Shown piece by piece: positions 1 through 64,000 of a DNA stretch of 64,000 nt. Source of the stretch: Eledone cirrhosa (taxonomy: Eukaryota); assembly GCA_964016885.1 (NCBI GenBank), contig OZ024740.1, positions 77,004,001 to 77,068,000 on the forward strand, in the 5' to 3' direction. The notes beneath the pieces were generated by a model. The model was given only the letters and a program-made list of their open reading frames with translations. It did not search any database and was not told where the DNA came from. The position numbers and the translations under genes were made by a program. The stretch's first letter is position 1; every line of letters starts with the position of its first letter.

Positions 1-13
1 AGTTATATAGATA

Positions 14-399
14 TCTTTCTTTATTTGCCACAGGGGCGTACAAAAATGGGACATTACAATACGTGACGGCGGGGGTTTTACATGATAAATAATAATAAAC
101 GATATAAAAATAAAACAATTGAAATCCTCATTAGGTTGGGTAACGTTACTGCGGGGTTGTTTTACACCCTGTGGATAGAACATCCCTCAACACCAGGAAC
201 ACGTTTTGTAGGTGTTCCGGTCTTCCTTCTGTTTATCTTCCTCAACCTACAGGTTTATATACAGAGAAGGCCCATTCATCCGGGCCATTTTCGCCACATT
301 CACCCACTTTTCAGCGAATTTACTGGGGTGTAGCACCTCTCTCTCCACTCTTACCTTCCTTCTGAAGTGGTACTTAAAGAAGGGGATGAGTTGTTGTCC
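14..399 (-). mobile_element. 5'-truncated Tx1 copy A (ORF2 C-terminus + 3' UTR)
   Basis: Encodes FFKYHFRRKVRVEREVLHPSKFAEKWVNVAKMAR, homologous to 1582-1710. The 3' end has AATAAAGAAA followed by TATCTAT. The 5' break abuts GATAGATGGATAGATA at 400-415. Confidence 0.88.
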
Positions 400-415
400 G
401 ATAGATGGATAGATA

Positions 416-491
416 AATTTATTTATTATCCACAAGGGCACAAAAGAAGGGGACAAATACAAATGGGGAGTTTACATGCAGGTATATGAAA
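416..491 (-). mobile_element. Very short Tx1 3'-UTR copy B
   Basis: cacaagggcacaaaagaaggggacaaatacaaatggggagtttaca is near-identical to the 3' end of copy C. Bounded by GATA repeats at 400-415 and 492-499. Confidence 0.8.
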
Positions 492-499
492 GATAGATA

Positions 500-1125
500 A
501 ATTTCTTTATTAGGCACAAGGGCACAAAAGAAGGGGACAAATACAAATGGGGAGTTTACATACAGGTATATGAAAATAAAACTATTAATAAAATAACAAA
601 TAACAATTCATATCCCCAATAGGGGGGAGGTGTTACACAGGGGTTGTAGACACCCCGAAAAAATGTACAACCCTCATCTTCAGGAGCACCAAGAGCGAGT
701 ACTCCCTTTCTCTCTTCCTCTTTTTCCTCAACCTACAGTCTTATATAGATAGAAGGCCCAAACACTCGGGCCATCTTTGCCACATTCACCCACCTTTTAT
801 AAAATTTGCTGGGGTACAGCACCTCTCTCTCTCCATCCTGATTCTTCTTCCAAAATGATATTTGAAAAAACGAATCAGTTGCTCGCCGGAGAGAGGGGTG
901 TCTGACCTCAGCCCTTTTAACCTCGTCCACCATATAACCTCTTTCACCATAGCCATAACACATAGGAAAACCGCCTCTCCCTCGTTTTTCAAGGAGGGTG
1001 GCGGTTTGATCATGACAATGGACTCGATGGTCAACTGTCCCACCCGCGACAATAGTCGTTCTACATAGCCCCACAGGTCGGTAACGCCCGGGCAGTATAC
1101 AAATGCATGCGTGGCGGTTTCCTCG
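500..1125 (-). mobile_element. 5'-truncated Tx1 copy C
   Basis: Colinear with 1341-1977 (KNEGEAVFLCVMAMVKEVIWWTRLKGL). Breaks inside the CCHC motif at GATAGATAGATA 1127-1138. Confidence 0.9.
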
Positions 1126-1138
1126 AGATAGATAGATA

Positions 1139-1328
1139 TGTTTCTTTATTAGCCACAGGGGCACAAAAGAAGGGGACAAATACAAAGGGGGAAGTTTACA
1201 TACAATAAAAACGTGTAAAATATTATCAAAAATGTAATTTAAAAATTAGTCGATTTTCCCCAATAGGGGGAGACATTTCATATGGGTAACACATACCCCC
1301 GAAATAAAATGTGCAACCCTCATCTCCA
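1139..1328 (-). mobile_element. 5'-truncated Tx1 copy D (3' UTR only)
   Basis: Same 3' UTR motifs (ttctttattagccacagggg, cccaatagggg, tgtgcaaccctcatct). Bounded by GATAGATAGATA on both sides. Confidence 0.85.
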
Positions 1329-1581
1329 GATAGATAGATAACTTTCTATTTATTTGCCACCAGGACATCAAATATTGGGACAAATACAAGAGGGGGAGTT
1401 TACATACATTTCAAGGGACGTGTAAAAACATATAACAAATCAAATTCAACAATCGAAGTCCTCAATAGGGAGGGGGCGTTGACGTGGGTCGCACACACCC
1501 CCGAAATAATGTGCAACCCTCCTCCCCCGAAGCACAAAGAGCGGGTGCTCCCTTCCTCTCCTCCTTCCTCTCCTCTCTCAC

Positions 1582-4500
1582 CTACAGGCTGATATAGAGA
1601 GAAGGCCCATTCACTCGGGCCATTCGCGCCACTTTCACCCACCTTTCATAAAACTTGCTGGGGTAGAGCACCTCTCTCTCCATTCTGATCCTTCTTCTAA
1701 AATGGTACTTGAAAAAAAGGACCAGTTGTTGGCCGGAGAGAAAAGTGTCTGACCTCAGCCCTTCCAACCTCGTCCACCATACAACCTCTTTCGCCATAGC
1801 TATCACACAGAGGAAAACCGCCTCTCCTTCGTTTTTGAATGGGGAGGCGGTTTGATCGTGACAATGTACTCGGTGGTCAACCGGATTGGTCCCACCCGCA
1901 ATAGTAGTCATTCCATATAGCCCCACAGGTCAGCAACGCCAGGGCAGTGTACGAATGCGTGCGCGACGGTTTCCTCGTCACGCACGCATCTTGGACAGAT
2001 CTTCTTCGAGGGGTCCCTACCCGGGCGCCCATGTCTGTAGAGCTTGTCCCAAATGGGTATAGCTTCTCGGTAGCACTGCTAAGCCAGGGACTTTTGGAAG
2101 TTGTTCATCGGTCCCGGGACAAACGTCCTACCGAACAGACTGGCCAGCTTGTCTTCCTCCATGCCCAGAGCCTCTCCGAGAGCGTCGTCACACTTGCTGC
2201 GCACCAACCCTCTATAGAATGTTGAGGTTGAGTCTCCATTGATTGCCGGATCCGCTTGCCAGAGGGCCGTGAGCGCCTGGGCACATTCAATGTGCCAGTC
2301 GCCCACTTTTCTCGGTCTTTGCTTGACCTAGGATTGCAGCTCTGTGAGTGAGACGAGTCTCGGAAAGGCTCGCCTCACAAAAGGGGCCCACACCGGCTGA
2401 CCGGTGAGGAATACCTGGAGGTGCCGTAGCGTTAATGCGTGTCTACGCATCGTCAGCCACGACATCCCCAGCCCTCCGTTTGAAGGGGGTTGACTGCAGA
2501 TGGATTTTCTCACCAAAGGGGCCCGCTTCTTCCAAAGAAATCGGAAGAGCGCGCGCTCCATTTTGGCGAGTGTTTTCGCTGGGCAAGGCACGACAGTCAA
2601 GCGGTAGTAGATGACGGACGCTATATAAGTGTGCGCCACCTCCGCTCGACCTTTCGGGCGAGTGCAAACACCCTGCCCGTTACCTGGTCCCAGTTTTTCT
2701 CCACCTGGAGGTCCGTTCCGAACCAGACCCCGAGGGGCTTCAGCGGTCCCTCCGCCCAGCGTTCGACGAGGGCATCGGTTTGCCTCTCCACGATCCGAGT
2801 TGCAAACCGACGGACTTGTCCCGGTTCAGCTGGGCTCCTGTAAACCTTTCGTACTCCTCGAGTAAGGTGCCGATCTGCCCGATTTCCGAGGCGCACGACA
2901 CCATTACTGTCACGTCATCGGCGTAGGCCGACACTGCTTTCCGCAATCCCGGTTCCAAGGGGATTCCCTGAAACAGCTCCCACTCCCGTAGTAGTGGCTC
3001 GAGAGCCAGGACATACAGAATGGAGGAGAGAGGGCATCTGTGTCGGATGGATCGCGCGATTTGGAACGGCTCCGAGAGGTAGCCGTTCACCTTGACTCTC
3101 GAGCAGGTGTTGCTGCTGTGCATTGCAGCAATCCAGCCCCTGAAAACGGGTCCGAAGCCTGCCGCCGCGAGCACCGCATCCAGGTACCGATGGTCGACCC
3201 TATCGAACGCCTTAGATTGATCCAAGTTGATAAGGGCCCCACCAAAGTTGGGTTCGTTCCCTACCCTCTCTACGATATATCGCATGAGGTGGAGGTTGTC
3301 GTGTATGGACCTGGACGGGATTGCGCATGTCTGCGCTTCTCCCACCAGGTTCCCGACGACAAGCGCCAACCTCTTCGCTAACACCTTGGCCAAAATCTTT
3401 AACTCTGTGTTTAGCAGAGTTATGGGCCTGAAGTTATCTATGTCATCCCCCTTTCAGCGGCTGAAATCGGCCTTTCGCAGGAGTTCTCCTCCCCGTCCGA
3501 GAGCCGCGGCAGACCGTCGAGGTATGGACCGAAATCCATGGCCTCACCCGGCCCGCTGCCCCTCCCGAACAGTCGTGCAAGCGCCGTTGAAAGGCCGCGC
3601 ACATCCTCTCAGGTTCAAGGATCACGCGTCCATCCTGGTCCTTCAAAGATCGAATCGTGGTCTTGTTTCCAATTTTTGCCGCTGTCACTCGGCCCCAGCT
3701 AACAGCTTTGGCTCCCTCGTTACCCAGAGCACGTATTTTACTCTTGACAACACAGCCCTCGTGCTTCGCATCAAAGAACTGGTCTAGGGTCGTTCTTGAC
3801 GCCAGCACGCCGGCCACGTGCCCCTCCTAGTCGTCTCTTCTACTCTATCTATCAATTCCCTTTCAGTTCTATTCCTATCTGATGCTAATTCCTGATTAAA
3901 ACCTATCGATTCTATTCTAATCTCTCTCTTGAGAGAGCCCCACCACCTGCTGTTGACAATTGCCCTCGTCAACCGCTGCTTAACTAGAGTGCTAATCCGT
4001 TTACTGTAAGCTTTGTTTGTCGTTAAGGACAAGTTTAGCTTTCAGTAGCCGGGTCCTTGTCTATGGGTTCTATCAAGGTTGACCACTCCGGTCACCAACT
4101 TGTGATCCGAATAGTCAAACATGAACATTCGTGGACAGCTTAATATGTCCCTATCCTTATTTCTAACTAGGAACCTATCTAGGTACGACCTAGATGTTCC
4201 GCTGAGATTAGTCCACGTCCACAGTGACACCGTCGGAAAATCTATTCGATATCTATCGGCCAGATCAAATCGGCCGATTAACCGTTTGCGCTGTTACACC
4301 CCCCTCTATCGGGACATGCCCCTACATAGTCCCAATGTGCATCCAGGATACCATTCCAGCCCCCCACTAAAAGCAAGAAGCGAGACGTCCCCAGAAAAGT
4401 CTCTAGGCGTTGGAAGAAGTCCGGTCGCGGTGTCCCAGATGGGGCATACGCTGCCACCAGCCTGAAGGCTCCACCTTCACCACTGCCTACGTCTAGAATC

Positions 4501-4780
4501 ACCAGTCAACCCTCCGGGTCCAGGTGTACCTTCCGTGTTGCAAGGCCCAGGTGTTTTCACAGCAGAACGACCACCTCGTCCCCACCCCCCGGCTGACAGA
4601 GAGATGCATAGATCTCAAAGTCGTCGAAGATGGGGGCCAGTTGGTGCTCGCTGCTGATCCTGGACTCGCAAATAGCTATCACATCCATTCTGTGCGACCT
4701 GAGGTCATTTCAGAGTTTGCCCTGCTCCAGGACATCCCCAGGCCGCGCACATTTAAACATCCAACTGTTATAACAGCCAT
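1582..4780 (-). pseudogene. Tx1 ORF2 (AP endonuclease + reverse transcriptase + CCHC), disrupted by frameshifts, stops and an internal deletion
   Basis: ATG at 4780 reads MAVITVGCLNVRGL. EN motifs: AFRLVAAYAP, WTWTN..SRSYLDRFLV, YSDHKLV. RT motifs: NFRPITLLNTELKILAKVLAKRL, LDQSKAFDRVDH, CPLSSILYVLALEPL, AYADDVTV. C-terminal CPRCVRDEETVAHAFVHC at ~1945-1998. Stop at 1582. Confidence 0.93.
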
Positions 4781-6582
4781 GTTGGTGGTGAAGAGTTTAG
4801 AGTGGAGAAAAAGGAAAAGACACCTACCTGTCCTTCTCCTGGAGACCAGGCTGCACAATTTCCATGGGGTGTCGGCGGGGTTGTTTCGTAGGGTGGTGGT
4901 TTGAGATGTGGTGGGGACATTAGTGTGTTGGGGTGGGGGTGTTTGGTGGGGGAGGGGTGTCTGGGGTGGTGGTGGGGAAATATTTCAAGAGACGCGGGAA
5001 AGTTCTGTTTGAGCATTTCGTAGGTGTCCCTTGTGACCCTAATCATTTTTAAATGCGCTTTAGTCGCCGCGGGTCTTTGTCTGTTATTTGCACAAGTGTT
5101 TTGTTGTTTGTGTTGATGTATGTATATTGTTTTTGTTGTGTTGTGTTTGTTTTTGTTTGTTGTTCTTGTGTGTGTTTGCGTTTTGTAGTATGTGTTATGT
5201 TTCCGGGAGGGGTGGGTTTTTTGTTTGTGATGTTTGTTCTGTTTGTGCTGGTGGTTGTGTGTTTGTTGCATTTTTGTTAATGTGGTGCCTTCTTTTCTTT
5301 CTTTTTACAGGTTGAAAGGGTTCTCCCTTGTCGTCACTGGGTGACGTCCGTGGTGTTGGGGAGGGGTGTATTTTGAAGTTTTGTTGTGGTTGCTTTTGTA
5401 TTTGTTTTAGGTGGGGAGGGGTTGGGTAGGACAGTGTCTTGTGTTGTTATTTGTTCGTGTTGTTGTTGTTGTTGTTGTGGTGGTGGTGGTGGTGGTGGTG
5501 GTTGTGCTGTTGTGTGTAGGGTCGGCAGAAGCGTCTTTGGTGGGGGGGATTTAAAAGGGGACAGGAAGCCCTCAGGTGACCACTTCTTGAACAGTGGTAG
5601 CATGAAGGCCGCCTGCCCTCAACAGAAATGTTTATGAAGGCGACTCCTTCCAAGGACACACGCTGCGGTATTCTTGCTATCCGTTCTGGTCTCATTTGGA
5701 CCAGAACTTCAAGGCTATTGCCGCCGAATACGCCCCCGGTGGATTCGCCTATCGAAAGGATTGTATCCACATCTTCTAAGAATCCCGTTAGCACCCACCA
5801 AATGCTCGCATTTGGCCTGATGCCCGAGATTCTTATATTTTGAGTTCTTTTTCCGCAAATATGTGGGGAAAAAGCTGTATGCTTTGGATACAATTGGCGA
5901 CACAGAATATTTCCATGCCGTCAATTCATCTTGCATTAAAACAGATATGCTTCCATACAGTTTCCCTTTCTGTATAAAAGCGATATCCTTCCAGGCACTA
6001 CTTAGGACCAGCTCAATTTCGCTTTGGGACAATTGAGCCGGTTTCCTAGGCGTGTTCGAAACTGTCCTAAAGGTTACAGTCCTGAGGATTGTGTCCTTTC
6101 TAATTTCTTCGGGGGAGGTAATTGTGAATTCCCCACCTTCCCCGAAATTTACACAATTCCTTGCTTCTTTCAGCAATTGCTTGGCATTCGAGATCTCCAG
6201 TGCCTTGTATGTCTGCGTTTCTTGGACCGCCTGTGCAAGGAGACTGCAGCTGTGGGTCCGTTTTCTTTCGTGTTGTTATCATTGTTGTTGTTGTTATTCG
6301 TGTTGGCTTGCTTTTTTCCTTTGTTGGTGTTGTCATTATTGCTGCTGTTGGTTGTGTTGTTATTGTCATTATTGCTGTTGTTGGTTGTGTTGTTATTGTC
6401 ATTGTTGCTCTTGTTTGTGTAATTGTTACTTTTTGGGTTTTCACCCATTTCCACAATTTTTTCTTTTGATTCCGTGGTGTCTTTTGCGGGAGTGAGGAGG
6501 GAAGGCTTACAGCGTTGTTCTGCTACCTTCTCTCTATCACTTTCCTTGGGGGCGTGGTATGCGTCGTATTAATGGCGTCCAT
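4768..6582 (-). pseudogene. Tx1 ORF1 (gag-like nucleic-acid-binding protein), frameshifted
   Basis: Pieced from ORFs 6170..6454, 5715..6176, 5447..5893, 5334..5603 and 4768..5271. CX2CX4HX4C knuckle CYHCSRSGHLRASC near 5560-5605, with Asn/Thr/Pro low-complexity tracts. Candidate ATG at 6582 is out of frame with the downstream piece, so the ends are approximate. Confidence 0.75.
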
Positions 6583-7004
6583 TGTCACTAAACGACTTTT
6601 TATCGACAACTTATAACTATTAAATTTCGCTCCAAAAAGGGGCGAAATTTATTTTACCCAACGTCTGCAGGCCCAGGCGAGGGGTTAAACACAACAAATA
6701 ACAAATTACTTAAACCAACCTACCGCTTCTCGTAATAAATTCCGACAAAATGCAGGAGCGAAACAAAAACACGTCTATCTTCTCCGAGATAGATAGATAG
6801 ATATGTATGAATATAGAAAAAGGTAAGAATGGAAGTAGCACTGCGGTGTATTTAAAGAATCTTTTTCTTCTTTAATCCGACAAAGTGATTATTGAAAACA
6901 AGAGAAAAACATGTTTTAAAAAAAAGTTTTTATAAAATATATTTTAAAAAATCGATGTTATCAATCTTAGCAAATATTAAAAGTTAAGAATTAAAAATTA
7001 AAAA

Positions 7005-7051
7005 TCGAGAGTTGACTGGGTAATTGCTGGCCTTGTGCCAAAATTAGAAAC

Positions 7052-7056
<5 letters not shown>
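7005..7056 (+). mobile_element. SINE 3' fragment
   Basis: gactggggtaattgctggccttgtgccaaaattagaaacaatt is the reverse complement of the SINE tail seen at 10208 and 25752. Confidence 0.6.
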
Positions 7057-7083
<27 letters not shown>

Positions 7084-7093
<10 letters not shown>

Positions 7094-7202
7094 GAGTCGA
7101 GGCCCGACGGTCCAACTCTTAACGTTTCAACAGCTATTTCTAGACGGAATTAGCTGTTGAAACGGAAAGAGCTCAGCCGTCGGGCCCGACTCTTTCTAAT
7201 AT
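7084..7202. repeat. ~120-bp imperfect palindrome (foldback/MITE-like)
   Basis: Outer arms atattagaaagagtcg(a)ggcccgacgg / ccgtcgggcccgactctttctaatat; inner arms cgtttcaacagcta / tagctgttgaaacg. Abuts (TA)n. Confidence 0.85.
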
Positions 7203-7456
7203 CCTCACGCCCTACAATCCCAAGTATCAAGTGTTGTATGGTTATCTAATTAGTTTAATACTGGTTTATAACTGATTTAATACTGATATATATAGGTGTT
7301 GTGAGCGTGCTTAAGCAACCAGGGAGCAAATAAAATCATTGTAGCAACAGAGATCAATTTTAATAACACAATAAAAAAAAATTATATATTACGTTGATTT
7401 GGTATTGATCACTTTTTAAAGTGTTTGCAAATCCGAAAGTAAATATACACACACAG

Positions 7457-7526
<70 letters not shown>

Positions 7527-8033
7527 TGTAGATAAGGATGCAACTTCACTCAAGCACTCGACGGCATGTTACTCCTTCAAAATAAGGATACTAGAGAATA
7601 ATTAGAATGAATAAAATGCAAAGTTGTAGATGTTAAAGAGTCCTTTATTAATAGAGCAAGAAGGGAGTGGACAATCAAGGCAAAAGCATAAACCTTTTTT
7701 AATCTACTTTTTCCCAACCATCATCGGAAACGTTACATTTAACTCAATTTTTCTGCCTGATGGGCGCTATTAATCTCCAACGATGAGTTTTCTGATCGAA
7801 CAACAGAATTGCTTGCCCGTGTTCAAGAGGCTGACAATTTCAAAGACCTGTATACCATTATCTTAATTCTCCGGGAGATTCAGTGACAAGGTTTTTGACA
7901 AATATTACTATTTGAATTATACATACAACTCATTTTCTGATAGCTGTGAGGATTAATGCAATATGAAATAAAATGCTTTTCTCAAGCACAACTCATGAGG
8001 TAAACTAACCATTAAATCACGTATATTCATATA

Positions 8034-8456
<423 letters not shown>

Positions 8457-8457
8457 T

Positions 8458-8513
8458 GAGTAAAAGACTATTTATATACATATTCACACACACACACATG
8501 CACGCGCGCGCAC

Positions 8514-8546
<33 letters not shown>

Positions 8547-8772
8547 ACGGAGGAGTTGTGGTAAGGAACCAGATGGACCATAACGCACCAGAGTACTCAA
8601 TACTTAGGGTGGTAGAGTGGGTAATAGGAAAATCCGCTTCGAAAGTGGCCGTCGAGGCGGCTTGAGCTCTGCCGTCGGGATCATACTTTTTCCTATTACC
8701 CACTCTACTACCCTAAGTATTGAGTACTCTGGTACGTTATGGTCCATCTGGTTCCTTACCACAACTCCTTCG

Positions 8773-8809
<37 letters not shown>

Positions 8810-8854
8810 CGCGCGTGTGTGTGTGTGAATATATATATAAATAGTCTTTTACTC
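8458..8854. repeat. ~400-bp foldback element with ~170-bp arms
   Basis: 8458-8632 is the near-perfect reverse complement of 8688-8854, including mirrored (CA)n/(CG)n/(TA)n tracts. ~55-bp GC-rich spacer. Confidence 0.95.
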
Positions 8855-8856
8855 TT

Positions 8857-8889
<33 letters not shown>

Positions 8890-9649
8890 ATATATATATA
8901 AATATTATATACATACATACACTCGTTTATACACACAGACATACTCATACACACACATACATACATACAGAGAGAGAGAATGAGAGATGTGTATCTATTA
9001 CATTTATTGCAAGCACACACACATACACACAGACTCACACACGCGTGTACACACACATATACACACTGAGAGACAAAGAGGGAAGAAATAAAGAGAAAGA
9101 AAATGGAAGAAAGATAGAGAAGCGGATAAAGAGAGGGGAGTGGTTATGGTTTCCGATGCTAGCAAAAAGTGCCCGTGATATTTACCAAATGGAGTTAGGT
9201 ATATTCTTACATGAGAGGCGTGGTTTCTTACTACCCCAGGGAAAGAAAAAAATTACACTATCTCAAGAACTTCAAAATATGTGAGAAAGTAGCTTAGAGG
9301 TAAAGGTAAAATAATTTCTTAGTGTGTTTCTTCTCTCATACATAATACCTTAATTGTTTTACAGACTATTGGTGTTGGTATTCCTTTGGAAAATATTCTG
9401 ACAATTCTGTTGCACACTTGTACCGCTACACAATATGTACTTTTCTAATTTTAAATCTGCATCTTTCGGTAAAAATAGATAGTGTCAAATTATTTAGTGT
9501 TAAGTTGCTCTTGTTGTTGTTGCTTTTATTTTTATTGTTGTTGTTGCTCTTATTTGTATTGTTGCTGCTGGTGCTGTTAGCAGTGTTGTTGGTGTTGTTG
9601 TTTAACCTTAAGTAAGGTCTAGGTCGAGAAAACTTTAGCAATGATCGGA

Positions 9650-9960
9650 AATTATGTTTGATTTTTTTTTCTTTTTTCAGACATATTGAATCTATGACTA
9701 TTGCATCTAAAATATATTTAATCTTTTAAAAAGTTAGTAAGGCGTGGTTTGATGTATATTTATCAAGGATTTAGATGTATTGTCTAGCTCTAGCTCTGGT
9801 TTGATATCGGATAGACCTCTAATATAAACATTCTAAACAGCCATCTTTTTTTTTCAGACATACTGAATCTAGGTTTATTTTCATCAAACTATGCTTATAA
9901 AAAGTAAGCCGTGATTTGAAGGAAATTGCTGTCTATTTCTAACAGGCCACGTAAGAACTA
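9650..9960 (+). repeat. Old dispersed repeat family (ctatttctagcagg / cattatctaat / gaccatcc motifs)
   Basis: Two tandem degenerate pieces beginning ttttttcagacata. The same motifs recur at 23680-24070 and 26735-26940. Confidence 0.5.
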
Positions 9961-9993
9961 CTTAAAGGTGATAGGTTCTTCAATAATAAAATG

Positions 9994-10197
9994 GTTTCTT
10001 ATATAGGCACAAGGCGATTAATGTTGGGGTAGAGTAAAGTCGATTAAATCGACCCCAGTGCGTGGCTGGTACTTTATTTTATCGACCCCGTAAAGATGAA
10101 AGGTAAAGTTAACCTCGGCGGGATTTGAACTCAGATCATAAAGGGCCGTAACCCTATGCTGCAAAGCATGGCGTCCGACCCTCTACCGATACTACGA
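9994..10197 (-). mobile_element. tRNA-head SINE
   Basis: Minus strand has a B-box GAGTTCAAATCCC. Core ctggtactttattttatcgaccccgtaa-gatgaaaggtaaagttaacctcggcggg is repeated at least 8 times in the window. Confidence 0.85.
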
Positions 10198-10207
10198 ATA
10201 ATATAAT

Positions 10208-10350
10208 TGTTTCTATTTTGGGCACAAGGCCAGCAATTATCCCAGTGCATTTCTGGTACTTTACTTATTCGACCCATAAAGGACGAAATCAAAGTTAACC
10301 GCGGCAGGATTTTAACTCAGAACATAAAGGGCCATAACACTATGTCTGCC
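10208..10350 (-). mobile_element. tRNA-head SINE (short-tail variant, truncated)
   Basis: Same core; head-to-tail with the preceding copy. Confidence 0.75.
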
Positions 10351-10417
10351 GTTAATGATCACTCAACAGATATATATATATATATATATAGTTTCAATTT
10401 CACTGAGCACACACGAC

Positions 10418-10805
10418 TGTCAAGGCAGAATTCTAGGAGAAGGAAAACTCTGATATAACACCTGCAACCCTGATGGTATCCAATGATGCTGACTTGTTCT
10501 TCTTTTTGGTAAATATCATCTTGGTTAAGAGAGTGGGACTGGCTTTGTTCACTATAAAAGCTTCACGGCACAGGCATTGCTTAATATCTGGAGATCTCTC
10601 TACACTTGTCGTCACAGGGTACCATTGACCCAGTACTATGTGTCAATAATTGTCACAAGTGTAGTGTTTGTACCAGAGTTTTCAAGTCGCTGGCTTCACT
10701 AAAAAGTCACACTCGTTCAGCGCATCGGTAGGATTTCTCCTACATGGATATAAAGTAGTGGCCGTACTCGAAAACGAGTTGGCAGCCACCATGTATGTAT
10801 GTATG
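10418..10805 (+). mobile_element. Non-coding retro-element with (TATG)n tail, copy 1 (5'-truncated)
   Basis: Reverse complement of the copies at 14870, 17031 and 22205. Contains ctaggagaaggaaaactctgat (resembles RTE-clade 5' UTRs) and ends gcagccaccATGTATGTATGTATG. Confidence 0.85.
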
Positions 10806-10839
10806 GGTTTCTGCCTGTCTGTATGTATGCTTGGTATGG

Positions 10840-11300
10840 AAGGTCATTTTGTACACCAGTGGAATGAAAAACAAAACCCGTCAAAGGGCAAAGGAACTCA
10901 AGAGTGTCACCAGCTATCCAGTAAAGTTCTTTTTTTGTGGAGAGAGAGACCCCTAGTCTTCATTAAGACATCTCTCTAGGAGAAGGTTACTCTGATATAA
11001 AACCTGCGACTTCCTTTGCATCCAATGGCCAGTTCTTCTTTTGGTGTAAATGCATTCGATGTTCAGAGAGTGGGATTGACTCTGTGCAAAACCGTTCCTC
11101 ACTTTAAAAAAGCTTCAATCACAGGCATCTCTTGATAAGCGATATGTCTTTTGCGATGCATGGTTTTGCAGGCCATAGGCAAGTCTCTAGCAGGACTAAA
11201 AGGCCACGTCCGTGGTGCTCATGCTTAAGTATCAAGCGATGGCATTACTCGAAATCGTGTTGCTGCCATCATGGATAGATGTATGCATGTATGTATGCTT
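10840..11300 (+). mobile_element. Diverged relative of the (TATG)n-tailed element
   Basis: aaaacaaaacccgtcaaagggcaaagga, ctaggagaagg-tactctgatataaaacctgc, and end tgctgccatcatggat...gtatgcatgtatgtatg. Confidence 0.7.
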
Positions 11301-11539
11301 TTGGATGCATTTTTTTTTATTTCAGACAATAAAGAGAGAGGGGCGGGGGAGAAAGACATAAAAAGTGAGAAAGAGAAAGAGATTAGGAGAGAGAACGAGG
11401 GAGATAAAGCAAGAGAAAGAGTGGGAGAGAAATAGAGAGGAGGAGAAAGAGAGGGATTCTAACCCAGAAATAATGCTCTTTCTCTGGAATTTAAACAACA
11501 TCAACTAGGTAAGTATGTCTAAATATATATAACTATGCA

Positions 11540-11940
11540 GCCATGGATATTATTGCATGTGCAGATCTGAATTATAAGTTTCTATGTTCACACGTGTGTA
11601 TATATAGTTATATCATGTTGAACTTCTGGAAAGTGTTACATATATTTTCAGTTCTATTAATGGATTGTACTTGCAATTTCATAATTATGGTGGTTTATTG
11701 TTTGGTAAAGCCCAGCTTCTCAAGGTTTATGATGAGGCTGTTGGTAACATATTCAACTTCTCCAATGATAACAGCTACAAATCTAAAGCTATAGTCAGGG
11801 TGAAGTATTTGAAGATTCCTTAATGTAAATGTTCTTTTCATTAAACGTTAGCAATATATTAGCATCTGCTGGGCTTCTAATTTCCACTACTGTACATGAT
11901 TTCTACATGGGACACGCTTTCGGTCTTTAGGTACATGGCT
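11540..11940 (-). pseudogene. Possible highly decayed LINE RT fragment
   Basis: Weak minus-strand motifs RSPADANIL, TIALDL and LIINLEKLGF in plausible RT order. Many stops. Confidence 0.25.
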
Positions 11941-12039
11941 CCGTTCGAAAAATATATTGCATTCGCAGCAGATCTGTTCTACTAAAGAACGCATCACAGC
12001 TTGCGGAGAGCAATACGGCCACAAGAAATGTTAGCTAGT

Positions 12040-12900
12040 CGCGATTATATGTGGGCTCTGGCCGGACGACTAAGCAACCCTGAACTAAACAGCGCTAAAC
12101 TACTTGGGAAGATGGAGCAATGGGTAACACTGTTGGCTCTCAGGAAAAGTCTCATAATCCAGTCATGTAGTTACGAAACCTCGTCCTTGTGGGTCTGATA
12201 AAATTTACCAAATTAGTGACATACAAGCACAAGACCACCAAAATCTGCAGTATGATAAGATTGAATAAAAGCAATCATACCACATTTTCTTTTGCGTTGG
12301 GGCCTTATACATTGCAGTCTCAATCTGATGCCGAAAGACTGATGATGGGCTTGCGATCTCTCCTGGGAATCATGTGATGGACACACATGTATTCATCCCG
12401 TGACTTCAATGAACGACCAGAAGGAAGCAAATGTTATCGATTAGCAAATGTTATCGATTATGCCCTTGTAAGTAAGGAGCAGCAACTAAGGTTGCTGGTT
12501 AGATACGGTTGAGTTTTCCTTAACAAAATTCTCGTAGATTTGGATGGAGGATGGAAATTCCACTATTTAGGTATAATACCCGAAGGTGGGAGTTGTGATA
12601 CTCACAAGTCCCCAGCTGTCAGAATGTGCTAACGATTTTCCTCTTCAATCTTAGGTTGAAAGAAAGATCTCCGTGCATAGTTAAAGTATATGCGTCAAAC
12701 AGAGAATCCGACGTTCCATCTGCAAGGGAAGTATTCTGGTACATCAACCTCCAACTTCGGAATAAGTTGTCTCAATCCATGCCTGGGATTCTTCTCTCGA
12801 AAGAGAGGTTTATCCTGGCGAAGTGGAGAGAATACTTTGCTGATCTCCTAAATCTGATCACAACATCTGATGTATATGTAATGTGTCTAGAGGTGAAGAG
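12040..12900 (+). mobile_element. RTE-clade (Expander-like) LINE relic: 5' region, EN N-terminus and linker, internally deleted
   Basis: DLDGGWKFHYLG, GVVILTSPQLSEC, LRLKERSPCIVKVYASN and ILAKWREYFADLLN (RWxEYFxxLLN linker motif). Confidence 0.7.
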
Positions 12901-13039
12901 TAATCTCTCGGGGGTTAGTCTCAGACACATCATTCTGTACATCAATGCGCAACAACGCCCACTCTGACGTAGATGATACCACCCATCATTCTTACATAAA
13001 TATTCCCAATCAAGCATTATTTAATTTGGAGACCCTATG

Positions 13040-13840
13040 CCAGGTCTTTACTAACTTCATGAACAGAGACCTCGAAAGCATCTTTCATTGAGATCCTGCC
13101 ACTATCCTCTCTTTCAACAGTAAAAAGAAAAGCCCACAACTATTGGTTATTAGTAGAAAACATCATCGTCCCACCCCTTCTTTAGTATAAGCAGCACTCA
13201 CCTACAGTTCTCACAATCTCTCCAAATTCTAGGCCTCCCAATCACTGAGGATCTCTCATGGCAAACAAACATCTTTAACGTTGCAAAGGCAGCACTTTAA
13301 AGATTAGTCCTTTACTTCGGTGTAAAAAAATCTTCAGCCCTTGACAATTAATGATCCTCCACAAGCCTCTGGTAAGACCCACAATTATGTATTTCTCTAC
13401 AACTGGAACAGTCCTTCTGTTCCTCATACAGAAAAACTCCTTGGCTAATCAGCATAAAGACAGTCCCCAGACTCTAGCCTAAAGATGTGCTGTTTTCTCC
13501 TTTAAGCTCTTCTACTCTCATTACAATGATATCTGCTCCTCGCTGGTCTCATATCACCTCCACTGAGGCATTCCTGACTCATTCGTCTCTCCTCCTCTCA
13601 TCATCTTTGCTGCTTACAACTAACCCCCAAGTCCACACTAATCCCTACGCTCAATCCTTTAGGCTCAGAACATCTGTCCTCTGGAACTCCCTACATGCTC
13701 TTGTTTAGCTAAAAAGAATGGAATTGCAGCAGTTTCAATGGGACTTTAACGGCATCGATCTCTGCAGTCTCTGAAAGACCACGAAGACCATGTACATGTC
13801 TCCTTTCCCACCTACCAAATAGAGACAAAAAAAATGCCCA
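13040..13840 (+). mobile_element. L2/Jockey/CR1-group LINE relic, RT C-terminal half
   Basis: LQILGLPITEDLSWQTNIFNVAKAA, QLMILHKPLVRPTIMY and QSFRLRTSVLWNSL. Confidence 0.75.
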
Positions 13841-14214
13841 GGATCTCCATGAGATAAGGCAGCAGTGACGACGTTACAGTGTAAGGTTTTGTAGAAATTC
13901 CATAAAAACTGTCTTAAAAGAAAAGGAAATCTAACCGAAATGTCTGCGAATCTAACTGGATACGAATGTGTAAAACATGTGTTATAACTATTTATATTTG
14001 CTGAACATACAGCATGTAGTTTGGAATGTAAATACGGAATGGTGATTTATATTTGTATTATTCTATTGTATTAATTTAACATCAAACCTGGTTATGTTGA
14101 CGGTATAAACACACCTGGTTGGGTGTTTAATTACTAAAACACGGCTTTTGTTTATGAACCAGATATATGCAATCATTTATTAGCGTAGTCTTCTGGAATA
14201 ATAATAAAAATAAT

Positions 14215-14427
14215 TGTTTCTACTTTCGACACAAGACCAGCAATTTGAAGAAGGGAAAGTCGATTAAATCTACCCCAGTGCATTACTGGCATATTATTTA
14301 TCAACCTCGAAAAGATGAAAGGCAAAGCTAACCTCGGCGGGATTTGAACTCAGAACGTAAAGGGGCATAACTCTATACCACAAAGTATGGTGTCCGACGC
14401 TCTACCGATGCTGCAAATCCACGCCCT
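14215..14427 (-). mobile_element. tRNA-head SINE, near full length
   Basis: Head agggcgtggatttgcagcatcggtagagcgtcggacacc, B-box gagttcaaatccc, conserved core and tail. Confidence 0.88.
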
Positions 14428-14433
14428 AATAAT

Positions 14434-14649
14434 GATTTCTACTATAGGCACAAGGCTAGCAACTTGAAGAAAGGGGAAAGCCGATTAATTTCAACATCAG
14501 TATATTACTGGTACTTTATTTTATCGACCCCGTAAGGATGAAAGGCAAAGTTAACCTCGCGGGATTTGAAATTAAAACGTAAAGGGCCATAACGCTACGC
14601 CACAAAACATGGTGTCCGACGCTCTACCGATGCTGCCAATCCACGGCCC

Positions 14650-14650
<1 letters not shown>
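14434..14650 (-). mobile_element. tRNA-head SINE, near full length
   Basis: Tandem to the previous copy. Head abuts (AAT)n(AAG)n at 14651-14735. Confidence 0.88.
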
Positions 14651-14710
<60 letters not shown>

Positions 14711-14869
14711 AAGAAGAATACTAATAATAATAATAAAGAGAGTAAAAGAGTAAATAGGCGCACTTAACACATAACACAAATGTTAGTGTGTGAATTCTGA
14801 AACACTTACACATATAAATGTACACATGCATATATATATAAGTGCATGTGTACATACATACATACATAT

Positions 14870-15418
14870 ATGGTGGCTGCCAACTCGTTTCCGAGTACGG
14901 CCACTACTTTATATCCATGTAGGAGAACCCCTACCGATGGGCTGAACGAGTGTGACTTTTTAGTCCAGCCAGCGACTTGAAAACTCTGGTACAAACACTA
15001 CACTTGTGACAATTATTGACACATAGTGCTTTGCCTTTGGTACCATGTGACGACAAGTGCAGAGAGATCTCCAGATATAAAGCAATGCCTGTGCCGTGAA
15101 GCTTTTATAGTGAGCAAAGGCACTGCACAAAGCCAGTCCCACTCTCTTAACCAAGATGATATTTACCAAAAAGAAGAACAAGTCAACATCATTGGATACC
15201 ATCAGGGTTGCAGGTGTTTTATCAGAGTTTTCCTTCTCCTAGAATTCTGCCTTGACAAAGGCTAAGGGGTCATCTCTCCCGGTGATTTTGGATGGCCATT
15301 GACTTTTAAGAGCTCCTTTGCCCTTTGACAGGTTTTGTTTTTAGTCCTGCAGGATGTCCAAACCTTGGTGGGGTTGCCAGTTTAGTCACCAACGACCCGA
15401 CCATGAGACAGGTTGTAC
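14870..15418 (-). mobile_element. (TATG)n-tailed non-coding retro-element, copy 2
   Basis: Highly similar to 22205-22775. (CATA)n on both flanks. Confidence 0.9.
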
Positions 15419-16159
15419 ATACATACATACATACATACATACATACATACATACATACATACATACAAGCGCAGCTCCCTAATTCATAGTCTACAAATGG
15501 CTGCGATAGCTGGCACCTTCAAAATATGCAAAACATTCTTGCGATTCAAGGGATGACAATTTCTTTTCTTTTACAACCTTGCCACCAGGAAGGTGGCCGG
15601 TCAAAAAAAAATATACTCGAAATTAAGAGAAAGAGAAAACATACATACATACATACATACACACTGATATGTATCATTTTTCCGCCACGTTTTTGTTTGC
15701 AGCCAAACATGTATTTTCACGCTACGTTCTCGCAGGAATAGGTATATTTACAATATAGTATATTTATTTATCTACCACTACATGCATAGGGTGCAAATTG
15801 TTGAAGTCATGGCATGCCAATAAGAAAATAAGTGTAATGTTGCTGCTTTGTTTCCAGACAATAACATCACAATATTTAGCAAAGAAAGAGTTAATATTTC
15901 TGAAATCAGAGTGTGATAGTGTCCCGCCGCTTACAAGCTTGAGTCACAACGAAATAGTCAAGTAGTCTTTTGGCGACCACTTCAGCTGTTAAGGACAGCA
16001 ACTAAAACGTATTCATAAGATTCCATACTCAAAGCCAGCACCTGTGTATTTTCGCACCCTAGGATTTACAATATGCACTCATATCACCCTATTATGCGCT
16101 CATATGGGTGGGGGTTACATATATATAGGCATATGTCTATTTATGTGTGGACGTATATA

Positions 16160-16249
<90 letters not shown>

Positions 16250-16252
<3 letters not shown>

Positions 16253-16570
16253 ATCTCAGGCCTCGCGCACCAGGACTGAACAAAGTTTGATTCACCACCT
16301 TGGGTCCTATCCCATCTTGGACTCAACTCACCTCCTCAATTTCTCTAATACCCCGTCCATTATCACACCCCTAGATTCCTATTGCTTTCTCTTGATCATT
16401 AACATCTTTTATAACTAATACAGGCCGACTATATATGCTCACTCCACTTTTCCCTTCACTACTCTGTATACACACATACACACCCTTATATTAACATACT
16501 TTTGCTCATAGCTTCGTACTTACATGCACACACACTCTTTTACTCACATATACACATACATTTCTTCTTA
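16250..16570 (+). mobile_element. Penelope-like element 3' fragment (GIY-YIG endonuclease C-terminus + 3' region)
   Basis: [16 protein letters not shown]-(frameshift)-LGLNS matches the R...EQ.LI..LG...P.GLN terminus typical of PLE endonucleases. Flanked by (TA)n and (CA)n. Confidence 0.55.
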
Positions 16571-16579
16571 GCTTCGTAC

Positions 16580-16649
<70 letters not shown>

Positions 16650-16959
16650 GCTTACACACGTGCACAAGTATAACTCTTTTTACAAAACGTTTTTTTTTTC
16701 CATTTCAGATAGACGCGCTCCATCCACTTTTCTAAAAAATAAATCATACACAAAACGCCAGCACCAACAGTTTTGCAAGAGATGTCAACATGAATGGACC
16801 TGTTATTTTTATCTATAGACATTTTTTCCCATTCCAACCCGCCGCTCGTCCCCTCGATCTATTTTATTTTTCATTATTTCTTCCTGCTATATCAAGCGTT
16901 AACCTAATATATCCCTTCCAAATACTGTACCGATTGTGTTGTTATTTCTGTTTACCTTT

Positions 16960-17018
<59 letters not shown>

Positions 17019-17030
17019 TGTACATACATA

Positions 17031-17373
17031 CATGGTGGCTGCCAACTCGTTTTCGAGTACGGCCACTACTTTATATCCCTGTAGGAGAACCCCTACCGAT
17101 GCGATCAACGAGCGTGAGTTTTTAGTCCAGCCAGCGACTTGAAAACTCTGGTACAAACACTACACTTGTGACAATTATTGACACATAGTTCTGGGCCAAT
17201 GGTACCATGCGACGACAAGTGCAGAGAGATCTCCAGATATAAAGCAATGCCTGTGCCGTGAAGCTTTTATAGTGAACAAAGCCAGTCCCACTCTCTTAAC
17301 CAAGATGATATTTACCAAAAAGAAGAACAAGTCAACATCATTGGATACCATCAGGGTTGCAGGTGTTATATCA
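17031..17373 (-). mobile_element. (TATG)n-tailed non-coding retro-element, copy 3 (5'-truncated)
   Basis: Same sequence; (CATA)n on both flanks. Shares a short internal deletion with copy 1. Confidence 0.9.
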
Positions 17374-17660
17374 TACATACATACATACATACATACATAC
17401 ATACATACATACATACATACATACATACATACAAACTCTCACACTGATATGTATCATTTTTTGCTTTTGAAAACAGCTGGTGATATGCATGTAAGTAAAT
17501 ATTCTCTTTATCTGATATTTTGTAACTAACTTTACATAGATCAATAACGGAGTATAGCTACAATGTATTATCATCACCTAGAAACGATCGTAAAGCAGTG
17601 TAGTATATCTCTAATGACTTGATTTTTGATTTAATTGTTTTAACTTATATATATATATAT

Positions 17661-17737
<77 letters not shown>

Positions 17738-18172
17738 TTCACATAAATTGTGCGTTTTTTACTTTTTTATCAATAAATCAATGAATGGTGAGCAGCATTC
17801 ACTTTCGATGCTAATGTCCTACAGAATAAGTCTATATAAGTAGAGCCAACACATCACCTGTAAATTAAACACCCTGAAATAAATTGAGTTGTCGTAAACT
17901 ACTGTCTCTTTTTAAACTCTCACTCTGGGTAGAAGAAATAGATAACAGCTGGACTAGTTTCAAACTTCGCTATGATTTTATCAGCAACTGACAACAATTC
18001 CTTATCTGTCCACAGATAAGGAATATCCAGGCACTATTATTGGGAGCTTTCTAAAATCAGATACACCGATTTACACCTGCGGTGCAGGTCGTGGTAGCTA
18101 AAAATAAATTGTCAACTATATCAATAGCACACCGACACAGACACAGGCGCGAGCACACACATACACACACAC

Positions 18173-18232
<60 letters not shown>

Positions 18233-18324
18233 GTAGTAATAGGTTCTTCTTCATCGGCACACGTTGAACAAGTCGAACATACCTGGTATGGCGCCGTTGT
18301 AGTAACTAGCCTTAATAATTATAT

Positions 18325-19085
18325 TTATATATAATAAGGGTTAAGATCGATATCCAGTGATTCGATCATGTTTAAAATTTGCTCAACAAATTCTTGTGGA
18401 GCATACACAAAGTAATAATTGTAATACATCCCAGTCAGAGGTCTAAAATTATGAAAACAATGTAATTTTTGAATCGATGCAAAAGTACTCACAATTTCAT
18501 CAATTGAAACAGTCAATATCTTCCTAGTTTAGCACACAAAAATATGCCAGACTACAAATTCCACATCTAAGCTGGTAAAAGACTGTTTCAAATTCCGTGG
18601 AGAATCCGCTGGTCATCGATTAATAATAAATCCATAACCAACAAGTTCTAGACGAAGGAATTGTCATCAGCCAGCAGTCCTATGAAGGATTTCCGAAAAT
18701 CAACCTTATTACTAAAATTTCATGTCGGTGCCGGTATCCAACGTATAACATTAACTGCTATTTTGTCATCAGGTGACAGTAGCAGTGGCCGATTGGCTGG
18801 GGTTAGCGTTAATTATAATAATAAGGGTTTAAATCGATATCCAGTGATTTCGATCTTGTTTACAATTTGCTCAACAAATTCGTTTGGAGCATACACAAAG
18901 GAGTAATTGTAATACAACATCCCAGCCAGGAGATCAAATAATCATTGTATGAAATCAATATAATCATTGTATCGACGGATTAACATATGAAAAACAGTAA
19001 AGTACTGACAATTTCATCAATTGAAATAGTCAGTATCCTCCTCGTTTATCACACAAAAATCTGCCGGAGTACAAAATTCCACATA
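18325..19085. repeat. Diverged direct duplication (~18330-18566 vs ~18818-19084)
   Basis: Shared blocks ataataagggtt, tcgatatccagtgatt, aatttgctcaacaaattc, ggagcatacacaaag, acaatttcatcaattgaaa and aaattccacat. Confidence 0.85.
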
Positions 19086-19117
19086 TATATGAACAAACGC
19101 TTCGATAATTCATAAGG

Positions 19118-19169
<52 letters not shown>

Positions 19170-19227
19170 TGTGTATGTGTGTGGGTGACTAGGTGATATT
19201 GTCTTCGAAGTCTCAGAATTAGTCTCT

Positions 19228-19272
19228 TTTGTCTGAAGAGCCTAATTAACGCTGAAACATGTAAGTCACAAA
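19228..19272 (+). ncRNA. Minimal type I hammerhead ribozyme-like motif (degenerate stem II)
   Basis: tttgt-CTGAAGA-gcctaattaacgct-GAAAC-atgtaa-GTC-acaaa: 5-bp stem I, intact core boxes, GUC triplet. Confidence 0.5.
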
Positions 19273-19770
19273 TCAAACCTTGCTATTCAAAGTATGTTGT
19301 CAAATTTCCCGGAACCACCATGTTGGGTACTATGTCTGATAAATATTGGCTTCTGGTGTGGATTTAACACCAGGTATCTCCTATTTCACACGTGGAGCAG
19401 ACGGTAACCCGTTGAACTCGTTATAAAATACTTATAATCGCTCATCCACAGGTATAGAGTTCTGCCAACATTTGTTGACTATATAACGCCATACACATAT
19501 CCACATAGAACATATGTGTGTGAGCATTTTTTATTTTGGCACGTGCCTGTATATGTGTATGTTGACACACGGGTATGTATGTATGGGTATGTAAATATGT
19601 AAGTATAAATGTTCGAGTTAGCAAAGTAGTCATCAATCCAGCTGTCCAAGTATGCATAGAATCTCGTTGAACACGTGTATGTGAATGTGTAAAGGAGTGA
19701 GAATGTATGAATGCATGTATATACATGTGTCTGTGTGGAAATATATATGGCCGTACGTGAATGTGTGACT

Positions 19771-19822
<52 letters not shown>

Positions 19823-19857
19823 ACAGAACAATCAAAACTATGTTTAATACATTTTAT

Positions 19858-19903
19858 AGCTGACAATCGTTTCTTCCAAACAGTCGTTTAGAATCATCGG
19901 AGA
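19858..19903 (-). ncRNA. Minimal type I hammerhead ribozyme-like motif (CCGATGA core variant)
   Basis: Minus strand ct-CCGATGA-ttctaaac[gact]gtttggaa-GAAAC-gatt-GTC-ag: 8-bp stem II, GUC triplet, short stem I. Confidence 0.5.
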
Positions 19904-20973
19904 ATTGGCAAAGCTTAAACATATAATTAAATTTCTATTCTACAGAACAATCAGCAAGATATGTTGATATTATTGTTGCTATCAATAGTGTCATATTCAA
20001 AGAGAAGATGTTGTGGACAGTAGCAATGGGTATAAAAAGATTATAAAAGAATTATAAAAGAAAGTTACTTGCAATGTCCTCCTTTGCGAGTAACTTTCTT
20101 TTATAATCAATATCTGGAAAAATGAAAGTGCCCATGACCATCCGGAGTACATAAGTAGCCTATGTCTTAAGTTTGGTGAAAATACTGTAGAAATGCATAA
20201 GGTGTATACATACGCGCGTGCGTTCGTGTGTGTGCGTGTGTGTGTGTGTGTGTGTTTGTGTGTGGAGGGGGGGGGGGGTATGTATTTGTGTGTGCGTATG
20301 TATGTGTATGTCCGTCGGGGCATACGGATGTACTGGCCTAAATCTTCACTATTTACATTTACTATTTTAATAACCTCTGTCATTTTCGTTTTCAATTTTA
20401 TTTAGATCATTCTTAAACTCCGGGGCTGGAAACCATTCTGTTATTTTAAATAGAATATTAGTCTAACGACTCCATTTATACCATAAACTTGGTCTTTTCT
20501 TTGCATGAAATTGTTCTTCACGCTCCACATAACGACGTATTATCCTCGCTTTTTTCCCGTTCATTGCCAGGGAACGTCTTCACGAACCAAAATATCGTCT
20601 TCCTGTTTTCGTTCGGTTGCAACGTTTCTCGAAATAATTACTTCTGCGTTCACAGATTACTCTGAGTTCAATTTGAATGAGAAATTCCTGTTTCATCTAT
20701 TTTCTCCGTAACCATGGAAGATTATAGCTTGAAAGTCGACCCAACGCCTCCTCGGGTCATTCTGCACAACTGTGTAAATTTTCGCTGCATTCCACCAAGC
20801 CGTTCGTTTATCCGACTACACCTACATATACAACGTCCGACCACTTCCAATTTATATAGTAGATTTGTTTATATATGAATGACAAAAAGAAAAGTACAAA
20901 ACTATACATGAATTGTTTCTACTAAACCTGCAATTTAAGACACAACCTACATATTTGATAGGACTCCAGCTCA

Positions 20974-21075
20974 CTTCTTCTTCTTCTTTTGCTCCCCCTG
21001 GAACATTGGGCTGCGAGCCACCCCCACAGAACGCGATGTTCTGAGTCTGCTTTTCAATTCCACCGTGAGGCACGG
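20974..21075 (-). mobile_element. Probable RTE-clade LINE 3' terminus with (GAA)n tail
   Basis: Minus strand cagaacatcgcgttctgtgg...cccaatgttccagggggagcaaaagaagaagaagaag resembles the R..W......C ORF2 ending plus a short tandem tail. Confidence 0.45.
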
Positions 21076-21875
21076 TGCGTCATGGTGTATCTAACCATTT
21101 TTGTAGGTCTTACTACGGCTGATTTCTTCCAGAGAGAAAGAAAGAGATGGAAAAAGGCAGAGAAGATTCATCCCGGGAGGAATAATAAAAAATGTTTACA
21201 CTGCACATTTCAATTTTCAAAGCTAAAGCTGCCGATCCAAAATCAGTAATTCAACTCCCTGAAAACTTTCAAATATATGCTGTTCTAGCATGAATATTAT
21301 GCTAAGGATAAGCTGTCCACAAAGTAAGATTTACTTGCATATCCCCGCTCATATAAACACATAAATACATGCATACATACATTACAGTTGATATTTTTTT
21401 TTATTAAAGCGTTTTCATATCATATATATATATATATATAGTGATGAAACATAAGTCAATTGCATGAACTCATAATCCTTTATTTACTGCTTTATTTGTA
21501 TGAAATTGTAAATAAGACAAAAGTATTAGAACAGGGGGAAATAACTCACCGAATGCGATAGTTTTGGGGCCCGAGGGACCACATTTTTCAAGTTAGAGAT
21601 TTGAAACCTCGTCTATTTGCTTCCGTGGCACTTTTTACATAAGTGTGTAAATTTTCATGTCAGTCCGACCACGTCTACTACCATTTAACCGTGCACATCT
21701 GAATTTCAACCACCACCCATTTCACAAATATATATTAGATATATATATATATATGCATATACACAAGCATACTTACATACATACTTACATGTATGCATGC
21801 ATTCATGATGACTGCCCACTTTTTATCGAGTATGGCCATTGCACGATATAGCATTATTAATAATTATCAATTAAT

Positions 21876-22035
21876 TGTTTCTACTATTGGCAAAAGGCCA
21901 GAAATTATCCCAGTGCATTACTGGTACTTTATTTTATCGACCCCGTAAGGATGAAAGGCAAAGTTAACCTCGGCGCTATTTGAACACAGAATGGCAAAGG
22001 CCATAACTCTATGCGTCAAAGCATGGCGTCCAATA
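21876..22035 (-). mobile_element. tRNA-head SINE (truncated)
   Basis: Conserved SINE core. Confidence 0.8.
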
Positions 22036-22204
22036 TCGTGTAATGACTGTGCGTGAAGATTTTTTTTAAAGTTAGGAAAGATTGTGCTCTGAGCCAATCC
22101 CACTCTCAATCCCAGAAGAAGAAAAGATCAATATCATCGGTAACCACTGAGCCGCAGGTTTTATGTCGGAGTTATGCATACATACATACATACATACATA
22201 CATA

Positions 22205-22818
22205 CATGGTGGCTGCCAACTCGTTTTCGAGTACGGCCACTACTTTATATCCATGTAGGAGAACCCCTACCGAAGCGCTGAACGAGTGTGACTTTTTAGT
22301 CCGGCCAGCAACTTGAAAACTCTGGTACAAACACTACACTTGTGACAATTATTGACACATAGTGCTGGTCCCATGGTACCATGTGACGACAAATGCTGAG
22401 AGATCTCCAGATATAAAGCAATGTCTGTGCCGTGAAGCTTTTATAGTGAGCAAAGGCACTGCACAAAGCCAGTCCCACTCTCTTAACCAAGATGATATTT
22501 ACCAAAAAGAAGAACAAATCAACATCATTGGATATCATCAGGGTTGCAGGTGTTATATCAGAGTTTTCCTTCTCCTAGAATTCTGCCTTGACAAAGGCTA
22601 AGGGGTCATCTCTCCCGGTGATTTTGGATGGCCATTGACTCTTAAGAGCTCCTTTGCCCTTTGACAGGTTTTGTTTTTAGTCCTGCAGGATGTCCAAAGT
22701 CACCCTCCTCACCAAGAAACCTTGGTAGGGTTGCCAGTTTAGTCGCCAACGACCCGACCATGGCACAGGTTGTACTGGGATACATGTTACCAGTAGCACC
22801 AACTGGTGACCTGACACA
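22205..22818 (-). mobile_element. (TATG)n-tailed non-coding retro-element, copy 4 (longest, ~614 bp)
   Basis: (CATA)n at 22177-22207 and 22821-22846. A diverged fragment of the same family lies at ~22065-22172. Confidence 0.9.
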
Positions 22819-23679
22819 AACATACATACATACAAACATACATACATGAAATCTTTAATGACTGATAACATAAAACACTACTCACATTATGTATGCCAGT
22901 TGACACAATCAATGGAATTGCATGCTCGTGAAATTAATGTGAAAGTGGCTGAGCCGTCCACAAATACATATACCCTTAATGAAGTTGTAAGAGAAAATCC
23001 GTGTGACATGACTGGAACAGTTCATTTTTGCCAGCTGAGTGGAGTGAAGTAACATGACATAATGTGTCATTAACACATAGCTCTGCCTGCGACTATATTC
23101 ATTTAACAATCGATAATTCTGTTCCTTATATTATGTATGATTTATTTTTCTTCTTGTATATAAGTTGGTCTCAAGTTGTTGTCTTTCACCTGATTGAGAT
23201 CAGAGATCAGTGATCAGTTTCCAGGGCCCACTACAGGGTCGACAAACTCGGGCTCAAGTTCAACCCTGATTTAGCAACCCTATGACAAAAAGCGTTCCAG
23301 CCATGACCACAGATTTTTAAAATATATATATACAGGAATACATTATCTAATATGTATCTTTCCATTTTAAAGCGCTTACATAGGAATGCCCTCATAGGCT
23401 CATAAAATAAGCGTTGGGTCTGTAGAACCATTCGAGCGATAAATTAAGCGGTCTTTTGTAACTTTAACTTCTGAGTTAAATTTCCACTGCGGGTTATGAG
23501 TGGTGGTTCGTTGCGGTGATGCGTTGTCTTTACTATATATGATGGATGAAAAGGGTTAAATGTGTTATAACAATTGGTATGTAGATTAATGTTTTATCCA
23601 ATCAGGTTTTACCTTCTCTGCTTAAAGCTCAATGATCGAGAAAAGATTGTTGTTTAAACCAAGGCGAACCCTGCTCCAC

Positions 23680-24070
23680 CACATCTACGAATAAAGATCT
23701 TCGATCGTTTTTCCCCTCTTTTTAGACATTAGTGTATATAGAAGCACGTTCTCGTGTGATCTTTTTAAAACAGTATGATGTGATTTTAAGGCGAGTTCGC
23801 TGCTACTTCTAGCAGCCTGATCTACTGTAGGCATGTCTTTGTTGGTTCGTAGCTAGAAGAGGGTTTTATAGTTATTTATCTACAAATCGGCTCTGATCGA
23901 GCATATCTATAATCAAAAACATTATAGTTATGACCATCCTGGCGTCTTATCTACAATGGACTACATTATCTAATGTTACCCTTTATTCATTTAAGTTCTG
24001 TGGGATTTGGGAAACATTCGTCTGTCATTTTCAGCCAGACTAGACTCCGCGTAGAGGCACTCTTATGGAC
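23680..24070 (+). repeat. Old dispersed repeat family, tandem degenerate pieces
   Basis: gctgctacttctagcag, tgaccatcc, gactacattatctaatgt and cgtagaggcactc, shared with 9650-9960 and 26735-26940. Confidence 0.5.
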
Positions 24071-24581
24071 AGCAGAGATAAAGTAATGGTTAAGCTATGC
24101 TGGTTAAGCCATATGGACTGTGCAATGACATAGGCATCGATTTTTAAGATCAGAGTGAACCAGAGAATACTATGAATACTGCTCCTTTCTTCCAAATCTT
24201 CCAGTTACAAATATACAGCAACAAATGAAGTCGACCTGGATGGGACTTGATCTCAGAACCTGAAGAGATATAGATAACTAGTGATCCTATTCCTCCAATT
24301 TCTGTACATCACATTATATAATATTCAACGGAGGATGATAATATGTCTTAACAGACTGTTTTACATAAATAATTCCACTCACACAATAGCAACTCACACG
24401 GCTGTCAACCGTTTCCGTTGCAGCTGCTACCACAGACACTACACTAACACTAACAATAGCAGCAGTGGCAGTAGCAGCGGCAGCAACATCAACAACAGCA
24501 ACAACAGCAACAACAGCAACAATAACTGCAGTAACAAAACAATTAGCAACAACAATAATAATAACAACAACTATGATAATA

Positions 24582-24772
24582 GTTTCTAAGTTAGGAGCGA
24601 GGCCAGCGATTTAGGGGAAGGGTAAAGTCGGTTCAATTAACTAAAGTACTTGTCTGGGATTATCTTTTATCGGTCCAGAAAAGATGAAAGGCAAAGTTGC
24701 CATCGACGGGATTTGAACTCAGAGTGTAAAGAGCCGGAACAAATACAGCAAGGCATTCTGGCCGACGCCCTA
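24582..24772 (-). mobile_element. tRNA-head SINE (older subfamily)
   Basis: gatgaaaggcaaagtt, gggatttgaactcagag, and tail gtttctaagttagg. Embedded in (CAA)/(ATA)/(CTA) repeats at 24440-24580 and 24810-24975. Confidence 0.75.
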
Positions 24773-24937
24773 AAGTAATACAAATAACAGCTACTAGTAT
24801 GGTAGCATTAACAACAACAACAACAACAACAACAATGATAATGATAATAACAACAACAACAGCTATAATAAAAAATACAATAACAAGAACCCATGTAAAA
24901 ATAAGAATAACAGCTACTACTACTACTACTACTACTA

Positions 24938-24976
<39 letters not shown>

Positions 24977-25140
24977 TGAGCCGTAACTCCTGGTGGAATC
25001 GTAGGGGCAGTATATTAACATATGGCGTTTCATGGCATTTTTTGAAAAATCTGGTGGAGTCCTTTCCATGTCTGAACACAGCAGATTTCTTCCAGCGATG
25101 AACACAGAGAGAAAGCAAAGGAGAAAGCGATATAGAAGAA

Positions 25141-25300
25141 GAATCGACCGCAGTACTCGACTGGTACTATTTTATCGACCACGAATGGATGAAAGGCAAA
25201 GTTGACCACGGTGGGATTTGATCTCAGTGAGCAGAGAGGCCGAACAAATACCGCATCGTATTCTATCCGACGTTCTAACGTTTCTGCCAATTCAACGCCT
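25141..25300 (-). mobile_element. tRNA-head SINE (older subfamily)
   Basis: ctggtactattttatcgacc, gatgaaaggcaaagttgacc and ctaacgtttctgccaattcaacgcct. Confidence 0.75.
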
Positions 25301-25489
25301 ATATTTCTACTATTACACTAACAAGCACAACAACAACAACTACTACTACTACTACTACAATAACAACTATTATACTACTACTACTACAACTACTAGTGTT
25401 ATAACAATAACAACGAAAATAATTACATCAACTACAGTAATACTAACAACTACAGTGCCAACTATAACTACTAATAGCTTCACATGCTA

Positions 25490-26480
25490 GAAATTGAACC
25501 TGGGTGATCGGTCATGGCATGGGTGATGAGAAGAGGAGAAACAAGTAAGTCAGGAGCACCTGAATGGAGATTGTACGAGGCCAGTCATCTGCAGGTAGAT
25601 ACGGCTACGCTAGCAGCAAAAGCAAAAGTAGACAGCACGTCATATAATGGAACGTGACTGAGTGAATTTATGCCAGATAGTCGAGTAGATTTTCCTCTGT
25701 GTGCGATCTTGACTGTGTGTAGCACCAGCAGTCTTTCAGATGTGAAAATAATTGTTTCTACTTTTTGGCACAGGGCCAGCAAATAACCAGTACATTACTG
25801 GTACTTTATATTATCGACCCCGTAAGGATGAAAGGCAAAGTCAACCTCGGCGGGATTAATGCTACATTGTGAGTCTCATCTCAGCTTTGTAGAGAATCAG
25901 TAATTGCTAGAGAGTAAAATATTTTCTAGGTCCGAAGAGAAAAAACAATCTTTGAGATATAGTGTTAGCAATTTAAGGATGTATGTTCTCTGTGACGTGC
26001 TCAATAGAGATTTAAGTTTTAGGGCAAATGAGAGGGTTATACTTAGTTGTATGTTTGAATGTTGCTCATTTTAATTGAGAGTGAAGTTCGATGATCTTTT
26101 CTTTAATACGAGCAGTGCTTGTGTTTTTTGTTGTTGAAAGAGATGAGATTGGAATGATGTTTTCGAGGTCTCTGTTTATGAAGTCAGTAAATGTTTTGTG
26201 TTAGGTGCATACACCTCATATGGGGACCGCTTACTTGGGGAAAGGTATGGGAGAATAAAAGGAAATTCACATATCAGAGATGGTCGAAAGCCTTGTTTTC
26301 ATCAAATTTCGTAAGAGTGAGAACCCACAGGTGAGTACAAAAGAGTGTAGGCCCACAGCAGATCTGGATCTACGAAGACGTATATGTAATTCTACTTATG
26401 CAGTAGATAATACTGTATTTTTTAAAAAAATGGGTTGGTTACGGCTTGACCATTTTTTGAATCATAGATGTGCTGGATGA
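25490..26480 (-). mobile_element. LINE relic of the same family as 13040-13840, interrupted by a SINE
   Basis: Minus strand acttcataaacagagacctcgaaaacatc matches 13054-13083. KAFDH near 26280-26295 and RKYFTL*QLLILYKAEMRLTM near 25870-25930. Confidence 0.65.
25752..25856 (-). mobile_element. SINE 3' half inserted in the LINE relic
   Basis: Conserved core and tail. Confidence 0.8.
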
Positions 26481-26785
26481 TGGCTGACCGGGGGATGGCA
26501 ACAACCACAACACCATCAGCTGTAACAACAAAGATAACCGCTACGGGTACAATAACATAGAGAGTAATACTAAAAATGTCAATATTTCAAGTTGTTGATT
26601 TTGTTATTGTTGAGGGCGATGGTGTCGGTGGTGATAGGCTTGGTGACAATGTTGGCATTTGGGGTGTCAGTGTTTGTGTCGGTGTTGTTGTTCATAGTTG
26701 GGTTGTCCTCTTTCATATCAATAGAGTAGTCTTATTATCAAAGTTATTCCAGTCGTGACCATCCCGACGTTTGCGTAAGTGTAGG

Positions 26786-26886
26786 GAAGCCAGAACGACA
26801 TTATCTAATATGACCTACCTTGTCTAGGTAGGTCATATTAGATAATGTCGTTCTGGCTTCATATTGCACTAGGGTGCAATATGAAG
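26786..26886. repeat. Two overlapping perfect inverted repeats
   Basis: 35-bp arms 26786-26820 / 26826-26860 (spacer tgtct) and 13-bp arms 26857-26869 / 26874-26886 (spacer tagg). Confidence 0.95.
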
Positions 26887-26949
26887 GATATTTGTTTCCT
26901 ATTTCTAGCAGGCTGAGTGACCAGGTAGACATTCCTGTTTGGGGTGTTG

Positions 26950-28735
26950 AGAGTTGCTATTGTTGCTAGTAGTGGTGGTGGTGGTGGTGGTTGTGATGGT
27001 GGCGGTGGTGGTAGGGTTGGTTGTGATGGTGGCGGTGGTGGTGGTGGTGGTGGTGGTGGTGGTAGTGGTGGTGGTGGTGGTGGTGGTGGCGGTGGTGGTG
27101 GTGGTAGTTGTGTGGTGGTGGTGGTGGTGGTGGTGGTAGAGGTAGTGGTGGTGGTGGTGGTGGTGGTGGTGGTGGTGGTAGAGGTAGTTGTGATGGTGGT
27201 GGTGGTGGTGGTAGTGGTGGTAGAGGTGGTTGTGATGGTGGTGGTGGTGGTGGTGGTGGTGGTGGTAGAGGTGGTTGTGATGGTGGTGGTGGTAGAGGTA
27301 GTTGTGGTGGTGGTAGAGGTAGTTGTGTGGTGGTGGTGGTGGTGGTGGTGGTGGTAGAGGTGGTTATGATGGTGGTGGTGTTGGTGGTGGTGGTGGTGGT
27401 GGAGGTAGAGGTGGGTGTGGTGGTGGTGGTAGAGGTGGTTGTGATGGTGGTGGTGGTGGTGGTGGTGGTGGTAGAGGTGGTTGTGATGGTGGTGGTGGTG
27501 GTGTTGGTGGTGGTGGTAGAGGTAGTTGTGGTGATGGTGGTTGTGGTGGTGGTGGTGGTGGTGGTGGTGGAGGTGGTTGTGATGGTGGCGGTGGTGGTGG
27601 TGGTGGTAGAGGTAGTTGTGGTGGTGGTGGTGGTGGTGGTGGTGGTGGTAGAGGTAGTTGTGGTGGTGGTGATGGTGGTGGTGGTGGTGGAGGTTGTGGT
27701 GGTGATGGTGGTGGTGGTGGTGGTAGTGGTGGTGGTAGAGGTGGTTGTGGTGGTGGTGGTGGTGGTGGTGGGAGGATTTGTGGTAGTGGTGGTGGTGATG
27801 GAGGTGGTGGTGGTGGTGGTGGTGGTGGTGGTGGTGGTGGTGGTGGTGATGGTGGTGGAGGTGGTGGTGGTGGTGGTGTTTGTGGTGGGAGGATTTGTGG
27901 TAGTGGTGGTGGTGATGGAGGTGGTGGTGGTGGTGGTGGTGGTGATGGTGGTGGTGGAGGTGGTGGTGGTTGTGGTGTTTGTGGTGGGAGGATTTGTGGT
28001 AGTGGTGGTGGTGATGGTGGTGGTGGAGGTGGTGGTGGTGGTGGTGGTTGTGATGGTGGAGGTGGTGGTGGTGATGGTGGTGGTGGTTGTGTGGTGGTGG
28101 TGGTGGTGGTTGGACTTGTGGTGGTGATGGTGGTGGTAGTGGTGGTCGTGGTCGTGGTAGTGGTCGTGGTGGTGGTGGTGGTTATGGTTGTGCTGGTGGT
28201 GGTATGGTTGGGCTGGTGGTGGTGATGGTGGTGGTGGTGGTTGTGGTGATAGTGGTGGTAGTAGTGGTGGTGGTGGTGGCGATGGTGTTTGTGGTGGGAG
28301 GAGTTGTGGTAGTGGTTGTGGTGGTGGTGATGGTTGTGATGGTGGAGGTGGTGGTGGTGGTGGTTGTGCTGGTGTTGATGGTGATGGTGGTTGTGGTGGT
28401 GGGGTAGTGGTGGTGGTGGTTGTGCTGGTGGTGGTGGTGGTGGTGGTTGTGATGGTGGTGGTGGTGGTTGTGGTGATGGTGGTGGTAGTGGTGGTGGTGG
28501 AGGTGATGGTGTTTGTGGTGGCAGGAGCTCTGGTATTGGTGGTGGTGCTGTTTGTGATGGTGGTAGTGGTGGTGGTTGGGGTGGTGGTGTTTGGGGTAGT
28601 GGTGCTGGTTGTGGTGCTGGTGGTGGTGGTGGTTCTGCTGGTGGTGGTGATGGTGATGGTAGTGTTGGTGATGATGGTGGTGGTGGTGTTGGTTATGATG
28701 GTGGTGTTGGTGTTGATGGTAGTGGTGGTGTTAGT
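26950..28735 (+). repeat. Degenerate (GGT)n trinucleotide array with recurrent sub-motifs
   Basis: GGT runs interrupted by ggtagaggtagttgt, ggttgtgatggt and gggaggatttgtggtagt (27770, 27887, 27986). Confidence 0.95.
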
Positions 28736-31700
28736 GGCGTTGGTGTTGGTGGTGGGGCTGGAGAGCTGTTGATATTGATGTTGGGGTTCTTAGCGATGGT
28801 GTTGGAGTTGGCGTTGGTGTTGTGGTGGGGCGGGAGTGTTGTTGATGTTGATGTTGGTGTTGTTAGCGATGGTATTGGAGATGGTGTTGGTGTTGGTGGT
28901 GGGGCTGGCGTGCTGTTGATGTTGATGTTGGTGTTGTTAGCGATGGTATTGGAGATGGTGTTGGTGTTGGTGGTGGGGCTGGAGTGCTGTTGATGTTGAT
29001 GTTGGTGTTGTTACCGATGGTATTGAAGTTGGTGTTGGTGTTGGTGGTGGGGCTGGAGTGCTGATGATGTTGATGTTGGTGTTATTAGCGATGGTATTGG
29101 AGTTGGCGTTGGTGTTGGTGGGCGTGGTGGAGTGCTGTTGATGTTGATGTTGGTGTTGTTAGCGATGGTATTGGAGTTGGTGTTGGTGTTGGTGGTTGGG
29201 CTGGAGTGCAGTTGCTGTTGATGTTGGTGTTGTTAGCGATGGTATTGGAGATGTTGTTGGTGTTGGTGGGCGTGGTGGAGTGCTGTTGATGTTGATGTTG
29301 GTGTTGTTAGCGATGGTATTGGAGTTGGTGTTGGTGTTGGTGTTGGGGCTGGAGTGCTGTTGATGTTGATGTTGGTGTTGTTAGCGATGGTATTGGAGTT
29401 GGTGTTGGTGTTGGTGGTAGGGCTGGAGTGCTGCTGATGTTGATGTTGGTGTTGTTAGCGATGGTATTGGTGTTGGTGTTGGTGGTGGGGCTGGAGTGCT
29501 GTTGATGTTGATGTTGGTGTTATTAGCGATGGTATTGGTGTTGGTGTTGGTGGTGGGGCTGGAGTGCTGTTGATGTTGATATTGGTGTTGTTAGCGATGG
29601 TATTGGAGTTGGTGTTGGTGTTTGTGGTTGGGCTGGAGTGCAGTTGCTGTTGATGTTGGTGTTGTTAGCGATGGTATTGGAGTTGGTGTTGGTGTTGGTG
29701 GTGGGGCTGGAGTGCTGTTGATGTTGATGTTGGTGTTGTTAGTGATGTTATTGGAGGTGGCGTTGGTGTTGGTGGTGGCGCTGGAGTGCTGTTGATGTTG
29801 ATGGTGTGTTGTTAGCGATGGTATTGGAGTTGACGTTGGTGTTGGTGTTGGTGGTGGGGCTGGAGTGCTGTTGATGTTGATGTTGGTGTTGTTAGCGATG
29901 GTATTGGAGTTGGCGTTGGTGGTGGGGCTGGAGTGCTGTTGATGTTGATGTTGGTGTTGTTAGCGATGGTATTGGAGTTGGTGTTGGGGTTGGTGGTGGG
30001 GCTGGAGTGTGGTCATGTTGATGTTGGTGTTGTTAGCGATGGTATTGGAATTGGTGTTGGTGTTGGTGGTGGGGCTGGAGTGCTGTTGATGTTGATGTTG
30101 GTGTTGTTAGCGATGGTATTGGAGTTGGTGTTGGTGTTGGTGGTGGGGCTGGAGTGCTGTTGCTGTTGATGTTGGCGTTGTTAGCGATGGTATTGGTGTT
30201 GGTGCTGGTGGTGGGGCTGGAGTGTTGTTGATGTTGATGTTGGTGTTGGTGTTGGTGGTGGGGCTGGAGTGCTGTTGATGTTGATGTTGGTGTTATTAGC
30301 GATGGTATTGGTGTTGGTGTTGGTGTTGGTGGTGAGGCTGGAGTGCTGTTGATGTTGATGTTGGTGTTGTTAGCGATTGTATTGGAGTTGGAGTTGCTGT
30401 TGATAGTGGGACTGGAGTGTTGTTGATGTTGACGTTGGTGTTGTTAACCATGGTATTGGAGTTGGTGTTGGTGATGGTGGTGGGGCTGGACTGCTGTTGA
30501 TGTTGATGTTGGTGTTGTTAGCGATGGTATTGGAGTTGGAGTTGGTGTTGGAGTTGGTGGTGTGGCTGGAGTGCTGTTGATGTCGATGTTGGTGTTGTTA
30601 GCGATGGTGTTGGAGTTGGCGTTGGTGTTGGTGGTGGGGCTAGAGTGTTGCTGACGTTGATGTTGGTGTTGTTAGCGATGGTATTGGAGTTGGTGTTGGT
30701 GATGGTGGTGGGGCTGGAATGCTGTTTATGTTGATGTTGGTGTTGTTAGCGATGGTATTGGAGTTGGCGTTGGTGTTGGTGTTGGTGGTGGGGCTGGAGT
30801 GCTGTTGATATTGATGTTGGTGTTGTTAGCGATGGTATTGGAGTTGGTGTTGGAGGTGGGGCTGGAGTGCTGTCGATGTTGATGTTGATTTTGTTAGCGG
30901 TGGTATTGGAGTTGGCGTTGGTGTTGGTGGTGGGGCTGGAGTGCTGTTGATGTTGATGTTGGTGTTGTTAGCGGTGGTATTGCAGTTGGTGTTGGTGTTG
31001 GTGGTGGGGCTGGAGTGCTGTTGATGTTGATGTTGGTTTTCTTAGCGATGGTATTGGAGTTGGTGTTGGTGTTGGTGGTGGGGCTGGAGTGCTGTTGATG
31101 TTGATGTTGGTGTTGTTAGCGATGGTGTTGGAGTTGGCGTCGGTGTTGGTGTTGGAGCTGGAGTGCTGTTGATGTTGATGTTGGTGTTGTTAGCGATGTC
31201 ATTGGAGGTGGCGTTGGTGTTGGTGGTGGGGCTGGAGTGTTGCTGATGTTGATGTTGGTGTTGTTAGCGATGGTATTGGAGTTGGCGTTGGTGTTGCTTG
31301 TGGGGCTGGAGTGCTGTTGATGTTAATGTTGGTGTTGTTAGCGATGGTATTGGAGTTGGCGTTGGTGTTGGTGGTGGGGCTGGAGTGCTGTTGATGTTGA
31401 TGTTGGTGTTGTTAGCGATGGTATTGGAGTTGGCGTTGGTGTTGGTGGTGGGGCTGGAGTGCTGTTGATGTTGATGTTGGTGTTGTTAGCGATGGTATTG
31501 GTGTTGGCTTTGGCGTTGGTGTTGGTGGTGTGGCTGGAGTGCTGTTGATGTTGATGTTGGTGTTGTTAGCGATGGTATTGGAGTTGGCGTTGGTGTTGGT
31601 GGTGGTGGTGGGGCTGGAGTGCTGTTGATGTTGATGTTGGTGTTGTTAGCGATGGTATTGGTGTTGGCGTTGGTGTTGGTGTTGGTGGTGGGGCTGGAGT

Positions 31701-34700
31701 GCTGTTGATGTTGATGTTGGTGTTGTTAGCGATGGTATTGGTGTTGGCTTTGGCGTTGGTGTTGGTGGTGTGGCTGGAGTGCTGTTGATGTCGATGTTGG
31801 TGTTGTTAGCGATGGTGTTGGAGTTGGCGTTGGTGTTGGTGGTGGGGCTAGAGTGTTGCTGACGTTGATGTTGGTGTTGTTAGCGATGGTATTGGAGTTG
31901 GTGTTGGTGATGGTGGTGGGGCTGGAATGCTGTTTATGTTGATGTTGGTGTTGTTAGCGATGGTATTGGAGTTGGCGTTGGTGTTGGTGTTGGTGGTGGG
32001 GCTGGAGTGCTGTTGATATTGATGTTGGTGTTGTTAGCGATGGTATTGGAGTTGGTGTTGGAGGTGGGGCTGGAGTGCTGTCGATGTTGATGTTGATTTT
32101 GTTAGCGGTGGTATTGGAGTTGGCGTTGGTGTTGGTGGTGGGGCTGGAGTGCTGTTGATGTTGATGTTGGTGTTGTTAGCGGTGGTATTGCAGTTGGTGT
32201 TGGTGTTGGTGGTGGGGCTGGAGTGCTGTTGATGTTGATGTTGGTTTTCTTAGCGATGGTATTGGAGTTGGTGTTGGTGTTGGTGGTGGGGCTGGAGTGC
32301 TGTTGATGTTGATGTTGGTGTTGTTAGCGATGGTGTTGGAGTTGGCGTCGGTGTTGGTGTTGGGGCTGGAGTGCTGTTGATGTTGATGTTGGTGTTGTTA
32401 GCGATGTCATTGGAGGTGGCGTTGGTGTTGGTGGTGGGGCTGGAGTGTTGCTGATGTTGATGTTGGTGTTGTTAGCGATGGTATTGGAGTTGGCGTTGGT
32501 GTTGCTTGTGGGGCTGGAGTGCTGTTGATGTTAATGTTGGTGTTGTTAGCGATGGTATTGGAGTTGGCGTTGGTGTTGGTGGTGGGGCTGGAGTGCTGTT
32601 GATGTTGATGTTGGTGTTGTTAGCGATGGTATTGGAGTTGGCGTTGGTGTTGGTGGTGGGGCTGGAGTGCTGTTGATGTTGATGTTGGTGTTGTTAGCGA
32701 TGGTATTGGTGTTGGCTTTGGCGTTGGTGTTGGTGGTGTGGCTGGAGTGCTGTTGATGTTGATGTTGGTGTTGTTAGCGATGGTATTGGAGTTGGCGTTG
32801 GTGTTGGTGGTGGTGGTGGGGCTGGAGTGCTGTTGATGTTGATGTTGGTGTTGTTAGCGATGGTATTGGTGTTGGCGTTGGTGTTGGTGTTGGTGGTGGG
32901 GCTGGAGTGCTGTTGATGTTGATGTTGGTGTTGTTAGCGATGGTATTGGAGTTGGCGTTGGTGTTGGTGTTGGTGGTGGGGCTGGAGTGCTGTTGATGTT
33001 GATGTTGGTGTTGTTAGCGATGGTATTGGTGTTGGCGTTGGTGTTGGTGTTGGTGTTGGTGGTGGGGCTGGAGTGCTGTTGATGTTGATGTTGGTGTTGT
33101 TAGCGATGGTATTGGAGTTGGCGTTGGTGTTGGTGTTGGTGGTGGGGCTGGAGTGCTGTTGATGTTGATGTTGGTGTTGTTAGCGATGGTATTGGTGTTG
33201 GCGTTGGTGTTGGTGTTGGTGGTGGGGCTGGAGTGCTGTTGATGTTGATGTTGGTGTTGTTAGCGATGGTATTGGAGTTGATGTTGGTGTTGGGGCAGGA
33301 GTGCTGTTGATGTTGATGTAGGTGTTGATAGCGTTGGTATTGGTGTTGGCGTTGGCGTTGGTGTTGGTGGTGGGGCTGGAGTGCTGTTGATGTTGATGTT
33401 GGTGTTGTTAGCGATGGTATTGGAGTTGGCGTTGGTGTTGGTGGTGGGGCTGGAGTGCTGTTGATGTTGATGTTGGTGTTGTTAGCGATGGTATTGGAGG
33501 TGGCGTTGTTGTTGGTGGTGGGGCTGGAGTGCTGTTGATGTTGATGTTGGTGTTGTTAGCGATGTTATTGGAGTTGGCGTTGGTGATGGTGGTGGGGCTG
33601 GAGTGATGTTGATGTTGATGTTGGTGTTGTTAGCGATGGTATTGGAGGTGGCGTTGGTGTTGGTGGTGGGGTTGGAGTGCTGTTGATGTTGATGTTGGTG
33701 TTGTTAGCGATGGTATTGGAGGTGGCGTTGGTGTTGGTGGTGGGGCTGGAGTGCTGTTGATGTTGATGTTGGTGTTGTTAGCGATGGTACTGGAGGTGGC
33801 GTTGGTGTTGGTGGTGGGGCTGGAGTGCTGTTGATGTTGATGTTGGTGTTGTTAGCGATGGTATTGGAGTTGGCGTTGATGTTGGTGGTGGGGCTGGAGT
33901 GCTGTTGATGTTGATGTTGGTGTTGTTAGCGATGGTATTGGAGGTGGTGGTGGGGCTGGAGTGCTGTTGATGTTGATTTTGGTGTTGTTAGCGATGGTAT
34001 TGGAGTTGGCGTTGATGTTGGTGGTGTCGCTGGAGTGCTGTTGATGTTGATGTTGGTTTTGTTAGCGATGGTATTGGAGGTGGCGTTGGTGTTGGTGGTG
34101 GGGCTGGAGTGCTGTTGATGTTGATGTTGGTGTTGTTAGCGATGTTATTGGAGTTGGCATTGGTGATGGTGGTGGGGCTGGAGTGCTGTTGATGTTGATT
34201 TTGGTGTTGTTAGCGATGGTATTGGCGTTGGTGTTGATGTTGGTGGTGGGGTTGGAGTGCTGTTGATGTTGATGTTGGTGTTGTTAGCGATGGTATTGGA
34301 GTTGGCGTTGGTGTTGGTGGTGGGGCTGGAGTGCTGTTGATGTTGATGTTGGTGTTGTTAGCGATGGTATTGGAGTTGGCGTTGTTGTTGGTGTTGGTGG
34401 TTGGGCTGGAGTGCTATTCATGTTGATGTTGGTGTTGTTAGCGATGTTATTGGAGGTGGCGTTGGGGTTGGTGGTGGGGCTGGAGTGCTGTTGATGTTGA
34501 TGTTCGTATTGTTAGCGATGGTATTGGAGTTGGTGTTGGTGTTGGTGGTGGAGCTGGAGTGCTGTTGATGTTGATGTTGGTGTTGTTAGCGATGGTATTG
34601 AAGTTGGCGTTGGTGTTGGTGGTGGGGCTGGAGTGCTGTTGATGTTGATGTTGGTGTTGTTAGCGATGGTATTGGAGTTGGTGTTGGTGGTGGGGCTGGA

Positions 34701-37700
34701 GTGCTATTCATGTTGATGTTGATGTTCGTATTGTTAGCGATGGTATTGGAGTTGACGTTGGTGTTGGTGTTGGTGGTGGGGCGGGTGTGCTGTTCATGTT
34801 GATGTTGGTGTTGTTAGCGATGGTGTTGGAGTTGGCGTTGGTGTTGGTGGTGGGGCTGGAGAGCTGTTGATGTTGATGTTCGTATTGTTAGCGATGGAAT
34901 TGGAGTTGGTGTTGATGTTGGTGGTGGGGCTGGAGTGCTGTTGATGTTGATGTTGGTGTTGTTAGCGATGGTATTGGTGTTGGCTTTGGCGTTGGTGTTG
35001 GTGGTGTGGCTGGAGTGCTGTTGATGTTGATGTTGGTGTTGTTAGCGATGGTATTGGAGTTGGCGTTGGTGTTGGTGGTGGTGGTGGGGCTGGAGTGCTG
35101 TTGATGTTGATGTTGGTGTTGTTAGCGATGGTATTGGTGTTGGCGTTGGTGTTGGTGTTGGTGGTGGGGCTGGAGTGCTGTTGATGTTGATGTTGGTGTT
35201 GTTAGCGATGGTATTGGTGTTGGCTTTGGCGTTGGTGTTGGTGGTGTGGCTGGAGTGCTGTTGATGTCGATGTTGGTGTTGTTAGCGATGGTGTTGGAGT
35301 TGGCGTTGGTGTTGGTGGTGGGGCTAGAGTGTTGCTGACGTTGATGTTGGTGTTGTTAGCGATGGTATTGGAGTTGGTGTTGGTGATGGTGGTGGGGCTG
35401 GAATGCTGTTTATGTTGATGTTGGTGTTGTTAGCGATGGTATTGGAGTTGGCGTTGGTGTTGGTGTTGGTGGTGGGGCTGGAGTGCTGTTGATATTGATG
35501 TTGGTGTTGTTAGCGATGGTATTGGAGTTGGTGTTGGAGGTGGGGCTGGAGTGCTGTCGATGTTGATGTTGATTTTGTTAGCGGTGGTATTGGAGTTGGC
35601 GTTGGTGTTGGTGGTGGGGCTGGAGTGCTGTTGATGTTGATGTTGGTGTTGTTAGCGGTGGTATTGCAGTTGGTGTTGTTGTTGGTGGTGGGGCTGGAGT
35701 GCTGTTGATGTTGATGTTGGTTTTCTTAGCGATGGTATTGGAGTTGGTGTTGGTGTTGGTGGTGGGGCTGGAGTGCTGTTGATGTTGATGTTGGTGTTGT
35801 TAGCGATGGTGTTGGAGTTGGCGTCGGTGTTGGTGTTGGGGCTGGAGTGCTGTTGATGTTGATGTTGGTGTTGTTAGCGATGTCATTGGAGGTGGCGTTG
35901 GTGTTGGTGGTGGGGCTGGAGTGTTGCTGATGTTGATGTTGGTGTTGTTAGCGATGGTATTGGAGTTGGCGTTGGTGTTGCTTGTGGGGCTGGAGTGCTG
36001 TTGATGTTAATGTTGGTGTTGTTAGCGATGGTATTGGAGTTGGCGTTGGTGTTGGTGGTGGGGCTGGAGTGCTGTTGATGTTGATGTTGGTGTTGTTAGC
36101 GATGGTATTGGAGTTGGCGTTGGTGTTGGTGGTGGGGCTGGAGTGCTGTTGATGTTGATGTTGGTGTTGTTAGCGATGGTATTGGTGTTGGCTTTGGCGT
36201 TGGTGTTGGTGGTGTGGCTGGAGTGCTGTTGATGTTGATGTTGGTGTTGTTAGCGATGGTATTGGAGTTGGCGTTGGTGTTGGTGGTGGTGGTGGGGCTG
36301 GAGTGCTGTTGATGTTGATGTTGGTGTTGTTAGCGATGGTATTGGTGTTGGCGTTGGTGTTGGTGTTGGTGGTGGGGCTGGAGTGCTGTTGATGTTGATG
36401 TTAGTGTTGTTAGCGATGGTATTGGAGTTGGCGTTGGTGTTGGTGTTGGTGGTGGGGCTGGAGTGCTGTTGATGTTGATGTTGGTGTTGTTAGCGATGGT
36501 ATTGGTGTTGGCGTTGGTGTTGGTGTTGGTGTTGGTGGTGGGGCTGGAGTGCTGTTGATGTTGATGTTGGTGTTGTTAGCGATGGTATTGGAGTTGGCGT
36601 TGGTGTTGGTGTTGGTGGTGGGGCTGGAGTGCTGTTGATGTTGATGTTGGTGTTGTTAGCGATGGTATTGGTGTTGGCGTTGGTGTTGGTGTTGGTGGTG
36701 GGGCTGGAGTGCTGTTGATGTTGATGTTGGTGTTGTTAGCGATGGTATTGGAGTTGATGTTGGTGTTGGGGCAGGAGTGCTGTTGATGTTGATGTAGGTG
36801 TTGATAGCGTTGGTATTGGTGTTGGCGTTGGCGTTGGTGTTGGTGGTGGGGCTGGAGTGCTGTTGATGTTGATGTTGGTGTTGTTAGCGATGGTATTGGA
36901 GTTGGCGTTGGTGTTGGTGGTGGGGCTGGAGTGCTGTTGATGTTGATGTTGGTGTTGTTAGCGATGGTATTGGAGGTGGCGTTGTTGTTGGTGGTGGGGC
37001 TGGAGTGCTGTTGATGTTGATGTTGGTGTTGTTAGCGATGTTATTGGAGTTGGCGTTGGTGATGGTGGTGGGGCTGGAGTGATGTTGATGTTGATGTTGG
37101 TGTTGTTAGCGATGGTATTGGAGGTGGCGTTGGTGTTGGTGGTGGGGTTGGAGTGCTGTTGATGTTGATGTTGGTGTTGTTAGCGATGGTATTGGAGGTG
37201 GCGTTGGTGTTGGTGGTGGGGCTGGAGTGCTGTTGATGTTGATGTTGGTGTTGTTAGCGATGGTACTGGAGGTGGCGTTGGTGTTGGTGGTGGGGCTGGA
37301 GTGCTGTTGATGTTGATGTTGGTGTTGTTAGCGATGGTATTGGAGTTGGCGTTGATGTTGGTGGTGGGGCTGGAGTGCTGTTGATGTTGATGTTGGTGTT
37401 GTTAGCGATGGTATTGGAGGTGGTGTTGGGGCTGGAGTGCTGTTGATGTTGATTTTGGTGTTGTTAGCGATGGTATTAGAGTTGGCGTTGATGTTGGTGG
37501 TGTCGCTGGAGTGCTGTTGATGTTGATGTTGGTTTTGTTAGCGATGGTATTGGAGGTGGCGTTGGTGTTGGTGGTGGGGCTGGAGTGCTGTTGATGTTGA
37601 TGTTGGTGTTGTTAGCGATGTTATTGGAGTTGGCATTGGTGATGGTGGTGGGGCTGGAGTGCTGTTGATGTTGATTTTGGTGTTGTTAGCGATGGTATTG

Positions 37701-40700
37701 GCGTTGGTGTTGATGTTGGTGGTGGGGTTGGAGTGCTGTTGATGTTGATGTTGGTGTTGTTAGCGATGGTATTGGAGTTGGCGTTGGTGTTGGTGGTGGG
37801 GCTGGAGTGCTGTTGATGTTGATGTTGGTGTTGTTAGCGATGGTATTGGAGTTGGCGTTGTTGTTGGTGTTGGTGGTTGGGCTGGAGTGCTATTCATGTT
37901 GATGTTGGTGTTGTTAGCGATGTTATTGGAGGTGGCGTTGGGGTTGGTGGTGGGGCTGGAGTGCTGTTGATGTTGATGTTCGTATTGTTAGCGATGGTAT
38001 TGGAGTTGGTGTTGGTGTTGGTGGTGGAGCTGGAGTGCTGTTGATGTTGATGTTGGTGTTGTTAGCGATGGTATTGAAGTTGGCGTTGGTGTTGGTGGTG
38101 GGGCTGGAGTGCTGTTGATGTTGATGTTGGTGTTGTTAGCGATGGTATTGGAGTTGGTGTTGGTGGTGGGGCTGGAGTGCTATTCATGTTGATGTTGATG
38201 TTCGTATTGTTAGCGATGGTATTGGAGTTGACGTTGGTGTTGGTGTTGGTGGTGGGGCGGGTGTGCTGTTCATGTTGATGTTGGTGTTGTTAGCGATGGT
38301 GTTGGAGTTGGCGTTGGTGTTGGTGGTGGGGCTGGAGAGCTGTTGATGTTGATGTTCGTATTGTTAGCGATGGAATTGGAGTTGGTGTTGATGTTGGTGG
38401 TGGGGCTGGAGTGCTGTTGATGTTGATGTTGGTGTTGTTAGCGATGGTGTTGGAGTTGGCGTTGGTGTTGGTGGTGGGGCTGGAGAGCTGTTGATGTTGA
38501 TGTTGGTGTTGTTAGCGATGGTATTGGACTTGGTGTTGGTTTTGTGGTGGGGTTGGAGTGCTGTTGATGTTGATGTTGGCGTTGTTATCGATGGTATTGG
38601 AGTTGGTGTTGATGTTGGAGTTGGTGTTGGTGTTGGAGTTGTTGTTGGGGCAGGAGTGCTGTTGATGTTGATGTTGGTGTTGTTAGCGATGGTATTGGAG
38701 TTGGTGTTGGTGGTGGGGCTGGAGTGCTATTCATGTTGATGTTGATGTTGGTGTTGTTAGCGATGGTATTGGAGTTGGTGTTGGTGTTGGAGTTGGTGTT
38801 GGGGCAGGAGTGCTGTTGATGTTGATGTTGGTGTTGTTAGCGATGGTATTGGAGTTGGCGTTGTTGTTGGTGTTGGGGCTGGAGTGCTGTTGATGTTGAT
38901 GTTGGTGTTGTTAGCGATTGTAATGGAGTTGGCGTTGGTGTTGGTGGTGGGGCTGGAGTGCTGTTGATGTTGATGTTGGTGCTGTTAGCGATTGTATTGG
39001 AGTTGGCGTTGGTGTTGGTGGTGGGGCTGGAGTGCTGTTGATGTTGATATTGGTGTTGTTAGCGATGGTATTGGAGTTGGCGTTGGTGTTGGTGGTGGGG
39101 CTGGAGTGCTGTTGATGTTGATGTTGGTGTTGTTAGCGCTGGTATTGGAGTTGGCGTTGGTTTTGGTTTTGGTGGCGGGGCTGGAGTGCTGTTGATGTTG
39201 ATGTTGGTGTTGTTAGCGATTGTATTGGAGTTAGCGTTGGTGTTGGTGGTGGGGCCGGAGTGGTGTTGTTAGCGATGGTATTGGAGTTGGTGTTGGTGCT
39301 GGTGGTGGGGCTGGTGTGCTGTTGATGTTGATGTTGGTGTTGTTAGCGATGTTATTGGAGGTGGCGTTGGTGTTGGTGGTGGGGCTGGAGTGCTGTTGAT
39401 GTTGATGTTGGTGTTGTTAGCGATGGTATTGGAGTTGGCGTTGGTGTTGGTGGTGGGGCTGGAGTGCTGTTGATGTTGATGTTGGTGTTGTTAGCGATGG
39501 TATTGGAGTTGGCGTTGGTGTTGGTGGTGGGGCTGGAGTGCTGTTGATGTTGATGTTGGTGCTGTTAGCGATTGTATTGGAGTTGGCGTTGGTGTTGGTG
39601 GTGGGGCTGGACTGCTGTTGATGTTGATGTTGGTGCTGTTAGCGATTGTATTGGAGTTGGCGTTGGTGTTGGTGGTGGGGCTGGAGTGCTGTTGATGTTG
39701 ATATTGGTGTTGTTAGCGATGGTATTGGAGTTGGCGTTGGTGTTGGTGGTGGGGCTGGAGTGCTGTTGATGTTGATGTTGGTGTTGTTAGCGCTGGTATT
39801 GGAGTTGGCGTTGGTTTTGGTTTTGGTGGCGGGGCTGGAGTGCTGTTGATGTTGATGTTGGTGTTGTTAGCGATTGTATTGGAGTTAGCGTTGGTGTTGG
39901 TGGTGGGGCCGGAGTGGTGTTGTTAGCGATGGTATTGGAGTTGGTGTTGGTGCTGGTGGTGGGGCTGGTGTGCTGTTGATGTTGATGTTGGTGTTGTTAG
40001 CGATGTTATTGGAGGTGGCGTTGGTGTTGGTGGTGGGGCTGGAGTGCTGTTGATGTTGATGTTGGTGTTGTTAGCGATGGTATTGGAGTTGGCGTTGGTG
40101 TTGGTGGTGGGGCTGGAGTGCTGTTGATGTTGATGTTGGTGTTGTTAGCGATGGTATTGGAGTTGGCGTTGGTGTTGGTGGTGAGGCTGGAGTGCTGTTG
40201 ATGTTGATGTTGGTGTTGTTTGCGATGGTATTGGAGTTGTCGTTGGTGTTGGGGCTGGAGTGCTGTTGATGTTGATGTTGATGTTGTTAGCGATGGTATT
40301 GGAGTTGGCGTTGGTGTTGGGGCTGGAGTGCTGTTGATGTTGATGTTGGTGTTGTTAGCGATGGTATTGGATTTGGCGTTGGTGTTGGTAGTGGTGCTAG
40401 AGTGCTGTTGATGTTGATGTTGGTGTTGTTAGCGATGGTATTGGAGTTGGCGTTGGTGTTGGTGGTGGGGTTGGAGTGTTGTTGATATTGATGTTGGTGT
40501 TGTTAGCGATGGTATTGGAGTTGGTTGTTGGTGTTGGTGGTGGGGCTGGAGTGCTGTTGATGTTGATGTTGGTGTTGTTAGAGATGGTTTGGGTGTTGGC
40601 GTTGGTATTGGTGGTGGGGCTGGAATGCTGTTTATGTTGATGTTAGTGTTGTTAGCGATGGTATTGGATTTGGCGATGGTGTTGGTGGTGGGGCTGGAGT

Positions 40701-43700
40701 GCTGTTGATGTTGATGTTGGTGTTGTTAGCGATGGTATTGGAGTTGGCGTTGGTGTTGGTGGTGGGGTTGGTGTGCTGTTGATGTTGATGTTGGTGTTGT
40801 TAGAGATAGTATTGGAGTTGGCGTTGGTGTTGGTGGTGGGGCTGGAGTGCTGTTGATGTTGATGTTGGTGTTGTTAGAGATGGTATTGGAGTTGGCGTTG
40901 GTGTTGGTGGTGGGGCTGGAATGCTGTTTATGTTGATGTTAGTGTTGTTAGCGATGGTATTGGAGTTGGCGATGGTGTTGGTGTTGGTGGTGGGGCTGGA
41001 GTGCTGTTGATGTTGATGTTGGTGTTGTTAGCGATGGTATTGGAGTTGACGTTGGTGTTGGTGTTGTTAGTGGGGCTGGAGTGCTGTTGATGTTGATGTT
41101 CGTATTGTTAGCGATGGTATTGGAGTTGACGTTGGTGTTGGTGTTGGTGGTGGGGCTGGAGTGCTGTTGATGTTGATGTTGGTGTTGTTAGCGATGGTAT
41201 TGGAGTTGGCGTTGTTGTTGGTGGTGGGGCTGGAGTGCTGTTCATGTTGATGTTGGTGTTGTTAGCGATGTTATTGGAGGTGGCGTTGGTGTTGGTTGGT
41301 GGGGCTGGAGTGCTGTTGATGTTGATGTTGGTGTTGTTAGCGATGGTATTGAAGTTGGCGTTGGTGTTGGTGGTGGGGCTGGAGTGCTGTTGCTGTTGAT
41401 GTTGGTGTTGTTAGCGATGGTATTGGAGTTGGCGTTGTTGTTGGTGGTGGGGCTGAAGTGCTGTTCATGTTGATGTTGGTGTTGTTAGCGATGTTATTGG
41501 AGGTGGCGTTGGTGTTGGTGGTGGGGCTGGAGTGCTGTTGATGTTGATGTTCGTATTGTTAGCGATGGTATTGGAGTTGGTGTTGGTGTTGGTGGTGGGG
41601 CTGGAGTGCTGTTGATGTTGATGTTGGTGTTGTTAGCGATGGTATTGAAGTTGGCGTTGGTGTTGGTGGTGGGGCTGGCGTGCTGTTGATGTTGATGTTG
41701 GTGTTGTTAGCGATGGTATTGGAGTTGGCGTTGTTGTTGGTGGTGGGGCTGGAGTGCTGTTCATGTTGATGTTGGTGTTGTTAGCGATGTTATTGGAGGT
41801 GGCGTTGGTGTTGGTGGTGGGGCTGGAGTGCTATTCATGTTGATGTTGATGTTCGTATTGTTAGCGATGGTATTGGAGTTGACGTTGGTGTTGGTGTTGG
41901 TGGTGGGGCGGGTGTGCTGTTCATGTTGATGTTGTGTTGTTAGCGATGGTATTGGAGTTGGTGTTGGTGTTGGTGGTGGGGCTGGAGTGCTGTTGATGTT
42001 GATGTTGGTGTTGTTAGCGATGGTGTTGGAGTTGGCGTTGGTGTTGGTGGTGGGGCTGGAGAGCTGTTGATGTTGATGTTGGTGTTGTTAGCGATGGTAT
42101 TGGAGTTGGTGTTGGTGTTGTGGTGGGGCTGGAGTGCTGTTGATGTTGATGTTGGTGTTTTTATCGACGGTATTGGAGTTGGTGTTGATGTTGGAGTTGG
42201 TGTTGGTGTTGTAGTTGTTGTTGGGGCAGGAGTGCTGTTGATGTTGATGTTGGTGTTGTTAGCGATGGTATTGGAGTTGGTGTTGGTGTTGGAGTTGGTG
42301 TTGGTGGTGGGGCTGGAGTGCTGTTGATGTTGATGTTGGTGCTGTTAGCGATTGTATTGGAGTTGGCGTTGGTGTTGGTGGTGGGGCTGGAGTGCTGTTG
42401 ATGTTGATATTGGTGTTGTTAGCGATGGTATTGGAGTTGGCGTTGGTGTTGGTGTTGGGGCTGGAGTGCTGTTGATGTTGATGTTGGTGTTGTTATCGCT
42501 GGTATTGGAGTTGGCGTTGGTTTTGGTTTTGGTGGCGGGGCAGGAGTGCTTTGTATGTTGATGTTGGTGTTGTTAGCGAAGGTATTCGAGTTGGCGTTGG
42601 TGTTAGTGTTGGTGGTGGGGCTGGAGTGCTGTTGATGTTGATGTTGGTGTTGTTAGCGCTGTTATTGGAGTTGGCGTTGGTTTTGGTTATGGTGGCGGGA
42701 CGGGAGTGTTGTTTATGTTGATGTTGGTGTTGTTAGCAAAGGTATTCGAGTTGGCGTTGGTGTTGGTGTTGGTGGTGGGGCTGGAGTGCTGTTGATGTTG
42801 ATGTTGGTGTTGTTAGCGATTGTATTGGAGTTGGTGTTGTTGTTGGTGGTGGGGCTGGAGAGCTGTTGATGTTGATGTTGGTGTTGTTAGCGCTGGTATT
42901 GGGGTTGGCGTTGGTTTTGGTTTTGGTGGCGGGGCGGGAGTGCTGTTGATGTTGATGTTGGTGTTGTTAGCGAAGGTATTCGAGTTGGCGTTGGTGTTGG
43001 TGTTGGTGGTGGGGCTGGAGTGCTGTTGATGTTGATGTTGGTGTTGTTAGCGATGTTATTGGAGGTGGCGTTGGTGTTGGTGGTGGGGCTGGAGTGCTGT
43101 TGATGTTGATGTTGGTGTTGTTAGCGATGGTATTGGAGTTGGCGTTGGTGTTGGTGGTGGGGCTGGAGGGCTGTTGATGTTGATGTTGGTGTTGTTTGCG
43201 ATGGTATTGGAGTTGTCGTTGGTGTTGGTGGTGGGGCTGGAGTGCTGTTGATGTTGATGTTGGTGTTGTTAGCGATGTTATTGGAGGTGGCGTTGGTGAT
43301 GGTGGTGGGGCTGGAGTGCTGTTGATGTTGATGTTGGTGTTGTTAGCGATGGTATTGGAGTTGTCGTTGGTGTTGGTGGTGGGGCTGGAGTGCTGTTGAT
43401 GTTGATGTTGGTGTTGTTAGCGATGGTATTGGAGTTGGCGTTGGTGTTGGGGCTGGAGTGCTGTTGATGTTGATGTTGGTGTTGTTAGCGATGGTATTGG
43501 ATTTGGCGTTGGTGTTGGTAGTGGTGCTGGAGTGCTGTTGATATTGATGTTGGTGTTGTTAGCGATGATTTGGGTGTTGGCGTTGGTGTTGGTGGTGGGG
43601 CTGGAGTGCAGTTGCTGTTGATGTTGGTGTTGTTAGCGATGGTTTGGGTGTTGGCGTTGGTGTTGGTGGTGGGGCTGGAGTGCTGTTGATGTTGATGTTG

Positions 43701-46700
43701 GTGTTGTTAGCGATGGTATTGGAGTTGACGTTGGTGTTGGTGTTGTTAGTGGGGCTGGAGTGCTGTTGATGTTGATGTTCGTATTGTTAGCGATGGTATT
43801 GGAGTTGACGTTGGTGTTGGTGTTGGTGGTGGGGCTGGAGTGCTGTTGATGTTGATGTTGGTGTTGTTAGCGATGGTATTGGAGTTGGCGTTGTTGTTGG
43901 TGGTGGGGCTGGAGTGCTGTTCATGTTGATGTTGGTGTTGTTAGCGATGTTATTGGAGGTGGCGTTGGTGTTGGTTGGTGGGGCTGGAGTGCTGTTGATG
44001 TTGATGTTGGTGTTGTTAGCGATGGTATTGAAGTTGGCGTTGGTGTTGGTGGTGGGGCTGGAGTGCTGTTGCTGTTGATGTTGGTGTTGTTAGCGATGGT
44101 ATTGGAGTTGGCGTTGTTGTTGGTGGTGGGGCTGAAGTGCTGTTCATGTTGATGTTGGTGTTGTTAGCGATGTTATTGGAGGTGGCGTTGGTGTTGGTGG
44201 TGGGGCTGGAGTGCTGTTGATGTTGATGTTCGTATTGTTAGCGATGGTATTGGAGTTGGTGTTGGTGTTGGTGGTGGGGCTGGAGTGCTGTTGATGTTGA
44301 TGTTGGTGTTGTTAGCGATGGTATTGAAGTTGGCGTTGGTGTTGGTGGTGGGGCTGGAGTGCTGTTGATGTTGATGTTGGTGTTGTTAGCGATGGTATTG
44401 GAGTTGGCGTTGTTGTTGGTGGTGGGGCTGGAGTGCTGTTCATGTTGATGTTGGTGTTGTTAGCGATGTTATTGGAGGTGGCGTTGGTGTTGGTGGTGGG
44501 GCTGGAGTGCTATTCATGTTGATGTTGATGTTCGTATTGTTAGCGATGGTATTGGAGTTGACGTTGGTGTTGGTGTTGGTGGTGGGGCAGGTGTGCTGTT
44601 CATGTTGATGTTGTGTTGTTAGCGATGGTATTGGAGTTGGTGTTGGTGTTGGTGGTGGGGCTGGAGTGCTGTTGATGTTGATGTTGGTGTTGTTAGCGAT
44701 GGTGTTGGAGTTGGCGTTGGTGTTGGTGGTGGGGCTGGAGAGCTGTTGATGTTGATGTTGGTGTTGTTAGCGATGGTATTGGAGTTGGTGTTGGTGTTGT
44801 GGTGGGGCTGGAGTGCTGTTGATGTTGATGTTGGTGTTTTTATCGACGGTATTGGAGTTGGTGTTGATGTTGGAGTTGGTGTTGGTGTTGTAGTTGTTGT
44901 TGGGGCAGGAGTGCTGTTGATGTTGATGTTGGTGTTGTTAGCGATGGTATTGGAGTTGGTGTTGGTGTTGGAGTTGGTGTTGGTGGTGGGGCTGGAGTGC
45001 TGTTGATGTTGATGTTGGTGCTGTTAGCGATTGTATTGGAGTTGGCGTTGGTGTTGGTGGTGGGGCTGGAGTGCTGTTGATGTTGATATTGGTGTTGTTA
45101 GCGATGGTATTGGAGTTGGCGTTGGTGTTGGTGTTGGGGCTGGAGTGCTGTTGATGTTGATGTTGGTGTTGTTATCGCTGGTATTGGAGTTGGCGTTGGT
45201 TTTGGTTTTGGTGGCGGGGCAGGAGTGCTTTGTATGTTGATGTTGGTGTTGTTAGCGAAGGTATTCGAGTTGGCGTTGGTGTTAGTGTTGGTGGTGGGGC
45301 TGGAGTGCTGTTGATGTTGATGTTGGTGTTGTTAGCGCTGTTATTGGAGTTGGCGTTGGTTTTGGTTATGGTGGCGGGACGGGAGTGTTGTTTATGTTGA
45401 TGTTGGTGTTGTTAGCAAAGGTATTCGAGTTGGCGTTGGTGTTGGTGTTGGTGGTGGGGCTGGAGTGCTGTTGATGTTGATGTTGGTGTTGTTAGCGATT
45501 GTATTGGAGTTGGTGTTGTTGTTGGTGGTGGGGCTGGAGTGCTGTTGATGTTGATGTTGGTGTTGTTAGCGCTGGTATTGGGGTTGGCGTTGGTTTTGGT
45601 TTTGGTGGCGGGGCGGGAGTGCTGTTGATGTTGATGTTGGTGTTGTTAGCGAAGGTATTCGAGTTGGCGTTGGTGTTGGTGTTGGTGGTGGGGCTGGAGT
45701 GCTGTTGATGTTGATGTTGGTGTTGTTAGCGATGTTATTGGAGGTGGCGTTGGTGTTGGTGGTGGGGCTGGAGTGCTGTTGATGTTGATGTTGGTGTTGT
45801 TAGCGATGGTATTGGAGTTGGCGTTGGTGTTGGTGGTGGGGCTGGAGGGCTGTTGATGTTGATGTTGGTGTTGTTTGCGATGGTATTGGAGTTGTCGTTG
45901 GTGTTGGTGGTGGGGCTGGAGTGCTGTTGATGTTGATGTTGGTGTTGTTAGCGATGTTATTGGAGGTGGCGTTGGTGTTGGTGGTGGGGCTGGAGTGCTG
46001 TTGATGTTGATGTTGGTGTTGTTAGCGATGGTATTGGAGTTGTCGTTGGTGTTGGTGGTGGGGCTGGAGTGCTGTTGATGTTGATGTTGGTGTTGTTAGC
46101 GATGGTATTGGAGTTGGCGTTGGTGTTGGGGCTGGAGTGCTGTTGATGTTGATGTTGGTGTTGTTAGCGATGGTATTGGATTTGGCGTTGGTGTTGGTAG
46201 TGGTGCTGGAGTGCTGTTGATATTGATGTTGGTGTTGTTAGCGATGATTTGGGTGTTGGCGTTGGTGTTGGTGGTGGGGCTGGAGTGCAGTTGCTGTTGA
46301 TGTTGGTGTTGTTAGCGATGGTTTGGGTGTTGGCGTTGGTGTTGGTGGTGGGGCTGGAGTACTGTTGATGTTGATGTTGGTGTTGTTAGCGATGGTATTG
46401 GAGTTGGCGTTGGTGTTGGTGGTGGGGTTGGAGTGTTGTTGATATTGATGTTGGTGTTGTTAGCGATGGTACTGGAGTTGGTTGTTGGTGTTGGTGGTGG
46501 GGCTGGAGTGCTGTTGATGTTGATGTTGGTGTTGTTAGAGATGGTATTGGAGTTGGCGTTGGTGTTGGTGGTGGGGCTGGAATGCTGTTTATGTTGATGT
46601 TAGTGTTGTTAGCGATGGTATTGGAGTTGGCGATGGTGTTGGTGGTGGGGCTGGAGTGCTGTTGATGTTGATGTTGGTGTTGTTAGCGATGGTATTGGAG

Positions 46701-49700
46701 TTGGCGTTGGTGTTGGTGGTGGGGTTGGATTGTTGTTGATATTGATGTTGGTGTTGTTAGCGATGGTACTGGAGTTGGTTGTTGGTGTTGGTGGTGGGGC
46801 TGGAGTGCTGTTGATGTTGATGTTGGTGTTGTTAGAGATGGTATTGGAGTTGGCGTTGGTGTTGGTGGTGGGGCTGGAATGCTGTTTATGTTGATGTTTG
46901 TGTTGTTAGCGATGGTATTGGAGTTGGCGATGGTGTTGGTGTTGGTGGTGGGCCTGGAGTGCTGTTGATGTTGATGTTGGTGTTGTTAGCGATGGTATTG
47001 GAGTTGGCGTTGGTGTTGGTGTTGGTGGTGGGGCTGGAGTGCTGTTGATGTTGATGTTGGTGTTGTTAGCGATGGTATTGGAGTTGGCGTTGGTGTTGGT
47101 GGTGGGGCTGGAGTGCTGTTGATGTTGATGTTGGTGTTGTTAGCGATGGTGTTGGTGTTGGCGTTGGTGTTGGTGTTGGTAGTAGGGCTGGAGTGCTGTT
47201 GATGTTGATGTTGGTTTTGTTAGCGATTGTATTGGAGTTGGTGATGGTGGTGGGGCTGGAGTGCTGTTGATGTTGATGTTGGTGTTGTTAGCGATGGTAT
47301 TGGAGTTGGCGTTGGTGTTGGTGTTGGTGGTGGGGCTGGAGTGCTGTTGATGTTGATGTTGTGTTGTTAGCGATGGTATTGGAGTTGGTGTTGGTGTTGG
47401 TGTTGATGGTGGGGCTGGAGTGCTGTTGATGTTGATGTTGGTGTTGTTAGCGATGGTGTTGGATTTGGTGTTGGTGTTGTGGTGGGGCTGGAGTACTGTT
47501 GATGTTGAAGTTGGTGTTGTTATCGATGGTATTGGAGTTGGCGATGGTGTTGCTGGTGGGGCTGGAGTGCTGTTGATGTTGATGTTGGTGTTGTTAGCGA
47601 TGGTATTGGAGTTGGTGTTGGTGTTGGAGTTGGTGTTGGTGTTGGAGTTGTTGTTGGGGCAGGAATGCTGTTGATGTTGATGTTGGTGTTGTTAGCGATG
47701 GTATTGGAGTTGGTGTTGGTGTTGGAGATGGTGTTGGTGTTGGAGTTGGTGTTGGGGCAGGAGTGCTGTTGATGTTGATGTTGGTGTTGTTAGCGATGGT
47801 ATTGGAGTTGGCGTTGTTGTTGGTGTTGGGGCTGGAACGCTGTTGATGTTGATGTTGGTGTTGTTAGCGATGGTTTGGGTGTTGGCGTTGGTGTTGGTGG
47901 TGGGGCTGGAGTGCAGTTGCTGTTGATGTTGGTGTTGTTAGCGAAGGTTTGGGTGTTGGCGTTGGTGTTGGTGGTGGGGCTGGAATGCTGTTTATGTTGA
48001 TGTTAGTGTTGTTAGCGATGGTATTGGAGTTGGCGATGGTGTTGGTGTTGGTGGTGGGGCTGGAGTGCTGTTGATGTTGATGTTGGTGTTGTTAGCGATG
48101 GTATTGGAGTTGGCGTTGGTGTTGGTGTTGGTGGTGGGGTTGGAGTGCTGTTGATGTTGATGTTGGTTTTGTTAGCGATTGTATTGGAGTTGGTGTTGGT
48201 GGTGGGGCTGGAGTGCTGTTGATGTTGATGTTGGTGTTGTTAGCGATGGTATTGGAGCTGGCGTTGGTGTTGGTGGTGGGGCTGGAGTGCTGTTGATGTT
48301 GATGTTGGTGTTGTTAGCGATGGTATTGGAGTTGGCGTTGGTGTTGGTGGTGGGGCTGGAGTGCCGTTGATGTTGATGTTGGTTTTGTTAGCGATTGTAT
48401 TGGAGTTGGTGTTGGTGGTGGGGCTGGAGTGCTGTTGATGTTGATGTTGGTGTTGTTAGCGATGGTATTGGAGTTGGCGTTGGTGTTGGTGTTGGTGGTG
48501 GGGCTGGAGTGCTGTTGATGTTGATGTTGGTGTTGTTAGCGATGGTATTGGAGTTGACTTTGGTGTTGGTGTTGGTGGTGGGTCGGGTGTGCTGTTCATG
48601 TTGATGTTGTGTTGTTAGCGATGGTATTGGAGTTGGTGTTGGTGTTGGTGTTGGTGGTGGGGCTGGAGTGCTGTTGATGTTGATGTTGGTGTTGTTAGCG
48701 ATGGTGTTGGAGTTGGTGTTGGTGTTGTGGTGGGGCTGGAGTACTGTTGATGTTGATGTTGGTGTTGTTATCGATGGTATTGGAGTTGGCGATGGTGTTG
48801 CTGGTGGGGCTGGAGTGCTGTTGATGTTGATGTTGGTGTTGTTAGCGATGGTATTGGAGTTGGCGTTGTTGTTGGTGTTGGGGCTGGAACGCTGTTGATG
48901 TTGATGTTGGTGTTGTTAGCGATTGTAATGGAGTTGGCGTTGGTGTTGGTGGTGGGGCTGGAGTGCTGTTGATGTTGATGTTGGTGTTGTTAGCGATGGT
49001 ATTGGATTTGGCGATGGTGTTGCTGGTGGGGCTGGAGTGCTGTTGATGTTGATGTTGGTGTTGTTAGCGATGGTATTGGAGTTGGCGTTGGTGTTGGTGT
49101 TGGTGGTGGGGCTGGAGTGCTGTTGATGTTGATGTTGGTGTTGTTAGCGCTGGTATTGGAGTTGGTGTTGGTGTTGGTGTTGGTGTTGGGGCTGGAGTGC
49201 TGTTGATGTTGATACTGGTGTTGTTAGCGAAGGTTTGGGTGTTGGCGTTGGTGTTGGTGGTGGGGCTGGAATGCTGTTTATGTTGATGTTAGTGTTGTTA
49301 GCGATGGTATTGGAGTTGGTGTGGTGGTGGGGCGGGAGTGTTTTTGATGTTGATGTTGGTGTTGTTAGGGATGTTATTGGATTTGGCGTTGGTGTTGGTA
49401 GTGGTGCTGGAGTGCTGTTGATGTTGATGTTGGTGTTGTTAGCGATGGTTTGGGTGTTGGCGTTGGTGTTGGTGGTGGGGCTGGAATGCTGTTTATGTTG
49501 ATGTTGGTGTTGTTAGCGATGGTATTGGAGTTGGCGATGGTGTTGGTGGTGGGGCTGGAGTGCTGTTGATGTTGATGTTGGTGTTGTTAGCGATGGTATT
49601 GAAGTTGGCGTTGGTGTTGGTGGTGGGGTTGGAGTGTTGTTGATATTGATGTTGGTGTTGTTAGCGATGGTATTGGAGTTGGTTGTTGGTGTTGGTGTTG

Positions 49701-52700
49701 TGGTTGGAGTGCTGTTGATGTTGATGTTGGTGTTGTTAGAGATGGTATTGGAGTTGGCGTTGGTGTTGGTGGTGGGGCTGGAATGCTGTTTATGTTGATG
49801 TTAGTGTTGTTAGCGATGGTATTGGAGTTGGCGATGGTGTTGGTGGTGGGGCTGGAGTGCTGTTGATTTTGATGTTGGTGTTGTTAGCGATGGTATTGGA
49901 GTTGGTTGTTGGTGTTGGTGTTGTGGCTGGAGTGCTGTTGATGTTGATGTTGGTGTTGTTAGAGATGGTATTGGAGTTGGCGTTGGTGTTGGTGGTGGGG
50001 CTGGAGTGTTGTTTATGTTGATGTTAGTGTTGTTAGCGATGGTATTGGAGTTGGCGATGGTGTTGGTGTTGGTGGTGGGGCTGGAGTACTGTTGATGTTG
50101 ATGTTGGTTTTGTTAGCGATGGTGTTGGTGTTGGCGTTGGTGTTGGTGTTGGGGCTGGAGTGCTGTTGATGTTGATGTTGGTTTTGTTAGCGATGGTATT
50201 GGAGTTGGCGTTGGTGTTGGGGCTGGAGTGCTGTTGATGTTGATGTTGGTTTTGTTAGCGATTGTATTGGAGTTGGTGTTGGTGTTGGTGTTGGTGGTGG
50301 GGCTGGAGTGCTGTTGATGTTGATGTTGGTGTTGTTAGCGATGCTATTGGAGTTGACGTTGGTGTTGGTGTTGGTGGTGGGGCTGGAGTGCTGTTGATGT
50401 TGATGTTGGTGTTGTTAGCGATGGTGTTGGAGTTGGTGTTGGTGTTGGTGTTGGTGGTGGGGCTGGAGTGCTGTTGATGTTGATGTTGGTGTTGTTAGCG
50501 ATGGTATTGGAGTTGGTGTTGGTGGTGGTGGTGGGGCTGGAGTGCTGTTGATGTTGATGTTGGTGTTGTTATCGATGGTATTGGAGTTGGCGTTGGTGTT
50601 GGTGGTGGGGCTGGAGTGCTGTTGATGTTGGTGTTGTTAGCGATGGTGTTGGAGTTGGTGTTGGTGTTGGAGTTGTTGTTGGGGCAGGAATGCTGTTGAT
50701 GTTGATGTTGCTGTTGTTAGCGATGGTATTGGAGTTGGTGTTGGTGTTGGAGTTGGTGTTGGTGTTGGGGCAGGAGTGCTGTTGATGTTGATGTTGGTGT
50801 TGTTAGCGATGGTATTGGAGTTGGAGTTGTTGTTGGTGTTGGGGCTGGAACGCTGTTGATGTTGATGTTGGTGTTGTTAGCGATGGTATTGCTGTTGGTG
50901 TTGGTGTTGGTGTTGGGGCTGGAGTGCTGTTGATGTTGATGTTGGTGTTGTTAGCGATGGTATTGCTGTTGGTGTTGGTGTTGGTGTTGGGGCTGGGGGG
51001 CTGTTGATGTTGATGTTGGTGTTGTTAGCGATGGTTTGGGTGTTGGCGTTGGTGTTGGTGGTGGGGCTGGAGTGCAGTTGCTGTTGATGTTGGTGTTGTT
51101 AGCGAAGGTTTGGGTGTTGGCGTTGGTGTTGGTGGTGGGGCTGGAATGCTGTTGATGTTGATGTTGGTGTTGTTAGGGATGTTATTGGATTTGGCGTTGG
51201 TGTTGGTAGTGGTGCTGGAGTGCTGTTGATGTTGGTGTTGTTAGCGATGGTATTGGAGTTGGTGTTGGTGGTGGGGCTGGAATGCTGTTTATGTTGATGT
51301 TAGTGTTGTTAGCGATGGTATTGGAGTTGGCGATGGTGTTGGTGGTGGGGCTGGAGTGCTGTTGATGTTGATGTTGATGTTGTTAGCGATGGTTTGGGTG
51401 TTGGCGTTGGTGTTGGTGGTGGGGCTGGAATGCTGTTTATGTTGATGTTAGTGTTGTTAGCGATGGTATTGGAGTTGGCGATGGTGTTGGTGGTGGGGCT
51501 GGAGTGCTGTTGATGTTGATGTTGGTGTTGTTAGCGATGGTATTGGAGTTGGCGTTGGTGTTGGTGGTGGGGTTGGAGTGTTGTTGATATTGATGCTGGT
51601 GTTGTTAGCGATGGTATTGGAGTTGGTTGTTGGTGTTGGTGGTGGGACTGGAGTGCTGTTGATGTTGATGTTGGTGTTGTTAGAGATGGTATTGGAGTTG
51701 GCGTTGGTGTTGGTGGTGGGGCTGGAATGCTGTTTATGTTGATGTTAGTGTTGTTAGCGATGGTATTGGAGTTGGCGATGGTGTTGGTGTTGGTGGTGGG
51801 GCTGGAGTGCTGTTGATGTTGATGTTGGTGTTGTTAGCGATGGTATTGGAGTTGGCGTTGGTGTTGGTGGTGGGGCTGGAGTACTGTTGATGTTGATGTT
51901 GGTTTTGTTAGCGATTGTATTGGAGTTGGTGTTGGTGGTGGGGCTGGAGTGCTGTTGATGTTGATGTTGGTGTTGTTAGCGATGGTATTGGAGTTGGCGT
52001 TGGTGTTGGTGTTGGTGGTGGGGCTGGAGTGCTGTTGATGTTGATGTTGGTTTTGTTAGCGATTGTATTGGAGTTGGTGTTGGTGGTGGGGCTGGAGTGC
52101 TGTTGATGTTGATGTTGGTTTTGTTAGCGATTGTATTGGAGTTGGTGTTGGTGGTGGGGCTGGAGTGCTGTTGATGTTGATGTTGGTGTTGTTAGCGATG
52201 GTATTGGAGTTGGCGTTGGTGTTGGTGTTGGTGGTGGGGCTGGAGTGCTGTTGATGTTGATGTTGGTTTTGTTAGCGATTGTATTGGAGTTGGTGTTGTT
52301 AGCGATTGTAATGGAGTTGGCGTTGGTGTTGGTGGTGGGGCTGGAGTGCTGTTGATGTTGATGTTGGTGTTGTTAGCGATTGTATTGGAGTTGGTGTTGG
52401 TGTTGGTGGTGGGGCTGGAGTGCTGTTGATGTTGATGTTGGTGTTGTTAGCGCTGGTATTGGAGTTGGTGTTGGTGTTGGTGTTGGGGCTGGAGTGCTGT
52501 TGATGTTGATGTTGGTGTTGTTAGCGATGGTTTGGGTGTTGGCGTTGGTGTTGGTGGTGGGGCTGGAGTGCAGTTGCTGTTGATGTTGGTGTTGTTAGCG
52601 AAGGTTTGGGTGTTGGCGTTGGTGTTGGTGGTGGGGCTGGAATGCTGTTTATGTTGATGTTAGTGTTGTTACCGATGGTATTGGAGTTGGCGATGGTGTT

Positions 52701-55700
52701 GGAGTTGGTGGTGGGGCTGGAGTGCTGTTGATGTTGATGTTGGTGTTGTTAGCGATGGTATTGGAGGTGGCGTTGGTCTTGGTGGTGGGGCTGGAGTGGT
52801 GTTGATATTGATGTTGGTGTTGTTAGCGATGGTATTGGAGTTGGTGTTGGTGTTGGTGGTGGGGCTGGAGTGCTGTTGATGTTGATGTTGGTGTTGTTAG
52901 CGATGGTATTGGAGTTGGTGTTGGTGTTGGTGGTGGGGTTGGAGTGCTGTTGATGTTGATGTTGGTGTTGTTAGCGATGGTATTGGAGTTGGTGTTGGTG
53001 TTGGTGGTGGGGCTGGAGTGATGTTGATGTTGGTGTTGTTAGCGATGGTATTGGCGTTGGTGTTGGTGTTGGTGGTGGGGCGGGAGTGTTGTTGATGTTG
53101 ATTTTGGTGTTGTTAGCGATGTTATTGGAGGTGGCGTTGGTGTTGGTGGTGGGGCTGGAGTGCTGTTGATGTTGATGTTGGTGTTGTTAGCGATGGTATT
53201 GGAGTTGGTGTTGGTGTTGGTGGTGGGGCTGGAGTGCTGTTGATGTTGATGTTGGTGTTGTTAGCGATTGTATTGGAGTTGGTGTTGGTGGTGGGGCTGG
53301 AGTACTGTTGATGTTGATGTTGGTGTTGTTAGCGATGGTATTGGAGTTGGCGTTGGTGTTGGTGGTTGGGCTGGAGTGCTGTTGATGTTGATGTTGGTGT
53401 TGTTAGCGATGGTATTGGAGTTGACGTTGGTGTTGGTGGTGGGGCTGGAGTGCTGTTGATGTTGATGTTGGTGTTGTTAGCGATGGTATTGGAGTTGACG
53501 TTGGTGTTGGTGTTGGTGGTGGGTCGTGTGTGCTGTTCATGTTGATGTTGGTGTTGTTAGCGATGGTATTGGAGTTGGCGTTGGTGTTGGTGTTGGTGTT
53601 GGGGCTGGAGTGCTGTTGATGTTGATGTTGGTGTTGTTATCGATGGTATTGGAGTTGGCAATGGTGTTGCTGGTGGGGCTGGAGTGCTGTTGATGTTGAT
53701 GTTGGTGTTGTTAGCGATGGTATTGGAGTTGGTGTTGGTGTTGGAGTTGGTGTTGGTGTTGGAGTTGTTGTTGGGGCAGGAGTGCTGTTGATGTTGATGT
53801 TGGTGTTGTTAGCGATGGTATTGGAGTTGGTGTTGGTGTTGGAGTTGGTGTTGGGGCAGGAGTGCTGTTGATGTTGATGTTGGTGTTGTTAGCGATGGTA
53901 TTGGAGTTGGCGTTGTTGTTGGTGTTGGGGCTGGAGTGCTGTTGATGTTGATGTTGGTGTTGTTAGCGATTGTAATTGAGATGGTGTCGGTGTTGGTGGT
54001 GGGGCTGGAGTGCTGTTGATGTTGATGTTGGTGTTGTTAGCGATGGTATTGGAGGTGGCGTTGGTGTTGGTGGTAAGGCTGGAGTGTTATTGATATTCAT
54101 GTTGGTGTTGTTAGCGATGGTATTGGAGTTGGTGTTGGTGTTGGTGGTGGGGCTGGAGTGCTGTTGATGTTGATGTTGGTTTTGTTAGCGATTGTATTGG
54201 AGTTGGTGTTGGTGGTGGGGCTGGAGTACTGTTGATGTTGATGTTGGTGTTGTTAGCGATGGTATTGGAGTTGGCGTTGGTGTTGGTGTTGGTGGTGGGG
54301 CTGGAGTGCTGTTTGTGTTGATGTTGGTGTTGTTAGCGATGGTATTGGAGTTGGCGTTGGTGTTGGTGGTGGGGCTGGAGTGCTGTTGATGTTGATGTTG
54401 GTGTTGTTAGCGATGGTATTGGAGTTGACGTTGGTGTTGGTGTTGGTGGTGTGTCGTGTGTGCTGTTCATGTTGATGTTGTGTTGTTAGCGATGGTATTG
54501 GAGTTGGTGTTGGTGTTGGTGTTGGTGGTGGGGCTGGAGTGCTGTTGATGTTGATGTTGGTGTTGTTAGCGATGGTATTGGAGTTGGCGTTGGTGTTGGT
54601 GTTGGTGTTGGGGCTGGAGTGCTGTTGATGTTGATGTTGGTGTTGTTATCGATGGTATTGGAGTTGGCGATGGTGTTGCTGGTGGGGCTGGAGTGCTGTT
54701 GATGTTGATGTCGGTGTTGTTAGCGATGGTATTGGAGTTGGTGTTGGTGTTGGAGTTGGTGTTGGTGTTGGAGTTGTTGTTGGGGCAGGAGTGCTGTTGA
54801 TGTTGATGTTGGTGTTGTTAGCGATGGTATTGGAGTTGGTGTTGGTGTTGGAGTTGGTGTTGGGGCAGGAGTGCTGTTGATGTTGATGTTGGTGTTGTTA
54901 GCGATGGTATTGGAGTTGGTGTTGGTGTTGGAGTTGGTGTTGGTGTTGGAGTTGGTGTTGGGGCAGGAGTGCTGTTGATGTTGATGTTGGTGTTGTTAGC
55001 GATTGTAATGGAGTTGGTGTTGGTGTTGGTGGTGGGGCTGGAGTGCTGTTGATGTTGATGTTGGTGTTGTTAGCGATGGTATTGGAGGTGGCGTTGGTGT
55101 TGGTGGTGGGGCTGGAGTGTTGTTGATATTGATGTTGGTGTTGTTAGCGATGGTATTGGAGTTGGTGTTGGTGTTGGTGGTGGGGCTGGAGTGCTGTTGA
55201 TGTTGATGTTGGTGTTGTTAGCGATGGTATTGGAGGTGGTGTTGGTGTTGGTGGTGGGCTTGGAGTGCTGTTGATGTTGATGTTGGTGTTGTTAGCGATG
55301 GTATTGGAGTTGGTGTTGGTGTTGGTGGTGGGGCTGGAGTGTTGTTGATGTTGATGTTGGTGTTGTTAGCGATGGTATTGGAGTTGGTGTTGGTGTTGGT
55401 GGTGGGGCGGGAGTGTTGTTGATGTTGATTTTGGTGTTGTTAGTGGTGTTATTGGAGGTGGCGTTGGTGTTGGTGGTGGGGCTGGAGTGCTGTTGATGTT
55501 GATGTTGGTGTTGTTAGCGATGGTATTGGAGTTGGTGTTGGAGTTCGTGGTTGGGCTGGAGTGCTGTTGATGTTGATGTTGGTGTTGTTAGCGATGGTAT
55601 TGGAGTTGGTGTTGGAGTTGTGGGTGGGGCTGGAGTGCTGTTGATGTTGACATTGGTGTTGTTAGCGTTGGTATTGGAGTTGGCGTTGGTGTTGGTGTTG

Positions 55701-58700
55701 GGGCTGGAGTGCTGTTGATGTTGATGTTGGTGTTGTTAGCGAAGGTATTGGAGTTGGTGTTGGAGTTGTGGGTGGGGCTGGAGTGCTGTTGATGTTGATA
55801 TTGGTGTTGTTAGCGATGGTATTGGAGTTGGCGTTGGTGTTGGTGTTGGGGCTGGAGTGCTGTTGATGTTGATGTTGGTGTTGTTAGCGATGGTATTGGA
55901 GTTGGTGTTGGTGTTGGTGGTCGGGCTGGAGTGCTGCTGATGTTGATGTTGGTGTTGTTAGCGATGGTATTGGAGCTGGCGTTGGTTTTGGTGGTGGGGC
56001 TGGAGTGCTGTTGATGTTGATGTTGGTGTTGTTAGCGATGGTATTGGAGCTGGCGTTGGTGTTGGTGGTGGGGCTGGAGTGCTGTTGATGTTGATGTTGG
56101 TGTTGTTAGCGATGGTATTGGAGCTGGCGTTGGTTTTGGTGGTGGGGCTGGAGTGCTGTTGATGTTGATGTTGGTGTTGTTAGCGATGGTATTGGAGCTG
56201 ACGTTGGTTTTGGTGGTGGGGCTGGAGTGCTGTTGATGTTGATGTTGGTGTTGTTAGCGATGGTATTGGAGTTGTCGTTGGTGTTAGTGTTTATGGTGGG
56301 GCTGGAGTGCTGTTGATGTTGATGTTAGTGTTGTTAGCGATGGTATGGGAGTTGGTGTTGGTGGTGGGGTTGGAGTGCTGTTGATGTTGATGTTGGTGTT
56401 GCTAGCGATGGTTTTGGAGTTGGCCTTGGTGTTGGTGTTGGTGGTGGGGTTGGAGTGCTGTTGATGTTGATGTTGGTGTTGTTAGCGATGGTATTGGAGT
56501 TGGCGTTGGTGTTGGTGTTGGGGCTTGAGTGCTGTTGATGTTGATGTTAGTGTTGTTTGCGATGGTATGGGAGTTGGTGTTGGTGGTGGGGTTGGAGTGC
56601 TGTTGATGTTGCTGTTGGTGTTGTTAGCGATGGTATTGGTGTTGGCGTTGGTGTTGGTGTTGGTGGTGGGGTTGGAGTGCTGTTGATGTTGATGTTGGTG
56701 TTGGTAGCGATGGTATTGGAGTTGACGTTGGTGTTGGTGTTGGTGGTGTGTCGTGTGTGCTGTTCATGTTGATGTTGTGATGTTAGCGATGGTATTGGAG
56801 TTGGTGTTGGTGTTGGTGTTGGTGGTGGGGCTGGAATGCTGTTGATGTTGATGTTGGTGTTGTTAGCGATGGTATTGGAGTTGGCGTTGGTGTTGGTGTT
56901 GGTGTTGGGGCTGGAGTGCTGTTGATGTTGATGTTGGTGTTGTTAGCGATGGTATTGGAGTTGGTGTTGGTGTTGGAGTTGGTGTTGGTGTTGGAGTTGT
57001 TGTTGGGGCAGGAGTGCTGTTGATGTTGATGTTGGTGTTGTTAGCGATGGTATTGGAGTTGGTGTTGGTGTTGGAGTTGGTGTTGGGGCAGGAGTGCTGT
57101 TGATATTGATGTTGGTGTTGTTAGCGATGGTATTGGATTGGTGTTGGTGTTGGTGGTGGGGCTGGAGTGCTTTTTATGTTGATGTTGGTGTTGTTAGCGA
57201 TGGTATTGGAGGTGGCGTTGGTGTTGGTGGTGGGGCTTGAGTGTTGTTGATATTGATGTTGGTGTTGTTAGCGATGGTATTGGAGTTGGTGTTGGTGTTG
57301 GTGGTGGGGCTGGAGTGTTGTTGATGTTGATGTTGGTGTTGTTAGCGATGGTATTGGAGTTGGTGTTGGTATTGGTGGTGGGGCTGGAGTGTTGTTGATG
57401 TTGATTTTGGTGTTGTTAGCGATGTTATTGGAGGTGGCGTTGGTGTTGGTGGTGGGGCTGGAGTGCTGTTGATGTTGATGTTGGTGTTGTTAGCGATGGT
57501 ATTGGAGTTGGCGTTGTTGTTGGTGTTGGGGCTGGAACGCTGTTGATGTTGATGTTGGTGTTGTTAGCGATTGTAATGGAGTTGGCGTTGGTGTTGGTGG
57601 TGGGGCTGGAGTGCTGTTGATGTTGATGTTGGTGTTGTTAGCGATTGTATTGGAGTTGGTGTTGGTGTTGGTGGTGGGGCTGGAGTGCTGTTGATGTTGA
57701 TGTTGGTGTTGTTAGCGATGGTATTGGAGTTGGTGTTGGTGTTGGTGTTGGGGCTGGAGTGCTGTTGATGTTGATGTTGGTGTTGTTAGCGATGGTATTG
57801 GAGTTGGTGTTGGTGTTGGTGGTGGGGCTGGAGTGCTGTTGATGTTGATGTTGATGTTGTTAGCGATGGTATTGGAGGTGGAGTTGGTGTTGGTGGTGGG
57901 GCTGGAGTGCTGTTGATGTTGATTTTGGTGTTGTTAGCGATGGTATTGGAGTTGGTGTTGGTGTTGGTGGTGGGGCTGGAGTGCTGTTGATGTTGATGTT
58001 GGTTTTGTTAGCGATTGTATTGGAGTTGGTGTTGGTGGTGGGGCTGGAGTACTGTTGATGTTGATGTTGGTGTTGTTAGCGATGGTATTGGAGTTGGCGT
58101 TGGTGTTGGTGGTGGGGCTGGAGTGCTGTTGATGTTGATGTTGGTGTTGTTAGCGATGGTATTGGAGTTGACGTTGGTGTTGGTGTTGGTGGTGGGTCGT
58201 GTGTGCTGTTCATGTTGATGTTGTGTTGTTAGCGATGGTATTGGAGTTGGTGTTGGTGTTGGTGTTGGTGGTGGGGCTGGAGTGCTGTTGATGTTGATGT
58301 TGGTGTTGTTAGCGATGGTATTGGAGTTGGCGTTGGTGTTGGTGTTGGTGTTGGGGCTGGAGTGCTGTTGATGTTGATGTTGGTGTTGTTATCGATGGTA
58401 TTGGAGTTGGCGATGGTGTTGCTGGTGGGGCTGGAGTGCTGTTGATGTTGATGTTGGTGTTGTTAGCGATGGTATTGGAGTTGGCGTTGGTGTTGGTGTT
58501 GGTGGTGGGGCTGGAGTGCTGTTTGTGTTGATGTTGGTGTTGTTAGCGATGGTATTGGAGTTGGCGTTGGTGTTGGTGGTGGGGCTGGAGTGCTGTTGAT
58601 GTTGATGTTGGTGTTGTTAGCGATGGTATTGGAGTTGGCGTTGGTGTTGGTGGTGGGGCTGGAGTGCTGTTGATGTTGATGTCGGTGTTGTTAGCGATGG

Positions 58701-61700
58701 TATTGGAGTTGTCGTTGGTGTTGGTGGTGGGGCTGGAGTGCTGTTGATGTTGATGTTGGTGTTGTTAGTGATGTTATTGGAGTTGGCGTTGGTGTTGGTG
58801 GTGGTGGTGTGTCGTGTGTGCTGTTCATGTTGATGTTGGTGTTGTTAGCGATGGTATTGGAGTTGACGTTGGTGTTGGTGTTGGTGGTGTGTCGTGTGTG
58901 CTGTTCATGTTGATGTTGTGTTGTTAGCGATGGTATTGGAGTTGGTGTTGGTGTTGGTGTTGGTGGTGGGGCTGGAGTGCTGTTGATGTTGATGTTGGTG
59001 TTGTTAGCGATGCTATTGGAGTTGGCGTTGGTGTTGGTGTTGGTGTTGGGGATGGAGTGCTGTTGATGTTGATGTTGGTGTTGTTATCGATGGTATTGGA
59101 GTTGGCGATGGTGTTGCTGGTGGGGCTGGAGTGCTGTTGATGTTGATGTTGGTGTTCTTAGCGATGGTATTGGAGTTGGTGTTGGTGTTGGAGTTGGTGT
59201 TGGGGCAGGAGTGCTGTTGATGTTGATGTTGGTGTTGTTAGCGATGGTATTGGAGATGGCGTTGTTGTTGGTGTTGGGGCTGGAGTGCTATTGATGTTGA
59301 TGTTGGTGTTGTTAGCGATTGTAATGGAGTTGGTGTTGGTGTTTGTGTTGGGGCTGGAGTGCTGTTGATGTTGATGTTGGTGTTGTTAGCGATGGTATTG
59401 GAGGTGGCGTTGGTGTTGGTGGTGGGGCTGGAGTGTTGTTGATATTGATGTTGGTGTTGTTAGCGATGGTATTGGAGTTGGTGTTGGTGTTGGTGGTGGG
59501 GCTGGAGTGCTGTTGATGTTGATGTTGGTGTTGTTAGCGATGGTATTGGAGGTGGTGTTGGTGTTGGTGGTGGGCTTGGAGTGCTGTTGATGTTGATGTT
59601 GGTGTTGTTAGCGATGGTATTGGAGTTGGTGTTGGTGTTGGTGGTGGGGCTGGAGTGTTGTTGATGTTGATGTTGGTGTTGTTAGCGATGGTATTGGAGT
59701 TGGTGTTGGTGTTGGTGGTGGGGCGGGAGTGTTGTTGATGTTGATTTTGGTGTTGTTAGCGATGTTATTGGAGGTGGCGTTGGTGTTGGTGGTGGGGCTG
59801 GAGTGCTGTTGATGTTGATGTTGGTGTTGTTAGCGATGGTATTGGAGTTGGTGTTGGTGTTGGTGGTGGGGCTGGAGTGTTGTTGATGTTGATGTTGGTG
59901 TTGTTAGCGATGGTATTGGAGTTGGTGTTGGTATTGGTGGTGGGGCTGGAGTGTTGTTGATGTTGATTTTGGTGTTGTTAGCGATGTTATTGGAGGTGGC
60001 GTTGGTGTTGGTGGTGGGGCTGGAGTGCTGTTGATGTTGATGTTGGTGTTGTTAGCGATGGTATTGGAGTTGGCGTTGTTGTTGGTGTTGGGGCTGGAAC
60101 GCTGTTGATGTTGATGTTGGTGTTGTTAGCGATTGTAATGGAGTTGGCGTTGGTGTTGGTGGTGGGGCTGGAGTGCTGTTGATGTTGATGTTGGTGTTGT
60201 TAGCGATTGTATTGGAGTTGGTGTTGGTGTTGGTGGTGGGGCTGGAGTGCTGTTGATGTTGATGTTGGTGTTGTTAGCGATGGTATTGGAGTTGGCGTTG
60301 GTGTTGGTGGTGGGGCTGGAGTGCTGTTGATGTTGATGTTGGTGTTGTTAGCGATGGTATTGGAGTTGGTGTTGGTGTTGGTGTTGGGGCTGGAGTGCTG
60401 TTGATGTTGATGTTGGTGTTGTTAGCGATGGTATTGGAGTTGGTGTTGGTGTTGGTGGTGGGGCTGGAGTGCTGTTGATGTTGATGTTGATGTTGTTAGC
60501 GATGGTATTGGAGGTGGAGTTGGTGTTGGTGGTGGGGCTGGAGTGCTGTTGATGTTGATTTTGGTGTTGTTAGCGATGGTATTGGAGTTGTTGTTGGTGT
60601 TGGTGGTGGGGCTGGAGTGCTGTTGATGTTGATGTTGGTTTTGTTAGCGATTGTATTGGAGTTGGTGTTGGTGGTGGGGCTGGAGTACTGTTGATGTTGA
60701 TGTTGGTGTTGTTAGCGATGGTATTGGAGTTGGCGTTGGTGTTGGTGGTGGGGCTGGAGTGCTGTTGATGTTGATGTTGGTGTTGTTAGCGATGGTATTG
60801 GAGTTGACGTTGGTGTTGGTGTTGGTGGTGGGTCGTGTGTGCTGTTCATGTTGATGTTGTGTTGTTAGCGATGGTATTGGAGTTGGTGTTGGTGTTGGTG
60901 TTGGTGGTGGGGCTGGAGTGCTGTTGATGTTGATGTTGGTGTTGTTAGCGATGGTATTGGAGTTGGCGTTGGTGTTGGTGTTGGTGTTGGGGCTGGAGTG
61001 CTGTTGATGTTGATGTTGGTGTTGTTATCGATGGTATTGGAGTTGGCGATGGTGTTGCTGGTGGGGCTGGAGTGCTGTTGATGTTGATGTTGGTGTTGTT
61101 AGCGATGGTATTGGAGTTGGCGTTGGTGTTGGTGTTGGTGGTGGGGCTGGAGTGCTGTTTGTGTTGATGTTGGTGTTGTTAGCGATGGTATTGGAGTTGG
61201 CGTTGGTGTTGGTGGTGGGGCTGGAGTGCTGTTGATGTTGATGTTGGTGTTGTTAGCGATGGTATTGGAGTTGGCGTTGGTGTTGGTGGTGGGGCTGGAG
61301 TGCTGTTGATGTTGATGTCGGTGTTGTTAGCGATGGTATTGGAGTTGTCGTTGGTGTTGGTGGTGGGGCTGGAGTGCTGTTGATGTTGATGTTGGTGTTG
61401 TTAGTGATGTTATTGGAGTTGGCGTTGGTGTTGGTGGTGGTGGTGTGTCGTGTGTGCTGTTCATGTTGATGTTGGTGTTGTTAGCGATGGTATTGGAGTT
61501 GACGTTGGTGTTGGTGTTGGTGGTGTGTCGTGTGTGCTGTTCATGTTGATGTTGTGTTGTTAGCGATGGTATTGGAGTTGGTGTTGGTGTTGGTGTTGGT
61601 GGTGGGGCTGGAGTGCTGTTGATGTTGATGTTGGTGTTGTTAGCGATGTTATTGGAGTTGGCGTTGGTGTTGGTGTTGGTGTTGGGGCTGGAGTGCTGTT

Positions 61701-64000
61701 GATGTTGATGTTGGTGTTGTTATCGATGGTATTGGAGTTGGCGATGGTGTTGCTGGTGGGGCTGGAGTGCTGTTGATGTTGATGTTGGTGTTCTTAGCGA
61801 TGGTATTGGAGTTGGTGTTGGTGTTGGAGTTGGTGTTGGGGCAGGAGTGCTGTTGATGTTGATGTTGGTGTTGTTAGCGATGGTATTGGAGATGGCGTTG
61901 TTGTTGGTGTTGGGGCTGGAGTGCTATTGATGTTGATGTTGGTGTTGTTAGCGATTGTAATGGAGTTGGTGTTGGTGTTGGTGTTGGGGCTGGAGTGCTG
62001 TTGATGTTGATGTTGGTGTTGTTAGCGATGGTATTGGAGGTGGCGTTGGTGTTGGTGGTGGGGCTGGAGTGTTGTTGATATTGATGTTGGTGTTGTTAGC
62101 GATGGTATTGGAGTTGGTGTTGGTGTTGGTGGTGGGGCTGGAGTGCTGTTGATGTTGATGTTGGTGTTGTTAGCGATGGTATTGGAGGTGGTGTTGGTGT
62201 TGGTGGTGGGCTTGGAGTGCTGTTGATGTTGATGTTGGTGTTGTTAGCGATGGTATTGGAGTTGGTGTTGGTGTTGGTGGTGGGGCTGGAGTGTTGTTGA
62301 TGTTGATGTTGGTGTTGTTAGCGATGGTATTGGAGTTGGTGTTGGTGTTGGTGGTGGGGCGGGAGTGTTGTTGATGTTGATTTTGGTGTTGTTAGCGATG
62401 TTATTGGAGGTGGCGTTGGTGTTGGTGGTGGGGCTGGAGTGCTGTTGATGTTGATGTTGGTGTTGTTAGCGATGGTATTGGAGTTGGTGTTGGTGTTGGT
62501 GGTGGGGCTGGAGTGTTGTTGATGTTGATGTTGGTGTTGTTAGCGATGGTATTGGAGTTGGTGTTGGTGTTGGTGGTGGGGCTGGAGTGCTGTTGATGTT
62601 GATGTTGGTGTTGTTAGCGATGGTATTGGAGTTGGTGTTGGTGTTGGTGGTGGGGCGGTAGTGTTGTTGACGTTGATTTTGGTGTTGTTAGTGGTGTTAT
62701 TGGCGGTGGCGTTGGTGTTGGTGGTGGGGCTGGAGTGCTGTTGATGTTGATGTTGGTGTTGTTAACGATGGTATTGGAGTTGGCGTTGGTGTTGGATGTG
62801 GGGCTGGAGTGCTGTTGATGTTGATGTTGGTGTTGTTAGGGATGGTATTGGAGTTGGCGTTGGTGTTGGTGGTGGGGCTGGAGTGCTGTTGATGTTGATG
62901 TTGGTGTTGTTAGCGATGGTATTGGAGTTGGTGTTGGAGTTGGTGGTTGGGCTGGAGTGCTGTTGATGTTGATGTTGGTGTTGTTAGCGATGGTATTGGA
63001 GTTGGTGTTGGAGTTGTGGGTGGGGCTGGAGTGCTGTTGATGTTGACATTGGTGTTGTTAGCGATGGTATTGGAGTTGGCGTTGGTGTTGGTGTTGGGGC
63101 TGGAGTGTTGTTGATGTTGATGTTGGTGTTGTTAGCGATGGTATTGGAGTTGGTGTTGGTGTTGGTGGTGGGGCTGGAGTGCTGCTGATGTTGATGTTGG
63201 TGTTGTTAGCGATGGCATTGGAGCTGGCGTTGGTTTTGGTGTTGGGGCTGGAGTGCTGTTGATGTTGATGTTGGTGTTGTTAGCGATGGTATTGGAGCTG
63301 GCGTTGGTTTTGGTGGTGGGGCTGGAGTGCTGTTCATGTTGATGTTGGTGTTGTTAGCGATGGTATTGGAGCTGGCGTTGGTCTTGGTGGTGGGGCTGGA
63401 GTGCTGTTGATGTTGATGTTGGTGTTGTTAGCGATGGTATTGGAGCTGACGTTGGTTTTAGTGGTGGGGCTGGAGTGCTGTTGATGTTGATGTTGGTGTT
63501 GTTAGCGATGGTATTGGAGTTGTCGTTGGTGTTAGTGTTTATGGTGGGGCTGGAGTGCTGTTGATGTTGATGTTAGTGTTGTTAGCGATGGTATGGGAGT
63601 TGGTGTTGGTGGTGGGGTTGGAGTGCTGTTGATGTTGATGTTGGTGTTGTTAGTGATAGTATTGGAGTTGGTGTTGGAGTTGGTGTTGGGGCTGGAGTGC
63701 TGTTGATGTTGCTGTTGGTGTTGTTAGCGATGGTATTGGTGTTGGCGTTGGTGTTGGTGTTGGTGGTGGGGTTGGAGTGCTGTTGATGTTGATGTTGGTG
63801 TTGTTAGCGATGGTATTGGAGTTGACGTTGGTGTTGGTGTTGGTGGTCTGTCGTGTGTGCTGTTCATGTTGATGTTGTGTTGTTAGCGATGGTATTGGAG
63901 TTGGTGTTGGTGTTGGTGTTGGTGGTGGGGCTGGAGTGCTGTTGATGTTGATGTTGGTGTTGTTATCGATGGTATTGGAGTTGGCGATGGTGTTGCTGGT
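28736..64000 (+). repeat. 74-bp G/T-rich minisatellite/satellite array, >35 kb, open at the window end
   Basis: Consensus gctggagtgctgttgatgttgatgttggtgttgttagcgatggtattggagttggcgttggtgttggtggtggg. Length variants mostly differ by 6 bp. Roughly 450-480 units (estimated from array length). Confidence 0.98.

Follow-up and report, generated by a model that had tools for sequence, protein, structure and literature searches.

Among the LINEs of the Tx1 clade, Kibi and Koshi of teleosts and the crocodilian Tx1-1_Crp group are described as inserting into (TC)n, (TTC)n and (TTCC)n/(TTTC)n microsatellites (PMC4494074, PMC3812793), and a family of this clade is regarded as microsatellite-specific when more than 20% of its flanks are of one repeat type (PMC4494074). 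Tx1L of Xenopus and Keno are sequence-specific members of the clade in which the site is set by the endonuclease (PMC1950540, PMC4494074). The R1 clade includes APE-type LINEs (SART1/TRAS1, Waldo and Mino) whose insertions into simple repeats share one phase and one orientation (PMC7265360, PMC3812793). SART1 needs three repeats (PMC7265360), and both SART1 and TRAS1 possess a DPE (PMC4748587). How APE-type LINEs target microsatellites is considered poorly understood at the molecular level (PMC3812793). Repeat targets of LINEs in print include ACAY, AC, TC, TTC and TAA (PMC3812793) as well as TG (PMC4640811), and the Tx1-clade targets given in the available portions of PMC4494074 are TC, TTC, TTCC/TTTC, U2 and transposons, with no mention there of GATA or TATC. 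For Octopus vulgaris, 13 recently active L1-Tx1 families with 421 insertions have been reported; the main text describes no insertion preference for them and does not contain the word 'target' (PMC13282606).

The element considered here, the GATA LINE, was found at the left edge of a 64-kb stretch of Eledone cirrhosa DNA (64,000 nucleotides, hereafter the window). Like Kibi, Koshi and the crocodilian Tx1 elements it is an APE-type LINE inserted in microsatellites, and it differs from them in its target, which is (TATC)n, and in its invertebrate host. It differs from Tx1L and Keno in that these target a DNA transposon or the U2 genes rather than a microsatellite. The R1-clade elements belong to another clade, and SART1 ends in and needs poly(A), which was seen at the 3' end of none of 90 GATA LINE copies. 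In RTE/Bov-B elements, too, a short tandem repeat takes the place of poly(A) after the 3' end, but their repeat is encoded by the element and the target is rarely alike (PMC13295347), whereas the repeat of the GATA LINE is mostly derived from the target. Human LINE-1 resembles it in duplication lengths, 5' truncations and a 5' inversion, and differs in its poly(A) tail, its loose TT/AAAA target, an ORF1 without a zinc knuckle and a longer ORF2 (1275 aa versus ~1145).

No GATA- or TATC-specific LINE was found in the literature searched, which comprised titles, abstract starts and passages (PMC5753468, PMC8869645, PMC9115989, PMC4889948 and PMC2684134 included). We lean towards the view that this target is undescribed so far; a Repbase entry noting a GATA target is quite possible. 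By analogy with Kibi and Koshi, what would be new is the (TATC)n target, and what is known is the Tx1-type strategy of inserting into microsatellites.

A stack of LINE copies joined by GATA tracts

Positions 15-6787 of the window consist of five minus-strand copies of one LINE joined by GATA tracts, as the first-pass annotation had proposed. The stack is nevertheless deeper than the five copies it counted, since directly left of the window there are two further copies, one of ~360 and one of ~990 nt, and then a terminal tract, which brings the depth to seven. The features are as follows.

1..14, minus strand: interrupted (TATC)n tract on the 3' side of copy A, only its end falling in the window; it extends left into the two further copies and the terminal tract
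15..399, minus strand: copy A, 385 nt, 5'-truncated, comprising the last part of ORF2 and the 3' UTR, 76-78% like C, D and E
400..415, minus strand: (TATC)n spacer between B and A, one mismatch
416..491, minus strand: copy B, 76 nt of 3' UTR, an independent insertion or a duplicate of the end of C (84-nt period)
492..499, minus strand: (TATC)2 spacer between C and B
500..1126, minus strand: copy C, 5'-truncated, 627 nt, 83% like E
1127..1138, minus strand: (TATC)3 spacer between D and C
1139..1328, minus strand: copy D, 190 nt, source of the 3'-end 40-mer used below
1329..1340, minus strand: (TATC)3 spacer between E and D
1341..6787, minus strand: copy E, inactivated and, with 5.45 kb, close to full length; ORF2 ~85% like the young intact subfamily, 5' UTR different
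1582..4780, minus strand: broken ORF2 of E with AP endonuclease, reverse transcriptase and C-terminal zinc region (RVT_1 E 2.4e-23; tblastn pieces in several frames)
~2806-3441, minus strand: RT core of copy E, within the broken ORF2
4800..6582, minus strand: broken ORF1 of E, approximate limits from translation, with a CX2CX4HX4C knuckle at ~5561-5602
6770..6776, minus strand: AGACGTG, a DPE-like motif by sequence with a putative function, 11 nt inside the 5' end of E
6788..6803, minus strand: (TATC)4 tract 5' of copy E, followed by unique flank

Perfect GATA-phase tracts of at least 8 nt occur at 408-415, 491-499, 1126-1138, 1328-1340 and 6787-6803. These junctions account for five of the seven perfect plus-strand GATA-phase tracts in the 64-kb window, the remaining two being at 745-753 and 9475-9482. 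Two junctions are less regular: the repeat at 400-415 has one mismatch, and junction 7-14 (ATAGATAT) is imperfect within the window and continues past its edge as a long interrupted tract. The 3' ends of the stack copies have the annotated form, AATAAA followed by 6-8 nt ending in AAANN and then TATC, without poly(A).

Copies A, C, D and E are 76-86% identical to each other in pairwise comparison and their truncation points differ, which argues for independent insertions, as the annotation had proposed for A, C and the long copy, rather than tandem duplicates. The case is less secure for copy B. Across all five copies identity spans 76-95%, the upper limit coming from B and C (72/76; B is 90% like D), so that B alone could be a local duplication of the end of C. 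Copy E carries frameshifts and stops and lacks ~196 bp relative to an intact copy.

Abundance, coding capacity and clade

The 40-mer from the 3' end of copy D has 4,799 exact matches in the 3.0-Gb genome, and a motif search for family-type 3' ends gives 11,556 that run on into (TATC)3, compared with 105 that run on into (GATA)3. A full 1150-aa frame is present in ~76 of the 150 best RT matches (hand count), and because matches with the full ORF2 frame are 99-100% identical, one subfamily is very young. That the family is abundant, genome-wide and recent is well supported. Intact natural copies (L127, L128 and L167) have an ORF1 of 643 and an ORF2 of 1150 codons, stop to stop, and Pfam identifies Exo_endo_phos (2e-12), RVT_1 (6e-27) and zf-RVT (4e-06) in such a copy. 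Catalytic motifs of the endonuclease are visible in the sequence. The marks of target-primed reverse transcription are all present, namely 5' truncation (97 copies), duplications of 11-21 bp and a 5' inversion (L223). With its endonuclease, RT and C-terminal zinc region, the family is an APE-type non-LTR retrotransposon of the L1 group.

ORF1 contains the CX2CX4HX4C knuckle, for which the Pfam zf-CCHC match is weak (E 0.24), and a Pfam search did not find Transposase_22 in it. Its Atlas look-alikes are CCHC proteins (0.92) and, as a lead only, the ZCCHC3-RBD cluster (0.89). Tx1 elements with type I ORF1 have an RRM and a CCHC knuckle, as opposed to Transposase_22 (PMC5203782). The best solved relative of the family is human L1 ORF2p (179 bits versus 82 for R2), the nearest named RT is from Argonauta hians (66%), and identity to the fish references over ORF2 is ~25-27%. 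A quick tree built from 24 RTs puts the family in one group with fish elements having a ZCCHC3-type ORF1 and with BAC82621 and BAD04856, presumably the Tx1-clade deposits of Kojima and Fujiwara 2004 (SH-aLRT 94, not starred). Joining the family to an L1-clade fish RT, a reference that scores 530 bits to human L1, was rejected in a comparison with one L1 reference and one long outgroup (p-AU 0.024), and a root between the fish references and the GATA LINE lineage was not rejected (p-AU 0.36). The family probably belongs to the Tx1 clade; the first-pass annotation had called it a Tx1-type LINE, a placement that the grouping with Tx1-type rather than L1-clade fish elements supports short of proof. 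By its target it is neither Kibi nor Koshi, as its sites are (TATC)n rather than any of the repeats given above for Kibi, Koshi and the crocodilian families.

(TATC)n at the 5' junctions of dispersed copies

Two samples of dispersed copies were examined. The first comprised 90 of the first 100 listed matches to the 40-mer from the 3' UTR (copy D, its neighbour and the last 8 were omitted) and was anchored on element sequence only; it held 19 full-length and 69 truncated copies, two others (L103 and L115) being dropped. The second, anchored on RT identity, comprised 40 copies with a shortened frame, taken in list order from the best 150 RT matches with 6 already sampled copies and one neighbour skipped; it held 12 full-length and 28 truncated copies. 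One rule was applied to both, a positive 5' junction being TATC of at least 8 nt. Nine sample-1 junctions from chimeric or mis-chained copies were placed by hand before counting, and inspection of such copies replaced an automatic count of 47/71.

Truncated copies had a positive 5' junction in 52 of 69 cases in the first sample and in 21 of 28 in the second (19 under a stricter rule). Together, 73 of 97 truncated dispersed copies have (TATC)n at the 5' side, compared with 6 of 4000 random genomic positions. The proposed site-specific insertion into (TATC)n thus passed the test of dispersed flanks. Of the positives, 25 lie directly behind an older copy and 48 have no earlier copy directly upstream. 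Random 5' flanks in most dispersed copies, which the annotation had named as evidence to the contrary, were not seen. The opposite orientation of the repeat was found at 1 of 71 5' junctions. In 200 kb of background, (TA)n runs are ~50 times commoner than (TATC)n (527 versus 11), yet they are rarely used as sites, and (TC)n occurs in few flanks only (L018, L019 and L104). The share of flanks with one repeat type (73/97 truncated 5' flanks, 78/90 3' flanks) exceeds the 20% applied to Tx1 families. Taken together, it is very likely that the family targets (TATC)n microsatellites.

The 24 of 97 truncated junctions that failed comprise degenerate repeats, deletions, fusions and some plain non-repeat sites (L106, L136, L148, L222, L241 and L245 among them). 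Given these non-repeat sites, the preference is strong but the specificity is not absolute.

3' junctions and target-site duplications

At least 8 nt of TATC follow the 3' end in 78 of 90 sample-1 copies and in 23 of 29 E-type copies, leaving 12 and 6 copies, respectively, without such a stretch. Duplications that run from the repeat into unique flank were convincing for 10 of 16 candidates in sample 1 and for two of three in sample 2, and one more was found at a background locus. Candidates at L110, L112, L147, L149, L153, L164 and L233 were rejected as too periodic or attributable to a shared leader. The duplications are 11-21 bp long (with 0-4 nt of uncertainty from microhomology) and all start with TAT directly after the AAANN of the element. 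The putative phase of the nick was read from them, and inside pure repeat this reading can be off by whole units. Among the matches listed for contigs of public runs at L240 and L155, where other copies predominate, there was no joint that skips the insertion.

Since the duplications enter unique flank, the repeat is the target and not a tail. L125, L155 and L180 have a duplicated sequence other than TATC, and there the AAANN end abuts the duplication with no repeat added. The cut at L125 nevertheless falls directly after TATCTATC. At L234 and L030 a single TATC unit precedes a (CA)n or (TA)n tract, which indicates that the RNA can donate a unit. The first-pass annotation had envisaged a self-renewing landing pad: the target is indeed renewed, but L125, L155 and L180 show that this occurs by target-site duplication rather than through an encoded tail. 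Repeat left on both sides by each insertion would explain why copies become stacked.

The 5' end and a putative start site within the repeat

Among the best 30 of 40 listed E-type 5' ends, the window's own included, all 30 follow a TATC tract by eye. The annotation had counted the intact 5' junction of copy E with the others as evidence for targeting. It does not serve as independent evidence, since a portion of the repeat upstream travels with full-length copies, whose 5' junctions therefore say little about targeting. A TC-run leader within the repeat is present at 19 of 28 full-length starts of the young subfamily and at 2 of 97 truncated junctions, under slightly different definitions. Tracts shorter than 22 nt were found at none of 15 unstacked full-length copies and at 15 of 48 unstacked truncated ones (Fisher p 0.013). 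The shared leader and the longer tracts of full-length copies suggest that transcription of these copies may start inside the upstream (TATC)n tract. Long flanking tracts may also have lengthened after insertion.

The unique sequence opens with AG(A/T)CGTG, which is at the first base in the young type and lies 11 nt further in for E. Insect LINEs such as SART1 and TRAS1 have their DPE at +28 to +32 (PMC4748587), from which a start site inside the upstream tract would be predicted. Nine distinct 5'-end types follow TATC tracts; ORF1-like matches lie downstream of five of the seven minor types, the five that were checked, and not all of the nine show the DPE-like motif clearly. No HDV-like ribozyme was found at the 5' end in an Rfam search of 4 loci (0 of 20 matches reached the gathering score).

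Proposed mechanism and alternative explanations

In the reading that we favour, at a probability of roughly 0.75, the stack was built up by an abundant APE-type LINE with two ORFs that likely belongs to the Tx1 clade and inserts in one orientation into (TATC)n, most likely with its endonuclease nicking the GATA strand and the freed end serving as primer. Judged from the junction sequences, the AP endonuclease would nick the bottom strand at 5'-GATA^GATA-3', and the freed 3'-OH end (...ATA) would pair with read-through UAUC just past AAUAAA, so that the cDNA would begin exactly after AAANN with no tail added. A second nick 11-21 bp away would duplicate a portion of the tract; usable target would then remain on either side, and copies could pile up there. 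Transcription of full-length copies would begin ~25-30 nt upstream of the DPE-like motif, inside the 5' tract, and a short repeat leader would be copied together with the element.

It is conceivable, if rather unlikely, that specificity resides mainly in RNA-DNA pairing, with a loose endonuclease or existing nicks and only 3' ends in ...GATA able to anneal to UAUC. Such pairing would agree with the TAT start of every clear duplication, atypical sites included, and with off-target 3' flanks that are often (TC)n or (TA)n and could pair partly with UAUC; moreover, the endonuclease loop that separates the conserved T from the conserved S has 9 residues counted from the sequence versus 11 in the site-specific Tx1L and TRAS1 (PMC1950540). 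However, the far commoner (TA)n would offer 3 nt of pairing (ATA) and is seldom used, the position of the cut at L125 next to a non-TATC duplicated side fits recognition of flanking DNA, and in related elements it is the endonuclease that sets the site (Tx1L; the SART1/TRAS1 swap) (PMC1950540, PMC7265360).

Two other explanations are far less probable. The repeat could be a self-encoded 3' tail as in RTE/Bov-B, with random insertion and 5' repeats arising where copies land in older tails, as might be expected from the TATC at most 3' ends (78/90), the 25 positive 5' junctions (of 73) with an older copy directly upstream and the repeat that full-length copies do carry. This possibility has already been largely refuted by the 48 unstacked truncated copies with repeat 5', by duplications extending from repeat into unique flank and by the untailed insertions at L125, L155 and L180, and Bov-B copies themselves are seldom flanked by tail-like targets (PMC13295347); we regard it as the least credible. 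Hardly more credible is an origin of the stack by tandem duplication or unequal exchange, or the passive retention of random insertions in harmless repeats. The adjacency and 95% likeness of B and C would suit duplication, as would the near-identical full-length neighbours ~5.9 kb apart at L127/L128, but the 76-86% likeness and different truncation points of A, C, D and E do not, and retention can yield neither the 110-fold strand bias nor a fixed phase. The youngest copies (>99% identity) show the same pattern (21/28), which also argues against retention.

The favoured targeting of (TATC)n through the endonuclease can be extended, tentatively and at less than even odds, to a GATA-specific, still active LINE whose DPE would launch Pol II transcription within the (TATC)n tract upstream and whose 3' priming repeat would be supplied by read-through. 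If this were true, both ends of the RNA would be borrowed from the microsatellite and mainly on-target copies could breed, giving a self-reinforcing targeting loop kept across at least nine 5'-UTR types. The element would then also be a natural writer for GATA repeats that does not depend on poly(A).

Implications

With the GATA LINE, Tx1-type targeting gains a tetranucleotide repeat as target and an invertebrate as host; the L1-Tx1 families of O. vulgaris may include relatives of this element (PMC13282606). Its natural junctions number in the thousands, informative duplications and off-target events are available, and many intact copies are nearly identical, so that the respective contributions of endonuclease and RNA pairing are directly testable. 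RNA-templated insertion at GATA repeats may be developed from it. It also shapes the GATA repeats of its host: family-type ends are estimated to make up ~1/6 of the 53,610 one-phase tract starts, on the basis of the 78 of 100 listed ends that fit the one-phase pattern.

Subfamily structure and chimeric copies

Five genomic copies of the LINE family (L165, L141, L105, L135 and L103) are chimeras in which a different ORF1 and 5' UTR (about 70-77% alike) are fused to the ORF2 and 3' end of the young subfamily. These chimeric sequences suggest that 5' UTRs or ORF1 have been exchanged between subfamilies. Two further subfamilies, with 85% and 80% identity, are represented by L180 (G000:C1:410000001-410010000) and L117, in both of which the ORF2 frame is open. 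At L180, which came up in a background stretch, the element inserted off target and is accompanied by a duplication of 15 bp. Unnamed ORF2 clusters (P0153, P0004, P0014 and their relatives) lie at about 40% identity, or 50-55% within the RT, and membership reaches hundreds in some of them.

Arrangement and 5' ends of the insertions

The stack at the left end of the window continues beyond its edge by two extra copies of about 360 and 990 nt (locus L091; G000:C1, about 77002535-77003913), and a TATC tract is the terminal element of this leftward extension. Elsewhere in the host genome, four pairs of copies (L127/L128, L109/L110, L100/L101 and L161/L162) lie head-to-tail about 5.9 kb apart with nothing but repeat between them, an arrangement that could have arisen by sequential insertion or by read-through copying.

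Inversions of the 5' end, of the twin-priming type of L1, occur at L223 (G000:C4:352738644-352744944), where a TATC tract adjoins the inverted end, and at L115. The 5' flank of the insertion at L169 is (GATA)n in the opposite orientation preceded by (TATC)n, which together form an inverted-repeat tract. The E-type start (window 6774-6795) could potentially fold back onto the upstream repeat (TCTATCT ... AGATAGA), and L034 carries an expanded inverted GATA block at that position. A putative splice-donor-like motif, GGTAAG, is located about 30-45 nt inside several 5'-UTR types (L113, L071, L016 and L024).

Other repeats within the window

14209-14656: another interspersed repeat, two 222-bp copies head-to-tail, then (TAA)n
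26972-28755: (GTG)n-like tract preceding the 74-bp array
28735-64000: GT-rich repeat with a 74-bp unit, arrayed over 35 kb in about 469 copies (81% matches)

The 222-bp pair with its (TAA)n presumably resembles an RTE/SINE 3' end. The (GTG)n-like tract contains open frames on the minus strand, the longest being 607 aa.
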